A stretch of 64,000 nucleotides of DNA from Selaginella moellendorffii (taxonomy: Eukaryota > Plantae > Lycopodiophyta): the NCBI RefSeq assembly GCF_000143415.4, contig NW_003314267.1:420908-484907 (forward strand), in the 5' to 3' direction. The position numbers and the translations under genes are program-made. The notes below the pieces were generated by a model. That model saw only the letters and a program-made list of their open reading frames with translations. It was not told the origin of the DNA and did not search any database. Positions 1 through 64,000 of this stretch are shown piece after piece; within the stretch, counting starts at the first letter, position 1; the number at the start of each line of letters is the position of its first letter.

Positions 1-539
1 TTTGTCTCGAGCGAACTGACTGAACTTGACGATGGTGCCCTATAGTCACTGCACCACCCAGGTAGGCATGGGACCATACTAAGTTTTTCATTCACACATA
101 CTACATCTCTCTAAATGCCAAGTTGATTGTGTCGATTATGGTGTCCCATGCTTTGAGGTACTTTGCAGCATCTGCAGATGTCACAGGATCTCCCAGGAGG
201 GTGTGTGAAAGTTGAGTGTGGGGAGGTAAAGGTGTAGTCGTATGGACACTAGATCATTGCTTGACTTCAAGTTGGCAAAGTGATTTGAGTTGACCTATTG
301 CAGGACCTCCTAAAATGAATATGCCCTAAACACATTAAGTATATTTAGGAATATCCCTAGAATCATAGCCATGCTTATTGAGCTTAGGAGCATATATTAT
401 TGCATTGTAAACATCTTTAGCTCCCAAGATTATCTCAAAGTTAAATTATAGTGTATGTGGTTTTCAAGGATAACCCCAGAGTGGAATGTAAACCCTTATA
501 TATGTGGCAAAGGGTAATGGAGCAGATCAAGGTTTTGAG

Positions 540-850
540 CCATTAAATAAAGGGATGGAGCTAAATTCCTAAATATATAGTTAAAAAACAAAGGAAGTAG
601 AATATAGGACAACTCTTAAACATATAACTTAAGAAGAAAACAACCAAAATATGGAATAACTCATGAGCGTACACAAAGGGACAAAAATAGAGAGTGATAT
701 AAAAATAGTTTTAGAGTATTTAACATCCCAAAGTTAGGATCAACACGTAAAATAAAGCTTGGTGCAATTTTAGCATATTGATAGCTTAATGCAAGGATAT
801 AAATGCTCCATTAACTAGCATGATATGAATTTTAAACTTAGACTCAAATT
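540..850 (+). repeat. Diverged dispersed repeat, copy A (inverted relative to the copy at about 4180-4850)
   Basis: The segment at about 776-850 (TTTTAGCATATTG...ATTAACTAGCATGATATGAATTTTAAACTTAGACTCAA) aligns by eye with the reverse complement of about 4183-4265. Positions 549-640 align with the reverse complement of about 4600-4685. Differences are mostly transitions. Confidence 0.6.
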
Positions 851-3127
851 AGAAGCTAGATAAGGATAGGTATGCAAGTAAAAAGGAATGCATGCTTTGG
901 GCTTTCACCCTAGGAGTTAGTGTCTAAAATAATCATGAAAACTTACATAATGACATTAGATTGCAAATTTGGACACAGGAACAATATTATTGTAATTAAG
1001 ACAATCTCTACATTCTGCCTCAACAAAAAATCTTAACACTTTCCACAAATAGCTAATAAGATCAAACAGAACTAATACATAGAGCATAATAGTGAGAGTG
1101 TCTTGATAGACATGGTAAACTATCACTTAACAAGTATTAAGGGTCTAAGATTAATATTGTAGGGGTTCCTAACACTAATAAATGTAAGCCAATGAACAAG
1201 TATATTTGATTAATAGCATTTAAGAATTCTATCTTTATGCTCCTTTGGCCAAGTGCACATGTGAAAATTAATTTCTCAACTAATTTGGGTGGAGATTAAT
1301 AAAAGGTCCAACAATACTAATCTTTTGTCGTGGCAATAAGAAAAGAATATTCAAAAGAATTCATTGATAAATAATTTCAATACCATAGTCATATTTGCAA
1401 TATAAATGAAAGAAAACAAAAGAGGGGATATGTTACTTGAGAAAGTGAGTGGATGAATAGAAAGTGAAAGGAAAACTATTGCTCAGTAAACGGTTAGAAC
1501 CTATGAAGAGTCCATGTAAACAATAAAGTACATAATCTCAAACATTATTGAAGTAAAGGTGGTAGATTATTAATACTGATAAATTATCTATATCAAAACT
1601 ACTACTTATTCAAAGAGGTAGAATAAGATAGAAGCCACTCTATAAAAAGGGCTTGGATGCCTCCATACACAAGGCCTAACCAAATATTAGAAATTTTAGC
1701 TTGTTGCTAAGTTGAAATTGTTGTGTTAATTTATTGCAGTTGTAATATATAGATGATAATGAATCTTTAGTTGTATATACTGATTATTAAGATGGGTAAA
1801 ATATTGAAAAAAAATGTCAAGCCCAATTTTGGTATCATAAAAAAGAATGAAAGTAGCATTTGTGGGAAATACTGTAGAAAATGATAAAATTAAAAAATAA
1901 AAAAGGAATGTTGGTTGAGATGGTGAGAATGATGAAAAGGAAAAAGTAAAAACTTGATTTAAAAACTTAAAAACTACAATTTATCAAGATAAAGTAGTAT
2001 GAGGTTGAAAAATATGGTTCAATAACACTCTTCATAACTTGAAGAAAGAAGCATAAAAACAAAAGTAAGAAAAATGGAGAAAATAAATAAGAGAAAAACA
2101 AAATGAAAAATGAAAAGAAAGAGGAATAAAGACTTCTCAATGCTAGAATGGTTAGAGGTAATGGTGGAGCATATCCTATCTAATTTGTGGGAGTCCCTAG
2201 GTGTTGAATATCCTCTTGGAAGGCACTTCACAAATGTGACAAATATGTGTATAAATCACCTCACCATCTTCATCATTATGAAATCGAAAGAAGAAAGAAA
2301 TATGTGCATTGGGTGATATTGGTATCAATGACCCCAGATAAGTGTGACTAAAAGAAGGTTTTACTTTATATCCAAACAATAAAGAAACTACATGTTCTTC
2401 AAAATTGCCATTTTATATCATACTTGCTTTAACAACTAAATATTTGTATACAATATATTGGGTGAAAAACGTGTAAAGGAGTCTTTTGAAAGCCACCATA
2501 AAGATCTAGTGCAAAAATAATTAATAGAAAATTAATTTTAAGGTAAAGACTTATTTAATGCTCACAAGCCAAATAATGCATTAGATTTATGGTTTTCAAC
2601 TTGTTTTAGAGGTTGAAAATTGTTCTTAGGCTTGATATAAAGCTTTTTATTATATTATAGAGGTGAAAATATGGTTAGATTAGCTAACACCTCAAACTCC
2701 TTTATAGTAAACATTTGTAAAATCTTGGGAACCTTTGTTATAACATATGATGGTTGATCTTGACTATATTATGAAAATACGACTTAATATGAAAGGAGTA
2801 TTTTGAAGATTTTGTCTAGTTGGATTGCAAGAAAGTGCCATTATTATCCAGGATTGAGTTGAGCTCAATTCTGCTCAAGTCTATATCAGTGAACTGTAAA
2901 TCTTAAAAAGAAATTTCATGTCAAAAAAATGTTATACCTTGGCAAACTTGAAATTCATGAACTTAATTGTTAATTATTTGGAGAAATTTATATTTTTAAA
3001 TATATTAATGAGGAGAACTTCTATTTTTAATGTGAGCTATACAATAAAATACTAATTGAGTAGTTTCTAGAATTAGAAGTTCACTTGAACCTATAATTAT
3101 TATTTTCAACATTCATAATGTTTTGGT

Positions 3128-3220
3128 GAACTTGAAATTTCTATTATACATTTTGATATTTTAACAATTTCTATTACGAACTTGAAATTTCTATTATATA
3201 TTTTGATATTTTAACAATTT
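3128..3220. repeat. Tandem duplication of about 50 bp
   Basis: GAACTTGAAATTTCTATTATAYATTTTGATATTTTAACAATTT occurs twice head-to-tail. Confidence 0.85.
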
Positions 3221-4179
3221 ACCACCACACATCAAGTTAGAAATATAGATAATTAAAAATTTTTATTCATTCATTCATTCTCTAGTGTTTTACAGAGATG
3301 GGAAGCAAGGAAAACAAAATATATATAAGTCACTACCGCAATCTCCATATTACATTATAAATTCTTATTACCCATCCGGAAATATAAGACCACTGTTACT
3401 ATTGATAAAAATGTTTCTGTTACTTTCAAAACAATAATCCAAAGCAAGTGAAAAGAATAAATAAATAGCACAGTGGAAAGCACTAACAAATCCACTCCAT
3501 AAAACTTTCTATAAAATTTGTAATCCATTTGAATATTAAAATAAAATTAAATTATTTGTTTGTTTGTATAAGCATGATATATTATCTTAGTGAATCTCTA
3601 TATAATTTATTAGTTTTGTATCAGATAGTGTAGATGATATATACGAATCAAAGAGTTAAATCTATATTTTCAAGATTGAAAGATATTCTATAAAAAGGTG
3701 CATTTGCATGCTTGTGTGCATTTACCATTATTATATATGGCAGATTAGCTATATAAAATAGGGATACATATTGATTATGAGCCAGTCTTTAACTTCTAGA
3801 TAACAATAGGTTATAATTAATATATAGCCCTATTATCAAAACTTATAATGTCATCAAATAAGTCTTATTATTATAGAGTTTTTAGTTCTTCTTAAGTGTT
3901 GAAATGGTTTAGAATTTTGGTAGATGCCTCTTATATGAGTCTTTACTTCCATCCCTAAGCTTAATTAATAATCTACCTTTAGCTCCATACAACAATCTTC
4001 TTTTTTCATTTTGAGGGGTTTTTTTCCTTCTAGATAACAATTCTTGTGAAGCTTTTTCATTTGCAATCTTGAGTACAACTAAACAAAAGTTTTCTATTTA
4101 TGATGTTAGTTGAGCATAGATGTCCAACTTGAGGCATTATTTAGCTCTCTATTAAATGTGATTGTTTTTGTTTTGCATT

Positions 4180-4850
4180 TGACTTGAGTCTAAACCTAAA
4201 TTCCATACCATGCTAGTTAATAAAGTACCTATATCCTCGTATTATGCCACTAATATATTAAAATAGTGTTAGACTTTATTTGGCTCCATTTTACATATTG
4301 GTTTTAGCATTGGGATGCTAAATGCTTTAGGATTATGTCATGGAACTGTATTTGGGTTTGAATTTGAGATCATGTACACTGCTCTAATGGAGGAGACCTA
4401 GGTGACCTTGAAGTTAGCGCATCTGGATAGTACTCATGTTGGAAAGCAGGTGAGGGTGAAAGTAAAAGGTCACAAGGGTAGACTGTTGATCTGGAAGTCT
4501 TATCAGCCATGTGAAGGATGTGAGGTCCTCCTTGTATGAGTGAGAGATCTTCGAGCATACTCATATTTCATATAATGTTACTTTGTGCTTTTATCTTTTT
4601 ATTCATTGGGCTATACACTCAGAAGTTATTGTATACTCTAATTCCTTCGCTTCTTGCTTGGGAGTTTAACTTTATCCCTTTGTTTTATTAAATAATAATA
4701 AAAAATGATTCAAAAGATGATTCATAGGAGTTTAAATATAGAGAAAAAAGTGCATAATTAAGTGTACCCCCTTTTATAATCAGTTACATTTTAAGATATT
4801 AGGGTTAAACATCCTTGGGTTTATGTAGTGAAGTTCAAATTCAAAAATAT
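4180..4850 (-). repeat. Diverged dispersed repeat, copy B (probable transposon relic)
   Basis: Inverted similarity to 540-850. The reverse complement of 4780-4825 (AAACCCAAGGATGTTTAACCCTAA) also matches 25081-25104 (AAACCCAAGGATATTTAACCTTAA). Confidence 0.55.
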
Positions 4851-5089
4851 ACAATTTAGTGGCTTAAGGTCTTGCAACTTAGATTGTACTCTACTAAGTT
4901 TACAGTTTAGTGTGAAGGGTGAAAATCAAGTACACTACAAAATGGTATAAGTTTATTAACTTAAAATATAATTTACCCTTGAGCAAGGTATATTCCTACC
5001 TTTAAATTGAAATTATACATGAATAGATCCTTTATATAAGTGGAGTAGGCTGGCTTGTCTTCTATGTCATTGCTATTAGATATTGATTA

Positions 5090-6680
5090 ACAAAGTAGTT
5101 ATATTTTTTCTTCAAATAGCTTAAGGCATTAAATAAGGATTTAAATTTTCATATATTAAAGATATTTATATGTCCAACATACTCAATGGTTGAGTAGGGG
5201 TAGAACAATTATCTAGATGTGTGAATATTTATAATTGTTGCTAAAGTTCTTTAAAGATGAGATTCAAATTCTTGATAAAACACAAGCTACTAAAATTTAT
5301 AAATGGCTTAAAAAATTTAAATTTTTGCACTTTTTGGGAAAGATATTGGAGATAGTAGCCCAGCTCAACAAAGAATTTTAAGTTGTAACTATATACATCA
5401 GCAATGTCATTCCTTTGTGCAAGGAAACAATGGCTAAATTTAATATTATTATTTAGACAACACTAAATGGATCTTAACAACTACTTGCCATATAGTCAAG
5501 ACTATTTGATTATCTTATATGGTGGATGTTGAAAAAGTCTGTTAGACAAGCTCAGGTTGTTAGTTCAGGAACAAAGAATAGTTTTTTAAAAATGAATAAT
5601 TTTTGTAGATATATATTTATCAATTGAAATATAAATTTTAAATGACATTATCATCAAAAAAGATTCATATTTTGATTTTATCCTCTAATGTTGCAACACT
5701 CCTAACAAGCTCATAAGAATCAAATGAGGAGATTATATGCCCTCTAGTGAGATAAATATATGCATATCCAATGTCTTGAGGTTGAGTCAATTTTGAAGCT
5801 AATTCTTGATCATATTATGCCTGGAAAACTTTCTCAAACACCCAAGGGTGAATATACTTTAAATCCCTCTTTCCTTTTCTATTTGATTTTTTTATGACTT
5901 ATGATGATTTTACTCTTGTAAAGTCAAAACAACATCCTCTTCCTCATCTTGTTTTATTTATCAAACAATTTTTGGGTAAAATTGAAACTAACCCACCATA
6001 GGAATATCCCTAATAGTTATATATTAAGCATATTCTTATAAGTATATTTTTTAATATTTAATTCTCTAAAAGATAATTGCATATCAAATGTCATTGTTTG
6101 TAAATATTTAAATGTAGTTGATGTTAGCCTCTATGTTATATAACATTTTTTTTTATCTTCAATGCCAAAATTAATCCTTGTTGCGGAGAATGAGTATAGT
6201 AAAGGGGTTTGGTAGTGGTGATCAAGTTTTAGAAAGACATCTTTTGTATATGAACTAGATTATTAGATTTGGAGGCTTCAAATATTTTTTTGAAGTTCTA
6301 TTTCCTAACATTTATCAACTTAACTTCATTAAAGAAAGATTTGAATTATTTTACGAATTTATGCAATGATAATTGATAAAATAGTATTAGTTATAAGAAA
6401 TACCTCTTATGAAAGATAATGGCTAAAGAATACAAGGATAAGACTTTTATTTATAATTTATAGGCATAATGTTTGGACAATCAAGTATGCAAATTTGTTC
6501 AAATTAGTTGTAATTGAGATAGTTTAATATTGTATACAAATGGCTTCAACAAAATTAACTATATAAAGAATAACTTTTGGAATCAATTAGGATATCTGTA
6601 GTGGATGAGTTGGTTAAAATTTCTATCAAAAGTTCATTTATAACTACTTTTAACTTCATAATTCAAGTATGGAGCATCTT
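5090..6680 (+). mobile_element. Decayed hAT-superfamily transposase relic
   Basis: In-frame translation from 5178 gives HTQWLSRGRTII*MCEYL*LLLKFFKDE...KFKFLHFLGKILEIVAQLNKEF*, matching the hAT TRWLSR motif and the following F-L-xIL-L-FQ helix. About 6465-6675 gives KYANLFKLVVI...GFNKINYIKNNFWNQLG...VDELVKISI...FNF..QVW, resembling the hAT C-terminal dimerisation domain. Many stops. Confidence 0.7.
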
Positions 6681-8124
6681 ATAGATATATTTCAATTAAT
6701 TAGGTTTTTAAAATTAATTCATGAATGTATTTTTCTAGTCACTTAGATTTAGTTATTTATTTTCCAATGAGTAATTTTGTTGCAGCTATTTGAATTTTTT
6801 TGTATAAGGATTTTTTCTAAATAAAATTCTTGACCAAGCTACCAGTCTAGTTTGGCAATTTAAAAATTTCTTTTACTATAAGAAAAATAAATTGTTATAC
6901 ATTATATCTAAATCTGATTTTCTTCTTAATCTTGCATGGATTTGAACTTTTTGGGGGATTTATAAGTTTTATTATACATTATACTCAAATTCAAGACCAT
7001 TCCCATTTTACCCTAATTTTAAATGTTTCAAGGATTTAATAAGTTCTAATATCAATTTAATTCCCTTTGAAAAAGCCACATAGACTTGCAAAACTACAAT
7101 AACTGTTTTCTTATGTGAAACATATAATTTTCTTGCCAAAGAATCATTTTATCAGTTTTTATTTCATAAGAATAAATTTTTTTATCCAACAATAAAATTA
7201 TTTTCTTATCAAATAATTTTCATCTTTATACATAATTTAATAACTCCATTATTTGGTTTTTAGTTTCTAAAACCAATCAAATACCAATTTACTCTTTAAT
7301 TGATACTCATAAAAATGTTCTCTTCATAATTGATTTAGTCATTCATAAAAAATGTTTTAATCTTTTTATATTTAATGAGCTCCTCTCCAGAATTTTACAC
7401 TTATTTTGTAATGGCCTTGTTTGTTGCAATAATTATAAATAGTATTTCTCCTTTTATCCTTTCTAGAATTACTTGAGAAATTGTGAAAACCACTATAAAG
7501 TTGAGTACTTCTTTTTATTCGTTGAAAGAATTTTTTTTTTATAATTATGTTAATTGAACTAACATCTCTACTATGCTAATAAGCATATGGTTTAATTGAT
7601 TTTAATTTAAAATAAAACTTCATTTTCTCCATAGCATTTAGTGTTAAATATCTTGAACAATGATCATAAAAATGTTATACTTCTTTGGGGAAAAATTGTT
7701 GAAGTACAGGAAATTTCTTTCTTGAATTGGTTTTAGGCTGCATATCAAAATAGTTCTATTCTAAAACATAAATAGCTTACACGCTCATAAGAAATTTATT
7801 GGCTCATATGTTGTCATCATAGCTAAATAATTAGAGCATAACCCATTCTTTACCTTATCTTTAAATTAGCAATTTTTATAATCTCAGAAATGGTATTATA
7901 TATAATGACTTTTTAAATTCCATTGATGTAGTTGACAAATAATTGATCATAACCTTAAAAACAATATTTTTATACTTATAGGTGAATGGATTTTACATTT
8001 TAGCAATACTATAAGTCATTGTCACTTCAGCCTTCTAAAAATGAAAAAAAAGTAAAACACTATCATTCAAATAAATAAATATGTTAGAAATAGAATTTCA
8101 AAATAAATAAATTTAAAATAAAAA

Positions 8125-8613
8125 GCATGGACTCTACATCTTTATGGACAACCTCTTCAATAGTATCACCCCATTAGTTCCCAAATGTCTAAAGCATCAA
8201 CCTCCACTCAAATCTGACCATCAACAATAAAAGACATACCAACCTTCAAGTCATTATGAGCTTAAAGAGTTGAAGAACGTGGGGCTCTTGCCAACCTTAT
8301 TTTGAATGGTGACAACTACTTCATGTCTACCTTGTCACCTGAGTGGTTTGTCCAGAGCCGTGACCAACAACTTAGAGTTTCTGGTGATGGGGTACCTGAC
8401 ATTGAAAATGTCTATTGTGTGTGATTGGGTCCCAGCATTGAAAGAGCTCTGGCAGTAGTTAGTCAGCCTCTTGCAGAACTTTCCATTGAATTTGCTCTTG
8501 AGTGCCATCATCTAGTTCCCAAGTTTGAGCATCGTCACCATGAAAATGACAGGCTCGTCCTCGAGATCCACGCTTGAAGAGATGGACCAGGAAGTCCCTG
8601 GTACGTGTTCCAT
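8125..8613 (-). pseudogene. Amaranthin (agglutinin)/aerolysin-type pore-forming lectin pseudogene fragment
   Basis: Minus strand reads KLGN*MMALKSKFNGKFCKRLTNYCQSSFNA...IFNVRY, then KVGMSFIVDGQI*VEV...WGDTIEEVV. These match the FCKRLT..SCLNA and GxPFIVDGKIEV...WGET motifs of Hfr-2-like amaranthin-aerolysin proteins. Contains stops and frameshifts. Confidence 0.65.
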
Positions 8614-9443
8614 GCAGTCACGCCACACGCTCACACTTGCAATCGAATATCGCGTGGAAACATCGTCGATTGTCGTAGGAACGAGAGATGAGAGTGATGC
8701 TGTCCGATTCCAGATCCGAAAGAGCCTTTGTGCCCGGTTTCGGCATACACTGCGATCGTCGCATTACATCCGGCTGAAAAATCGCATGAAAGGAAGGTTT
8801 TTCTGGAACAATTTGCCAAGCTCAGGAATACTCAGAGTCCACGAGCGTTATCACATGCCATGGATTTGTACACACTAATTTTATCTTCCAAATGCCCAAT
8901 TAAGGCAGTTGCGGATGTGCCACGAGAAAACGTTTCTGCGCGATCGCATCAGACAAAAATACAATGCACGCATCGTCAATGATGCATTAGCATGTGCGAG
9001 AAACCGCAAGGTCGCCATGAGATACCGCTCTTGGGAAAGAAGAGTACATTGGGAGGCAAAGACTCTGGGAGATTTTCGAGATGATCTCGTTCAAACGCCG
9101 ACGCGCTGCTCTTATTCGAGCGGCAATGTCCCAGTGGGGATTTTGCCGCTGGCGAGCAATTCCACCTACCTAGTATTGGCGTGAGGATTCACTTGCAATG
9201 TCTGGTCCAAGGCCAATGGTTTCATCTTCTACTACGAGGATGTGGAGACGAAGAGGTCTGTGCATTGGATCTTCTAAATGAAAATCGGAGGCAGAGTACG
9301 TCATGGCTTTGGAGGCTGGCAGCTCGAGGACGAAGCGTGGCAACGAGAGATTCCAAGACCTCTCAAGCACAGAACACTCGCGGCAATAAGTATTTATTCG
9401 AAGACGAACACTAATTTCTTTTATGTTTTTTGGTTTCTTTTTC

Positions 9444-10112
9444 CTAGCCGAAGATTGACTTAAGCTGTTGCACGGCCTTCTCGTCGATGAAGAAGGTCTT
9501 GACCAGCACCTCATCCAGGATATTCGATCCAAACATGGAGTCGGCGATGAGCTGGAAGCCAGGGAACTGCGAGTTGAGGGTGACGATCCCCATTGCGGTG
9601 GTGTTCCCAACGTTGAGCTGCCAGTGGATCAAACCCCGGGGGAAGATCATCACGTCGCCTTTGGAGATGACCCGAGCGAAGAGCTTGTTGTCCGTGGTGA
9701 CAAACCCGGCGTACATGCTCCCCTCCACGACGTAGATCATCTCGGACGCGCGGGGATGGGTGTGAGGCGGGATCAAGCCGCCCTTTGCGAAGTCGAGCCT
9801 TGCGATGGAGAGGCCCAGCGAGTTGAGGCCCGGGTACTGGAAGACGGATCCAAACACCGCGTCAGCGCCGACTGGATTGCTCGTGTTGGCTGATTGTTTG
9901 AGGCCGCTAAAGATGAAATCTTCGACGGTGGTGTTGGAGGCTCGCTTGCAAGGGAAGCCATTCATGGAGAGATCCTTGGAGAGGTCGGCGACGCAGAAGT
10001 CTTGCAGTGGATCGGCGTCGGCGGCATTGACACCAATCGAGAATGAAAGAGAGACGATCACCAGCAGCAGCAGTGACAGCGAATTCATGGATCTTGCTAC
10101 CACCAGCTTCAT
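9444..10112 (-). CDS. GLP: Germin-like protein (cupin), copy 1
   Basis: Intronless 222 aa ORF with signal peptide, LQDFCVAD box A, GLIPPHTHPRASE box B and FPRGLIHWQLN box C. The H,H,E,H manganese ligands are intact. Confidence 0.96.
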   Translation of the reverse strand: MKLVVARSMNSLSLLLLVIVSLSFSIGVNAADADPLQDFCVADLSKDLSMNGFPCKRASNTTVEDFIFSGLKQSANTSNPVGADAVFGSVFQYPGLNSLGLSIARLDFAKGGLIPPHTHPRASEMIYVVEGSMYAGFVTTDNKLFARVISKGDVMIFPRGLIHWQLNVGNTTAMGIVTLNSQFPGFQLIADSMFGSNILDEVLVKTFFIDEKAVQQLKSIFG

Positions 10113-10434
10113 GATCTTCGCTTACTACGAAGAACTTCGTACTAAGAACTTGGAACTTTTGGAAGAGATCTATTAGCGAATGGAAAAAAGTGCTGCGATT
10201 GAAGGAAAGATTTTGGAGCTGCATTTATACGCAAGATTAACTCTGTTTTCAGGAACGCTCGTCGAAGCTCTTTGCTTAGATTGACTTTGTCAGAGGTGAT
10301 CTTAAATTCCGAGTAAACGATCGTCATTTAAAGGTAGGACCGGCAAAGGCTAGCGAGATGGAAATAACAAAGAAAAGAGTAGTGCAAATCGTGGACGATT
10401 AGAAGTTACTACGAAGAAAGATGGCTATCCGGAA

Positions 10435-11088
10435 TCATGAGCTAGACGCAAAGATGGACTTAATCTCACGCACGGTATTCTCGTCGAGGAAGAAGCTCTT
10501 GACTAACACCTCGTCCAAGATATCTCCGGATCCAAACAAGGAGTTTGCAACGAACTGGAAGCCCGGAGACTGGGAATTGAGCGTGACGATCCCAGTCGCG
10601 GTGCTCTTCCCGACGTTGAGCTGCCAGTGGATCAATCCCCGCGGGAACATCATCACCTCGCCCTCGGTGATCACTCGAGCGAAGACCCTGTTGTCCGTGC
10701 TCACAAATCCAGCGTACAAGCTCCCGGTGACAACGTAGATGATCTCCGACGCGCGGGGATGGGTGTGCGGAGGGGTCAAGCCGCCAACCGCGAAATCCAG
10801 CCTCGCGATCGAGATGCCGAGCGTGTTGAGGCCCGGGTACTCGCGGACGGATCCAGGCACCACTCCAACGCCGAACGGGTTGCTCGTGTTTCCCGGGTTT
10901 TTCAGCGCGGCAAAGATGAAGTCCTCGGTGGTGGCGGCCGAGGCGTCCTTGCAAGGGAAGCCATTGATGGTGAGATCCTTGGAGAGATGGGCAACGCAAA
11001 AGTCTTGCAGTGGATCCGGATCGGCGGCATTGACGATCGCAAGAACGTAACATAACAGGAGTAGCAGCAGAGAAGAATTCAATGCCAT
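10435..11088 (-). CDS. GLP: Germin-like protein (cupin), copy 2
   Basis: Intronless 217 aa tandem paralogue with the same germin boxes. Confidence 0.96.
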   Translation of the reverse strand: MALNSSLLLLLLCYVLAIVNAADPDPLQDFCVAHLSKDLTINGFPCKDASAATTEDFIFAALKNPGNTSNPFGVGVVPGSVREYPGLNTLGISIARLDFAVGGLTPPHTHPRASEIIYVVTGSLYAGFVSTDNRVFARVITEGEVMMFPRGLIHWQLNVGKSTATGIVTLNSQSPGFQFVANSLFGSGDILDEVLVKSFFLDENTVREIKSIFASSS

Positions 11089-11437
11089 TTTCTGCGAGCT
11101 AGATAATCAAACTATGGATGATCAATAAGATCATCTCTAGGAGCTTTGAATTTATATCCAAGAGTAACATCTTTTGTCACGAAACGAAGTACCTCATGGT
11201 CTTCGAATGACTTGGTGCCATACACGCATGGAATTTTGGAAGCAACAAGAAACTCCACAAGTGAGAGCTCTTGAAAACTTTGCTTGTCAAACCAAACGAT
11301 TTCGCTATCAAGAAAATTCTCTTTCTGCTGTGAAAAAGGATGGCTGCCTTTCGCTGGCTCGATACCTTTTACACAAGTGCTTGGCTGTGCGATGTAAACA
11401 ATCTGTTTTCCAAAGCTATGAAATACCTTTCGCGAGC

Positions 11438-12754
11438 TCACAAACCCAAGGGACCGGCATTTGCTGTCAGCCGAGTTACCATTGACGCGGATCTCGTCGC
11501 AAAGTATTGTCCACCGCTGTAGTGTGGCGAGGCGTCTCCACCTCCAGACTCTACAAAGTAGGCCCCGTTTACAAACAGGTCTCCAGAAGACTGCCATAGC
11601 CAGTTTGATCCACCCTTCGCTTCTCGTTTCGTCACCTGGAATGAGAGAGAGAGAAATGTAAGAACTTCGTTTTAGAGTTGTGTGAAACTTTGAATACCTG
11701 TTTGGCGCCAGTAGCAAGGAATCTGTTGGCTTCACTGAAGAACGTTGGATTGGCACTGCCACCGATTGCGTACATGTCCCAGTTTTCATAGTTGTTGTTC
11801 ACGACATGGAAGTAGCCAAATCGCCCCCTGGAGAAAACAAAGCTCTTGTTAAGTATTCCGGAAGAAACGAAGTAAAAACAACAAAACCTTGGCATACGCT
11901 GCACACATCCCACGAAGTGATTGTAGACAACGGTTATTTTCATGTTTCTGTCCGCCGAGTAGCTATCGGAGTGACCGAGGAGCATTACCTGCAAAGATAC
12001 GATCCGGTCAGCTCCTAGGAAAATTTATAAAAACAAGAAAAACAAAAAAAAAAAACACTACCTTGTCATGGTCAGAGAAATAGTTGTTTGAGATAGTGAT
12101 TGCTGTGGATCCGTGAATAGCGTCGATCAATCCATCCTGCGCCCTCGATAGCGAGCAGTGATCAATCCAAACGTTGCTGGAGCCGAAGATAGCAATGGCA
12201 TCTCCATCTGACCCTCCTCGAAAGCCTGTGTGATCGACTGACGAAATAACTCTTCCGGACGAGCTCGGCTTGCAGTCGCGCAAGGTGAGGCCGTGGATGA
12301 TAACGTGGTCGACGTACTGGAGAGTTAGGCACGGCCCGTTTAGTCCTATTTGCACGTTAGCACCTCGTGCATCGATCGTCTTGTAGCTGGTGATCAGCAG
12401 CTCGGCCTTGAGCCTGATGTTCATGTCTCTCGAGAATGTGATCCAGAGCGGGCCAGACCGAGTCACTCCGTATCTGAGAGTACCAGGCCAAGGTTGCACG
12501 GGATCATCACCAGGATCAGTGACTTGATAGACTTTACCACCCCGGCCCCCAGCAGCACCGGCTCCAAATCCCACAGCACAGTCGGCCAAGTGCATACGAT
12601 CGCCCCTCCAATCACCCCCCACCCAGCAGTCATCGATCGTGTTCCCGGTGAAGCTTGAAGCAAACGAGACGTACTTTGGTTTGTAATAATTGTAAGAACT
12701 CCTGCAAAAGAAAGCAAAAACCGTGAGTGATTGATATGTGCTTACTAGGAACTC

Positions 12755-12785
<31 letters not shown>

Positions 12786-12965
12786 CTTCTCCTTCTTCTC
12801 TGAAGCGAGCAGCTTCCGTCCAGTGCCATCCAGCGGCACAGGAATCACAATCTCCTTCTCACTGCTCGTAGCTAGCGCATCTGTTGGTTCGTTTTCAAGG
12901 GGCCAGCCAAGTCGCAGGCTCAAAAGCAAACACCATACCAGAAAGCCCCCAAGACTTCCCGGCAT
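11438..12965 (-). CDS. Pectate lyase (PL1), 5 exons
   Basis: Signal peptide MPGSLGG; [81 protein letters not shown] and NAGPL motifs. GT-AG introns of about 55-75 nt, e.g. 12702-12756. Confidence 0.94.
12757..12798 (-). repeat. Coding (AAG)n microsatellite encoding poly-Lys
   Basis: CTT run on the plus strand at the end of pectate lyase exon 1; frame is maintained across the intron. Confidence 0.85.
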
Positions 12966-13282
12966 TGCGAATGACAGTTGAGTTTCCCGCTCGTCTGAAA
13001 CCACATATCTGTTAGTCGCTTTTATACAAACGGGATCCAAGCTCGCTGTAGCGCTGGGAGCACGTCTAGCACGACTCCATGTTCACCTTGCACGACTTCA
13101 TGTTCTCGCATGTGTTTTGTTGCTTTAACTTGTTTCCAGGGATATAGAACGGCACCAGCACGTCTTCCACAATCAGTTCGATCGTGGCAGTTTTCACCAA
13201 GCCAATTGGTCAATACTGCGAGGACTCTAGAGAACATAAGAGGAAAACTTTGGGTTTGAGTATAAAGCAACTAAAAACCAGT

Positions 13283-13302
13283 ATAGGATACTGATAGGAT
13301 AC
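13283..13302 (-). promoter_or_regulatory. Tandem U12-type 5' splice-site motif (USSE-like U11 snRNP-binding element) in the 3' UTR of U11-48K
   Basis: Sense strand reads TGA gctgccga GTATCCTAT ca GTATCCTAT: two RTATCCT motifs with an 11-nt period. Confidence 0.65.
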
Positions 13303-13310
13303 TCGGCAGC

Positions 13311-15195
13311 TCATCTTCTTCGGTGCTTTGACGACTCCCTTCTGTCCCTGCTAGAATGGGAATCACTCCGGTCAGCGTCACTTTCCCACTTGTTACTTCG
13401 GTCTTTGCTCGTATACCTCTCACTTGATCTCGCGCGATCCCTGGAATGTTTCCCCGTATCCCTCGAGTAGTTTTTCTTATCCCTGTAATCATATTTGCTC
13501 CTGTTCTTCTCGTGCGTCTGTGCGTGGTCTGCCCCACCATCTCTGGTTGACTCTGGCTTGCGAGAGGATTGGCCTTTGAAAGAGCCAATTCCCCCGGCTA
13601 CAACGATTTGCTCCATGTGGCTTTCAATGATATCCCGCAAGACCTTCACGTTCGAGATCATGAGAGAAAAAACTGAAGGCGAAATTAAAGTGTCGGATAC
13701 GCACCTGAGATGCTGATCTTCGCACTTTCTTGCCTTTATAGGACATACGCCTTCGCTTATAATCTCTCTCGTCCGCTAGAAGCTCCTCCTTCGTCTTTGA
13801 CTTTGAGGAATCCTGGAGGATCTCAAAAAGTTATACAGGAAAAAAAAAAAAAGGACTCAGCAAACAATGATATACCTCGGCCTGTGAACGCTGCCAACCG
13901 AGACCATCGTGCTCCAAAAGTGGTCTATATTCTGATCGCTGCGGACGCTCTTCAGCAGCCTTGCTCACCAGAACGTCGTAGTCATCTAAGCTGCAAAGAC
14001 GAAGTAGCTCATTACGATTACCAAGTACAAGTATATCAGCTACTCACCATCTCGCATTCGTCAAGGTGCTCATATACACCCGAGCTCTCAAATAACATTC
14101 CAGAGCTGTCCGTTCTTGCAAAGCCTCGACGACGGGTTCGACGTCACAGCGTGCTAGCTGTCTACCATCCTCATCGTTATGCTGCTGTTCGGAACTAGAA
14201 AGCTTGTCAAGAGCCGAGTGCCGAGCAGACAATATTAGGAGATTCTGTAGCAGTCCCAGGATAAAGGCCCCAGCAGCTGGTCGTTGATACAAACAAAACA
14301 GTTGAGATATCAGCCAATTCCCAGACTCAAGCAGCACAGGACAGTTGAGTTGACTCACTTTGTGTCTCGAGATCCGGTCACCATTCCACGTACCAAGCGC
14401 TTCTCTTTTGATGGACGCCAAGAACAGCGTCACCAGTCCAGAAAGATGATGAGCCAGGACGGGATCCAACACTACTCCATGCCGAACGGAGTTTAGAAGT
14501 AGCCAGCCTGCGATCCTCTCCTTGTCAATCTTCATTCCTAAGATCGATATCAAAACGTTCCACGAGTAACTCCGAGGGAGAGATGTCCAGCTCTTCACCT
14601 CCTCTTGCAAAAGCCAGCACTGAGAAGGCAAAAGAGTATCCAACTGTTCTAGCGTCGGTAGCTTCTGTCGATCATCCTCAAGCTCTAGTTTGATACAGTC
14701 GGGCAAATCTGGAAAACCAGCCTGCTGTTGATGGGAGAGAGGTTGATCGGCCGAGACGGGACCAGGAGCATCCCTGTACCAAAACTTTGTCCCAGAAGGA
14801 TCAAAGAAAATCTTCTCTTTGGTCTCTTCCTGCGTTACTCCCGGTGGCTCTGGCTGCTGTTCCAACGGCACTTCCTTGCGTAAGTACCTGAGAGACGCGA
14901 CGAGACTAGCAGCCTCTTCGTCCAATCCAAGCGGCGAAGCAGGACACCGGAGCGAGTGCTGGAGAAGCGCCCTGGCGGGCATGGTGTGGCGGTAATCGAA
15001 AGGACACTGAAGAAGCACCGAGCCCGGACTGGAGGATCTGGAACCGGCTAGATCCACAGCGCCTTGGATGTCTTTCAGGATAGCTTCCGCCCGGGAGCAA
15101 AATCCGCTAATCGATTCCTTGTCATGATCTTCAGGCGTGTGAAGCGGTGGAGCTGGAATGGAGAATTCCATCCCCTGTGGAACCTGGCCCTGCAT
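13311..15195 (-). CDS. SNRNP48: U11/U12 snRNP 48 kDa protein
   Basis: CHHC zinc finger CPFDYRHTMPARALLQHSLRC. Downstream exons give YRPLLEHDGL, KTKEELLADERDYKRRRMSYKGKK, VLRDII..HMEQI and an RS/RD-rich tail. The start could alternatively be 15171. Confidence 0.88.
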
Positions 15196-15634
15196 TACCT
15201 GTTCTGGCGCGCCATTCCTGCTCTCGCCAAGAACCCTAGAACGCTTAAGCCCTAGGCGGGAGTTTACTGATGAATTATGGAACGGAATCCGTGGCGTTTC
15301 TTACATCAACGGCCTGGATTCATTCCATTTGAACTTCCTTCCAGTAGTGCGCCTAGGGTTTTTAGCTCCAGTGGACAGCAGCGTCTTCTCCGGCGACAAT
15401 CCCGCGGAGCTGCGGGCCGCCTGTGGTGAGTGATTGCTCAGCAGATTTGTCTCCTGGATCTCGCGAAATCGGCAAAGATCCAGGGATTTCTTCGCAATGC
15501 TGGCTCTAGATCTCGAGAGCGCCAATCCGGAAGCTAGCAGCGCCTCAAGAACGCAGCGATTGAAGCTGGGGAGCGTGAAATTCTGCTGCGCGGCATAGAT
15601 TCTGGAGAGATCTCTCAGCGGCGAGAAGGAAAGA

Positions 15635-16444
15635 ATGCGGTTGGGAAGCATTCTAGTCTTGCTCACGGTGTGGAGATTTGCGCTGGGCCAGCCAGCGGGA
15701 GGAGACGATGCGCAATGCCTCCGCGGCCTCAAGATGGGATTTCAGGACGTCCAGCGCTCTCTCTTCTCGACGTGGAACGACTCGACTCTCCAGAATCCAT
15801 GCTTCAAGCAATCCTTCACTTCGCTCACGGGGGTCAATTGCAACGACAACAAGGTGGTCTCCATTTTCCTGGGGGGAAGAATGCTTGGCGGGACGATCTC
15901 TCCAGCGATCACCAATTGCTCCAACTTGAACACGCTGGATCTCTCGGACAACCAGCTCACAGGGGTCATTCCATCGCAGATCGGCCAGCTTAACATCCTC
16001 GCGAAGCTGAACTTGGCCAACAACAGGCTGGGTGGTGCCATCCCGGAGAGCTTGGCAAACTGCACGTACCTGAGCGTTTTGGATCTTCACAAAAACGCTC
16101 TCACCGGACAGATCCCTGTAAGTCTGGGGAGCCTCCAGCGGCTCAACAGCTTCGACGTTTCATACAACGATCTATCAGGTCCCATTCCTTACGCGCTCGC
16201 CAACACCTCGGCTGGGATACGTTTCAATGCGTCAGCTTTCGCCGGGAACAAGCACCTCTACGGGTATCCTTTGCCCGAGCCCAAGGCGAGGAACCTCTCC
16301 ATCCTTGGGATCGTGGGAATTGGTCTGGGGAGTGGGATGCTGAGCTTGATAGTGAGCTTCACGGCTGTGTGCATATGGCTGCGGCTGTCCGAGCAAAGGC
16401 TTGCAGCGGAGGAAGGGAAAATCTCACAGTTGATGCCGGAGTGA
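15635..16444 (+). CDS. RLP44: LRR receptor-like protein, RLP44/RLP57 type
   Basis: Signal peptide, Cys cap, about 4 LRRs, RFNASAF-GNKxLYGYPL, transmembrane segment IVGIGLGSG and short tail EEGKISQLMPE. Confidence 0.88.
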   Translation: MRLGSILVLLTVWRFALGQPAGGDDAQCLRGLKMGFQDVQRSLFSTWNDSTLQNPCFKQSFTSLTGVNCNDNKVVSIFLGGRMLGGTISPAITNCSNLNTLDLSDNQLTGVIPSQIGQLNILAKLNLANNRLGGAIPESLANCTYLSVLDLHKNALTGQIPVSLGSLQRLNSFDVSYNDLSGPIPYALANTSAGIRFNASAFAGNKHLYGYPLPEPKARNLSILGIVGIGLGSGMLSLIVSFTAVCIWLRLSEQRLAAEEGKISQLMPE

Positions 16445-16707
16445 GAGACCGATCAATTTCGAGGAGGAGAGAAGAAGCAAAGTAAAGTGGTAACAGTTCG
16501 AGTTTCATTCTATGTGGGACTGAAGCGGGTTGTGCAGGTCTAGCGAAGCTTAGAAGAAATCAATATCCTTGTCTGACAGATTTTTCAGAATAAGAAAAGT
16601 TAAGCTTTTTGTTCTGGATTCTCCGGCTCCGGTTTTGTTTCTTTATAGTTTGTCTCGTGCGGAGCTTGTTCGATACAGGTATGCAATGACGCTCTTTTCG
16701 ATTTTGT

Positions 16708-18456
16708 CTACTTTAACAACTTGTTTCCAGATCCCGAGTACGCGTTTGCGAGCAACGTGTACGCAGCGCATCGCTTTGGATCCAGCTCCACAATCTTCTC
16801 GGCAGCTCTCGCTCCCCGTTTCACGTCGTGATGGATTTTGCAAGCCGCCAGCAGCACCGTCCACGGCAGTCCGTCAGGCTCAAACGGCATTTCCAGTATC
16901 AGGTTCTCTGCGATGTCTGTTCTACCGCTCCGGCCTAAAACATCAACCATGCAGGCGTAGTGCTCGAAGATCGGCTCCAGGCCGTAGTCACCAACCATGG
17001 ACTGGAAGAAGCTCGTCCCGCATTCGAGCAGCCCGCCATGGCTACAAGCGTGAAGGACGTTGACGAACGCAATCTGGTTTGGCGTGAAAGCTTCCAGGCA
17101 CATCAGACGGAAGAAATCCACAGCGGCCTTTCCACGGCCGTTGTGAGCGTAAGCAGCAACCAGGGAAGCCCAGGTGATGCAGTTGTGATGAGAGATTTGG
17201 AGGAAGACAGCCTTGGAGGCCTCTGGAGCTCCACACTTTGCGTACATGGTGATCAAAGCAGTGGCGGCAGTGATGTCGACCGCGAAGCCGGCGTCCACCA
17301 TCAGAGTGTGGACGAGTTTTCCGTGTGCCAGAGAGTTCGTGCCAGTGCAAGCGCCGAGAACCGCTAGGAAGGTGATCTTCGTGGCCTCAACGCCCTCCAG
17401 GTCCATCGCTTTGAAGAGACCGAAGGCTTCCTTGCTGTGCCCCGACTGGACGTAGGCCGTGATGATGGAATTCCAAGACGAGGCGTTCCGGACGGACATG
17501 GAGAGGAATAGCTTCATGGCTTCTTCGATATGTCCTCGTCGGGCATAGGCAGCGACCATCGAGTTCCAGCAGACAACGTCCCGGTGTGGCATTTTCTCGA
17601 AGATGGCTCGAGCTTGGAGCATGATGCCGTGCTTGGCGAAGACGTTGAAGAGAGCAGTGGACAGGATTGTGTGTGACTCCCATCCCAGCTTGATGATTCT
17701 GGAGTGGATCTCTTGGGCTTTTTCTAGAGCTCCGAGGTTCTCACAGGCTTGGAGAGCGTGGATCAAAGTGATCTTGCTCGGCTCCTCGCCCATTTCATCA
17801 AACAGGTCCAGTGCTTCCTGGCTTTGGCCGCTGTGAACAAACGCTGCGATCATGGTGTTCCAGGTAACGACGTTTTTCTTTGGCATGCGGCTGAAAAGTT
17901 CCCTGGCTTCCTGCAGGTGCCCGTTCTGGGTGTATGCCAAGATGATGATGTTCCAAGAGAAGACGTTGGGCGATTTGAGGCCCTGGAAGACTGCCAAAGC
18001 TTCCTGGTGCTGGCCGCAGGCTCCATACATTTGGATGAGAAGATTGGCGAGGAATACGCTCTCGATCAGCCTGGTTTCCAGCAGAAGGTGGTGCAAGCGT
18101 TTGCCTCCTTCGAGTGCTTTGGTTGCTGTACACTGCCGAAGAAGCGTCTCGTAAGTTTTGATCTCATCTCTCTCAGTCCTTCCTAATCGTTGTTGCTGCT
18201 GCAGTTCTTCCAGACGATCCAGCTCTTTCTTGAGCTCTTGATTCACTTCCACACTGGTGCCGCTGCTCCTGGGACCGTCTTGATCTCTATAGATGGATCT
18301 CCTCGACAACCTCCGTGACTCACTGGCAGCCTGCCTCTCGGCCCTGTCCTCGAACTCTCTCTTCGTCAGTACCTCGACATAGCGGCTCAAACTCAAGTGC
18401 GGATCACAGCCAGCTCCATTCGGCACTGTCGACAGTGATCGTAAGATCCTTCTCAT
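16708..18456 (-). CDS. PLS-class PPR protein ending in a truncated E domain (no DYW)
   Basis: P/L/S motifs, HYACMVDVLGRSG, MPFEPD..WTVLLAACKIH and AAYTLLANAY. First ATG is at 18456; the ORF track start at 18483 is GTG. Confidence 0.9.
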   Translation of the reverse strand: MRRILRSLSTVPNGAGCDPHLSLSRYVEVLTKREFEDRAERQAASESRRLSRRSIYRDQDGPRSSGTSVEVNQELKKELDRLEELQQQQRLGRTERDEIKTYETLLRQCTATKALEGGKRLHHLLLETRLIESVFLANLLIQMYGACGQHQEALAVFQGLKSPNVFSWNIIILAYTQNGHLQEARELFSRMPKKNVVTWNTMIAAFVHSGQSQEALDLFDEMGEEPSKITLIHALQACENLGALEKAQEIHSRIIKLGWESHTILSTALFNVFAKHGIMLQARAIFEKMPHRDVVCWNSMVAAYARRGHIEEAMKLFLSMSVRNASSWNSIITAYVQSGHSKEAFGLFKAMDLEGVEATKITFLAVLGACTGTNSLAHGKLVHTLMVDAGFAVDITAATALITMYAKCGAPEASKAVFLQISHHNCITWASLVAAYAHNGRGKAAVDFFRLMCLEAFTPNQIAFVNVLHACSHGGLLECGTSFFQSMVGDYGLEPIFEHYACMVDVLGRSGRTDIAENLILEMPFEPDGLPWTVLLAACKIHHDVKRGARAAEKIVELDPKRCAAYTLLANAYSGSGNKLLK

Positions 18457-18462
18457 GGACAG

Positions 18463-20406
18463 ATGCTCGCTCGTCACTGCCACTCTGTGCTAAGATCCAT
18501 CAGCTCCGCCTCGCGGGATCTTCCAGACATCGAAAACTACGCGTCACTCCTAAGATCTTGCAAGAACTTAGCCAGAGGCAAGCAACTCCACGCTCACTTA
18601 GGAACTTTCGAGGCCGACACCAGCACTTACCTTGGAAATCTCCTCGTCAACATGTATGGTAGCTGTGGCAGCGTCTCCGATGCCCAAGCAGCGTTTGATC
18701 GGATCGAGGAGACGAACGTTTACTCATGGAACATTTTGGTAGCGGCGTATGCCCAGGCTGGGCATATGCCCGAGGCAAGGCAAATCTTCGAGGCAGCGCC
18801 GGCCAGGAACGTAGTAACTTGGAACACGGTCATGACAGGGTATGCTCAACAGGGATATAGCGACGTGACAGTGGAACTCTTTGAGAGGTTCCTGGATAGT
18901 GGTATCAGGCCGACTGGGGTGACGTTCCTGGCAGCTTTGGAAGCTTGCTCGGCTCCCGGGTTGCTGGAGACAGGGAGGAGAATTCACGACAAGATCGCGA
19001 GGCTTGGGCTTGCGGCAGAAGTGAAGATCCAGACAGCGCTGGTAAACATGTACGCTAAGTGTGGGAGTTTGGAGCTTGCTGTGGAGGTTTATCGCGAGAT
19101 CCCAGACGAAGCCAAGGTGGTGGAAGTGAGAAACGCGATGCTGAGCGGGTATGCCCAGAACGGCCATGTCGACGAAGCAAGAAGAGTCTTCGACGAGATG
19201 GAGGAGAGAAGTTTGGTGTCGTGGAACGCCATGGTGGCCGGCTATGCCCAGAACGGGCATTCCGCGGAGGCTCTCCGGTTCTTCCACGCCATGCTCCTCG
19301 ACGGTGGCGTGAAGCCGAGCTCCGTCACCATCGCCAGCGTCTTGGAAGCGTGCACGACAGCAAGCCGAGCCCGACGCCTACACTCACTCATCTCCGAATC
19401 CAGCAACCTCTCGGACGACTTACGGGTGGTCACAGCTCTCACCAACGCGTATGGTAGGTGTGGACTCCCCGGCGAGGCCCGGGAGCTCTTCAACAGATCG
19501 AGCAGCAGGGACGTGGTGCTGTGGACGACCATGATCACGGCGTATGCCCAAAACGGGTATATCACCCAGGCAAGAGAGCTCTTCGAGGAAGCACCGAGCA
19601 AGAACGTTGTTTCCTGGACGACGATGATCACAGGCTATGCCCAAGCGGGCTATCCCCGAGAGGCGCTACAGATGCTGCGAAGGATGGATGTGGAAGGCGT
19701 CCAGCCCAACCGGGTGACGCTCGTCTGCGTGATCGAGGCTTGTTCCGACGTTGCGGCCCTGGCTGAGGGAAAGATGGTCTACTCCGAGATCGCCGGCTAT
19801 GGCGATAGGATGGACACCGTGGTTGCGAACGCGCTGCTCAATCTCCACGGGAAGTGTGGCTGCGTCGCGGAGGCCTGGGAAGTGTTCGCAAATCTCCGGG
19901 AGCGCAGCACCACGTCGTGGACCGCGATGATCACGACGTATGCGCAGAACGGGCATCCCTTGCGAGCGCTGGAGTTGCTCAAGCAGATGGTGGTGGAGGG
20001 GTTCGCTCCAAACGAGATCACCTACGTGAGCGTGCTCTCGGCGTGCGGCCACGTCGGGGATTTGCGGCGGGCGTGCGAGAACTTCGCGATCATGGTCGGC
20101 GACTTTGGGGTGGAGCCGGCGCACTACCACTACATGTGTGTGATGGATGCGCTGGGACGAGCCGGGCAGCTTTGCCGCGCGGAGGAGCTCCTCCACAGCA
20201 TGCCGTTTGAGCCGGACGATATTGCGTGCTCCAGCATCCTGGGCGCTTGTGGGGTTCACAGCGATCGGAGCACGGCTGCCAGGATCGCAGGGATCGCGGG
20301 TCAGGATGATGATTTTGCTGCTTCCTCTGTGCCTTATGTTCTTCTCTCGAATCTCTTCGGCTGTGATGAGCGTGTTGGATCTGCAATGAGAGCTGCACCA
20401 GTGTGA
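18463..20406 (+). CDS. PLS-class PPR protein ending in a truncated E domain (no DYW)
   Basis: 647 aa intronless ORF with repeated SWNAM..GYAQNGH motifs, MPFEPD and PYVLLSNLF. Confidence 0.92.
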   Translation: MLARHCHSVLRSISSASRDLPDIENYASLLRSCKNLARGKQLHAHLGTFEADTSTYLGNLLVNMYGSCGSVSDAQAAFDRIEETNVYSWNILVAAYAQAGHMPEARQIFEAAPARNVVTWNTVMTGYAQQGYSDVTVELFERFLDSGIRPTGVTFLAALEACSAPGLLETGRRIHDKIARLGLAAEVKIQTALVNMYAKCGSLELAVEVYREIPDEAKVVEVRNAMLSGYAQNGHVDEARRVFDEMEERSLVSWNAMVAGYAQNGHSAEALRFFHAMLLDGGVKPSSVTIASVLEACTTASRARRLHSLISESSNLSDDLRVVTALTNAYGRCGLPGEARELFNRSSSRDVVLWTTMITAYAQNGYITQARELFEEAPSKNVVSWTTMITGYAQAGYPREALQMLRRMDVEGVQPNRVTLVCVIEACSDVAALAEGKMVYSEIAGYGDRMDTVVANALLNLHGKCGCVAEAWEVFANLRERSTTSWTAMITTYAQNGHPLRALELLKQMVVEGFAPNEITYVSVLSACGHVGDLRRACENFAIMVGDFGVEPAHYHYMCVMDALGRAGQLCRAEELLHSMPFEPDDIACSSILGACGVHSDRSTAARIAGIAGQDDDFAASSVPYVLLSNLFGCDERVGSAMRAAPV

Positions 20407-20930
20407 TCTGACGCGCTTGCTTTTGCGGACCCGTGGTTGGATTTTGGCCTCGGTTTGAACAGCCTCGCCGGTGGCGGCGGCGAGGCTGCTTCAGTGAGGC
20501 CGCTAAGAACCCTAAAATGCAGTCGTGTTTTTACTTTTGAAAACCTAAATTACTCCGCCGCTCCCTCCAATCCAGCCGTCATGGAATACAAGGCAGCTGT
20601 AGTGTTCTTTCCAGGAAGGATTGAGTCCCAAAGCGTGGATGCATCGGGCTTGATCCCTATCGAGCGCGTCTACCAATCCCGCGGGGGCGAAGGATTCGAT
20701 CACGGTGTTCCACGCAGCTTAACCGAACAATTGTACCATCTGCTTTGCAGTAGTTCTTGTGCTGCACGGAAGTGTGTAAGTTGACTGACAAGGATCATTA
20801 TAGTAGGAACATACCCTCCATTCAATAGCTGGGAAGCTAATCTTGCCTTCGACGGTATTGTAGTACACCAAGCAATTCACCTCCACCCCGGCCCTGCAAT
20901 CTGCTGACAAACAAAATCACTCCAAGTGCC

Positions 20931-22055
20931 TCAACAAGCTTGCTTACCTTTGGCGATGGATTCCGGCACTCCTTCCAAGAAGCGCCCAAAGTCTCCCTTG
21001 GTGATGGGAAACTTGTATGGCAGCTTCAGTCTCTTGGACCTCCTCTTGTCATTCCTGAGCTTCCCAAATCCCACCACCACGCCCGTCAAGCTACCCCTGG
21101 GAGTCATCACTGGCGCTCCACACTCGATCCTGGCCCCGTCGTATGGCAACATGATATGACGGTAAGGAGGGAATTGACAGCTCGTCTCGTACTCCAAGAG
21201 ATCGTCAAATCGTCCGCCATCGCCTCCCACCGATGTTCCGGCCACGAGCAGCGGCTTCTTGTTCCCGTCATGGTCCCACGACGCCGACACCACCTTCACC
21301 CACGGCCCTGGCATCGGCGCGACCACCGCGCAGGCCGAGAAGCTCTGGGAGCATCCCTGCGCGGGAGTTAAAACTCCCACTCCGCCCGCCACCTCTGCTA
21401 CGCACTCGTATCGCCTCCCGTCCACGCACACAACGTAGCGCTTGCCATCGGATTCCTCCTCCGCCTTCTTCTTCATGCAAGCGTAGCTCGTGACGCAAGT
21501 TCCATCCGGCCTCACCAGCGTCACCATTCCACACCTGTTTGTGGCGTCGAGCTCCTCGTCGTCCTGGCGACCCACGCGATAGAACCAGCCGATGAACTTG
21601 CTCGCCTCGGCCTCGAGCACCCGGATATCGTCGGCTGCTTCCCTTACCCGGTTGTGGTAAGCGTGGATAGCTCCCTCGGCCTTGAAGAACACCTGGCGGA
21701 ACTCTTCGTCCAGCTGCCGCGATGCTTCGAGCCGCTTGCGGCTCATCTCTGCCCAATTTGGTATTTGTATTTCTTCTTCTTCTTGAGCGATGATGATCGT
21801 CCCAATGATGGGCATGGCTGCGTCTTTGGAGCTGCCATCGCCCAGGCCACTCCTGACTGCCGTCTGCCGGATGGATTCCACGTCGAAGATGGAGGTTCCA
21901 GTTGCATCCGCGAGCAGCACATCGTCGCCAATACACAGAGTCGCGGGATCCAGCTTCCAAAACGCAGCGATAGCCCTTACCGGCAGCTTGGTTCCATCGC
22001 CCACGAGGCCAAAACGTCTTGCCTCCTGCTCGGCATGCTTCAACCACAGGCCCAT
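20931..22055 (-). CDS. Uncharacterised protein with a degenerate trypsin-like peptidase domain
   Basis: 374 aa ORF. The C-terminal part CGMVTLVRPDGTCVTSYAC...GARIECGAPVMTPRGSLTGVVVG follows the trypsin-2 pattern. It may splice in frame (GT 20947 to AG 20904) into a further exon. Confidence 0.55.
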   Translation of the reverse strand: MGLWLKHAEQEARRFGLVGDGTKLPVRAIAAFWKLDPATLCIGDDVLLADATGTSIFDVESIRQTAVRSGLGDGSSKDAAMPIIGTIIIAQEEEEIQIPNWAEMSRKRLEASRQLDEEFRQVFFKAEGAIHAYHNRVREAADDIRVLEAEASKFIGWFYRVGRQDDEELDATNRCGMVTLVRPDGTCVTSYACMKKKAEEESDGKRYVVCVDGRRYECVAEVAGGVGVLTPAQGCSQSFSACAVVAPMPGPWVKVVSASWDHDGNKKPLLVAGTSVGGDGGRFDDLLEYETSCQFPPYRHIMLPYDGARIECGAPVMTPRGSLTGVVVGFGKLRNDKRRSKRLKLPYKFPITKGDFGRFLEGVPESIAKGKQAC

Positions 22056-23229
22056 TCTATACCCTAGGCTAACCTTTCTATGCTAGAAAATTCCAGGTTG
22101 TTTAGATCTCTGTCACCTTTCAATGCTCTTCCTTCCACCGCCGCCTCGTCCAATGCTGGGACAGGGAATCTCTCCTCGGATTGGAGATCCGCCATCTGGC
22201 GCTCCGAAGAACAGTCGCTCGGCCGCGCCCAAATATCCACCCTGAATGCTGGCACATCAGAAACTTGTTCGCTCCAGGGCCGAGGGCGTTGCGCGTCGAT
22301 GGCGGTGGAGGCTAGAAAGAAGGAAGAATCACGCGATCAAGGATGGATAGGGAGAATCTCGAAAACGAGCCGGACGAGTCATTCGCTTGACGATTAAAAC
22401 GGTACCTTCCCATGGATGATATTGTCACGCCATTTGCCATCTCCACCGATGGAAAGAAACTGACCAGCATACATTTGTTGCGATCTTTCTCTCGGGATAA
22501 ACTCGGACGCCGTTCTACACGCCTCCAACACGATCCTCATCCTTAGAACGCCGGTGTTAAGGCACTGTCATAAGGTAACGGTATTCACCTTGTTTGCTTC
22601 GTGTTTGTTTGCCTGTGCTTGCCGGATTTCTCGAGCTCGACCAGGCTGCCGAGGCTCGTTTGATCCGGACTGCGCCCATGCACTCGCGGTATCTCCTGAT
22701 CACTCGTAGAAGCGGTTGGAAGCCTTAGGTTTGCTGCGCCCGATAGCAGCAGAACCGAATGGTGGCAAATGAACGAAGTAGGTTGTGTGGTGGGCTCGGG
22801 TGTTGGATCGCCATGGAACCATTCAGATTTGAGTCTTTCTTGATAAGCCGACTGATCATGTGAGGTTTCTTACAATTGTCATCGTCTTCTACAGGGCCAA
22901 ACGACTTTGTTTGACGATGAAACTACTGAGTTCTCTGAGAGACGTTTAAAATGGAAAAATTCTTGTGATAGATTTTCAGCAACACGAATATGTCGATTCC
23001 TGAAACACATGCATTCTCTCTTAAAGATAGCTAAGGGGAATACAAAGAAGATACCGCTCGGGCGCTCCTTCTCTTCTTGCTCTCGGGCAATGGCATCACT
23101 AGAATTGTTTAGGGTTCTTCGAGCAGTGCAGAGCTTTCTAGCATTTGCCATCCAGCCGCCAGATTTCTCTCGAAATCAGGTAAGCGAGCTTCCGCAAGAG
23201 GATTCCAAAAATTTCTTCCCAGTAGCTCG

Positions 23230-24005
23230 AGAGCATCGATCTAGTGATGTTTTTGTCAGAAACACGTTGGTGGATATGTACACTAAGTGTGGGATGGCCG
23301 ATGTTCGCAGAGCTTTTGAGAAGATCATGGCTCCAAACACGGTCTCCTGGAACGCTCTAGCGCAACAAACCTCGAAGAAGTGGCCTTTGAGGTTTTCTCT
23401 CGATTTCTCTCGACTCGGCTCCAACCGGATCATTGTGGCAGTTCTCAAGGCTGGCAGTAGAAAGAAGTGGCTGCTCCACTGGATGACAGGCTCGTCAAAG
23501 CTTTTTCTTTGGAGAAAGGCATGGCTGTTCATGCCTCGGCGGCGAGAAGAGGACTTGACACCAGCCTGTTCGTGGTCAGCATGCGTACTCCAAGTGTGGG
23601 AGCCCAGAGGATCTACGACAAACTGGAGTCATGCAACGTCGTTCTTTGGCGGTCTTAGCTCTGTAAACAGCTTCCGTTCCAGATCTTCTTCGCGCGTATC
23701 CCAGCATGAATGCTGTCCAGAGCGAGAAACTGCCGACCAAATGCTCGGAGCTTTCTTGCTGCATCGAAAGCTTGCACTGGCCTCGCAGCGAAAGAAGAAA
23801 TCCAGCACCAATCAAGTTCAGATAAAATCTGTGGAGAAGGGGATGGCTGTGCACTCGGAAGCTATCAGGTATGGCTGCTGCCCTCACGAACAACTTGGTG
23901 GACATGTACTCAGGCCGGGCCTTCGACGGAATGGAGCAGTGTAACACGATTCTATGGACGGCACTCCTGGCGGGATACGTTGAAAATAGTGAAGGTGCGA
24001 GCTCT
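23230..24005 (+). pseudogene. Frameshifted PPR pseudogene
   Basis: PPR fragments in different frames: SDVFVRNTLVDMYTKCG, NTVSWNAL, SLEKGMAVHASAARRGLD, CRPNARSFLAASKAC, SVEKGMAVHSEA. Confidence 0.8.
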
Positions 24006-24689
24006 TTGATCCATTCCTAGTTTGACACCCATAGAAGTTTCTACTATCATTTCATATGGTCTTTCTCTTTTGGAGAGTAGTGTCAATAATTGGGGTTGTA
24101 CCAACCTTAAGCATAGTTTAGCTCCCTTCTATATATAAACTAGAGTTTTTGGCATTTCCATATTTTATACACTCACAAACCTAAAAGAGAGTATATCATA
24201 ATTTATACCAAGAACACTATAAAGAAAATTTTGGTGATTGGCAAAGCTCAAGAACATGCCCTGCAATTACTATACCACTCCCCATATGATGATTGAGAGA
24301 AGATTTCTTCTTTCTAGAAGAAAAAAAAAGGAATAATGTAAAGCTATAAAAGCAGTTGAAAATCACTTAATACCTTATGGTCCACTAGCCAAGCCCCAAG
24401 CACAATGCATCTCTTCACTTGTATTCTTAACTCCATCACTAGTTTTAGAAGTGAGAGACTGAAAATTTAAATTTCAAACATCTAGTTGGAACTATAGAGT
24501 TACCTCTAGCTTGATCACTAAGTACATTCTTCTCTTCATGCTCGACCTTTTGATTTTCAATAGTAGCAAAAGAAATCCTTATAGAATGAACACTTGTTGC
24601 ATAAAAAGTTAGTCCATCATAAATAAGTTAAATAGAACTTCTAAACCAAGATTTAAGGATCTGGCCATTTAATCCATTGTTTATATTGG

Positions 24690-25215
24690 TGTAAACTTAT
24701 GAATTTAAACTTTTTGGAATGTTGTTTAACCTAATAGTACTTAACCTTAAGAGACTTTTAACCAATTGGAAAAAGGTGCATTTTATTTATAGGCCTTCTC
24801 CCTTTATATTTGAACTTTAAATTGTTCTTTTTAGTTACTTACAATTTATGCTTCTTTGCAAATTTACACCCTCGTGAACAAAAGCTGAAAGCTATAGCTC
24901 TCTCGAGAGCCCCACTCTCTTGACCCCCTACCCCTTAAGTTAAACCCAGCTAAAGCAAATTAAACCTACTAAATGTCAATCTTAACATATAGCATAATTC
25001 TCTTATCCAATCAATAGAGTCAGACTCAATACCAAATGTAAGCTCCTAAACTTAAACTTCCCAGGAGGTCATTTATATTTAAACCCAAGGATATTTAACC
25101 TTAAGTATCCCAATACCTTTAACCGATTGGAATTTTTTTTTTATTCATAGGTCTTTCCCTCTATATTTAAACCCCATACATCGTCTCTAAAGTTATTCCC
25201 TTTAGTTGCTTAGAA
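24690..25215 (+). repeat. Two further diverged copies of the dispersed repeat seen at about 4700-4850
   Basis: TTAACCTTAAG..TTTAACC.ATTGGAA..TTATT.ATAGG.CTT..CCT.TATATTT.AAC occurs at about 24741-24815 and about 25096-25172. Confidence 0.55.
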
Positions 25216-26189
25216 TTGAAATCTCATTAGGCATCTTAAATTCTTTAGCAACCTTAATATGCTTCAAGCTGAAATCCATCACAGCCCTACTATAGCATTT
25301 GCTATACCTCTATGCTGAAAAACATGTAGCCATCTGTAATAGTGCCTAATGGCTTGCTATCCACTAGCAATCACGTTGCTATAGCCATTGCCACCAAGCA
25401 AGATCTATTTACTACTAGGGCTAGAGAATGTTATGATCTGGTGTGAAAAAATAAAGATTTAATCACTCTAGACTATACTACTTCTCCTCTAAAGGAACCT
25501 TAGAGAGTTGTTATATCCAAGCAGCAAGGGACAAGTTAAGATGCCCTACCTATAAACAAGTGTTGGCTTTGTGAAATCAATTATTAGATTTTAACAATGC
25601 TACCTTTTCTAAATTATATTTAATGAACTCTTTTAATAAAAGTGGCTATAGTTCTGGCAAAGTTGTTATTTTTTTGTATCAATGACATTTAAAACTATAT
25701 AAACTAACACAAATATATACCATATATAGAATTAAACTATAAAAGTTTTTTAAAAAACTATCTCATATACTATATAGATAACAAATACTATATCATATTG
25801 AAAATAATAACAAAATATATTCCAGCTGATAAACTATAATAAAAAGCAATGAACTACTAAAAATATATTAATATAAAGTTTGTATATATAGTATTTTCTT
25901 GGGGTATCTTAAGTATAATACTTTAGAGAATCATTGTTCTATGAAACACAAATCCTTGAGCCTTAAAGTGGAGCCGAAAAGGTGTTACATAGTATTGGTC
26001 AAAGTGGAAGTCCAATAAGCGTAATATATTTGGACCAAAGGCTCCAACTTGGAAAGTCGAGAGTGGGAGTGGAATTTTAAATAAAGTGCTCGAGGGATAA
26101 GCATGAAGCAATTGATGAATGAATCTCTAAAAAGAGACACAAAAAGAATTGACACATGGCAAATGTCATGACACATGGAAGTGTCAAGA

Positions 26190-26527
26190 ACGAGTTCCGA
26201 AAAGAGTCCGAGATGGAGTCCAAGAAAGAGTTTAAGATGGAGTCCAAGATAGAGCTCGAGAAAGAGTTTGAGATGGAATCTGAGATAGAGTCTGAGATGG
26301 AATCCAAGATGGACTCGAGATGGAGTCCAAGATGGAGTCCAAGATGGACTCAAGATGGAGTTTGAGATGGACTCAAGATAGAGTTCGAGTCTGAGATGGA
26401 CCCAAGATGGAGTTTGAGGTCGAGACTGAGACCAGGACCAAGATTGAGACCGAGACCAAAACCAAAACCAAGTTCAAGTTCAAATTCGAGTTTGAGTCCA
26501 AGTCTGAGTTTGAGACTGAGTCTGAGG
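26190..26527 (+). repeat. Degenerate 12-mer/6-mer minisatellite (GAGTCCRAGATG, then GAGWCY)
   Basis: More than 15 recognisable 11-12 bp units followed by hexamer units. The ESEM/ESKM ORFs here are artefacts of the repeat. Confidence 0.85.
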
Positions 26528-27114
26528 ATGAAAGTCTAAAGTAATTGTCTCCCAGACTCTAGAGGGTTTGTTAAGCTCCAAAAGTATAGTAGGGGGAGGA
26601 CTCAAGTGGAGTCAATTTAGCCAGGAAAGGCCAATGTGACCAAAGAAGGTTATATTTATGTGTTAAGTGTGGTTAAATGACTAAAGTATAATGAAAAATT
26701 TAATTATTTACATGTTCAATCAAACTTTATCAATACTTTATTGAAGAGATTGTAATGTGTTTGAAAAGATATTATGAATTGTAGTTGATAAAAGTATTGC
26801 ATGTTTATATAGTGGCAGAAATTTGACTGTTCTAAGAGGATTTTCCAATTGTACATATACAAGGTTCACTAGTCATAAAGTTAACTAGCTGATTGTGAAG
26901 TTAGTTGTGAGTAGTGAATATTTAGCCATGCCAAAACCCGCTTAAACTTGAATAAGGAACATCTTTCCAACAATCCTACAATATGTACCACCTGAAGACA
27001 ACATTTCTAGTTAATGATAGAAGAATGGGATGAATTACTTTTCATTTTCATCCACAGCAAGGTACAACTCTTGTTGTCACATTCTAGCTTGCCTCTACAA
27101 TTTTAGCTTCTTAT

Positions 27115-27497
27115 TGTTAGGAATCCCCCAATTCTTGCCACATTCCTGACTCTCACTAGATTCCTGATCTGCAGACCACATTCCTGACTCTCGAGACACT
27201 TCCCTATTCCTGACTCTCGAAACACTTCCTTATTCTTGACTCTCTGATTTCCTGTACGATTCCTAAGTCTTGAACAATATTCCTGATGATGATGTGGCTC
27301 CTCCTCGACCTCAGCTTTAGGCTATCCTCGATCCAAGAGTGGTGGAGCTTTATCAACCTATAGTATATGTAGGTTAGCCTTGTTTCATTTCTCCATAATT
27401 TGAATCAACGCCAATCTAAGGCTTTTTCTTTGTTTCCACTAGCTTTTCTCTTTGTCTTTTGCATTTTCCAATCTTGATCTTGTTGGGGGTCTTGACA
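27115..27497 (+). repeat. 5' LTR
   Basis: TGTTAGGAATCCCC...GGGGGTCTTGACA; carries one more internal TTCCTGACTCTCGARACACTTCC unit than the 3' LTR. Confidence 0.93.
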
Positions 27498-27708
27498 GTT
27501 TGATTCAGATTGTGTTTTTTTGTTTTTTGCTTTAACTCGTTTTGATTGTTTGACTGCCTTTGCCTTTTTTCCTGCTTTTTCTTTCTTCTTGCCGATGGAG
27601 TCTCCAAGCCATCCTGATTTATTTGCCGAAGTCCTTGCAAAAATCTAGTCTGAGAATACTGAGCTGAGGGCGACCCTTTTTCGCATGCAGTAGGAGCTTG
27701 CTTCATTT

Positions 27709-28490
27709 TTGGCTCAAGGATCCAACAAAGTTCCTGAACCGAAGGTGAGTTTCCCAGGGAAATTTTCAGGTAAGCATTTGAAGCTTCGCGGATTCCTGAA
27801 CCAGATGGAGCTGATCTTCGCACTTCAACATCGGCAGTACCCCACTCCCAAGTCTCAAATCGGCGCGATTGGGATGTTTCTCGAAGGTGCAGCTTTGTCA
27901 TGGTTTTCTCCTCTTCTGGAAAAGAGCATGAAAGGGGTCGTGGTTCCAGAGCTGATGGATCTTCAATTGTTTAAAGAGAAGCTTGAAGCATGTTTTGGCG
28001 AGACGGATCGGGTTCGGGCTGCTACCACAAAGATGAGATGTCTCTCTCAGGGGTCTTGTCCTGCCTTGATCTATGCTGCAGAGTTCCAAATCCTTGTCTT
28101 GGACACTCAGTGGGATGAGCAGGCTTTGATTGACCAATTTCATTTCGGCCTCAACAACGGTGTCAAGGATTTGTTGCTCACCATGGAGGATCCCAAAAAC
28201 CTGTCAAATGCCATCAACAAAGTTGTTCGATATGATAATCGTCTCTTTGAATGTCGTCAGAAAAGTCACCGTGCCTGTGTTTTTCCGTCCCAGACTTAGG
28301 AATCCTAGCTTGAGTCTTTGGGGCATACTCCTGAACCTACTGCTCCGGTCCCGATGGATATTTTTGGTACTCCATGACTCATTAGAGGGAAGTTGAGTCT
28401 TGCTGAGAAGCAACATCAAATATCTCATAATCTTTGCCTTTACTGTGTTGATCCTAATCACAAAGCAGTTGTGTGTCCCAAAAAGCCTCC
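27709..28490 (+). pseudogene. gag: Retrotransposon gag (disrupted)
   Basis: PKVSFPGKFSG..RGFLNQMELIF..LEGAALSWFSPLLE..YAAEFQ..QFHFGL, PMDI, and a zinc knuckle LCLYC....H....CP at about 28432-28480. Confidence 0.85.
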
Positions 28491-28575
28491 CTGACTAATT
28501 GAGTTCACTCTACCTCAAAGTCCACCTCTGTTACAGTCAAGAAATGACCTTGTCCAAATAGAGTAGGAGCTGTCT

Positions 28576-28877
28576 NNNNNNNNNNNNNNNNNNNNNNNNN
28601 NNNNNNNNNNNNNNNNNNNNNNNNNNNNNNNNNNNNNNNNNNNNNNNNNNNNNNNNNNNNNNNNNNNNNNNNNNNNNNNNNNNNNNNNNNNNNNNNNNNN
28701 NNNNNNNNNNNNNNNNNNNNNNNNNNNNNNNNNNNNNNNNNNNNNNNNNNNNNNNNNNNNNNNNNNNNNNNNNNNNNNNNNNNNNNNNNNNNNNNNNNNN
28801 NNNNNNNNNNNNNNNNNNNNNNNNNNNNNNNNNNNNNNNNNNNNNNNNNNNNNNNNNNNNNNNNNNNNNNNNNNNNN
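28576..28877. other. Assembly gap (N run) in the protease region
   Basis: Run of N characters. Confidence 1.
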
Positions 28878-29279
28878 GTAACATCAGATCCACCGTCACC
28901 GATATTGCCTTCAACATCATCAACAGCAAATCCTCCTCTATGGTGCTCGGTCTTCCTTGTGTTCCAACTACATCAACCTCAGATCTGTTGGAAGGAATTA
29001 TAGCTCATCTCTCCCACATCACCATCTCCTACGGCTTCCCCTGCTATTCATCGAGTCTGAATCAGGAAAAATTCCCTAAACTCAAATTGGGGTTTTGTTC
29101 CTGACTCTACGAAGTTTTCACCCTCTTCTTTTTCCTCTCTTCCATCCTACACTGGACAGTATCCTCATCTCATCATTCCATTTAGTCATACGCCTCCTCC
29201 TATCTCCACAATCACTATGAAAGAACTCCTTCATGAAGAACCTATTTCCTTTTTGCTTTGCATGTTTCTCTTGTTAGTC

Positions 29280-32210
29280 TTCCTGAGAAGTATCATGATT
29301 TTGGGGATGTGTTTGACAAGAAAAAAGCTAGTGTACTACCTATTCATCGGCCTTATGACTGTCCCATTGATTTATAGGAAGGAGCGTCACCTCCGTGGGG
29401 GCCTATCTACAGGTTATCCCTGCCTGAGCTTAAGGCCCTCAAAGAGTACCTGGATGAGAACCTTGCCTCGGGGTACATTCAGCATTTGCAGTCCCCGGCT
29501 AGAGTGTTTGTCTTCTTTGTCAAGAAGAAGGATGGGAGTTTGCGGCTAGTCATCGACTACCAAGGTTTGAACAAGGTGACTGTTCGGAACCGTTATCCGC
29601 TGCCCCTGATTTTGGATCTGTTGGAACGCCTCGGCGGTGCCCGCTTCTTCACCAAGATCAACCTCCATGGAGCATACAACCTGATCTGGATCCGGCCTGG
29701 TGATGAATGGAAGACTGCGTTCTGAACCTGCTATGGCCACTTCGAGTACACTGTCATGCCATTTGGCTTGACAAATGCTCCAGCAGTTTTCCAACACATG
29801 GCGAATGACGTCTTTCGAGAGTTTCTTGATCAGATGGTGATCGTCTACCTTGATGACATCCTCATCTACTCAAAAACTCAGGAGGAGCATGACAAACATG
29901 TACGCAAGGTGCTGGCGAAGCTGCAAGAACACGGCCTATATGCGAAGCTTGAGAAATGTTCCTTCGATCAGCAGTCTATGGAATTCCTTGGGTACATTGT
30001 CACTCTTAAGGGTATCACTATGGATTCTGCCAAAGTCAAGACTATTCTCGAATGGGAGCCTGCACAATCAATGTCGGATGTTCAGGTTTTCCTTGGCTTT
30101 GCCAACTTCTACCGCAAATTCATTGATCACTACTCTGACATTGTCCTTCCTCTCACGCATCTCACTCGCAAGGATGTTCCCTTCTCTTGGTCTGCTGCTG
30201 CCCAATAGGCATTCAACACACTGAAGGCGGCTTTTAGTTTTGCTCCCGTCTTGATTCACGCTGATCCCTCACAATCTGTCTTCATCGAGGCTGACGCCTC
30301 CGACTTTGCCATCGATGCTATGCTGTCTCAACTCGAAGCGGATCAAGAACTTCATCCGGTCACTTTCCATTCTCAGAAATTCCAGCTTGTGGAGATCAAT
30401 TACGAAATCCATGACAAGGAGCTCCTTGCCATCGTGGATTCCTTTGGAGAGTGGCATCGTTTCTTGGAGGGGGGGGCCATCAAACAACAGTTTGGACGGA
30501 TCACAAAAATCTCGAGTACTTTGCCACTTCCCAAGTTTTGAGCCGTCGTCAAGCAAGGTGGGCACAATTTCCTGAGTCGGTTTGACTTTGTTATCAAGTA
30601 CAGACTTGGAAAGCTTCAAGGCCTTCCTAATGCTCTTTCAAGGCGCTCATATCTCAGTCTCAGGCCTGGTAATCCTGCCTTCGATCAACAAGATCAAGTT
30701 ATCCTCGGTCCTGATCGGCTTCAAGTTATGGCAATTTCCTTGGCCCCTCAGGACTCCTCCTCGATGGATGCGATCAGAAATGATCTTCAATCTGATGATC
30801 TCACCAGCGACATTTTCCCCCATCTTCAGGCTGGACACCAGTGACTCCCAACTGCCGATGATTTGACGAGTTTGAGTTCTTAGATGCCTTATTGTACCGT
30901 GGGGAGCAGCTTTATGTTCCTGAAGGTGATGCTCAAAGGTTGGTCCTGATGGCGTGCCATGATAGCTCGACTGCTGGTCACTTCAGCATTGCAAAAACCT
31001 ATGAGCTAGTTGCATGGGACTTTTGGTGGCCTCATATGGATGACTACATCAAAGCTTTTGTTACCTCTTGTGACACTTGCACCCGGAATAAAATACCTCG
31101 CCACCTTCTTTCATATTTGCTTCGTTCCCTTTTGGTCCCTTCAGGTCCTTAGGAATCCATCTTCATGGATTTCTTGAGTGATCTTCCGAGTTTTAGAGGC
31201 TTCAACAACATTTTAGTCGTGGTGGATCGCTTCACAAAGATGGCTCACTTCCTGCCATGTACCAAGGATTTTTCAGGTGAGGACATGGCAAAACTGGTAT
31301 TCAAGGAAATTTTCCGACTTCATGGGATTTCTGCAGATGTGGTTTCAGATCAGGGACCTCAATTCATCTCTCATTTCTGGCAATTTTTTGCAGCTGCTTG
31401 GAGTAAAGGCCAACCTCTCTTTGGTGTATCATCCTCAAACTAATGGATAGTCCGAGCGAACAATTCAGACATTGGAACAATTCTTGAGGTGCTTCATCAA
31501 TTATCATCGGGATAATTAGTTTGATATCCTTCCCCTTGCTAAGTTCTCTTATAACAACTCTGTTCACTCCTTTCTTCGAATTTCCCCCTTCTTTGTGAAC
31601 TCTAGCTGAAATCCCTGATTCAATCTCTCACTTTCTTCTCCATCCGAATCCTCTCGTTCAAATCCCCGCTCTGAGGCATTTGTCTCCAACCTCCAGGAAA
31701 TCCACAACTCCATCTCCTTCCACCTCTATCGTGCTCAGGAATCTCACAAAACATTTGCCAATGTTCATCGTCAGGATTGTCCCCCTTACAATATCGGAGA
31801 TAAAGTCTGGCTCCTCAGGCAAAATATCTCCACCACCAGGCCCTATCCAAAACTTGATTTCAAACGCCTCGGTCCTTTCCCTATCACTGCCATCATTAAT
31901 CCTGTCACTTATTGCCTTACACTTCTCTCCTCATATCAATTTCACCCCATTTTTCACTCCTCTCTCCTTGAGCCTTATATTCCCAGTCCTATTCCAAATC
32001 GGGTTATTCTTCCGCCTCCACTAGTGCAGCTCGAGGATGGGTCTGAGTACGAGGTTTAGGACATCCTTGATTCCAAGATTTTACGGTTTAAACTCTACTA
32101 TCTGGTCAACTAGAAGGGTTATGGACCTGAGGAACACACTTGGGAACCTGCGGACAACTTAATTCATTCTCTTGACTTTGTTCAGGACTTCCACCGCCGC
32201 TATCCTTCTT
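29280..32210 (+). pseudogene. pol: Retrotransposon pol (RT, RNase H, integrase, chromodomain), disrupted
   Basis: [37 protein letters not shown] and YLDD; chromodomain EYEV*DILDSK..YYLVN*KGYGPEEHTWEP at about 32045-32200. Confidence 0.93.
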
Positions 32211-32319
32211 GTCCTAGTCCTCATTCTTTTTCTCCATCTCCCATCCCTTGCCGCTCATCTCATCCTCCTCTTCATTCTTGTTCACGTCCTTGTTCCACTC
32301 GTTTTTGAGGAGGGGGTGC

Positions 32320-32680
32320 TGTCAGGAATCCCCCAATTTTTGCCACATTCCTGACTCTCGCCGGATTCCTGACCTGCAGACCACATTCCTGACTCTCGAG
32401 ACACTTCCCTATTCCTGACTCTCTGATTTCCTATACAATTCCTGAGTCTTAAGCTACATTCCTGATGATGATGTGGCGCCTCCTCGACCTCAGCTATATT
32501 TAGGCTGTCCTTGATCCAAGAGTGGTGGAGCTTCATCAACCTATAGTATATATAAGTTAGCCTTGTTTCATTTCTCCACAATCTGAATCAATGCTAGTCT
32601 AAGGTTTTTTCTTTGTTTCCACTAACGTTTCTCTTTGTCTTTTGCATTTTCCAGTCTTGATCTTGTTGGGGGTCTTGGCA
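32320..32680 (+). repeat. 3' LTR
   Basis: TGTCAGGAATCCCC...GGGGGTCTTGGCA, with TATATATAA at 32547-32555. Confidence 0.93.
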
Positions 32681-32685
32681 CTTAT

Positions 32686-33143
32686 ATTTTGGAACTTAAC
32701 AGAATTGAGTCATTAAAGGTAAAGTTTATAACCACTTGTATGATAGTGGCTTTTGAAGGAAATTGCTGCAGTGCACAAAAAGTACCATTGCACAAAAACT
32801 AAGCTTATTAGACAAACCAAGAACAAACCAAATACTTATAATGGTAGAGAGTTGTTACTAGTGAATATGTGCCATCCTAGATATAGGTACTATTCTTGTT
32901 GTCACATTCTAGCTTGCCTTTGCAATTTTAGCTTCTTATATTTTGGAACTTAACAGAATTGAGTCAGTATAGGTAAAGTTTATAACCACTTATATGATAG
33001 TGGCTTTTGAAGGAAATTGCTGCAATGTCACAAGCGGTAGCTATGGGCCCTCCACATTGCACAAAAGGTAAGCTTATTAGACAAACCAAATACTTATAAT
33101 GGTAGAGAGTTGTTACTAGTGAATATGTGCCATCCTAGATATA
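32686..33143 (+). repeat. Tandem duplication of about 255 bp; the first unit is split by the LTR element (its left part is 27060-27114)
   Basis: Unit 2 (about 32886-33143) repeats TCTTGTTGTCACATTCTAGCTTGCC...GCTTCTTATATTTTGGAACTTAACAG...GCCATCCTAGATATA without interruption. Confidence 0.9.
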
Positions 33144-34363
33144 AATAAATGTGTGATAGGAGGTGGACAATTTGCTTATATGAAGCACCTTGTAAGTAAA
33201 CAAAATCCTAGACAAAACCAAGCCTTGCAACATAAATCAAAGTAAGAATGGGGGTGGTGTCTTTTATCCAAATAAAGTACTAAATTGAAATTGCATAAGA
33301 TGAGAAGAATGACAATAGAAAAAGAAAGGATTGTTACAAATATATAAGGCTTAGAAAGATGAATGCTCTATGCTTGCATCATGTCCAAAACCTTTTAGTT
33401 GTGTTTTTTGAATGTGAATGCATTGGATGAGATTTGGTAAGGCTTATTATTACATTACCCCCATTGGACAAAGCAAATGCAGATGCTTTACTCAAACTAA
33501 TAATTATTTGAATATAATCACAAAAAAAAAAAATTTAAGAAATGATAAAGGGAAATAGCCTATGAATAAGAGTGTATCCATTTTTCTAGTATGTTAAAAG
33601 TTTTGGAATACTTTGGATTAAATGTTCTTGAGTTTAAGTAGTACTAGGTTGAATGACTCTTTGAGTTTGAATATATTAGGTTGAATGATAAATTCAAGAG
33701 CTTATACTGAGGCGATATATAGGAAATTCCAAACATACCATTATACAATAAACACTAGTTTATATTTAAATATAAACACACATAGAGATATATATAGATA
33801 TATATATGCTCCTCCAAAAAATGCATAAAATGCAACATTAAAAATTGGCATCCATTGTTAGAATGGATTTAATGTCTGGATTCTTTACAGATGGACTACC
33901 GTGGACCAGTGTTCCATTTACATATTGGAACAAAGTTACCTGAACCAGTAGCATTTATGAACACGAGTGGACTGAGTTGACCAGCGTGGACTGGTATGAC
34001 TGTAAATTCTCTAGCCCTGGCATGGCATGGGCCTCCACTCGGCTAGCTTTGTACGTCCTCCACCCAGCGCGTGCCATGTGTCCGCGCTCGGCTAGCGCCA
34101 GTTGTAATACAGGTGGAAATGTGTAATGACCTTTCAAGGCTTTCACTTGAGCGTGACTACTTACACAAGAGCCCTCCATCAAAGGATATATAAACGAAAG
34201 AGGGCCTGTGCGAGATGCCGTCATTGAGCTTCCTCCTTTCCTATTTATCTAGTTAGCGATCGAAAATAGATCCATCGATATTTGAGATAGCTAGTTGGAT
34301 CGATCGCTCGATCGATCGGGATAGAGATAGAAAGACCGGCATTGCGAGCTGCGAATCAAGATT

Positions 34364-35479
34364 ATGGCGCCGGCAATGCTCATCCTCTACGCTCTTCTCC
34401 TCTCTCAAGCAGCGGCAAGATCGCTCCTCTCCTCATCCCCCTCTTCTCTATCCAATGCAGCTCCATCGGATCTTCCAGCGGCGCGATACAAGCCCTTCCG
34501 CCCCTACTGGAAGGACAAGGAAGCGATAATCTCCAAGATCCAAGGCGGCGGCGGCGGCGGCGACGCTATATTTGGGGCATCCAAGGCATTCGAGGGCTCC
34601 TCCGAGTACGTCAAGATGCGCTACCATATGGGGCCAGTGCTCTCCCAGCAAATGCACATCTACATCGTCTGGTATGGCCGCTGGAAATCCTCGGACAAAT
34701 CCATCATCCGCGACTTCCTCGCCTCGGTCTCATCCCCGCAATCCGCCGCGGTGCCGCAGCCATCCGTCCAGCGCTGGTGGAGCACCGTCCGCCTCTACAC
34801 GGATCAAACGCTCCAGAACATCACCAGCCAGCTGGTGGTGGCCGGCGAGCACAACGTCGACTACTCCCACGGCCACAGCCTCACGCGGCTCACCATGCAG
34901 GAGGTCCTCAAGGGCGCGCTGGCCGAGAACAACGGTACGCTGCCCGTCAACCCGCGCCGCGGAATATACCTCATCCTTACCGCCGGCGACGTCGTGGTCC
35001 AGGACTTCTGCCGCGCGGTATGCGGCTTCCACTACTTCTCCTTCCCGTCCATCGTCGGCTACACGCTTCCGTACGCGTGGGTGGGCCACTCCGAGAAGCA
35101 GTGCCCCGAGGTGTGCGCCTACCCGTTCGCGGTGCCGTCCTACATGACGCACACCACGCCCATGAGGCCGCCCAACGCCAGCCCCGCGGTGGACGGCATG
35201 GTGAGCGTGGTCGCGCACGAGCTGGCGGAGATCTCATCCAACCCGTTGATCAACGCGTGGTACGCCGGGGAGGATCCGACGGCGCCCACCGAGATCGCGG
35301 ACCTGTGCGAGGGCATGTACGGAACCGGTGCCGGCGGCGGCTACGCGGGTGCCGTGCTGACCGACGCGAGGAGCGGCGTGAATTATAACATGCATGGGGT
35401 GAATGGGCGGAGGTTCCTGGTGCAGTGGATCTGGGATCCGGTTCTCAGCGCTTGCCACGGCCCAAACGCCTCGGATTGA
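34364..35479 (+). CDS. EXL: EXORDIUM-like (Phi-1 family) protein
   Basis: Signal peptide; MRYHMGPVL, IYIVWYGRW, PSVQRWW, DVVVQDFC..CGFH, YAWVG, HELAE..SNP, EIADLC and FLVQWIW motifs. Confidence 0.95.
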   Translation: MAPAMLILYALLLSQAAARSLLSSSPSSLSNAAPSDLPAARYKPFRPYWKDKEAIISKIQGGGGGGDAIFGASKAFEGSSEYVKMRYHMGPVLSQQMHIYIVWYGRWKSSDKSIIRDFLASVSSPQSAAVPQPSVQRWWSTVRLYTDQTLQNITSQLVVAGEHNVDYSHGHSLTRLTMQEVLKGALAENNGTLPVNPRRGIYLILTAGDVVVQDFCRAVCGFHYFSFPSIVGYTLPYAWVGHSEKQCPEVCAYPFAVPSYMTHTTPMRPPNASPAVDGMVSVVAHELAEISSNPLINAWYAGEDPTAPTEIADLCEGMYGTGAGGGYAGAVLTDARSGVNYNMHGVNGRRFLVQWIWDPVLSACHGPNASD

Positions 35480-36000
35480 TGATGAATCCCGCGAGAAAGT
35501 TTTGGATCACTGTTGGATGGATTGGATCCATTCGCTACTACTACTACTACTACACTGGCTCGTGATAGCAAGGACTATGGATTTGGAGCAAGAGACGAGG
35601 CAGGGGGGCTCAAAACAAGAGCTTTTTGTTTTGATTCCATCCATCCGCGCTTGTATATATGTTACACCTTTCCTACTTTTTGTTTTTTTGAATTGAAAAA
35701 CCGCGGGATTTTTAAAATTTTTGTCAATAAGCTATCTTTCGTACCATTTTATATGAATTGTCTTCTTAATTCATGTCTTAATTCATGTTAGATGTGTATA
35801 AAAACAATCACCAACACTGATGGAATCATTTGGCCTGAGAAAAGAAAAATAAAGAAAAATAAAGAATAGACGATCTAGTTATAAGAAACACGAACCTGTA
35901 GACTTGGAGAGATCTTGGAGTGTCACGAGTCCACCAAAAGAAAATGGTTGGTGTCCTATATGTGAGTGGGGCACGATGGCTGAAATGGACGTCAACTTAC

Positions 36001-37666
36001 TCAATCTCTTGTCTTCCTGAATGTCTCGATTCTCAAAACTACGTGCTGTACGAAGAAAATGTTCATGGAAACCAATGACTAGAAAGCAGCGTTGTACCTT
36101 TATCTGGACTCGATTATAAGTGTATGTGACGTGAACAAGACCGGTGAAAGACTGGATCACTGCGGCGTACGAGAATTCGCCGCCTTCTTGTTCTTCCAGA
36201 GTAATCTCCTCTGTCCAAGTGTCTCCGTCGTCGCCGGAGACTCCCACCTTGAGTATACCACGAGAGTCGGTGTTGTAAACAAGTAGAAGCGTGCCATCGC
36301 GCAGCTTAACGCCATCGAATCCTGCGTTGATTTTGTGAGACTGGCGTGAAGAAACAAACGTACGAGTTTACCGCAGTTTGGATTTGGGAGCTGAGTCGGA
36401 GTGGCGTAGGTCCACGAGCGTCCTCCATCGGACGATGAGGCCATGCATATTTTCCCAATCTCCTGCGTTGCTCTTAGAAGCACTCGGACTGTGCCATTGT
36501 CCGTGAGATATGGAACAGGTTGAATGACACCCATTGGAGTATGTTGGACGTAAATCGGACCATGCTTTCTCCACGTATAGCCTGAATCTTCGGTAACCTG
36601 CAGTACTGTGTTTGCAATCGCAAAGACAGAACAAGCAGAAGAAAGTGCTTACCTCCATCCACGCACCCCATGCATCCCAGCTTTCAACAGACGATCCACA
36701 AAGAAGTCTTCCATCTCTCAGGAGTAAAGGCTGGAAACGACGAAGAAAAGCAAACCATGTTGAAGATTGGAAACACAGAGATTCTGTTTTACCTTGTTCT
36801 TTATAGGACCAAGAATTCCAGGAGGAAGAGCTTGCCTCGCAGACCAGGTTACTCCGTTGTCAAATGATCTCTTCATAAACCCGCTCCATCTGCAAAACAC
36901 CACGAACCGAAATCAGCTAAAGTGGTTCAAAGAGATGGATGATGCGTACTTCTGAACTTCTGGACCAATTTTGTAAAACAGCAACACTTCGCCTTTGGGC
37001 ATTTTAAACAGAACGGGATTCCACATGGGGACACCCAACTCGGAATCAGCTACTTGAGGATCAGACCAGACACCATGCTGAAATACCAAAGAAAAGAATG
37101 TATACATCATGAACAAGGAGAAACAAAACTATACCTTGAAGCGCTGTGTCCAGATCACAACATCACTGTCGCCTTCATACGTTCCTCCAAAGTATGCCAC
37201 CATAAAATGCTCGGGCTCAAGCTGTGAAGTTCCTCATTTAATTCCGAGAATGGACGTATAACTTACCTCGACAATCGTCGATGCATGGCAGCTGTTGAAC
37301 GGTGCAAGACCTTTCTCGAATAAAAACTCCTCCTTGACAATGCCGATTCTCCCAGACAGCAATCTACTCATTTTCGTGCTGGATAAAAAAAAAAAAACTT
37401 CCAGGAACCATAGAAAGAGCTAAAGAAACCGTACTTCTCACTGCGAAGCCACAGCTTTAGATCTTCCGCCGAGGAGAGGGCACGCTCCAAGCTCGGCACA
37501 AAATGCGTGGAATGCGCGAAATTGATGTACAAGACCACAATCCCGGCCAGCGCCGCCGACGCTAGAAGAGAAGAACACCCGAAGTTAAACTATCCTGGAA
37601 TTATCAAAGGGAAATACCGGCGGCTCGAGGATCTACGCAGCGCCTCGCCCTGACGATCGCTCCCAT
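36001..37666 (-). CDS. BNR/Asp-box (sialidase-fold) protein, multi-exon
   Basis: N-terminal anchor; [68 protein letters not shown] and HVTYTYNR motifs; short GT-AG introns. Confidence 0.88.
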
Positions 37667-38510
37667 CTTCCAGGTAACAAATCGGATGTAGAACTGCGAG
37701 AAAGCGACATTCGGCGAGAGGAAAGAGGAGATAGAGAAATGGGGCCGACCTGCCAGGACGCTCCGCCATCGCCATCAGCGCCAGAGCCTCCATCGCCAGA
37801 GAAACAAATATATCTCTTGGGCCTTTCCTTGTGAGAATCGACCCTGGAATCTCTTCCTCTGTGTTTTGATATTTGGTAGTATGAACCCTACTCCCTAGGG
37901 TTTGAGGGGTGGGAGATTCTTTTTACGCTCTTTCAATTGGAGTGTTAAAAAATTCTACAATTCTTGATGCCAGTTCGCAGCTGGCTAACGAAGGATGTCT
38001 CTTCTATCTGGAAGAAGAGAGTATCAGCGCTGCTCGATACCTGAAATATAGAAAGACTTATAGTCGAAAAACATTACAATGTCTGAAACAAACATCCGAC
38101 ACAGTGCTGCTCAGAAACGGTCCAAGAACTTTGGGATACGTACAAAATAAGACACATATTACCTTAGTGACACTCGCCGAACTGTACCATCTAGTTCGGC
38201 TTTGCAATCTGCGGACAAAGAAAATCAATCCAAAAACAAGCAACCCCTGGGAGTCATCACCGGCGCTCCATTCTCGATCCTCGCCAAATCAAGCTCCCTG
38301 AAGCGATCGAAGCCCTAGGAGGAGGACGCCGATGGAGCTGCTGGAGATGCCGCTGCTGCCTCTGCGAAGACGAGGAAGAAGAAGAGAGTGATGATCCGAA
38401 ATTCGGAATAAAAGAAGAGGCAGCTCGATTTTGTTTAGAGCGAATCTAAGAGCGTCTTTTTACGTGTGCCCAATGTAAAACCAATGTTGTTATACACTAT
38501 TCCTCCTTCC

Positions 38511-41500
38511 TCACTCACTGTACGCGAGAACAATGAAAACATCGTTAGTAGACCATTTCCTTGCAGCGTGTTTCTTGGCGGGATTGATGGAAGGACGGTC
38601 GGCACAAGCTGCTTGATATCCGATCAATATCTCTTGCCGCTTTCTCGCGCGCATCATCAGCTCAAAGAAGCTCAGCACTTCCTGGTCGTATAAGTAGAGC
38701 TCGCCCGACCGAATGTAGATCTCATTCCCCTGTGAGGAAAACTTGTGTATCAACTTGAAAGCTTGCGAGCCATGGGCTTACTTCTTCAGCGAATAGCTCC
38801 TCCAGAACTCGGTTGATCTGCTTGTCTTCCGCTACCATTGCCAGAGCCATGCTCACGAGCTCGTTGGAGAGGACGCAGTCGGTGATCTTGGACACCGAGA
38901 CCAGGTGTTTTGTTCTCGAGTCGAGGATCTCGCTGATGATTATTGACTGGTTTGATGCCTGCTGCATTTCTCGTATCCAGGAGGTTTGCAGGGATCCAGC
39001 CTGCCGGACTTGGACAGCTCTTAGATCTCGGTATGGTAATCGCTTTGACTGGAGAATGACACGAGATTAAGTTGGCTTCCGGGGGGTTAAAAACTCGACG
39101 TACCTGGATGTCACGTATCAGTAGTAGAGTAGCTAAAGAGCGCGAGTCTGCGTGGATTACCGAATCTTCAAGCTCCTCATCTGCCAGAATCAATATCTAC
39201 AAGAAGGAAAGAAAGTTATGGATTTTTATTACATGAAACGAAACTTTACCGAGTCAAATGTTTCCAGCGGCAAGCTTTCGAGGTGTCTTCGGATAACAGG
39301 GTTTCCCTCACGATGCACCAGATGGACGTTCTCAAGCCGCTTGGGATCAAGGCCACCGTCGATAAGCTTCTTTTCTCTTTCATGCTCTGGCACGCCGCTG
39401 AACATCCATAGCTCCGATCCTTGTGCAAGAGAAGCCTCTAAAACCTGAAAGCTGGGATAAGTTCCACACGGCAAAGAAAAACTGAGAAGAGGACCTACAA
39501 CAATCATGTCATCTATATCTCGCCGCCAACCACAAAACAGCATTTTCTCGGGATATTTTCGAGGAATTACAATCTTCGGTAGTGCAGCTTTCTTCACCTG
39601 GCCAAAACAAACCAAGTAAGTTGCAATGAGACAGTGAAACAACAGTACCTTCGGTAGCGAACTTGGAAAGTAACTGTCGTCATCTTCTGCAATCACTAGA
39701 ATTTCATCATCCTCGCATATGATGTAGTCATCATCTGGATTCAAGGCAATTTTGCCTGCGTTAGCTGCTACCTTAACCCCGCAAGGTATCGCATCAGGGA
39801 ATGAAACAAGAACGTCTTCAAATGTCATCCCAACAAGCTGTGGCCATCGTTTAAGATAGAATTCCGCGTTATCAAATCCAAGTATATCCTCCCATATCTG
39901 CAAGAAGGGCTGTTAACAGAGATTACGTAGAGAAACAAAAAAAAAAAACCTGTGCAAGCCCCGGTTGACGAGCGCATTGAATCATAAGTCGACCAATAAC
40001 ATCATGTGCCACGACCGTTTCTACCAGATCGCCTCCAACAAGTTTCACCAGTGGTTCGTTATCTATGTCACTGAGTTCGACCACGACGTGACCCTTCAAT
40101 CCTTCTTTCACTGCTGTCAAACTTAAAACCACTCTCAAGGCCCGAGCATCGCTCTGTAAATAGGAAAACTCAGTAAGTTACAAAACTATCAGAGCATGGA
40201 AAGTAAGAAAACCTGATCAGCGTTCCCAGGTTCTGCAAGTACTATAATGGCACGAGCCTTAGACACTGAAACCTGAAAGTCGTTTTAAGGAAAAAAATAA
40301 ATCGTGAAGACATTTCCGCATACCTTCTTAAGGTCGGCCATGATGAGAGGACTTCCACTTCTACAGATGACATAAGTTCCGAGAAAATCAAATTCCATCT
40401 TCCCAATGTCGGCCTCCATTTCCTCTTTATCTCTTTCAGAAAGAATGACGATCACCCCACCACCTAAACTTTGGTTGGCAATTGCAAGCTGGTTTAGCAG
40501 CGAGTTCTACAACAGCCACTGCGGTTTGAAGCCTTAATGCTAAAAAGATAGAGAAAACTTACAAGTTTGTCGCTCCATCCAAGGATCAAAGTGTGGTTGC
40601 TCTCAATGACGTCGCTCTTTCCCTTTCGAAGCGAGTCTACTTTCTCTGAAATGGCATCCGAAATAAGACCGAGCATGAGAGCAAAAATAAGCAGCCCGCC
40701 AAGGCTGATACAAACTGATACGATTCTGGAACCCAAGCCGACGCTGTCAGCGTGGTTGCCAGAATCCGCTACATAACTCCAAGTTCGCCATAGCGCATCT
40801 TCAAAAGTATCCTCAGTAACAGAATATAATGCAATCCCACCGAAAGCTATTAGAAGCATTGTTGCGAGAAGTAGAGCAATCGGCTTTGCAATTGCGTTCG
40901 AAAATATCAAGTCCACGAGATACGCTAACCTCTTGCTCGGAGGGACTTCTTCGTCTGTGATGTTTCTCGTTAGCTTGCTGTGTATGTCATCCATAACTCT
41001 CAGAATTAGAAAAGGCATAGCAAGAAAGAAGACAGTCACAAAAAGTGCAAGCCTCCTAGCCGGTTTCTGGTCAAGATTTGTTTCCAGAGTGCTCATTCTC
41101 GTTGTGCATGTCTCGATTTGTGCCTGGAGTTTGACAAGAGATTCCTGCCATAGGATAGCAAATGCTAAAATAAAGTCATGATAGAATACCAAACAAAGAA
41201 CTCTTTTTACCTTGACGTTTTGTCGCTCTGCTCGCAAAACCAGGGTGTACACAATCAGCGCGAAGTAGGACAGTATAAGCTGGAAACAAACGAATGGATG
41301 CAAAGGATAGAAATATTGTTTAGAGCTTTACCAAAAGAGCGAGCGACGCATAGATGAAAAGTCTCACGAACTGTGTAGTGTTCCAGTTAGAAACTCCATC
41401 CGCGACTCGAGAGCCATGAGACTCCTCCAAAGAATCCATCGACTTCGATTTTTTCACCCGGGGGTTATCCCGATCATCCCTCGCCTTTGATCCAGGCTCC

Positions 41501-41781
41501 GCCTCCTCCTTATCCACAATGATCCAGCTATCATCTGGCCTGGAATCCTCACTCCTGAATTTCTCGACAGCCAAGCGCCGAGACTCACTAGCGCTCTTCA
41601 ATCGCCTGACGATCGGCGGCGGCCCTGAGAAAACAGGGCTCGCGGCATCCTTGAGATTGGATGGAATCGAGGACGATCTTCTCAGAGATCTCCCACCTGA
41701 GAAGCAAATGCACCAAGATTATAGAAACAGAGGACAGAAATATATGCTCAAACCTTGCTCCTGGCAGCTGCCGCCTCGCAT
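38511..41781 (-). CDS. DMI1: Nuclear-envelope cation channel of the DMI1/POLLUX/CASTOR family, multi-exon
   Basis: WSYVADSGNHAD filter; MLGLISDAISEKVDSLRKGKSDVIESNHTLILGWSDKL; ETVVAHDVIGRLMIQCARQPGLAQIWEDILGF; FCGWRRDIDDMI; SNELVSMALAMVAED. The start exon is less certain. Confidence 0.95.
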
Positions 41782-41804
41782 CGTGCGCGCATGCTCATCG
41801 CAAA

Positions 41805-42230
41805 GCTCAAAACCCTAGGGTGTGGGGTTCATACTACTGTTCCCGCCAAATATTAAAATGGGGCTTAATCTCTTCCTTGCAGCAGAGAGGGTGCGCCATT
41901 TCACCAGAAATGCGGCTCCGTCGTTGCTGGGACCAGGAACTCCACGGATTTGAGAGCACCTGGAAGATGGGAGCTAGGGTCAGGGCGAGATCATCAAGCT
42001 GCCGGTATTTCCCTCTGATAATTCTTCAGTAATTTTGCTCATCGCATTTTGTGTGTGAGCCCTCTCCTGGGCCAAAGATCTAAAGCTATAGCTTCGCAGT
42101 GAGAGTTAAGAAGCTTAAGCCCAACCATGGTGGCATACGTATCAAGGCGACTTGTTCCTACATGATGGATATACTTGTCTGGTCTCTTCGGAGTGGTATG
42201 TGGAATCCTGTTCTGTTTAAAATGCCCAAG
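41805..42230 (+). pseudogene. Inverted, heavily deleted duplicate of the BNR gene 5' half and its upstream region
   Basis: ACCTGGAAGATGGGAGC..GTCAGGGCGAG, GCCGGTATTTCCCT.TGATAATTC, AAGATCTAAAGCT.T.GCTTCGCAGTGAGA and ATGTGGAATCC.GTTCTGTTTAAAATGCCCAA match the reverse complement of about 36995-37675. 41805-41860 mirrors 37864-37906. Confidence 0.85.
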
Positions 42231-42668
42231 CGGTTACCATATTGCGAGAAATGCAGCGGGCATCAATCCATGAACTCGTTCTCAACAGCGGCTGTGCAAG
42301 GCTATGGCATGGTTTCCTTGGCCAACACTTGCAGAACAACAAAGCCGGCCTCTTTAATAGCGCATCAAACAACTTCCCTTCAGCAGCAAACGTTTAGCGG
42401 CAACAACAAAACAATCTTTTAGGAAAATTCTTTCAAATCTCGCCACCTAAAGACCACAATGTCAGAGTCTTGTGCCTGGAAGGAGCTGGCTCTTCGACTT
42501 GGGCTCCTCAGTGGATCTCTTCCTCTGAGGGCTTCCCTCCTCAAGTATGTGCTCGGGACAAGGTCACGGCTATGGCGGAAGGGTGGCAGCTCGTCGTACG
42601 GTGTATGGTGCCAAAGCCGTAGACAACAGCCACAGTATTTCGAAATGAAATAATTTAAAAAACTTTGC

Positions 42669-42740
42669 TATCAGAGGGAGGTTTCGATCCTCCGACCTGT
42701 GGGTTATGGGCCCACCACGCTTCCGCTGCGCCACTCTGAT
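42669..42740 (-). tRNA. tRNA-iMet: Initiator tRNA-Met (CAT)
   Basis: ATCAGAGTGGCGCAGCGGAAGCGTGGTGGGCCCATAACCCACAGGTCGGAGGATCGAAACCTCCCTCTGATA: A1-U72 pair, three G-C pairs in the anticodon stem, ATCGAAA T-loop. Upstream TATA-like and CAA motifs; downstream T6 run. Confidence 0.97.
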
Positions 42741-42847
42741 TTGTAATAATCAGGGTCTGGCTTTTATATTTAAAAGGTTTACCCACTCAAATTGAAACCA
42801 AAATAAATTATGTCAAAAAAGCTAGAGTAGCATTAGGGCTCTTGGCT

Positions 42848-43152
42848 ATGGCGTCGCCAGCAGCAGCAGCAGCGGCAACAGGGCCGGCGGCCACGGCCTA
42901 CTGGCGCGTCGCGGGCATGACCTACATGTCCTACGCAAACGCCTGTGCCACGCACCTCCGCAAGTGCCTCAAGGAGCCCTACAAGACCCAGACTGCCGCC
43001 AGGGAGCAAGTCCACTACAAGATCACCAAGTGGGTCGACGGCGTCGCCCAAAAGCCAGGTAAATCCCTCCCTCTCGCCAGAGAAAGAAGAATGTGGCTTC
43101 TCATATCACTGGCATTTCCACAGAGTTTCGGGGAACCGGAGGATTCGAGTGA
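42848..43152 (+). CDS. ATP5E: Mitochondrial ATP synthase F1 epsilon subunit, 2 exons
   Basis: YWRVAGMTYMSYANACATHLRKCLKEPYK...KWVDG; an intron precedes the final EFRGTGGFE*. Confidence 0.93.
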
Positions 43153-43380
43153 GAGTGGTCGATCCATTGCCCCCAAATAATTGGAAACGCTTGTTAGGCT
43201 CTCCCTCTCTCTCTTTTGTTTCTTCTGGCTTGGTGATTCCTCCAGCAATAACCTGTAGAGGATTCAACACGATAATTTTCGCTGAAATTCGAGAAAGCTC
43301 TCATAGTTTTGGCCCGAATATCTTCGTGTCCCATCATCTTTCTTTATTCTATCTAGCGGAACACCATGTCCACCCCGAGA

Positions 43381-44968
43381 TTACTGGATGTCGTTGGCAA
43401 GGATTGCTGCATCGTCCTGAGAAGCCAAGAAGCTTGAAACCAGATGATCAGGCAGATTGAACGACAACGCAAGAATGCCGAGCTCCAACTTCTCGAGCAC
43501 GGAGCCTCTCCCTGCAAAAACCATCCACGATCACAACTTCTAGCCAAAAGCGTCCTTCCTACCTGCGAGAAACTGTATCCCCTCGGTGACCTCCGAGCGA
43601 GAATCCGCCGCGACAGTGAAGCTGACAAACTCCAAGCACTCGTGAGTAGCAGCGATCTGGGAAGCCGGGAAAAACTGCGGTACGTGGAAGATGGTGCCTG
43701 CATTGAGCTTGGCATCGACGCCATTCGTGCCGTTGGGAAGAGCGACTTGGAGGCTTCCAGTGCCATTTGTCACCACTCCAAACTCAGCTCCTTGCTTACT
43801 CCAGTGCGGAGCCAAAAAGCTACCCTGCCAGAGATGTGTTAGAGAACCAAGCAAGTTTTATGAGACTTTGTGAACTTACCGCTTGCAACTTGACGATGGA
43901 AACTCCAATCCGGCCTGATGCCAGTGCTTGCACGTCTTCGCCGAGAGTGGAGGCAATCCAGCCGTGTTGGTTCTCGAATGCTCGCTTCTCAAAGAGGTTG
44001 AAGATCTTGTCTTTGCGCTTCTCCTTGTCCTCGTCTTCCTTGTGCTTCTTGTCATCGTCCTTGTGTTTCTTGTCGTCCTCATCCTTCTTGTGCTTCTTGT
44101 CGTCCTTGTGTTTCTTGTGTTTCTTGTCCTCGTCCTTCTTGTGCTTCTTGTTGGAGACCACGCTTTCCAGATAGTTCTCTTGGCCTTTTAATCGTGCAAA
44201 CATCCCAACGCTCGTGGGGATGATTGGTCCTCCATCCTGGGAGCCAAATACGTTCTTGATCTCCTCCTCCGATACCTGCACAGACAAGCCGATGAGAGCA
44301 GATCCCCGTACAAAACGAAGTACCTTGAAAGCTGCTGCTAGAAGGCCCGAACGGAAACCAGCCAATGCAAGTTTAGGATGGAGTCCACCGCCGACGAAGA
44401 ACGACTTCAAATCATCAAAACAAATATATGACTTAGTCTTGCGACAAGCAACCAAAGATTACGCTCTTACCTGAAGTTTACCACTGCGTGACCCCCTGGA
44501 GGTGTCGAAGATACCGATCAGCTCGAGCTTCTCATCTTCGTTCGCATTGAGCACGTAAAAAACAGCTCCAGCAGGAACAGTATAAACGTCCCCTCGTTTC
44601 AAATCCTTCTTGACAGTCGACTCCCCACGAATCGATCCAATCATAGCATCGCCTGATCAGTTTGTGACATCACGATCCAGCGAATTTAAAGAGAACCATT
44701 TTTTATTACCTTTCTGGACATAGAAAACAAGGCTTGCGTCCATGTAATGTGGTAGCAGCAACGCCCGAGGTTCCATGGTGATGAAGCCGAGAGCTACATC
44801 ACGCTCCTTGAGTGACAGGTCCTCGTGAGAGCCCATCAAAGCTCGAATCTCTCCAGCATCACTCTTGACATATTCAACAGGCTCACCGAGGATGAAGTCC
44901 TCATACTCAAATTCGCAGGCCGATGCGGCTGCAAGGACCGCAAGTGCAAGTAGCAAGAGCTTAATCAT
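43381..44968 (-). CDS. Vicilin-like (7S globulin) bicupin protein, multi-exon
   Basis: Signal peptide; VKSDAGEIR, GFITMEPRALLLPHYMDA, LKRGDVYTVPAG, SFFVGGG, GSFLAPHW and FHVPQFFP motifs; K/H/D repeat between the two cupin domains. Confidence 0.9.
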
Positions 44969-45390
44969 CCTGCAGGGACTAGAGGAATTTAGAACCAAAA
45001 GAAAAATCCTAAACCGACTTGCCCGTTCTCGATGAGGTGCTTACTGACCATTATAAAACGAAGATTTCGTCTGCATGCGTGACACCTGTTTTGCTAAATA
45101 AAAGACTGAAAAATGCAAAGTTTAATCGTATTCATGAAATGCTGGATGGAAACACCTGTATTTGGAATGCCATCATCCCAGCGTACACAGCTATCTCTGG
45201 TTACAAATAACCCTCTCCAGTAGGATCAGAGCTACTTACTTAAGCAAGTCCCTGCAAATTTCAATCAGCAACTGGCAATGGTGGTTCATAGCAAGTACCT
45301 TCTATAGTACAAGAATTCTCCCGCAACGACGTGGAGCTAAATAAGCAAGTATCAGTCCAGCTCGCAAGATATAAAACAAGCTTTCGTACC

Positions 45391-48300
45391 TCAAGGAAAC
45401 TGGAAGCTACCACCGATACCCATGCCTTTGTCCGGTGTCAAAGAGGAAGAAGAGAGGGAGACCCACAGCAGAGATATGACGATGGCCAAAAGTCCAGACC
45501 AGACGAAGATAATAGTCGGGGTGCGCCTCCTCCTCCCCATGAGGCCCTTCGAGAACGGGTAGAGGTGGAACAGCACCCAAACACTGAAGAAAACTCCCCC
45601 GAGAAGCTTGCTCCACTGAGGAACAGGACTGTAGACCGTCCTCGAGACAGCCACCGCGATCGCGATCAAGTTCACCATCATGATAGTCAGGGGTGGTATC
45701 ATCAGAGCGCTCCACTTGACCATGTACAGCTCGGCAAACTCGTCGTCCTCGTCACCAGAATTCTTCGACGTCAGAGTGAAGGAGATATCTATCCCGGCGA
45801 TGACCTTCAAGAGTCCCTGGAACACAGCCACCAGATGAGCGCTGGTTCCACCAATCACCCAAAACTGCTCGTTCCGCCACCATTCGTCCAGAGTTATCCC
45901 CGACCACCTGATCTCCAGCACCGCCAGCAAGCAGATCGTGACCGTGATGATCAAAAGGTAGACCAGGAAAGTCACGTTGAGCGTCTGGACAATAAACTTC
46001 CCCGTGAGAAGCGACAGCGCCGGCAGGAAGCAGTAGACCGTGAGGAAAATCGAGGTGAACGGGTAGATGCCGACGTTGAGGTACGCAATTCGCTGCAGGA
46101 ACTTCATTCTGGTGCTGGCGAAGAGAGCATTGTTTCGGGAGTAGAAGATCTCAACCGAGCCTGTCGCCCACCGCAACACCTGATGCAATCTGTCCGTCAA
46201 GTTGATTGGTGCTGTGCCTCTGAAAGCGTCACGCTTTGTCACGCAATAGACGGACTTCCAGCCTTTGTTGTGCATGGTGTATCCCGTAACCACGTCCTCG
46301 GTGACTGAACCGTATGTCCAGCCGACGTTCTGTCCCCACTCCGTCTTGTCCTCGTACCAGCACGAGATGACGTTGATCGCCTCCGCAACAGTAGCAGCAT
46401 CCAGTGGTTCTCTTGGAGAAATCAATGAAGCAGCTGGTCTTCCGAGCATCACCCCCTGTCCCGAGAGAGGCCTGCCCTGGAACTCAGCGTTGGAGATGGA
46501 AGCTACAAAGCTGGTCGATGTCCCGTAACGCTTTGGCAGCAAAGTCTGGGCCTCTAAATCGTCTTCGTTTTCCTCCATACTGATACCGGTATTCTTTTTC
46601 GTCAGCCTCGCTTTCCTCCTGTTCCAGCAGCTTCGTGTTTTACACCGAGGAGGATCGAACCCGTAGAGCGCAACTCTCCGGAATAAGCAGCCCGTTCCAA
46701 CATACACGGGCCCCTGGATACCATCGAGTGCTCTCATGTTCACGTCGAAGAAGACAGTGTTGTGGTTGGCATAACGGTCATTGTGATCGATGCCTTCGAA
46801 TCTCTGCGGGAACTGGACAAAGCCGATGCGATCACCACCATTATCCATCATGAAGCACATCCCTTCTCTGAATGCGAGGGAGTTGTAGACGTAGTGGTCA
46901 CAGTCGAGGTTGAGGATAAAAGCTCCATTCGACATGATCGCGCTTGTTCGTACCAACGCGTTCATCGCCCCGGCCTTCTTGTTGTGGTCATACCCCGCTC
47001 GTTTCTCTCTGGATACGTATACCAGCATTGGTAGCCGAATGTCGCAGTCGGACGTATCGATAAGATTGTTGTCATTGTCAGCTGAGCCCATGAGAGGCTC
47101 GCTACTTGGAGGAGCAAGCATCACCTGAACACCAAAACGTCAATAAGATCATATTCGCGAGAAGAAAAACTTACTTGAATTATTCCAGCGTGATCTCCTC
47201 GTCCGTGCTCACTGCCTGAGCTAAGCCATGTCCCCGGCCAGTGCGTACCATCGGCCATCCAGGTGGCCTTTGGAACGTTAAGCGGCTCTCCCGGGTTACA
47301 TCCGCTATCCACCTGAATCCTCTTTGCTCTGATCTCTTCGTGCGCATTGTAAGCGTCAGACCTCCTCCGGATTGCATCCCCGAGGCCATTTATCCGAACT
47401 TTGAACTCGTCGTATTCACGTTTCACTCGTCTTCTGTCCTTCACGAAATCCGCGCGAACTTTGTTCTTAGTCGGATCTCCCTTGAGCATGAAATAAGCCT
47501 CCGGGTTCCGAGGTTCGATGCTGTGCTTCCGACAGAACGGCACCCAGATTCTTGAGAAACTTGCTGCTTCAGCCAATGCTTCGAACGTCAACAGTGAACC
47601 ACCATCGTCGGAAAGGTAGCAACACAGCTTCTCCACGGGATACTCGGCTGCGAGAATCGAGAGGATGGTGTTTGCTGTTACCAGAGATGGCTCCTTTTCC
47701 GGATCAGCTGTCGACACAAAAATGTCTATCCCCGGAAGATCAGACCTGCCCTTCGGATTTTTCGCTGTCGGCCTCTCAAACTCGTCCTTGAGCACCGCCA
47801 AGTTGGTGGTGCGATTTACTGGACACAACTTCGGCAGCTGGTCAAGAATCCAAGAGAAAGCGAACCACAACTCGCAAACGATTGACAGTCCCCACAGCCA
47901 CATTGCCTCCGGGTTTGGATGACGGATCCTCCACGTGATGAAGAGTCCCAGTGCGGCTAGCCTGACGAAAACCAAGAGCCTGCATGGAACAACGTACGGG
48001 TTTAGCTCTAAAGCTCGAGAAAAAGAAAAAAAAACAGCCAAGTCCGTGTACCTGTAGGGACTAAGGATAGCTGCTGAGACGTTCGTCTTGCGCGTCAGGG
48101 GACGTCTCGCCTTATCCTTGAAACTCGATGGCATTCCATCGCCAAAGTACGTATCATCCTTTGGCCACAGCGCATTTCCATACCCGTAAGTCCCTTTCGT
48201 CTCGTAAAGCCATCTCGTGTGATCGAAGTCCTGCTTCATCGACCCGGGCTGGTTGGATCGTAGAAGAGACAGCCTCCTGGGAGCTGGGAGCGGCAAAGTC

Positions 48301-48902
48301 TCGGCATTGGGACCCTCGATATCGAGCACCTTGTACATCTCCTTGCAACCGGGGCACTTCCCACCATTGTTGATAGCATCAAAGTAGCAGTCTCTGCAAA
48401 TCCGGAACGCGCACTCGCACGGGCTTAGATCTTCGCCCATCTCGTCCTTCATGGCCTTGCCATCACACCCAACGATAGCGCAGCTGAGCGTCATCACGAC
48501 CTTGGCCTCCTTCATCTGCTCCATTACGTGGCCCCTGGTGACGCTCTGGAATCCGCCCGTGAACATCGCACTGGCCATGTCCCCCGTCTTGGGCGCCGCG
48601 AGAAATCCCGGATCCGGAGTGGGAGGGATCAACACCGTGTAGTTTTTCGCTGTCGATACCGCCTCCCGGCCGGGATCGTTCTCCTCCCGGGGCATGAACA
48701 CATAGCTTCCGCCCGGCGATCGATGGCTGGGAGGAGTAGAGCACGCCGTCGGCGATGGAGTGCCGGATTTCAGGAAGCGAGGACTGCGAGGAGGAAGGAA
48801 TCGCGGGCTGTCGATGCTGGTGTTGAGATTCCTGGGGCTGAGGAGCTCGCGGAATGGCCGGCGGCTGCTGGAGATCGAGACGGATGAACCCGGCGACTCC
48901 AT
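45391..48902 (-). CDS. CSLD: Cellulose synthase-like D, 3 exons
   Basis: RING-like Cys cluster, [59 protein letters not shown] and QVLRW motifs. Confidence 0.96.
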
Positions 48903-49303
48903 TTCCCGATCTAATGCGCTATTCCTGTGCGAAATACCTGGATTGGAGCGATCGCAAGCTAGGAAACCGAAATTTCTAGCGCCGATTGGCCCGATCAGAG
49001 GCGCATTGTATCGAGAGAGATCGCGAGAAGACGATGGAAGGAAATATTTGCAAAATATTTTCTACCCTAGCTAGCCGTTGAGTGGAGTAGCCGTTAGATC
49101 GGACGGTACTTATTAAATTCGCACGCGCAGGAGATGGGAATCGAACCGAAAACGACCGAGTTTGACACTCGTTTGCGCTTTCTTCATGGAATTTACGCTC
49201 TTCATGGAAATAAAACCTGCGAGACAAAGAATTTTATGAGCAAAGAACCAAGAATTTCTCTCTCGAAACAAACCTGGTGAGTGTTGTTTCGATCGTTCGC
49301 TCG

Positions 49304-51298
49304 CTACAATCGCTTCTTCTTCTTCTTGCTCACTTTGTGGAGCTCTTGCGAGTTCTCCATGCAGTGATGGAAGCCAAAATGCGGGAACTTCTCGTACCAA
49401 GTTTCCTGTTCTTCGTGCGTGTCCCAAAACTCTCCACTGCTGCTCGATCCATACTTGTGCACCCAGCCGGTCCCATTGTGCTGCTCGCCCCAAGTCCTGT
49501 TCCATCGGTCACCATTGGTGCCCGCCCACCAAGTCTCGCCCTGCTTCTTGCCGACACCATTCTTATCGAAGCGCTCGTCCCACTTATCACCCCACTTTGT
49601 CCAGCCACCGAAGTCCGATCGCTCGGCCCATTTATCTGTGTATTTCATCGCACCACCTTGTCCATCGAACTCTTCCCCCCACCTGAGAATTACGTTTTTG
49701 ATGGAAGATTGTCACTGCCAAAGTAGAACTTGTTTACGTACCTCTCGTGCCAAACATGACCGTGTCCCGGTTCTAGAGGTGTATTGGGATCGATCACACT
49801 CCATTTGTCGGCCCACTTCTCCGCTCGCCCGGAAGCGTCGTAATGCTCCCACCACTTCTCGTCCCACTGAGCTCCAGTGCCGTTCTTTCCCCACTTCTCC
49901 GCGCTCTTTTCCATATGAAGCAGTCCACTCTTGGCGTCCTGCAAATACTTAGAAAACTTGAGAAGATACAAACTCAAAGCGAACAAACCTGCCATATGGT
50001 CTCTTTCCAAAACTCTCGCCAGACGTTGCCAGAAGCATCACGTCCAGACTTCTCCGATCCAAGCTCCTTGTAATCGAAGTCGTCACAGGCCTCCCAGAAT
50101 TTTTCTTCCCACTCCACGACACCTTCGCTGCTCACGCCTCTGGTAACGCTCCAGCTACAAACCACGCCGTTTCCTCGATCCTCCTCTCCGGTTTCTTTCC
50201 ACCACCTGGAGCCGTCTGGATTAACACCCGTCGTAGACTTCGTTTTGTTCGTCTGGAGATCTTGGTGCACCACCGAGTCGGCAAGCTTGTCTCTCTCTAG
50301 AACAGCAGTGGGAACTTCCGTGATCTGTTTCTTTCTTGTAGCTGCCACATTCTCTTTGATCTCCACCAAGGATTGTAGAGGTGGAAGTGACGGCGCTGCT
50401 CGGCTTTGAAACACTAGCGGAAGCACTGACCTTGCGTTCTCGGTCTCGAAAGGAAGTTCTAGGGTCTGCGCTTCCCGTTCCTTCTCAAGAACAGAGTTAC
50501 TAGCCTGTGTTTCCGACTGAGAAGTCTTGGGTGACAATGCTGCTTTCTCCGATGGATCCTCCACCGGCGATGGTGGTGGTGGCGGCGTCCATGTCCAAAA
50601 ATCTGGACCTGGAGACACAACAGTCGTCGCGGGCTCAGCGGAAGCAACCACAGAGCGACGAGGCAAATCTCCTGGAATGAAAGTTCGATGAGAAATAGAG
50701 AACTATCGTCAACTAAGAACAAGTTGGTTTGTAGTTTACCGAGCTTTTTCGTTCCTTCCCATCCCCGCGCAGCGGCCTCCTCCCATTTCTTCTCCACAAT
50801 CGTCGATGGAGCTCGCGGCCTGCTCGCCAAGAGAGCCTCTGCCGCCGCTAGTGCCGCCGCGGCCCTGTCTATCACCTGGAGCCGATGAACGCGATCGCGC
50901 TCTTCCTGAGGCACATCTAGAAGCCTGGCAAAATCCTTCTCTCTTTGCGACTGGATTTCCCTGTCTTGATCCGGCTGACGATCCTGCTGTACGGTAGACG
51001 CGTTCTGCTGGAGTTGCTCTCGCTCGTACCGCTCCTTGGCATTCTTCCACATGCTAAGATAGGATCGAGCATCGGCATCAGCTCGGCCCTCTGGCGACGA
51101 TTCTTGCGCTGTCGCTTGCGCAACGACGATTCTTCTTCGAAATCCATGGAAAGGATCACCGCAATGGTGAAGCCCGATCACTCTCCCAGCCCTGTATCCC
51201 CCGAAAATCTTCCATTCCCCGCGGCATTCCCGCCGCCTGACGCAGCACTCGGAGATCCCCGCATTGATCGACGACAACACCGGCGCGATCAAGGACAT
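49304..51298 (-). CDS. LESV: LIKE EARLY STARVATION (Trp-rich starch-binding protein), multi-exon
   Basis: Transit-peptide-like N terminus, SYLSMWK, LQVIDRAAAA, PGPDFWTWTPP, and a Trp-rich C-terminal domain (WWKETG, WEEKFWE, WDEKWWE, KQGETWW). Confidence 0.88.
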
Positions 51299-51547
51299 CT
51301 CGCCGGAGTCACTGTAGCTACGCGACCACTCCCTCACTATCCATGGCGCTCCTCCCTGAAAGCCCTAGCCATTCCCATACAGGTGAAAGCCTTTCACAGA
51401 TGCCATCCATCGTCCGATCAAAAGATTCCATGGGACACGTGTAAGCACAAACAAATTCACGTGAAAATGGAGATAACCGACCCCACATTTCTCTCCACCG
51501 TTTTGTTTCAGCTGAAATCGCCCTAGAAGAAGAAAAAAATCCCATTC

Positions 51548-54283
51548 CTACATTCCAGCGCGAGCGCCCAGCCTCGATACTGATAATCGCCGGCAGCGCT
51601 TGAGCATCGTCACGGCCTCTTTGGTTCTTCCCTGCGAGAGCTCGACGTAAACCATCGCTAGAACAGCCATGCTACTCCCGGGAGCGATGGCAAGAGCCTG
51701 GAGCGCGCATTGCCTGGCCTGGAGGAGCTCCCCTTGCATCGCATGAATCGCGGCGAAGTTCACGTAGAGCGACGCGCGAGCTTGGGTTCCCGTGAACCTC
51801 GCGAAGTTCACCTGTTCCTTCAGGTTCCTGGTGCTTCCATCTTCGCCACCACTGCTCGCGTCGCCATTGTTGTGATCACCGTTCTTCTGAGCTGCCGCTG
51901 CTGTGTCCTCCTCTAGGAAATCACCGCTGCTGCTCGTCCAATCCATCATACACTTCTCCAAATGCCCCTCGGCTTCCTTGATCCGGTCCAGCAGGCAGAG
52001 GGCCTCGGCGGCGTAGACGTGCGCGAGAAAGCTGTAAGCCTTCGTGACGTGATGCTGTTGGAGCGCTGCCTCGGCGTTGCTTAGAGCCGCTAGCGGGTTT
52101 TCCAGGCAAAGCTCCACAAAGGCCAGGTCCACTAGCACGCAAACTCTGATCATCGCTGCCTCCAGCTTTTCTTCGGCAGTAAACGAAGCTAACGTCGCGG
52201 CAGCATCTCTTCCTTCCTGTCCCCCGCTGCTTGGTGAAACTTCGGAGTTTCCCATCACCAGAGCCTCAGTCTCAGTACCAGCAGCCAGCTCTTCCGGTTT
52301 TCCATCACGCTCCAGCAGAAGAAACGCGTACTGCAAAAATCTCTTTGCTATCGCCATCGAGAGAGTGATCGGCTTCCCTTCTTTGCCATCCTGAGGAAAA
52401 ACTCCGTCCACGTTGTCTGGCTGAGTGCCACTCACCAGTGATGGATTTGAGCCGCCGGATGGAAGAACCAGCCTTCGAAACTTCCCCTTTCCGACCACCA
52501 CTACTTTCACTTCTTCCTTCCTGGCTGAAACATCTGTGAGCAGCCCCTTCTCCAGCGCTGATATACAACACTCCGCGAGCCGAAGCCAGAATAGTGGCCT
52601 GGTGTAGAACATCGAGTATGATTCTTGCAGCAAACGTGAAGCCATGACGGGATTCCCACTGAGTAGCTGGACCACCCCACAGTTGTAGTAGACTGATAGC
52701 GACTTGTCTTGCGAAAAGGTCGTGAGTTTCAGAGGCCTTTCCTTGCTCATGGATGAGTATCTTTGCAAGGCCTTGGCGAAGAACAGCGCTGCCGTTTGAT
52801 CCTTCCTCAGATAATGGTAAACGCAGCCGAGGTTGGAGAGGATCATAGGAACGACGGCATTCTCGGCACGAGCAATGCAGGTTGTCAAAAGCTTCATGGC
52901 TTTCCGATAGTTGCCACGCAAATACTCCAACTGGGCCTTGAGAAGCAGCGCAGTGATGTTGTCCTTCGACAAGTTCAGAGCTGACTTGACTTCCCGTTTC
53001 ACAGTCTTCAAACAGTGCGTCAGAAGTAGAAACCGCACCCTGTAGAGATGCATCAGCAGCTTAAGCTCCGTCCCGGGAGCCGGATGAGATTTCTCGATCG
53101 CCGGTACCCTAGTCGGTAGGCTTCGAACGCTGTGAGAGCCATCGATTTCCAACCCGATACTAAGAGCATCCTCTTCGAACGTCTCTTCTCCAGAGCCCTG
53201 AGTCAAGGAGGAGCCTTCGCCAATGGGGCTTGTCACGAGAGGAGGTGCAGGGGATGAAGTGATGCCCAGATACTTCCCATCAAGAACAGATGACGCTGCT
53301 AAAGTTGGAGCTACCACAGACAACTGCTGGACATTTGCCGCGTTCTCCAGGCCGGATTGTCCTAGTCCGTAAGATTTTTCTACATAGTGCAGTACGAGCT
53401 GCACAATAAAACCTTGAGAAACAAGCGATAGATCAAACAAACTAACTTACCGCGGCACTCTCAGCCTTTCGAGAGGCTAATGCGATATCCAGCATCAAGA
53501 GACATATTTGTAGTGCACAGCTCTGGAAATCCAACTCAAACGAGAGCAATTTAAACAACTGGGACTTCACCTCATCGACGGGTTCTATGTTCGCAAAAAG
53601 AGGCTCTACCACATGAAAAGCGGAAGCATACTGCTTCAAATGGTAGTAAACAATAGCCTGTGAAAAAAGAAAACGTAAGACGCAACTCCAAAGTATACAT
53701 GAAAAAAAGCTTACAGTATTCAAGGTGGGAATGGAGAGATCGTAATCTTCAATGTAGGATCCTTCTGGAGGGGAGGGCTTGACGATGGTATTCCCAGTAG
53801 TAGAACCATTCGGACTAGCAACGTTGTTCCCAATTCCTTCCAGTTGCTCGTCGGCAGCTCGAGCAAGCTCTTCGCATTTCCTCTGCTAAATCTCTCGGAG
53901 CAAAATCGAAGTAAATTCTCACAAGCACTGCTTCTTACCTTAACCTGTTCCAAAACATCGAGCAGCTTGTAGGGATCTGTGCAGCCATCCCGGTAGAACT
54001 CTGCCAATGCGATATTGTGAATAACCTAGAAACAAAGAGAGATGAGCGCTTCCAGAGATCAATCGTACAGACACGCTACCTTGGGATCACTCTCCTTCTT
54101 GGCGAGAATTTGCTGGAGCAGGCTCAAGCATTCTTGGTAGGATTTCTTCTCGTAGAGAGCCGCCGCTTCCTTCGCTAGCGCCGAGCCCGCATTGGTGCCG
54201 CTCTCATCACCTGGAGAAACCGCTGGCGAAATCCCTGCTTCCCTCTGCGACATCGAAACCTCGCCCTCGCTCTCTCCCTCCAT
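51548..54283 (-). CDS. CNOT10: CCR4-NOT subunit 10, multi-exon
   Basis: DPKV-HNIALAEF, LLLKAQLEYLRGNYRKAMKLL, NLGCV, YNCG, FWLRLAECC and HVYAAEALC motifs. Confidence 0.92.
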
Positions 54284-54408
54284 AGCCCGGGCTTTCTCAA
54301 TCTTCCCCAGCCCTTGAAGCTCCCACAGCCGTCAATTCTATGATTTGTTCCGGGCCGTTGGATCAAAATCTTAAACCTCTGGAAAGGGTTAGGGTTCTTC
54401 CGCGCTTG

Positions 54409-55850
54409 ATGGGATTATTTGCCCGCATTCTCGTGCTTCCTCCTCGGCGATCGCGATCTTGGCACAGGTATGTCCCGGCGCGATACTTCGAATCGATGGG
54501 CGCCAGGCCCTCTGGCGGATTCGGACGGACTTATATCACGAAGGAGCAGAAGATGGCCGAGCTCTTTGGCGGGAGGCGCAAATGCGGCTCCGACGATTCG
54601 TGGAGCCTCAGTCCAGAGGATCAGCCTCGGGCCGCCTTGGGGAGGGATTTCGCAATGCTTCCACCGGGCGATTCACCACAGAGGCGAGAGATGAAAGCGA
54701 TGATCAAAGACCAGATAAAGTCCAAGATCAAGAACAGGCTTCAAAAAGAGCGGCAAGCGTTCTACGATAGGCAGCCCAAGAACGAGGAGGAAAGAATCGA
54801 GCTTAAGATAAAAAGAGTGAGTAGCTCTTGAAGTTTTCGTTTTACACATCTGTCTTGTCTTAGGAATTCCTTCTTTGTGCCAGGCCTACAAGATCATTGG
54901 CTACAAGCAATTGGAGCTTAGGAAGTACAAAATGGAAGAACCGCCGCTGTCCGCCTCGATCCACGATCCAGAAGTCCTGACTGCCGAGCAGCTTCACTAC
55001 TTGAAGAAGATCGGCCAAAAGTCGAAGAACTACGTCCCTGTCGGGAAGCGTGGAGTTTACGGTGGTACCGTCGAAAACATGCATATGCATTGGAAGAGAC
55101 ACCAGACAGTGAGAATGGACTGCCACACTTTCAGCATGGACGAAGTGAAAGAAATCTCGGAAGAACTGGCGAAACTAAGTGGAGGGATCGTTGTGGACAT
55201 CCTCCCGGACAAGACCATCATCTTGTATCGAGGAAGGAACTACGAGCAGCCGAAGAAGCTCATTCCTCCGAACACTCTCACCAAGCGAGCGGTGCGTAAG
55301 TATAGTTCACTCTTTTTCTTTGTCTCGTTTGTCTTTGTCTCGTTTTCGTTTGAAGTTCATCTTGGTTTGCTGGTTTTTCCAGGCTTTGAAGAAGGCAGTG
55401 CTCGAGCAGTCGATCGCTGCCCGGCTGAGATACGTCGACTTTCTAGAGCGCAACCTCAAGCAACTCAGGGAGCAAAAAGAGTACGAGGAGAAGCGAAAAA
55501 TGCAAGCGATCGAGTACAAGGACGAGGCCGTGCGAAGCGTTCCCGTGAGGAAAGTTAAGCCATACTTCAAGGCCGTGGGAGACGCCTACGATTTCGAGGA
55601 CGACAGCGATCCTTGCTCCGAGACCGAGTCGGACGAGATCGACGAGGACGACGAGGAAGGGGCGATTCTCTCCGGCGAGGAAGATCAAAAGTATCTCTAC
55701 GTCGAGGGCGAGAAGCAAAGGAAAGAGTTGAAACACATCCGCGAGTTCCTCCTCCGGCACAGGATGAAGAAGAAGCGCCTGGAATCCAAGCTCCGGAAAC
55801 GAAGAGAGGAGTATGAACGGTTTGGATGGTCCAACCGAGCGTCCACGTAA
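54409..55850 (+). CDS. Single-CRM (CRS1/YhbY) domain organellar RNA-binding protein, 3 exons
   Basis: HDPEVLT..YLKKIGQKSKNYVPVGKRGVYGGTVENMHMHWK..IILYRGRNY..PPNTL, followed by an acidic/basic tail. Alternative start at 54340. Confidence 0.88.
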
Positions 55851-56246
55851 CGCTTGGATCATTCAAACAAGCTTTCACGTGAGGATCATCCAACGGCCCA
55901 GGATTTGGTATCTTTGTCTGGCAGTGCCTGAATCGGACGGTGCTACGCTGCAGATCTTGACCGTTGGAGGTGGTTAAATTGAGGCCGTTGATCTAGCTAG
56001 CTTGTGTGTTTTCTTCTACTCTCGTGTTCTTCGAGAGCGCATTTGCCCTGATTTTCGGTGTTCTTGCATTTTCCCTTGTGCGCCTTGGATCGATCGTAGG
56101 CGCTCGGCGATCGATCCATTTGGATTGTCGGTGTTTTGGTCTTGCGCTGGCGGCAGCAGCAGTGCCGGTAACATTTGCTCTCGTTTTTGCTCTCTCCGAT
56201 CTCTCTCTCTCAGACATTCTTGGCGGTCTCGCGATTCTCTCAGGGC

Positions 56247-56951
56247 ATGATGCAGGAGGAGGTGATCAGCAGCGAGAAAGAGGAGCGGAATAAAGAATTC
56301 AAGGAAGCATTCAGTCTCTTCGACAAAGACGGTGATGGTAACGCGAAATATTTTCCTGTGAATCCACTGGGCTACATTCCTTGATCGCCACTCTAGGTTG
56401 CATTACAACGAGCGAGCTCGCGGTCGTGATGCGCTCCCTGGGCCAGAATCCCTCGGAGCAGGAGCTCCGGGAGATGATCGAAGAGGTCGATGTGGATGGC
56501 AACGGCACCATCGATTTCCAGGAGTTTCTCAATCTCATGGCGAGGAAGATGAAGGTACCAATCTTTTCTACCTCCTTCTCGATGTGATAGCATGCTTTTT
56601 TATGCATTCTCTCGCCTCGCGTGCTGGAAAGAACAAGTGTTTTAAAAGTTCTCTTCCTATCATTCCAGGACACGGACACGGAAGAGGAGCTCAAGGAAGC
56701 CTTCAAAGTCTTCGACAAAGACCGCAACGGACTCATTTCTTGCGCGGAGGTCTGTGAGAGACATGGATTCTTGGTCTTGTTTCTCGTTTCCTTTTTGACT
56801 GACTGGAATTTCTTCCCAGTTGAGGGACGTGATGATCAATCTGGGCGAGAAGCTGACCGACGAGGAGGTAGAAGAGATGATCCGCGAGGCTGACATGGAC
56901 GGCGACGGTCACGTTAACTACGACGAGTTCGTCAAGATGATGGCCAAGTAA
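56247..56951 (+). CDS. CML: Calmodulin-like protein (4 EF-hands), 4 exons
   Basis: [36 protein letters not shown] and [14 protein letters not shown]-hand loops. Confidence 0.95.
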
Positions 56952-57404
56952 GCTAGATAACTCTCAGAGCTCTTATTACTCGCAGGCGCTCTGCGCGACA
57001 AATCGCCCGCATGGGCGTCCTCGGATTTTGGTCTGTAAAGCTCTTTACCCCTCCTGGCAAACTTTCCTGGCTGGGTGTCATGACTTTCCTCCGCTGTGTT
57101 TGGTCCTGCTTTCGCTGTCGAACTTTGACGAACGCGCAGATCTTTGAAATCTCTGGCGAGGGTCAAACGCATTGTTTCGTCGCACCAACCGGCCAATCCA
57201 TTTTCCGTCCTGGAGGTACTTTATTCTTAAATGTTTCGTGATGTCATCGTCCTCTAGGTGGTGCCCCGCTGGAAAGAAAGATCAAATAGTTCCTTAAAGG
57301 TACACTGCAAGATTCTTTTTGCGTTTTATAATCTCTCTTTAGTGATGACTGGCATCAGGCTTGCTGATAGCTTTTCTCTTTTCTCGTGAGAGTTCCAGGT
57401 TGCG

Positions 57405-59216
57405 ATGCTAGCTGAAAGCCACCACCACCACCACCACCAGCAAATTAGAGACCAGCGAAGCTTCGCGATCGAGCTCGCCAGATCGTGCAGCAAGAGCATC
57501 GCGGACGCCACTCAAGCTGTCGTCAAAATCAGCAGCCTCGTGTCACTCGCAGATGATACATTCGTGTCCAACTTAGTGATCCAACTGTACGGCAGGTGTG
57601 GAAGTCCCGAGCACGCCGCCCGCGTGTTTCGCGAGACAACGTCCAAGGACTGCTACACCTGGGTGGCGTTGATCACGGCCTACTCCCAGAATGGAGCCAT
57701 GGATTCCGCGAGAGATCTCTTCGACCGGATGCCCGCAAGGACGCTAGTGTCGTGGACGACGATGCTTAGCGCTAATGCCCAAACCGGGCATCTGGAGGAA
57801 GCCGAGCGGGTGTTCGAATCCATGCCGGAGAAGGACTTGGTGTCTTGTACGGTGATTCTCTCGGCATATGCGAGGAACGCGCGTGCCAAGAACGCGGCTA
57901 GAGTTTTCGGTGAGATGGTGGAGCGGGATTTAATATCGTGGACGATGGTCGTCGTGTCGTATGCTCAAAACGGGTATCTGGAGAGAGCTAAGGAAACGTT
58001 TGATTTAATGCCGGAGAGAGACTTGGCGTCGTGGAACGCGCTTCTCTCCGCGTATGCGCAGAATGGGAACCTTAAAGAGGCCCAGGCGGTGTTTGATTCC
58101 ATGCAAGAGACGGATCTGATCTCGTGGAACTCTCTGTTGTCCGCTTATGCCCAAAACGGGCATCTCTGTTTTTCTGAGAGAATCTTTCTTGGCATGAAGT
58201 ATTGGGATATTGTGTCGTGGAACTCAATGCTTGCCGCGTACGCGCAGAACAACAGGTTAACCGACGCGAGGAGAATCTTTAGCACGATGAAGCAGCGGGA
58301 TTTGGTATCATGGATAACGATGCTGACAGCATATGCCGTCAACGGGCATATAGAAGATTCTGCTAAGCTGTTTCACTCGATGCCCGTGCACAATCTCGTC
58401 TCGTGGAACGCAATGTTGACGGCATATTCCCATAACGGGGATTACCGTCAGGCCCAGCAGCTTATAGATTCCATGCACGTAACAAATATTTTATCGTGGA
58501 ACACTCTTCACGCAGCATATGCCCGAGCTGGGCATCTGGAGGAAGCCAAATGCCTTCTCGATCAAATGAGAGAGTGGGATATAATCTCCTGGGCGACGAT
58601 GCTATCGGCGTTTGGACAGAAAGGATACCTCCAAGAGGCGAGGGATTTATTCGACGCAATGCCAGTTCAGAACGTTATAACTTGGACCACGTTGTTGGCT
58701 TCCTACGTCCAGAATGGTCACTTGGAGATCGCTAAGAAGATCTTCGAGCGAATGCCGGATCACAACTTGGTCGCCTGGAACACGATGCTGTCGGCTTGCA
58801 CTCACGAGAACTTCACGGAATTTGGTGTCGAGCTCTTCCATTCCTGCCAGAACAATGGACTCCTCGTCGATGAGATCTCGCTCATAAACTTCCTCCGGAT
58901 CTGCGGCCACAAGGGCGACGTTCGGGCGGCCTGTTCTTCGTTTGCTTCCATGAGTGCTGACCACCGCTTGAAACCCAGCAAGCAGCACTTCGGGTGTGTG
59001 CTTGACTTGTTTGCTCGCACGGGTCATCTCAAGGACGCGGAGGACCTTCTGCAAAACATGCCTTTCGTGCCGGATGCGCTCGACTGGAAGAATCTGCTCG
59101 GTGCCTGCAGGAATTGCAAAGACACGGATCGAGCAGCACAAGCTACTGACCGTCTCGTCAGCTTGAATCCAAAGAGTCCTGCGTCCTACGTGATGCTGGC
59201 AAACACGTACCTCTAG
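57405..59216 (+). CDS. PPR protein with a long 31-aa SS-motif array and a truncated E domain
   Basis: Tandem DLxSWxxxLxAYAQNG motifs, MPFVPDALDW and ASYVMLANTYL*. Confidence 0.93.
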   Translation: MLAESHHHHHHQQIRDQRSFAIELARSCSKSIADATQAVVKISSLVSLADDTFVSNLVIQLYGRCGSPEHAARVFRETTSKDCYTWVALITAYSQNGAMDSARDLFDRMPARTLVSWTTMLSANAQTGHLEEAERVFESMPEKDLVSCTVILSAYARNARAKNAARVFGEMVERDLISWTMVVVSYAQNGYLERAKETFDLMPERDLASWNALLSAYAQNGNLKEAQAVFDSMQETDLISWNSLLSAYAQNGHLCFSERIFLGMKYWDIVSWNSMLAAYAQNNRLTDARRIFSTMKQRDLVSWITMLTAYAVNGHIEDSAKLFHSMPVHNLVSWNAMLTAYSHNGDYRQAQQLIDSMHVTNILSWNTLHAAYARAGHLEEAKCLLDQMREWDIISWATMLSAFGQKGYLQEARDLFDAMPVQNVITWTTLLASYVQNGHLEIAKKIFERMPDHNLVAWNTMLSACTHENFTEFGVELFHSCQNNGLLVDEISLINFLRICGHKGDVRAACSSFASMSADHRLKPSKQHFGCVLDLFARTGHLKDAEDLLQNMPFVPDALDWKNLLGACRNCKDTDRAAQATDRLVSLNPKSPASYVMLANTYL

Positions 59217-59341
59217 GACCGAGGCATACCATTTGATACAAAACGTGTAGCATTGAGCTAGAAAGTGTTGTACAGAATCGGTCGATTAGAAAGCGTTAGC
59301 TTAGCAAGGAAAAAGAAAGAGAAAATAAAAATGGAGATGGT

Positions 59342-60269
59342 TTACTCATCCTCGGGATCTTCTTCGGCATCCTCAAACCTTGAGTCCTGGACTTCTAACT
59401 GTGAAGCGAAGGAACCATGTTAGACAAGAAAGTCACGGAAATAGATGAAAAATTTTACCCCTTCCATTCCACGCTCCAGATTTTCGCTTGCCATCACTTC
59501 TTCAGCATTGAAGAACCACTCGCCCTCGCCTTCTCGTTCTATGAAACAGAAAACATCGAGTCAGAAACTAAAACAACGAGCATATCACGAAGGGAAAACT
59601 ATACCTCCTTGAGGATCGGGATTCAAGGCAGCACACTCGCAGAGGACCTGGAATATGTTATCCACTACAGTTCGTCGTCAAGGATAACCAGTCTGGTCAC
59701 CATTCATCTACGAGCAACTGGGAGAAAAAAGGATACACACTGCTGGATCCTGTGGCACAAGCCGCATTTCTCGTATTTTGGACAGATTTGCGTCGCCATT
59801 GGCAACTTCATCCTCTTCTTCGTCTTCATCGTCTTCGCAGTACTCGTCGTCACCGTTTTCGATCTAAACTCACGCGGTAATTCATTCGACTCCAAGGAGG
59901 CAAAGTCCCTGAAAACATACCTGGCAGTACACGCAAGGCGAAGGATAAGCTTCCAGGTCCCTGGAGATGGCGTGCATAGACAAGGAAAGAAAATCCACAG
60001 CATAGCCTTTGCTAATGTCGCGATCACTCAGCCACACGAGCCTCCTGTTGGAATCAAATATTTCAAAAGAATTTCAAAAGAGAATGAGGGATCACGAAGA
60101 TTTACCTCGTCGTGATGTAGAGAGTCCCGGATTCTTGAGCATCCGAGTCGCCAAGCACGATTCCCACGAACGGCTGCAGCATCGCGAAGCTCTCGCCCTC
60201 GGCCTCGTCCAGAATCGGCGCGCCATCGCCGCCGCGGTCCGGCACAGCGACGAGACCACCGCTCTTCAT
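59342..60269 (-). CDS. ICln: pICln (methylosome subunit / chloride conductance regulatory protein), 6 exons; not shown in the ORF track
   Basis: Spliced translation: GTLYITTRRLVWLSD..KGYAVDFLSLSMHAISRDLEAYPSPCVYCQI, acidic tract, EMRLVPQDP, LDNIFQVLCECAALNPDP, EWFF, RFEDAEE. Confidence 0.93.
59665..59736 (-). other. U12-type (minor spliceosome) GT-AG intron in pICln
   Basis: 5' splice site GTATCCTTTT; branch motif TCCTTGAC with the A about 13 nt from the 3' AG; no polypyrimidine tract at the 3' end; removal restores the reading frame. Confidence 0.9.
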
Positions 60270-60290
60270 CGATCGAGCGCGATTATAAAG

Positions 60291-60399
60291 AAACCCTGAG
60301 CCCTAAACCCCAAATAGAATATGCTTAGGGATATGCTCAGTGGCGTCCACGTGGACAGAAAACTATCTGGCTATGGCGCTAGGTTTAGGGCTAGGGTTT
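60291..60399. promoter_or_regulatory. Bidirectional promoter: inverted telo-box-like pairs around a palindromic G-box
   Basis: AAACCCTGAGCCCTAAACC (60291-60309), GTCCACGTGGAC (60345-60356) and GGTTTAGGGCTAGGGTTT (60382-60399) lie between the divergent ICln and HAM ATGs. Confidence 0.7.
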
Positions 60400-60422
60400 T
60401 ATCGATGCTGAGGACTTAGGGA

Positions 60423-62469
<2,047 letters not shown>

Positions 62470-64000
62470 AAACTGCCTGTAAGTCGTGGTTTCTGCTTGC
62501 AGTCCTGGTGGTGAGGTTTTTCAGTCTTTCAGGACGTAGGCTGTAGGTTCCTTCTAACAATTTGTGTGCTGCTGCTAGCTTAATGCTGTATGTATTTATA
62601 TGCGAGTTAGGCAGAGAGACTTGCACCTGGGTGTGGGGGGCATTGGTGCATTGTTTTAACCATGATCTTTATCTACTTTTTTTTTTTTTTTTGACAGAAG
62701 ATGGAAGCCTCATGAAAACTTATAGTTCGAAAAAGGCCGCGCATAAGGCTTCAGGTGTATAAAAGAGTATCCGGGAAAAAGAGGTCTTTGGCTCGTGCCT
62801 CGTGAGCTCATATCCCTTTTTGATGCACATAGTTCTCCTTGGGCTAATGTCACTGGTTTTTTTTTTTTTTTTTTCTCCTTCTATCTCCTCTTTCTGCCTT
62901 GTGGCTTTTTAAGTTTGACTTCCAGAGCTCGGGCCTTTTGAAGTGGATCGTCCTCGACTCGCCACGATTCACTGGAGGTAAGTGGAGGACGAAAGTTTTC
63001 GTTAGTCTATTTAAGCTGTTGAAATTAATCGTCGGTGTGGTTTCGCTTTTATCAGGATAAAGAATGCTTCGAAAGGACTGTTCTTCGAGAACCTCTAGCT
63101 TACCTTCTTCTCTCGGCTTGAGCGCTATTCACTTTTGTTTTCGGGGTAACTAATGCCTCTTGTTAGCGGCACAATTGTTCTGCCTGAGGTGAATTGAGTG
63201 TTTCCAGGTCTATAGATGCATCATCAAGATCATCAAGTCACGCTTGGTTGAGCATATAATGAAGATAGTGTTGTTTGTGCCAAGTCCTATATCATATTTT
63301 TCTTACAAATCATGGCACTTTCCTATTCAAATACATCTCCGGTATAAATTTCTAAGGTTTTTCAGCACCACTATAGGAGCATCGTCCAGAAGCGGCCGAT
63401 TGGTCATTGTCAAATTTTCAAATAGAGCATATTCTGTCTCAAGTGGATGATTGAAAGGTTACATGTAAGCAAGGCATATTCGTTGCGGCACACGGGTAGC
63501 GTACACGTGGCGGGGATTCTGACACGTCACGGAGAAATCGTCTGGCGCCAGCAATTACACCCGGCCGCCCAAATGCCCGCCCAAAAACCCACGTATTGCG
63601 TGTACTGCCCCTCTGAGAGCGTTTTAGTCGCATTCATCTTAGCAGTGGCCAGGTTTTGTTTTGCACTCTCCACTAGGGAAGAACTCTACTAGGGCGAGGG
63701 TAGGTCTTCTCTTTCTCTCTCCCCTTTTCTCTTTGAGCTAGGGTTTGAGAGAGAGAGAGAGAGAATGGAGAGCGAGAGATCGATCGATGGCGCGGGCCCG
63801 CGCCGCCGCTAGCACGTAGCGCCAAGCCGGTGAGATTCTCCTTGTGGCATCGAAATTTTGATTCAGTCGATTCCTGGTTCGCGGTTGCGGTAATCTTGGA
63901 AAGGAGCTAGGGATCTGCCGCCGCGTCCCGTAGCGCATCTGAAATAATCACTCCCTGGAATGGGGGGTTTTCTAGGTGGGCGGAGGCAGTGTACTTTGGT

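Follow-up and report, generated by a model that had tools for sequence, protein, structure and literature searches.

The U11-48K gene of Selaginella moellendorffii carries two tandem U12-type 5' splice-site cores immediately past its stop codon, and this observation was confirmed. A matching tandem was found at the U11-48K 3' end of all the other land plants that could be compared, and an alternative acceptor a short distance upstream of the Selaginella tandem is used in RNA. These data make it probable that the element is the plant equivalent of the USSE, in which U11-bound decoy sites promote the 13351/13348 acceptor and thereby lower U11-48K output.

The U11-48K coding region lies on the minus strand at 13311..15195 of the window, which here means the whole 64-kb stretch of DNA that was analysed. 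Joining four minus-strand exons (15195-14048, 13990-13876, 13812-13705, and 13643-13311) gave a 567-residue protein, and the three constitutive introns between them were confirmed by all four RNA runs. The CHHC finger was recognized by Pfam zf-U11-48K with 30.2 bits against a cut-off of 21.1. The 382 residues encoded by the first exon share 99% identity with SELMODRAFT_423671 of Selaginella moellendorffii, and the full 567-residue SELMODRAFT_423671 matches the spliced model. An exhaustive protein search returned 216 relatives. The named relatives that were looked up are all from plants or streptophyte algae, and many are annotated as U11/U12 48 kDa. No other protein above 50% identity to Selaginella U11-48K was returned by the word and exhaustive searches, which means that none came from a close relative such as another Selaginella species. 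The last constitutive intron (13644..13704, minus strand; 61 nt, GT..AAG) was spliced in 4/4 runs, and the weak AAG acceptor proposed for it by the sequence-only reading was thus verified. A reading of this intron from a GTATCC donor at 13700 to a CAG at 13673 keeps the frame but leaves only 28 nt; it was rejected, as all four runs use 13704-13644.

Two features elsewhere in the window were recorded separately. A textbook candidate for a U12-type intron of 72 nt is present on the minus strand at 59665-59736, with the pattern |GTATCCTTTT ... TCCTTGAC followed by 12 nt to TAG|. Its gene encodes an acidic stretch and a ...CECAALNPDP motif reminiscent of pICln. The sole Rfam match at gathering score in the window is a tRNA gene at 42669-42740, minus strand.

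The tandem GTATCCTAT-CA-GTATCCTAT occupies 13302-13283 on the minus strand and starts 8 nt past the U11-48K TGA (13311..13313; the model equals the annotated P0001). The minus strand around the stop reads cga aga aga TGA gctgccga GTATCCTAT ca GTATCCTAT actgg. Copy 1 (13294..13302) aligns with copy 1 of the orthologues, and copy 2 (13283..13291) starts 11 nt after the start of copy 1. The element is therefore placed in the 3'UTR of a gene with a zf-U11-48K domain, i.e., a gene for a protein of the U11/U12 di-snRNP. Within the 64-kb window, GTATCCTAT occurs only at these two sites, with 0.19 occurrences expected by chance. The tandem pattern RTATCCT-N4-RTATCCT was found once in the window and never in 100 dinucleotide-preserving shuffles. 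Single RTATCCT cores were not enriched (19 observed versus 13 expected). This indicates that the signal resides in the tandem and its position. The RTATCCT core is intact in both copies, and both carry A at +8. Between the two Selaginella haplotypes, no differences were found in the alternative intron or the element, against 8 substitutions and one indel in the stretch past the element (13265-12780). No base differences within the element were seen in any of the four RNA runs.

U11-48K orthologue loci, genomic or mRNA, were scanned on both strands, and land-plant loci with enough 3' sequence were compared. The taxa sampled were a second lycophyte, two mosses, a liverwort, a fern-clade mRNA, and three angiosperms. 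All eight of these loci or mRNAs contained exactly one sense-strand tandem of the form GTATCCT-N5-GTATCC(T/A), and no tandem was found on the antisense strands of the same eight loci. The tandem lies past the stop codon in seven of them: in Diphasiastrum (GTATCCTTCTCTGTATCCT, +107; L006), Sphagnum (GTATCCTTGTCTGTATCCT, +149; L005), Physcomitrium (GTATCCTTGTCCGTATCCT, +578 in the genome, L002, and +465 in the mRNA, L003/L004), the fern-clade mRNA from the clade containing Adiantum and Ceratopteris (GTATCCTTGTCAGTATCCT, +193; L008-L011), Magnolia (GTATCCTCCTTTGTATCCT, +177; L013), Capsella (GTATCCTCTTTTGTATCCT, +145; L015), and Wolffia (GTATCCTTCTCTGTATCCA, +194; L016). The eighth, Riccia (GTATCCTTGTCTGTATCCT; L007), has it within the annotated CDS end, 306 nt before that end. 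The gymnosperm contig L012 has just 84 nt of 3'UTR and was left out of the count. The Chara U11-48K gene showed no tandem within 6 kb.

The alignment contained 14 invariant columns, none of them outside the tandem. They comprise the two GTATCC cores, position +7 of copy 1 (a T), and a single spacer T. The period is 11 nt in Selaginella and 12 nt in every other plant sampled, and the A at +8 of both Selaginella copies, which the sequence-only reading had pointed out, is replaced by T or C in the orthologues. By sequence comparison, this small survey places the putative tandem decoy sites at the U11-48K 3' end back to the land-plant ancestor. The expectation that the tandem would be conserved in orthologues was thus confirmed.

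Further observations were made in two of the sampled genes. The fern-clade 3'UTR contains additional single GTATCCTTG copies at +305 and +384, so that four U12-like 5' splice sites, the tandem included, are found in 200 nt. In Diphasiastrum complanatum, five isoforms of 579-891 residues are annotated from the single U11-48K gene, two of which have terminal tails resembling retained introns. Extensive alternative splicing of U11-48K is thus suggested for a lycophyte other than Selaginella.

Transcription and splicing across the element were assessed with Logan contigs of four runs (X1, X3, X6, and X10) from four different studies, mapped on 12500-15400. The contigs probably represent RNA, judging from their spliced structure and from the small size of the individual assemblies (about 25-56 Mb). 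Contig depths were not used for isoform quantities, and only presence or absence was scored. The element is crossed by contigs 13087-13349 (X1 and X3) and 13150-13641 (X6). These contigs read through the tandem, which shows that transcripts extend past the element and do not end before 13302.

An alternative intron was identified in the last coding exon at 13348..13416, minus strand. The joints 13350>13417 (66 nt removed) and 13347>13417 (69 nt removed), both GT..AG on the minus strand, were found in X1, X3, and X10. The donor is a weak GAG|GTATAC at 13416, and the acceptor is a NAGNAG pair, ...gattcccattcTAG|CAG|, so that the intron ends at 13351 (66 nt) or 13348 (69 nt). The event is alternative, since X6 has one unspliced contig there (13150-13641). 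After splicing, the exon restarts 48 or 45 nt upstream of USSE copy 1, and the segment between acceptor and USSE (13303..13350, minus strand) consists of the final 12-13 codons, the stop codon, and 8 nt of UTR. Both lengths are multiples of 3, and the frame was checked by hand; the reading frame is kept and 22 or 23 residues of the low-complexity Arg/Ser/Asp-rich tail are lost. The element begins 8 nt past the stop, so the acceptor and the entire alternative intron are coding and in frame. Being in frame and upstream of the stop, the splice makes no premature stop.

The sequence-only reading had expected alternative isoforms near the element and had proposed pyrimidine-tract AGs downstream, at about 13215-13250, as acceptors. 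No junction was present there in the RNA contigs, which likewise gave no sign of a distal acceptor whose use would splice the element out. An alternative acceptor does exist; however, it is located upstream, at 13351/13348 in the coding exon. With the acceptor 45-48 nt upstream, as the USSE model demands, and with the conservation described above, the proposed equivalence to the animal USSE is largely supported.

A second splicing event was found past the element. A 92-nt GT..AG intron at 12995..13086, minus strand, is joined as 12994>13087 in X1, X3, and X10 and is absent in X6. It begins 224 nt past the U11-48K stop, and its splicing connects to the 5' region of pectate lyase, the neighbouring gene. 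The intron belongs either to 48K, as a 3'UTR intron of read-through RNAs, or to the neighbour, as a 5' intron. In the first case, the usual plant rule predicts that the RNA would be targeted by NMD. In X6, the 48K contig ends at 13150 beside adapter sequence. The 66/69-nt splice and the 92-nt intron were thus both seen in three runs and neither in one, a pattern drawn from four runs of unphased contigs.

Candidate acceptors were also located in the orthologues. A pyrimidine-tract AG lies upstream of the tandem by 45 nt in Diphasiastrum, 42 in Riccia, 40 in Capsella, 39 in Wolffia, 38 in Magnolia, and 32 in Sphagnum. At this candidate acceptor, Magnolia, Capsella, and Wolffia share an aligned TGCAG|TA. 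Capsella and Wolffia have a good U2-type donor shortly past the stop, and from these sequences the regulated intron there would be a 3'UTR intron. In Physcomitrium, a good acceptor candidate is missing 25-50 nt upstream of the tandem, so the geometry is not universal in the sample; its mRNAs splice a 3'UTR intron with an acceptor 192 nt upstream of the element. Chance alone would give about 1.6 AGs per 26-nt window, and for this reason only the RNA-verified Selaginella acceptor carries weight. Niemela 2015 reportedly places the activated acceptor 25-50 nt upstream of the USSE.

The proposed mechanism is as follows. When the U11/U12 di-snRNP is abundant, the last exon would offer U11 snRNA two decoy U12-type 5' splice sites for base pairing, neither of them serving as a donor. 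The bound snRNP, via exon-definition contacts, would strengthen the weak U2-type NAGNAG acceptor 45-48 nt upstream, and this acceptor would be joined to the weak 13416 donor with removal of 66 or 69 nt. U11 would then stay on the spliced mRNA and, by analogy with animal RNPC3, may hold it in the nucleus and/or lead to poly(A)-site bypass. The spliced 92-nt intron, from 224 nt past the stop, would be present in read-through RNAs as an NMD feature. We infer that U11 binds, that use of the acceptor depends on it, and that feedback results. With the reading frame kept, the down-regulating step cannot be a premature stop from the 66/69-nt splice. The A at +8 in both Selaginella copies, which represents the loss of one U11 base pair, and the 11-nt period count against this mechanism.

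A more specific version is tentative, and we think it rather unlikely to hold in full. According to this version, the Selaginella ORF has been extended through what is a 3'UTR intron elsewhere, so that the element governs a U11-dependent switch of in-frame isoforms combined with an RNPC3-style feedback. The protein tail would then be made with or without 22-23 basic-tail residues, and the 66/69-nt splice would provide no NMD substrate. Output would be lowered because U11 keeps the mRNA in the nucleus and the poly(A) site is bypassed, and the spliced 92-nt 3'UTR intron would be added on read-through into pectate lyase. If true, a 48K gene would be regulated in a manner so far described only for animal 65K.

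The main rival to the USSE mechanism accepts the tandem as a U11-binding element and regards the 66/69-nt intron as an ordinary exitron independent of it, with the element acting after splicing on export, 3'-end formation, or stability. We consider it unlikely. It draws on a second event in the same gene: an 82-nt exitron at 14277..14358, minus strand, was spliced out in all four RNA runs. This exitron sits in the most conserved coding block of U11-48K, CPVL..G.WL.SQL, and its unspliced productive form was found as a separate contig in X6. The spliced isoform is unproductive because the frame shift leads to an early stop, and the 82-nt exitron looks like a second, USSE-independent unproductive splicing route in U11-48K. 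A single near-match, TTATCCT, was noted 12 nt past its acceptor (14264-14258) and is probably due to chance. Since this exitron is spliced without a USSE nearby, the 66/69-nt event could be USSE-independent as well, and an alternative acceptor would land within a given 26-nt stretch of an exon of about 500 nt with a probability of about 5%. The in-frame splice has no obvious feedback output, and U11 on the animal USSE can retain mRNA in the nucleus (PMC5473595), both of which suit the rival. However, that retention itself needed splicing upstream of the USSE (PMC5473595), and the Selaginella acceptor distance of 45-48 nt matches the plausible AG sites at 32-45 nt in the six orthologues.

The tandem could also be a functionless 11-nt duplication that arose by chance. 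The two units are adjacent and 10/11 identical, as expected from slippage, and in its A at +8 and its 11-nt period the tandem deviates from those of other plants. Against this stands the presence of the same tandem, at the same gene end and on the same strand, in 8/8 other land-plant loci, while such a tandem is expected by chance only about 1e-4 times per 10 kb. The conservation nearly refutes this reading, and we hold it to be very improbable.

Even less credit is given to the possibility that a minor intron in the 3'UTR uses the motifs as true U12-type donors, although the GTATCCT core fits the U12 5' splice-site consensus. No joint from either motif (13302 or 13291) was found in the four runs, whose contigs, which drop rare isoforms, read through both. 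No U12 branch-site match with up to one mismatch was detected on the minus strand in 11856-14059, so the motifs are without a U12 partner site. The sites in described USSEs are likewise not used as donors (PMC5473595).

The least credible explanation, a promoter or 5'-leader signal of the pectate lyase gene, has in its favour that the annotated pectate lyase model begins close by, and it is countered by orthologous elements that stay with U11-48K despite different neighbours, or none within 3 kb, and by X6 pectate lyase contigs that cover the gene from near 12987 without an upstream exon. That annotated model (L001 5085-6762) starts at an ATG at the 13111 equivalent, about 200 nt past the U11-48K stop, and takes the 92-nt intron as its own first intron. 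Its signal peptide, however, is encoded only from a Met near 12966 onwards. The annotated pectate lyase N-terminus is probably 5'UTR or a U11-48K read-through product.

The element is not new in kind, as a U11-48K USSE of plants was already published in 2010. The sequence-only reading had offered a plant USSE as a discovery, and a passage in PMC3584512, citing Verbeeren 2010, already describes the USSE feedback on U11-48K and U11/U12-65K as conserved between plants and animals. Similarly, a passage in PMC4379411 lists Verbeeren 2010 among plant cases conserved throughout the plant kingdom. The present analysis adds a lycophyte member with transcript evidence for the acceptor, and a survey with a constant 12-nt period outside Selaginella. 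It also adds a local variant with an 11-nt period, A at +8, the stop within the USSE-defined exon, and an in-frame splice. This variant poses a modest mechanistic question and does not represent a new kind of mechanism. The compact Selaginella copy, with introns of 60-90 nt and the stop in the USSE-defined exon, would suit a small reporter addressing how bound U11 snRNP represses an mRNA when the promoted splice is in frame.

In the animal system, the tandem sites of the USSE bind U11 and are not used as donors, and an upstream U2-type 3' splice site is activated by exon definition (PMC5473595). U11 on the animal USSE leads to nuclear retention of the mRNA, for which splicing of the intron upstream of the USSE was needed, and the retained isoform is linked with transcripts that bypass the poly(A) site and run on into the next gene (PMC5473595). 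The distance from the acceptor to the USSE is under selection (PMC8329584).

The closest known system is the plant U11-48K USSE itself. The gene and strand are the same, tandem U12-type 5' splice sites with GTATCC cores are present at the 3' end, and a pyrimidine-tract AG lies about 30-50 nt upstream, in Selaginella also. Selaginella differs in its period of 11 instead of 12 nt, in the A at +8 of both copies, and in the position of the element 8 nt past the stop, compared with 107-578 nt. Its alternative intron is coding and in frame, whereas the plant pattern is a 3'UTR intron. The 3'UTR USSE of animal RNPC3 (U11/U12-65K) resembles the Selaginella element in that the latter is retained in the mature mRNA past the stop and an upstream U2-type acceptor is used alternatively. 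The RNAs of three Selaginella runs that splice towards the next gene recall the RNPC3-AMY2B read-through. However, the Selaginella gene is 48K and not 65K. The poison-exon USSE of animal SNRNP48 belongs to the orthologous gene and shares the tandem decoy U12 5' splice sites and the upstream 3' splice site; in contrast, the Selaginella element lies in the terminal exon, and its splice is in frame and makes no NMD substrate by itself. With plant exitrons, the 66/69-nt and 82-nt events share the property of being introns within annotated coding exons. Exitrons need no downstream U11-binding element, whereas Selaginella has a conserved one 45-48 nt past the acceptor.
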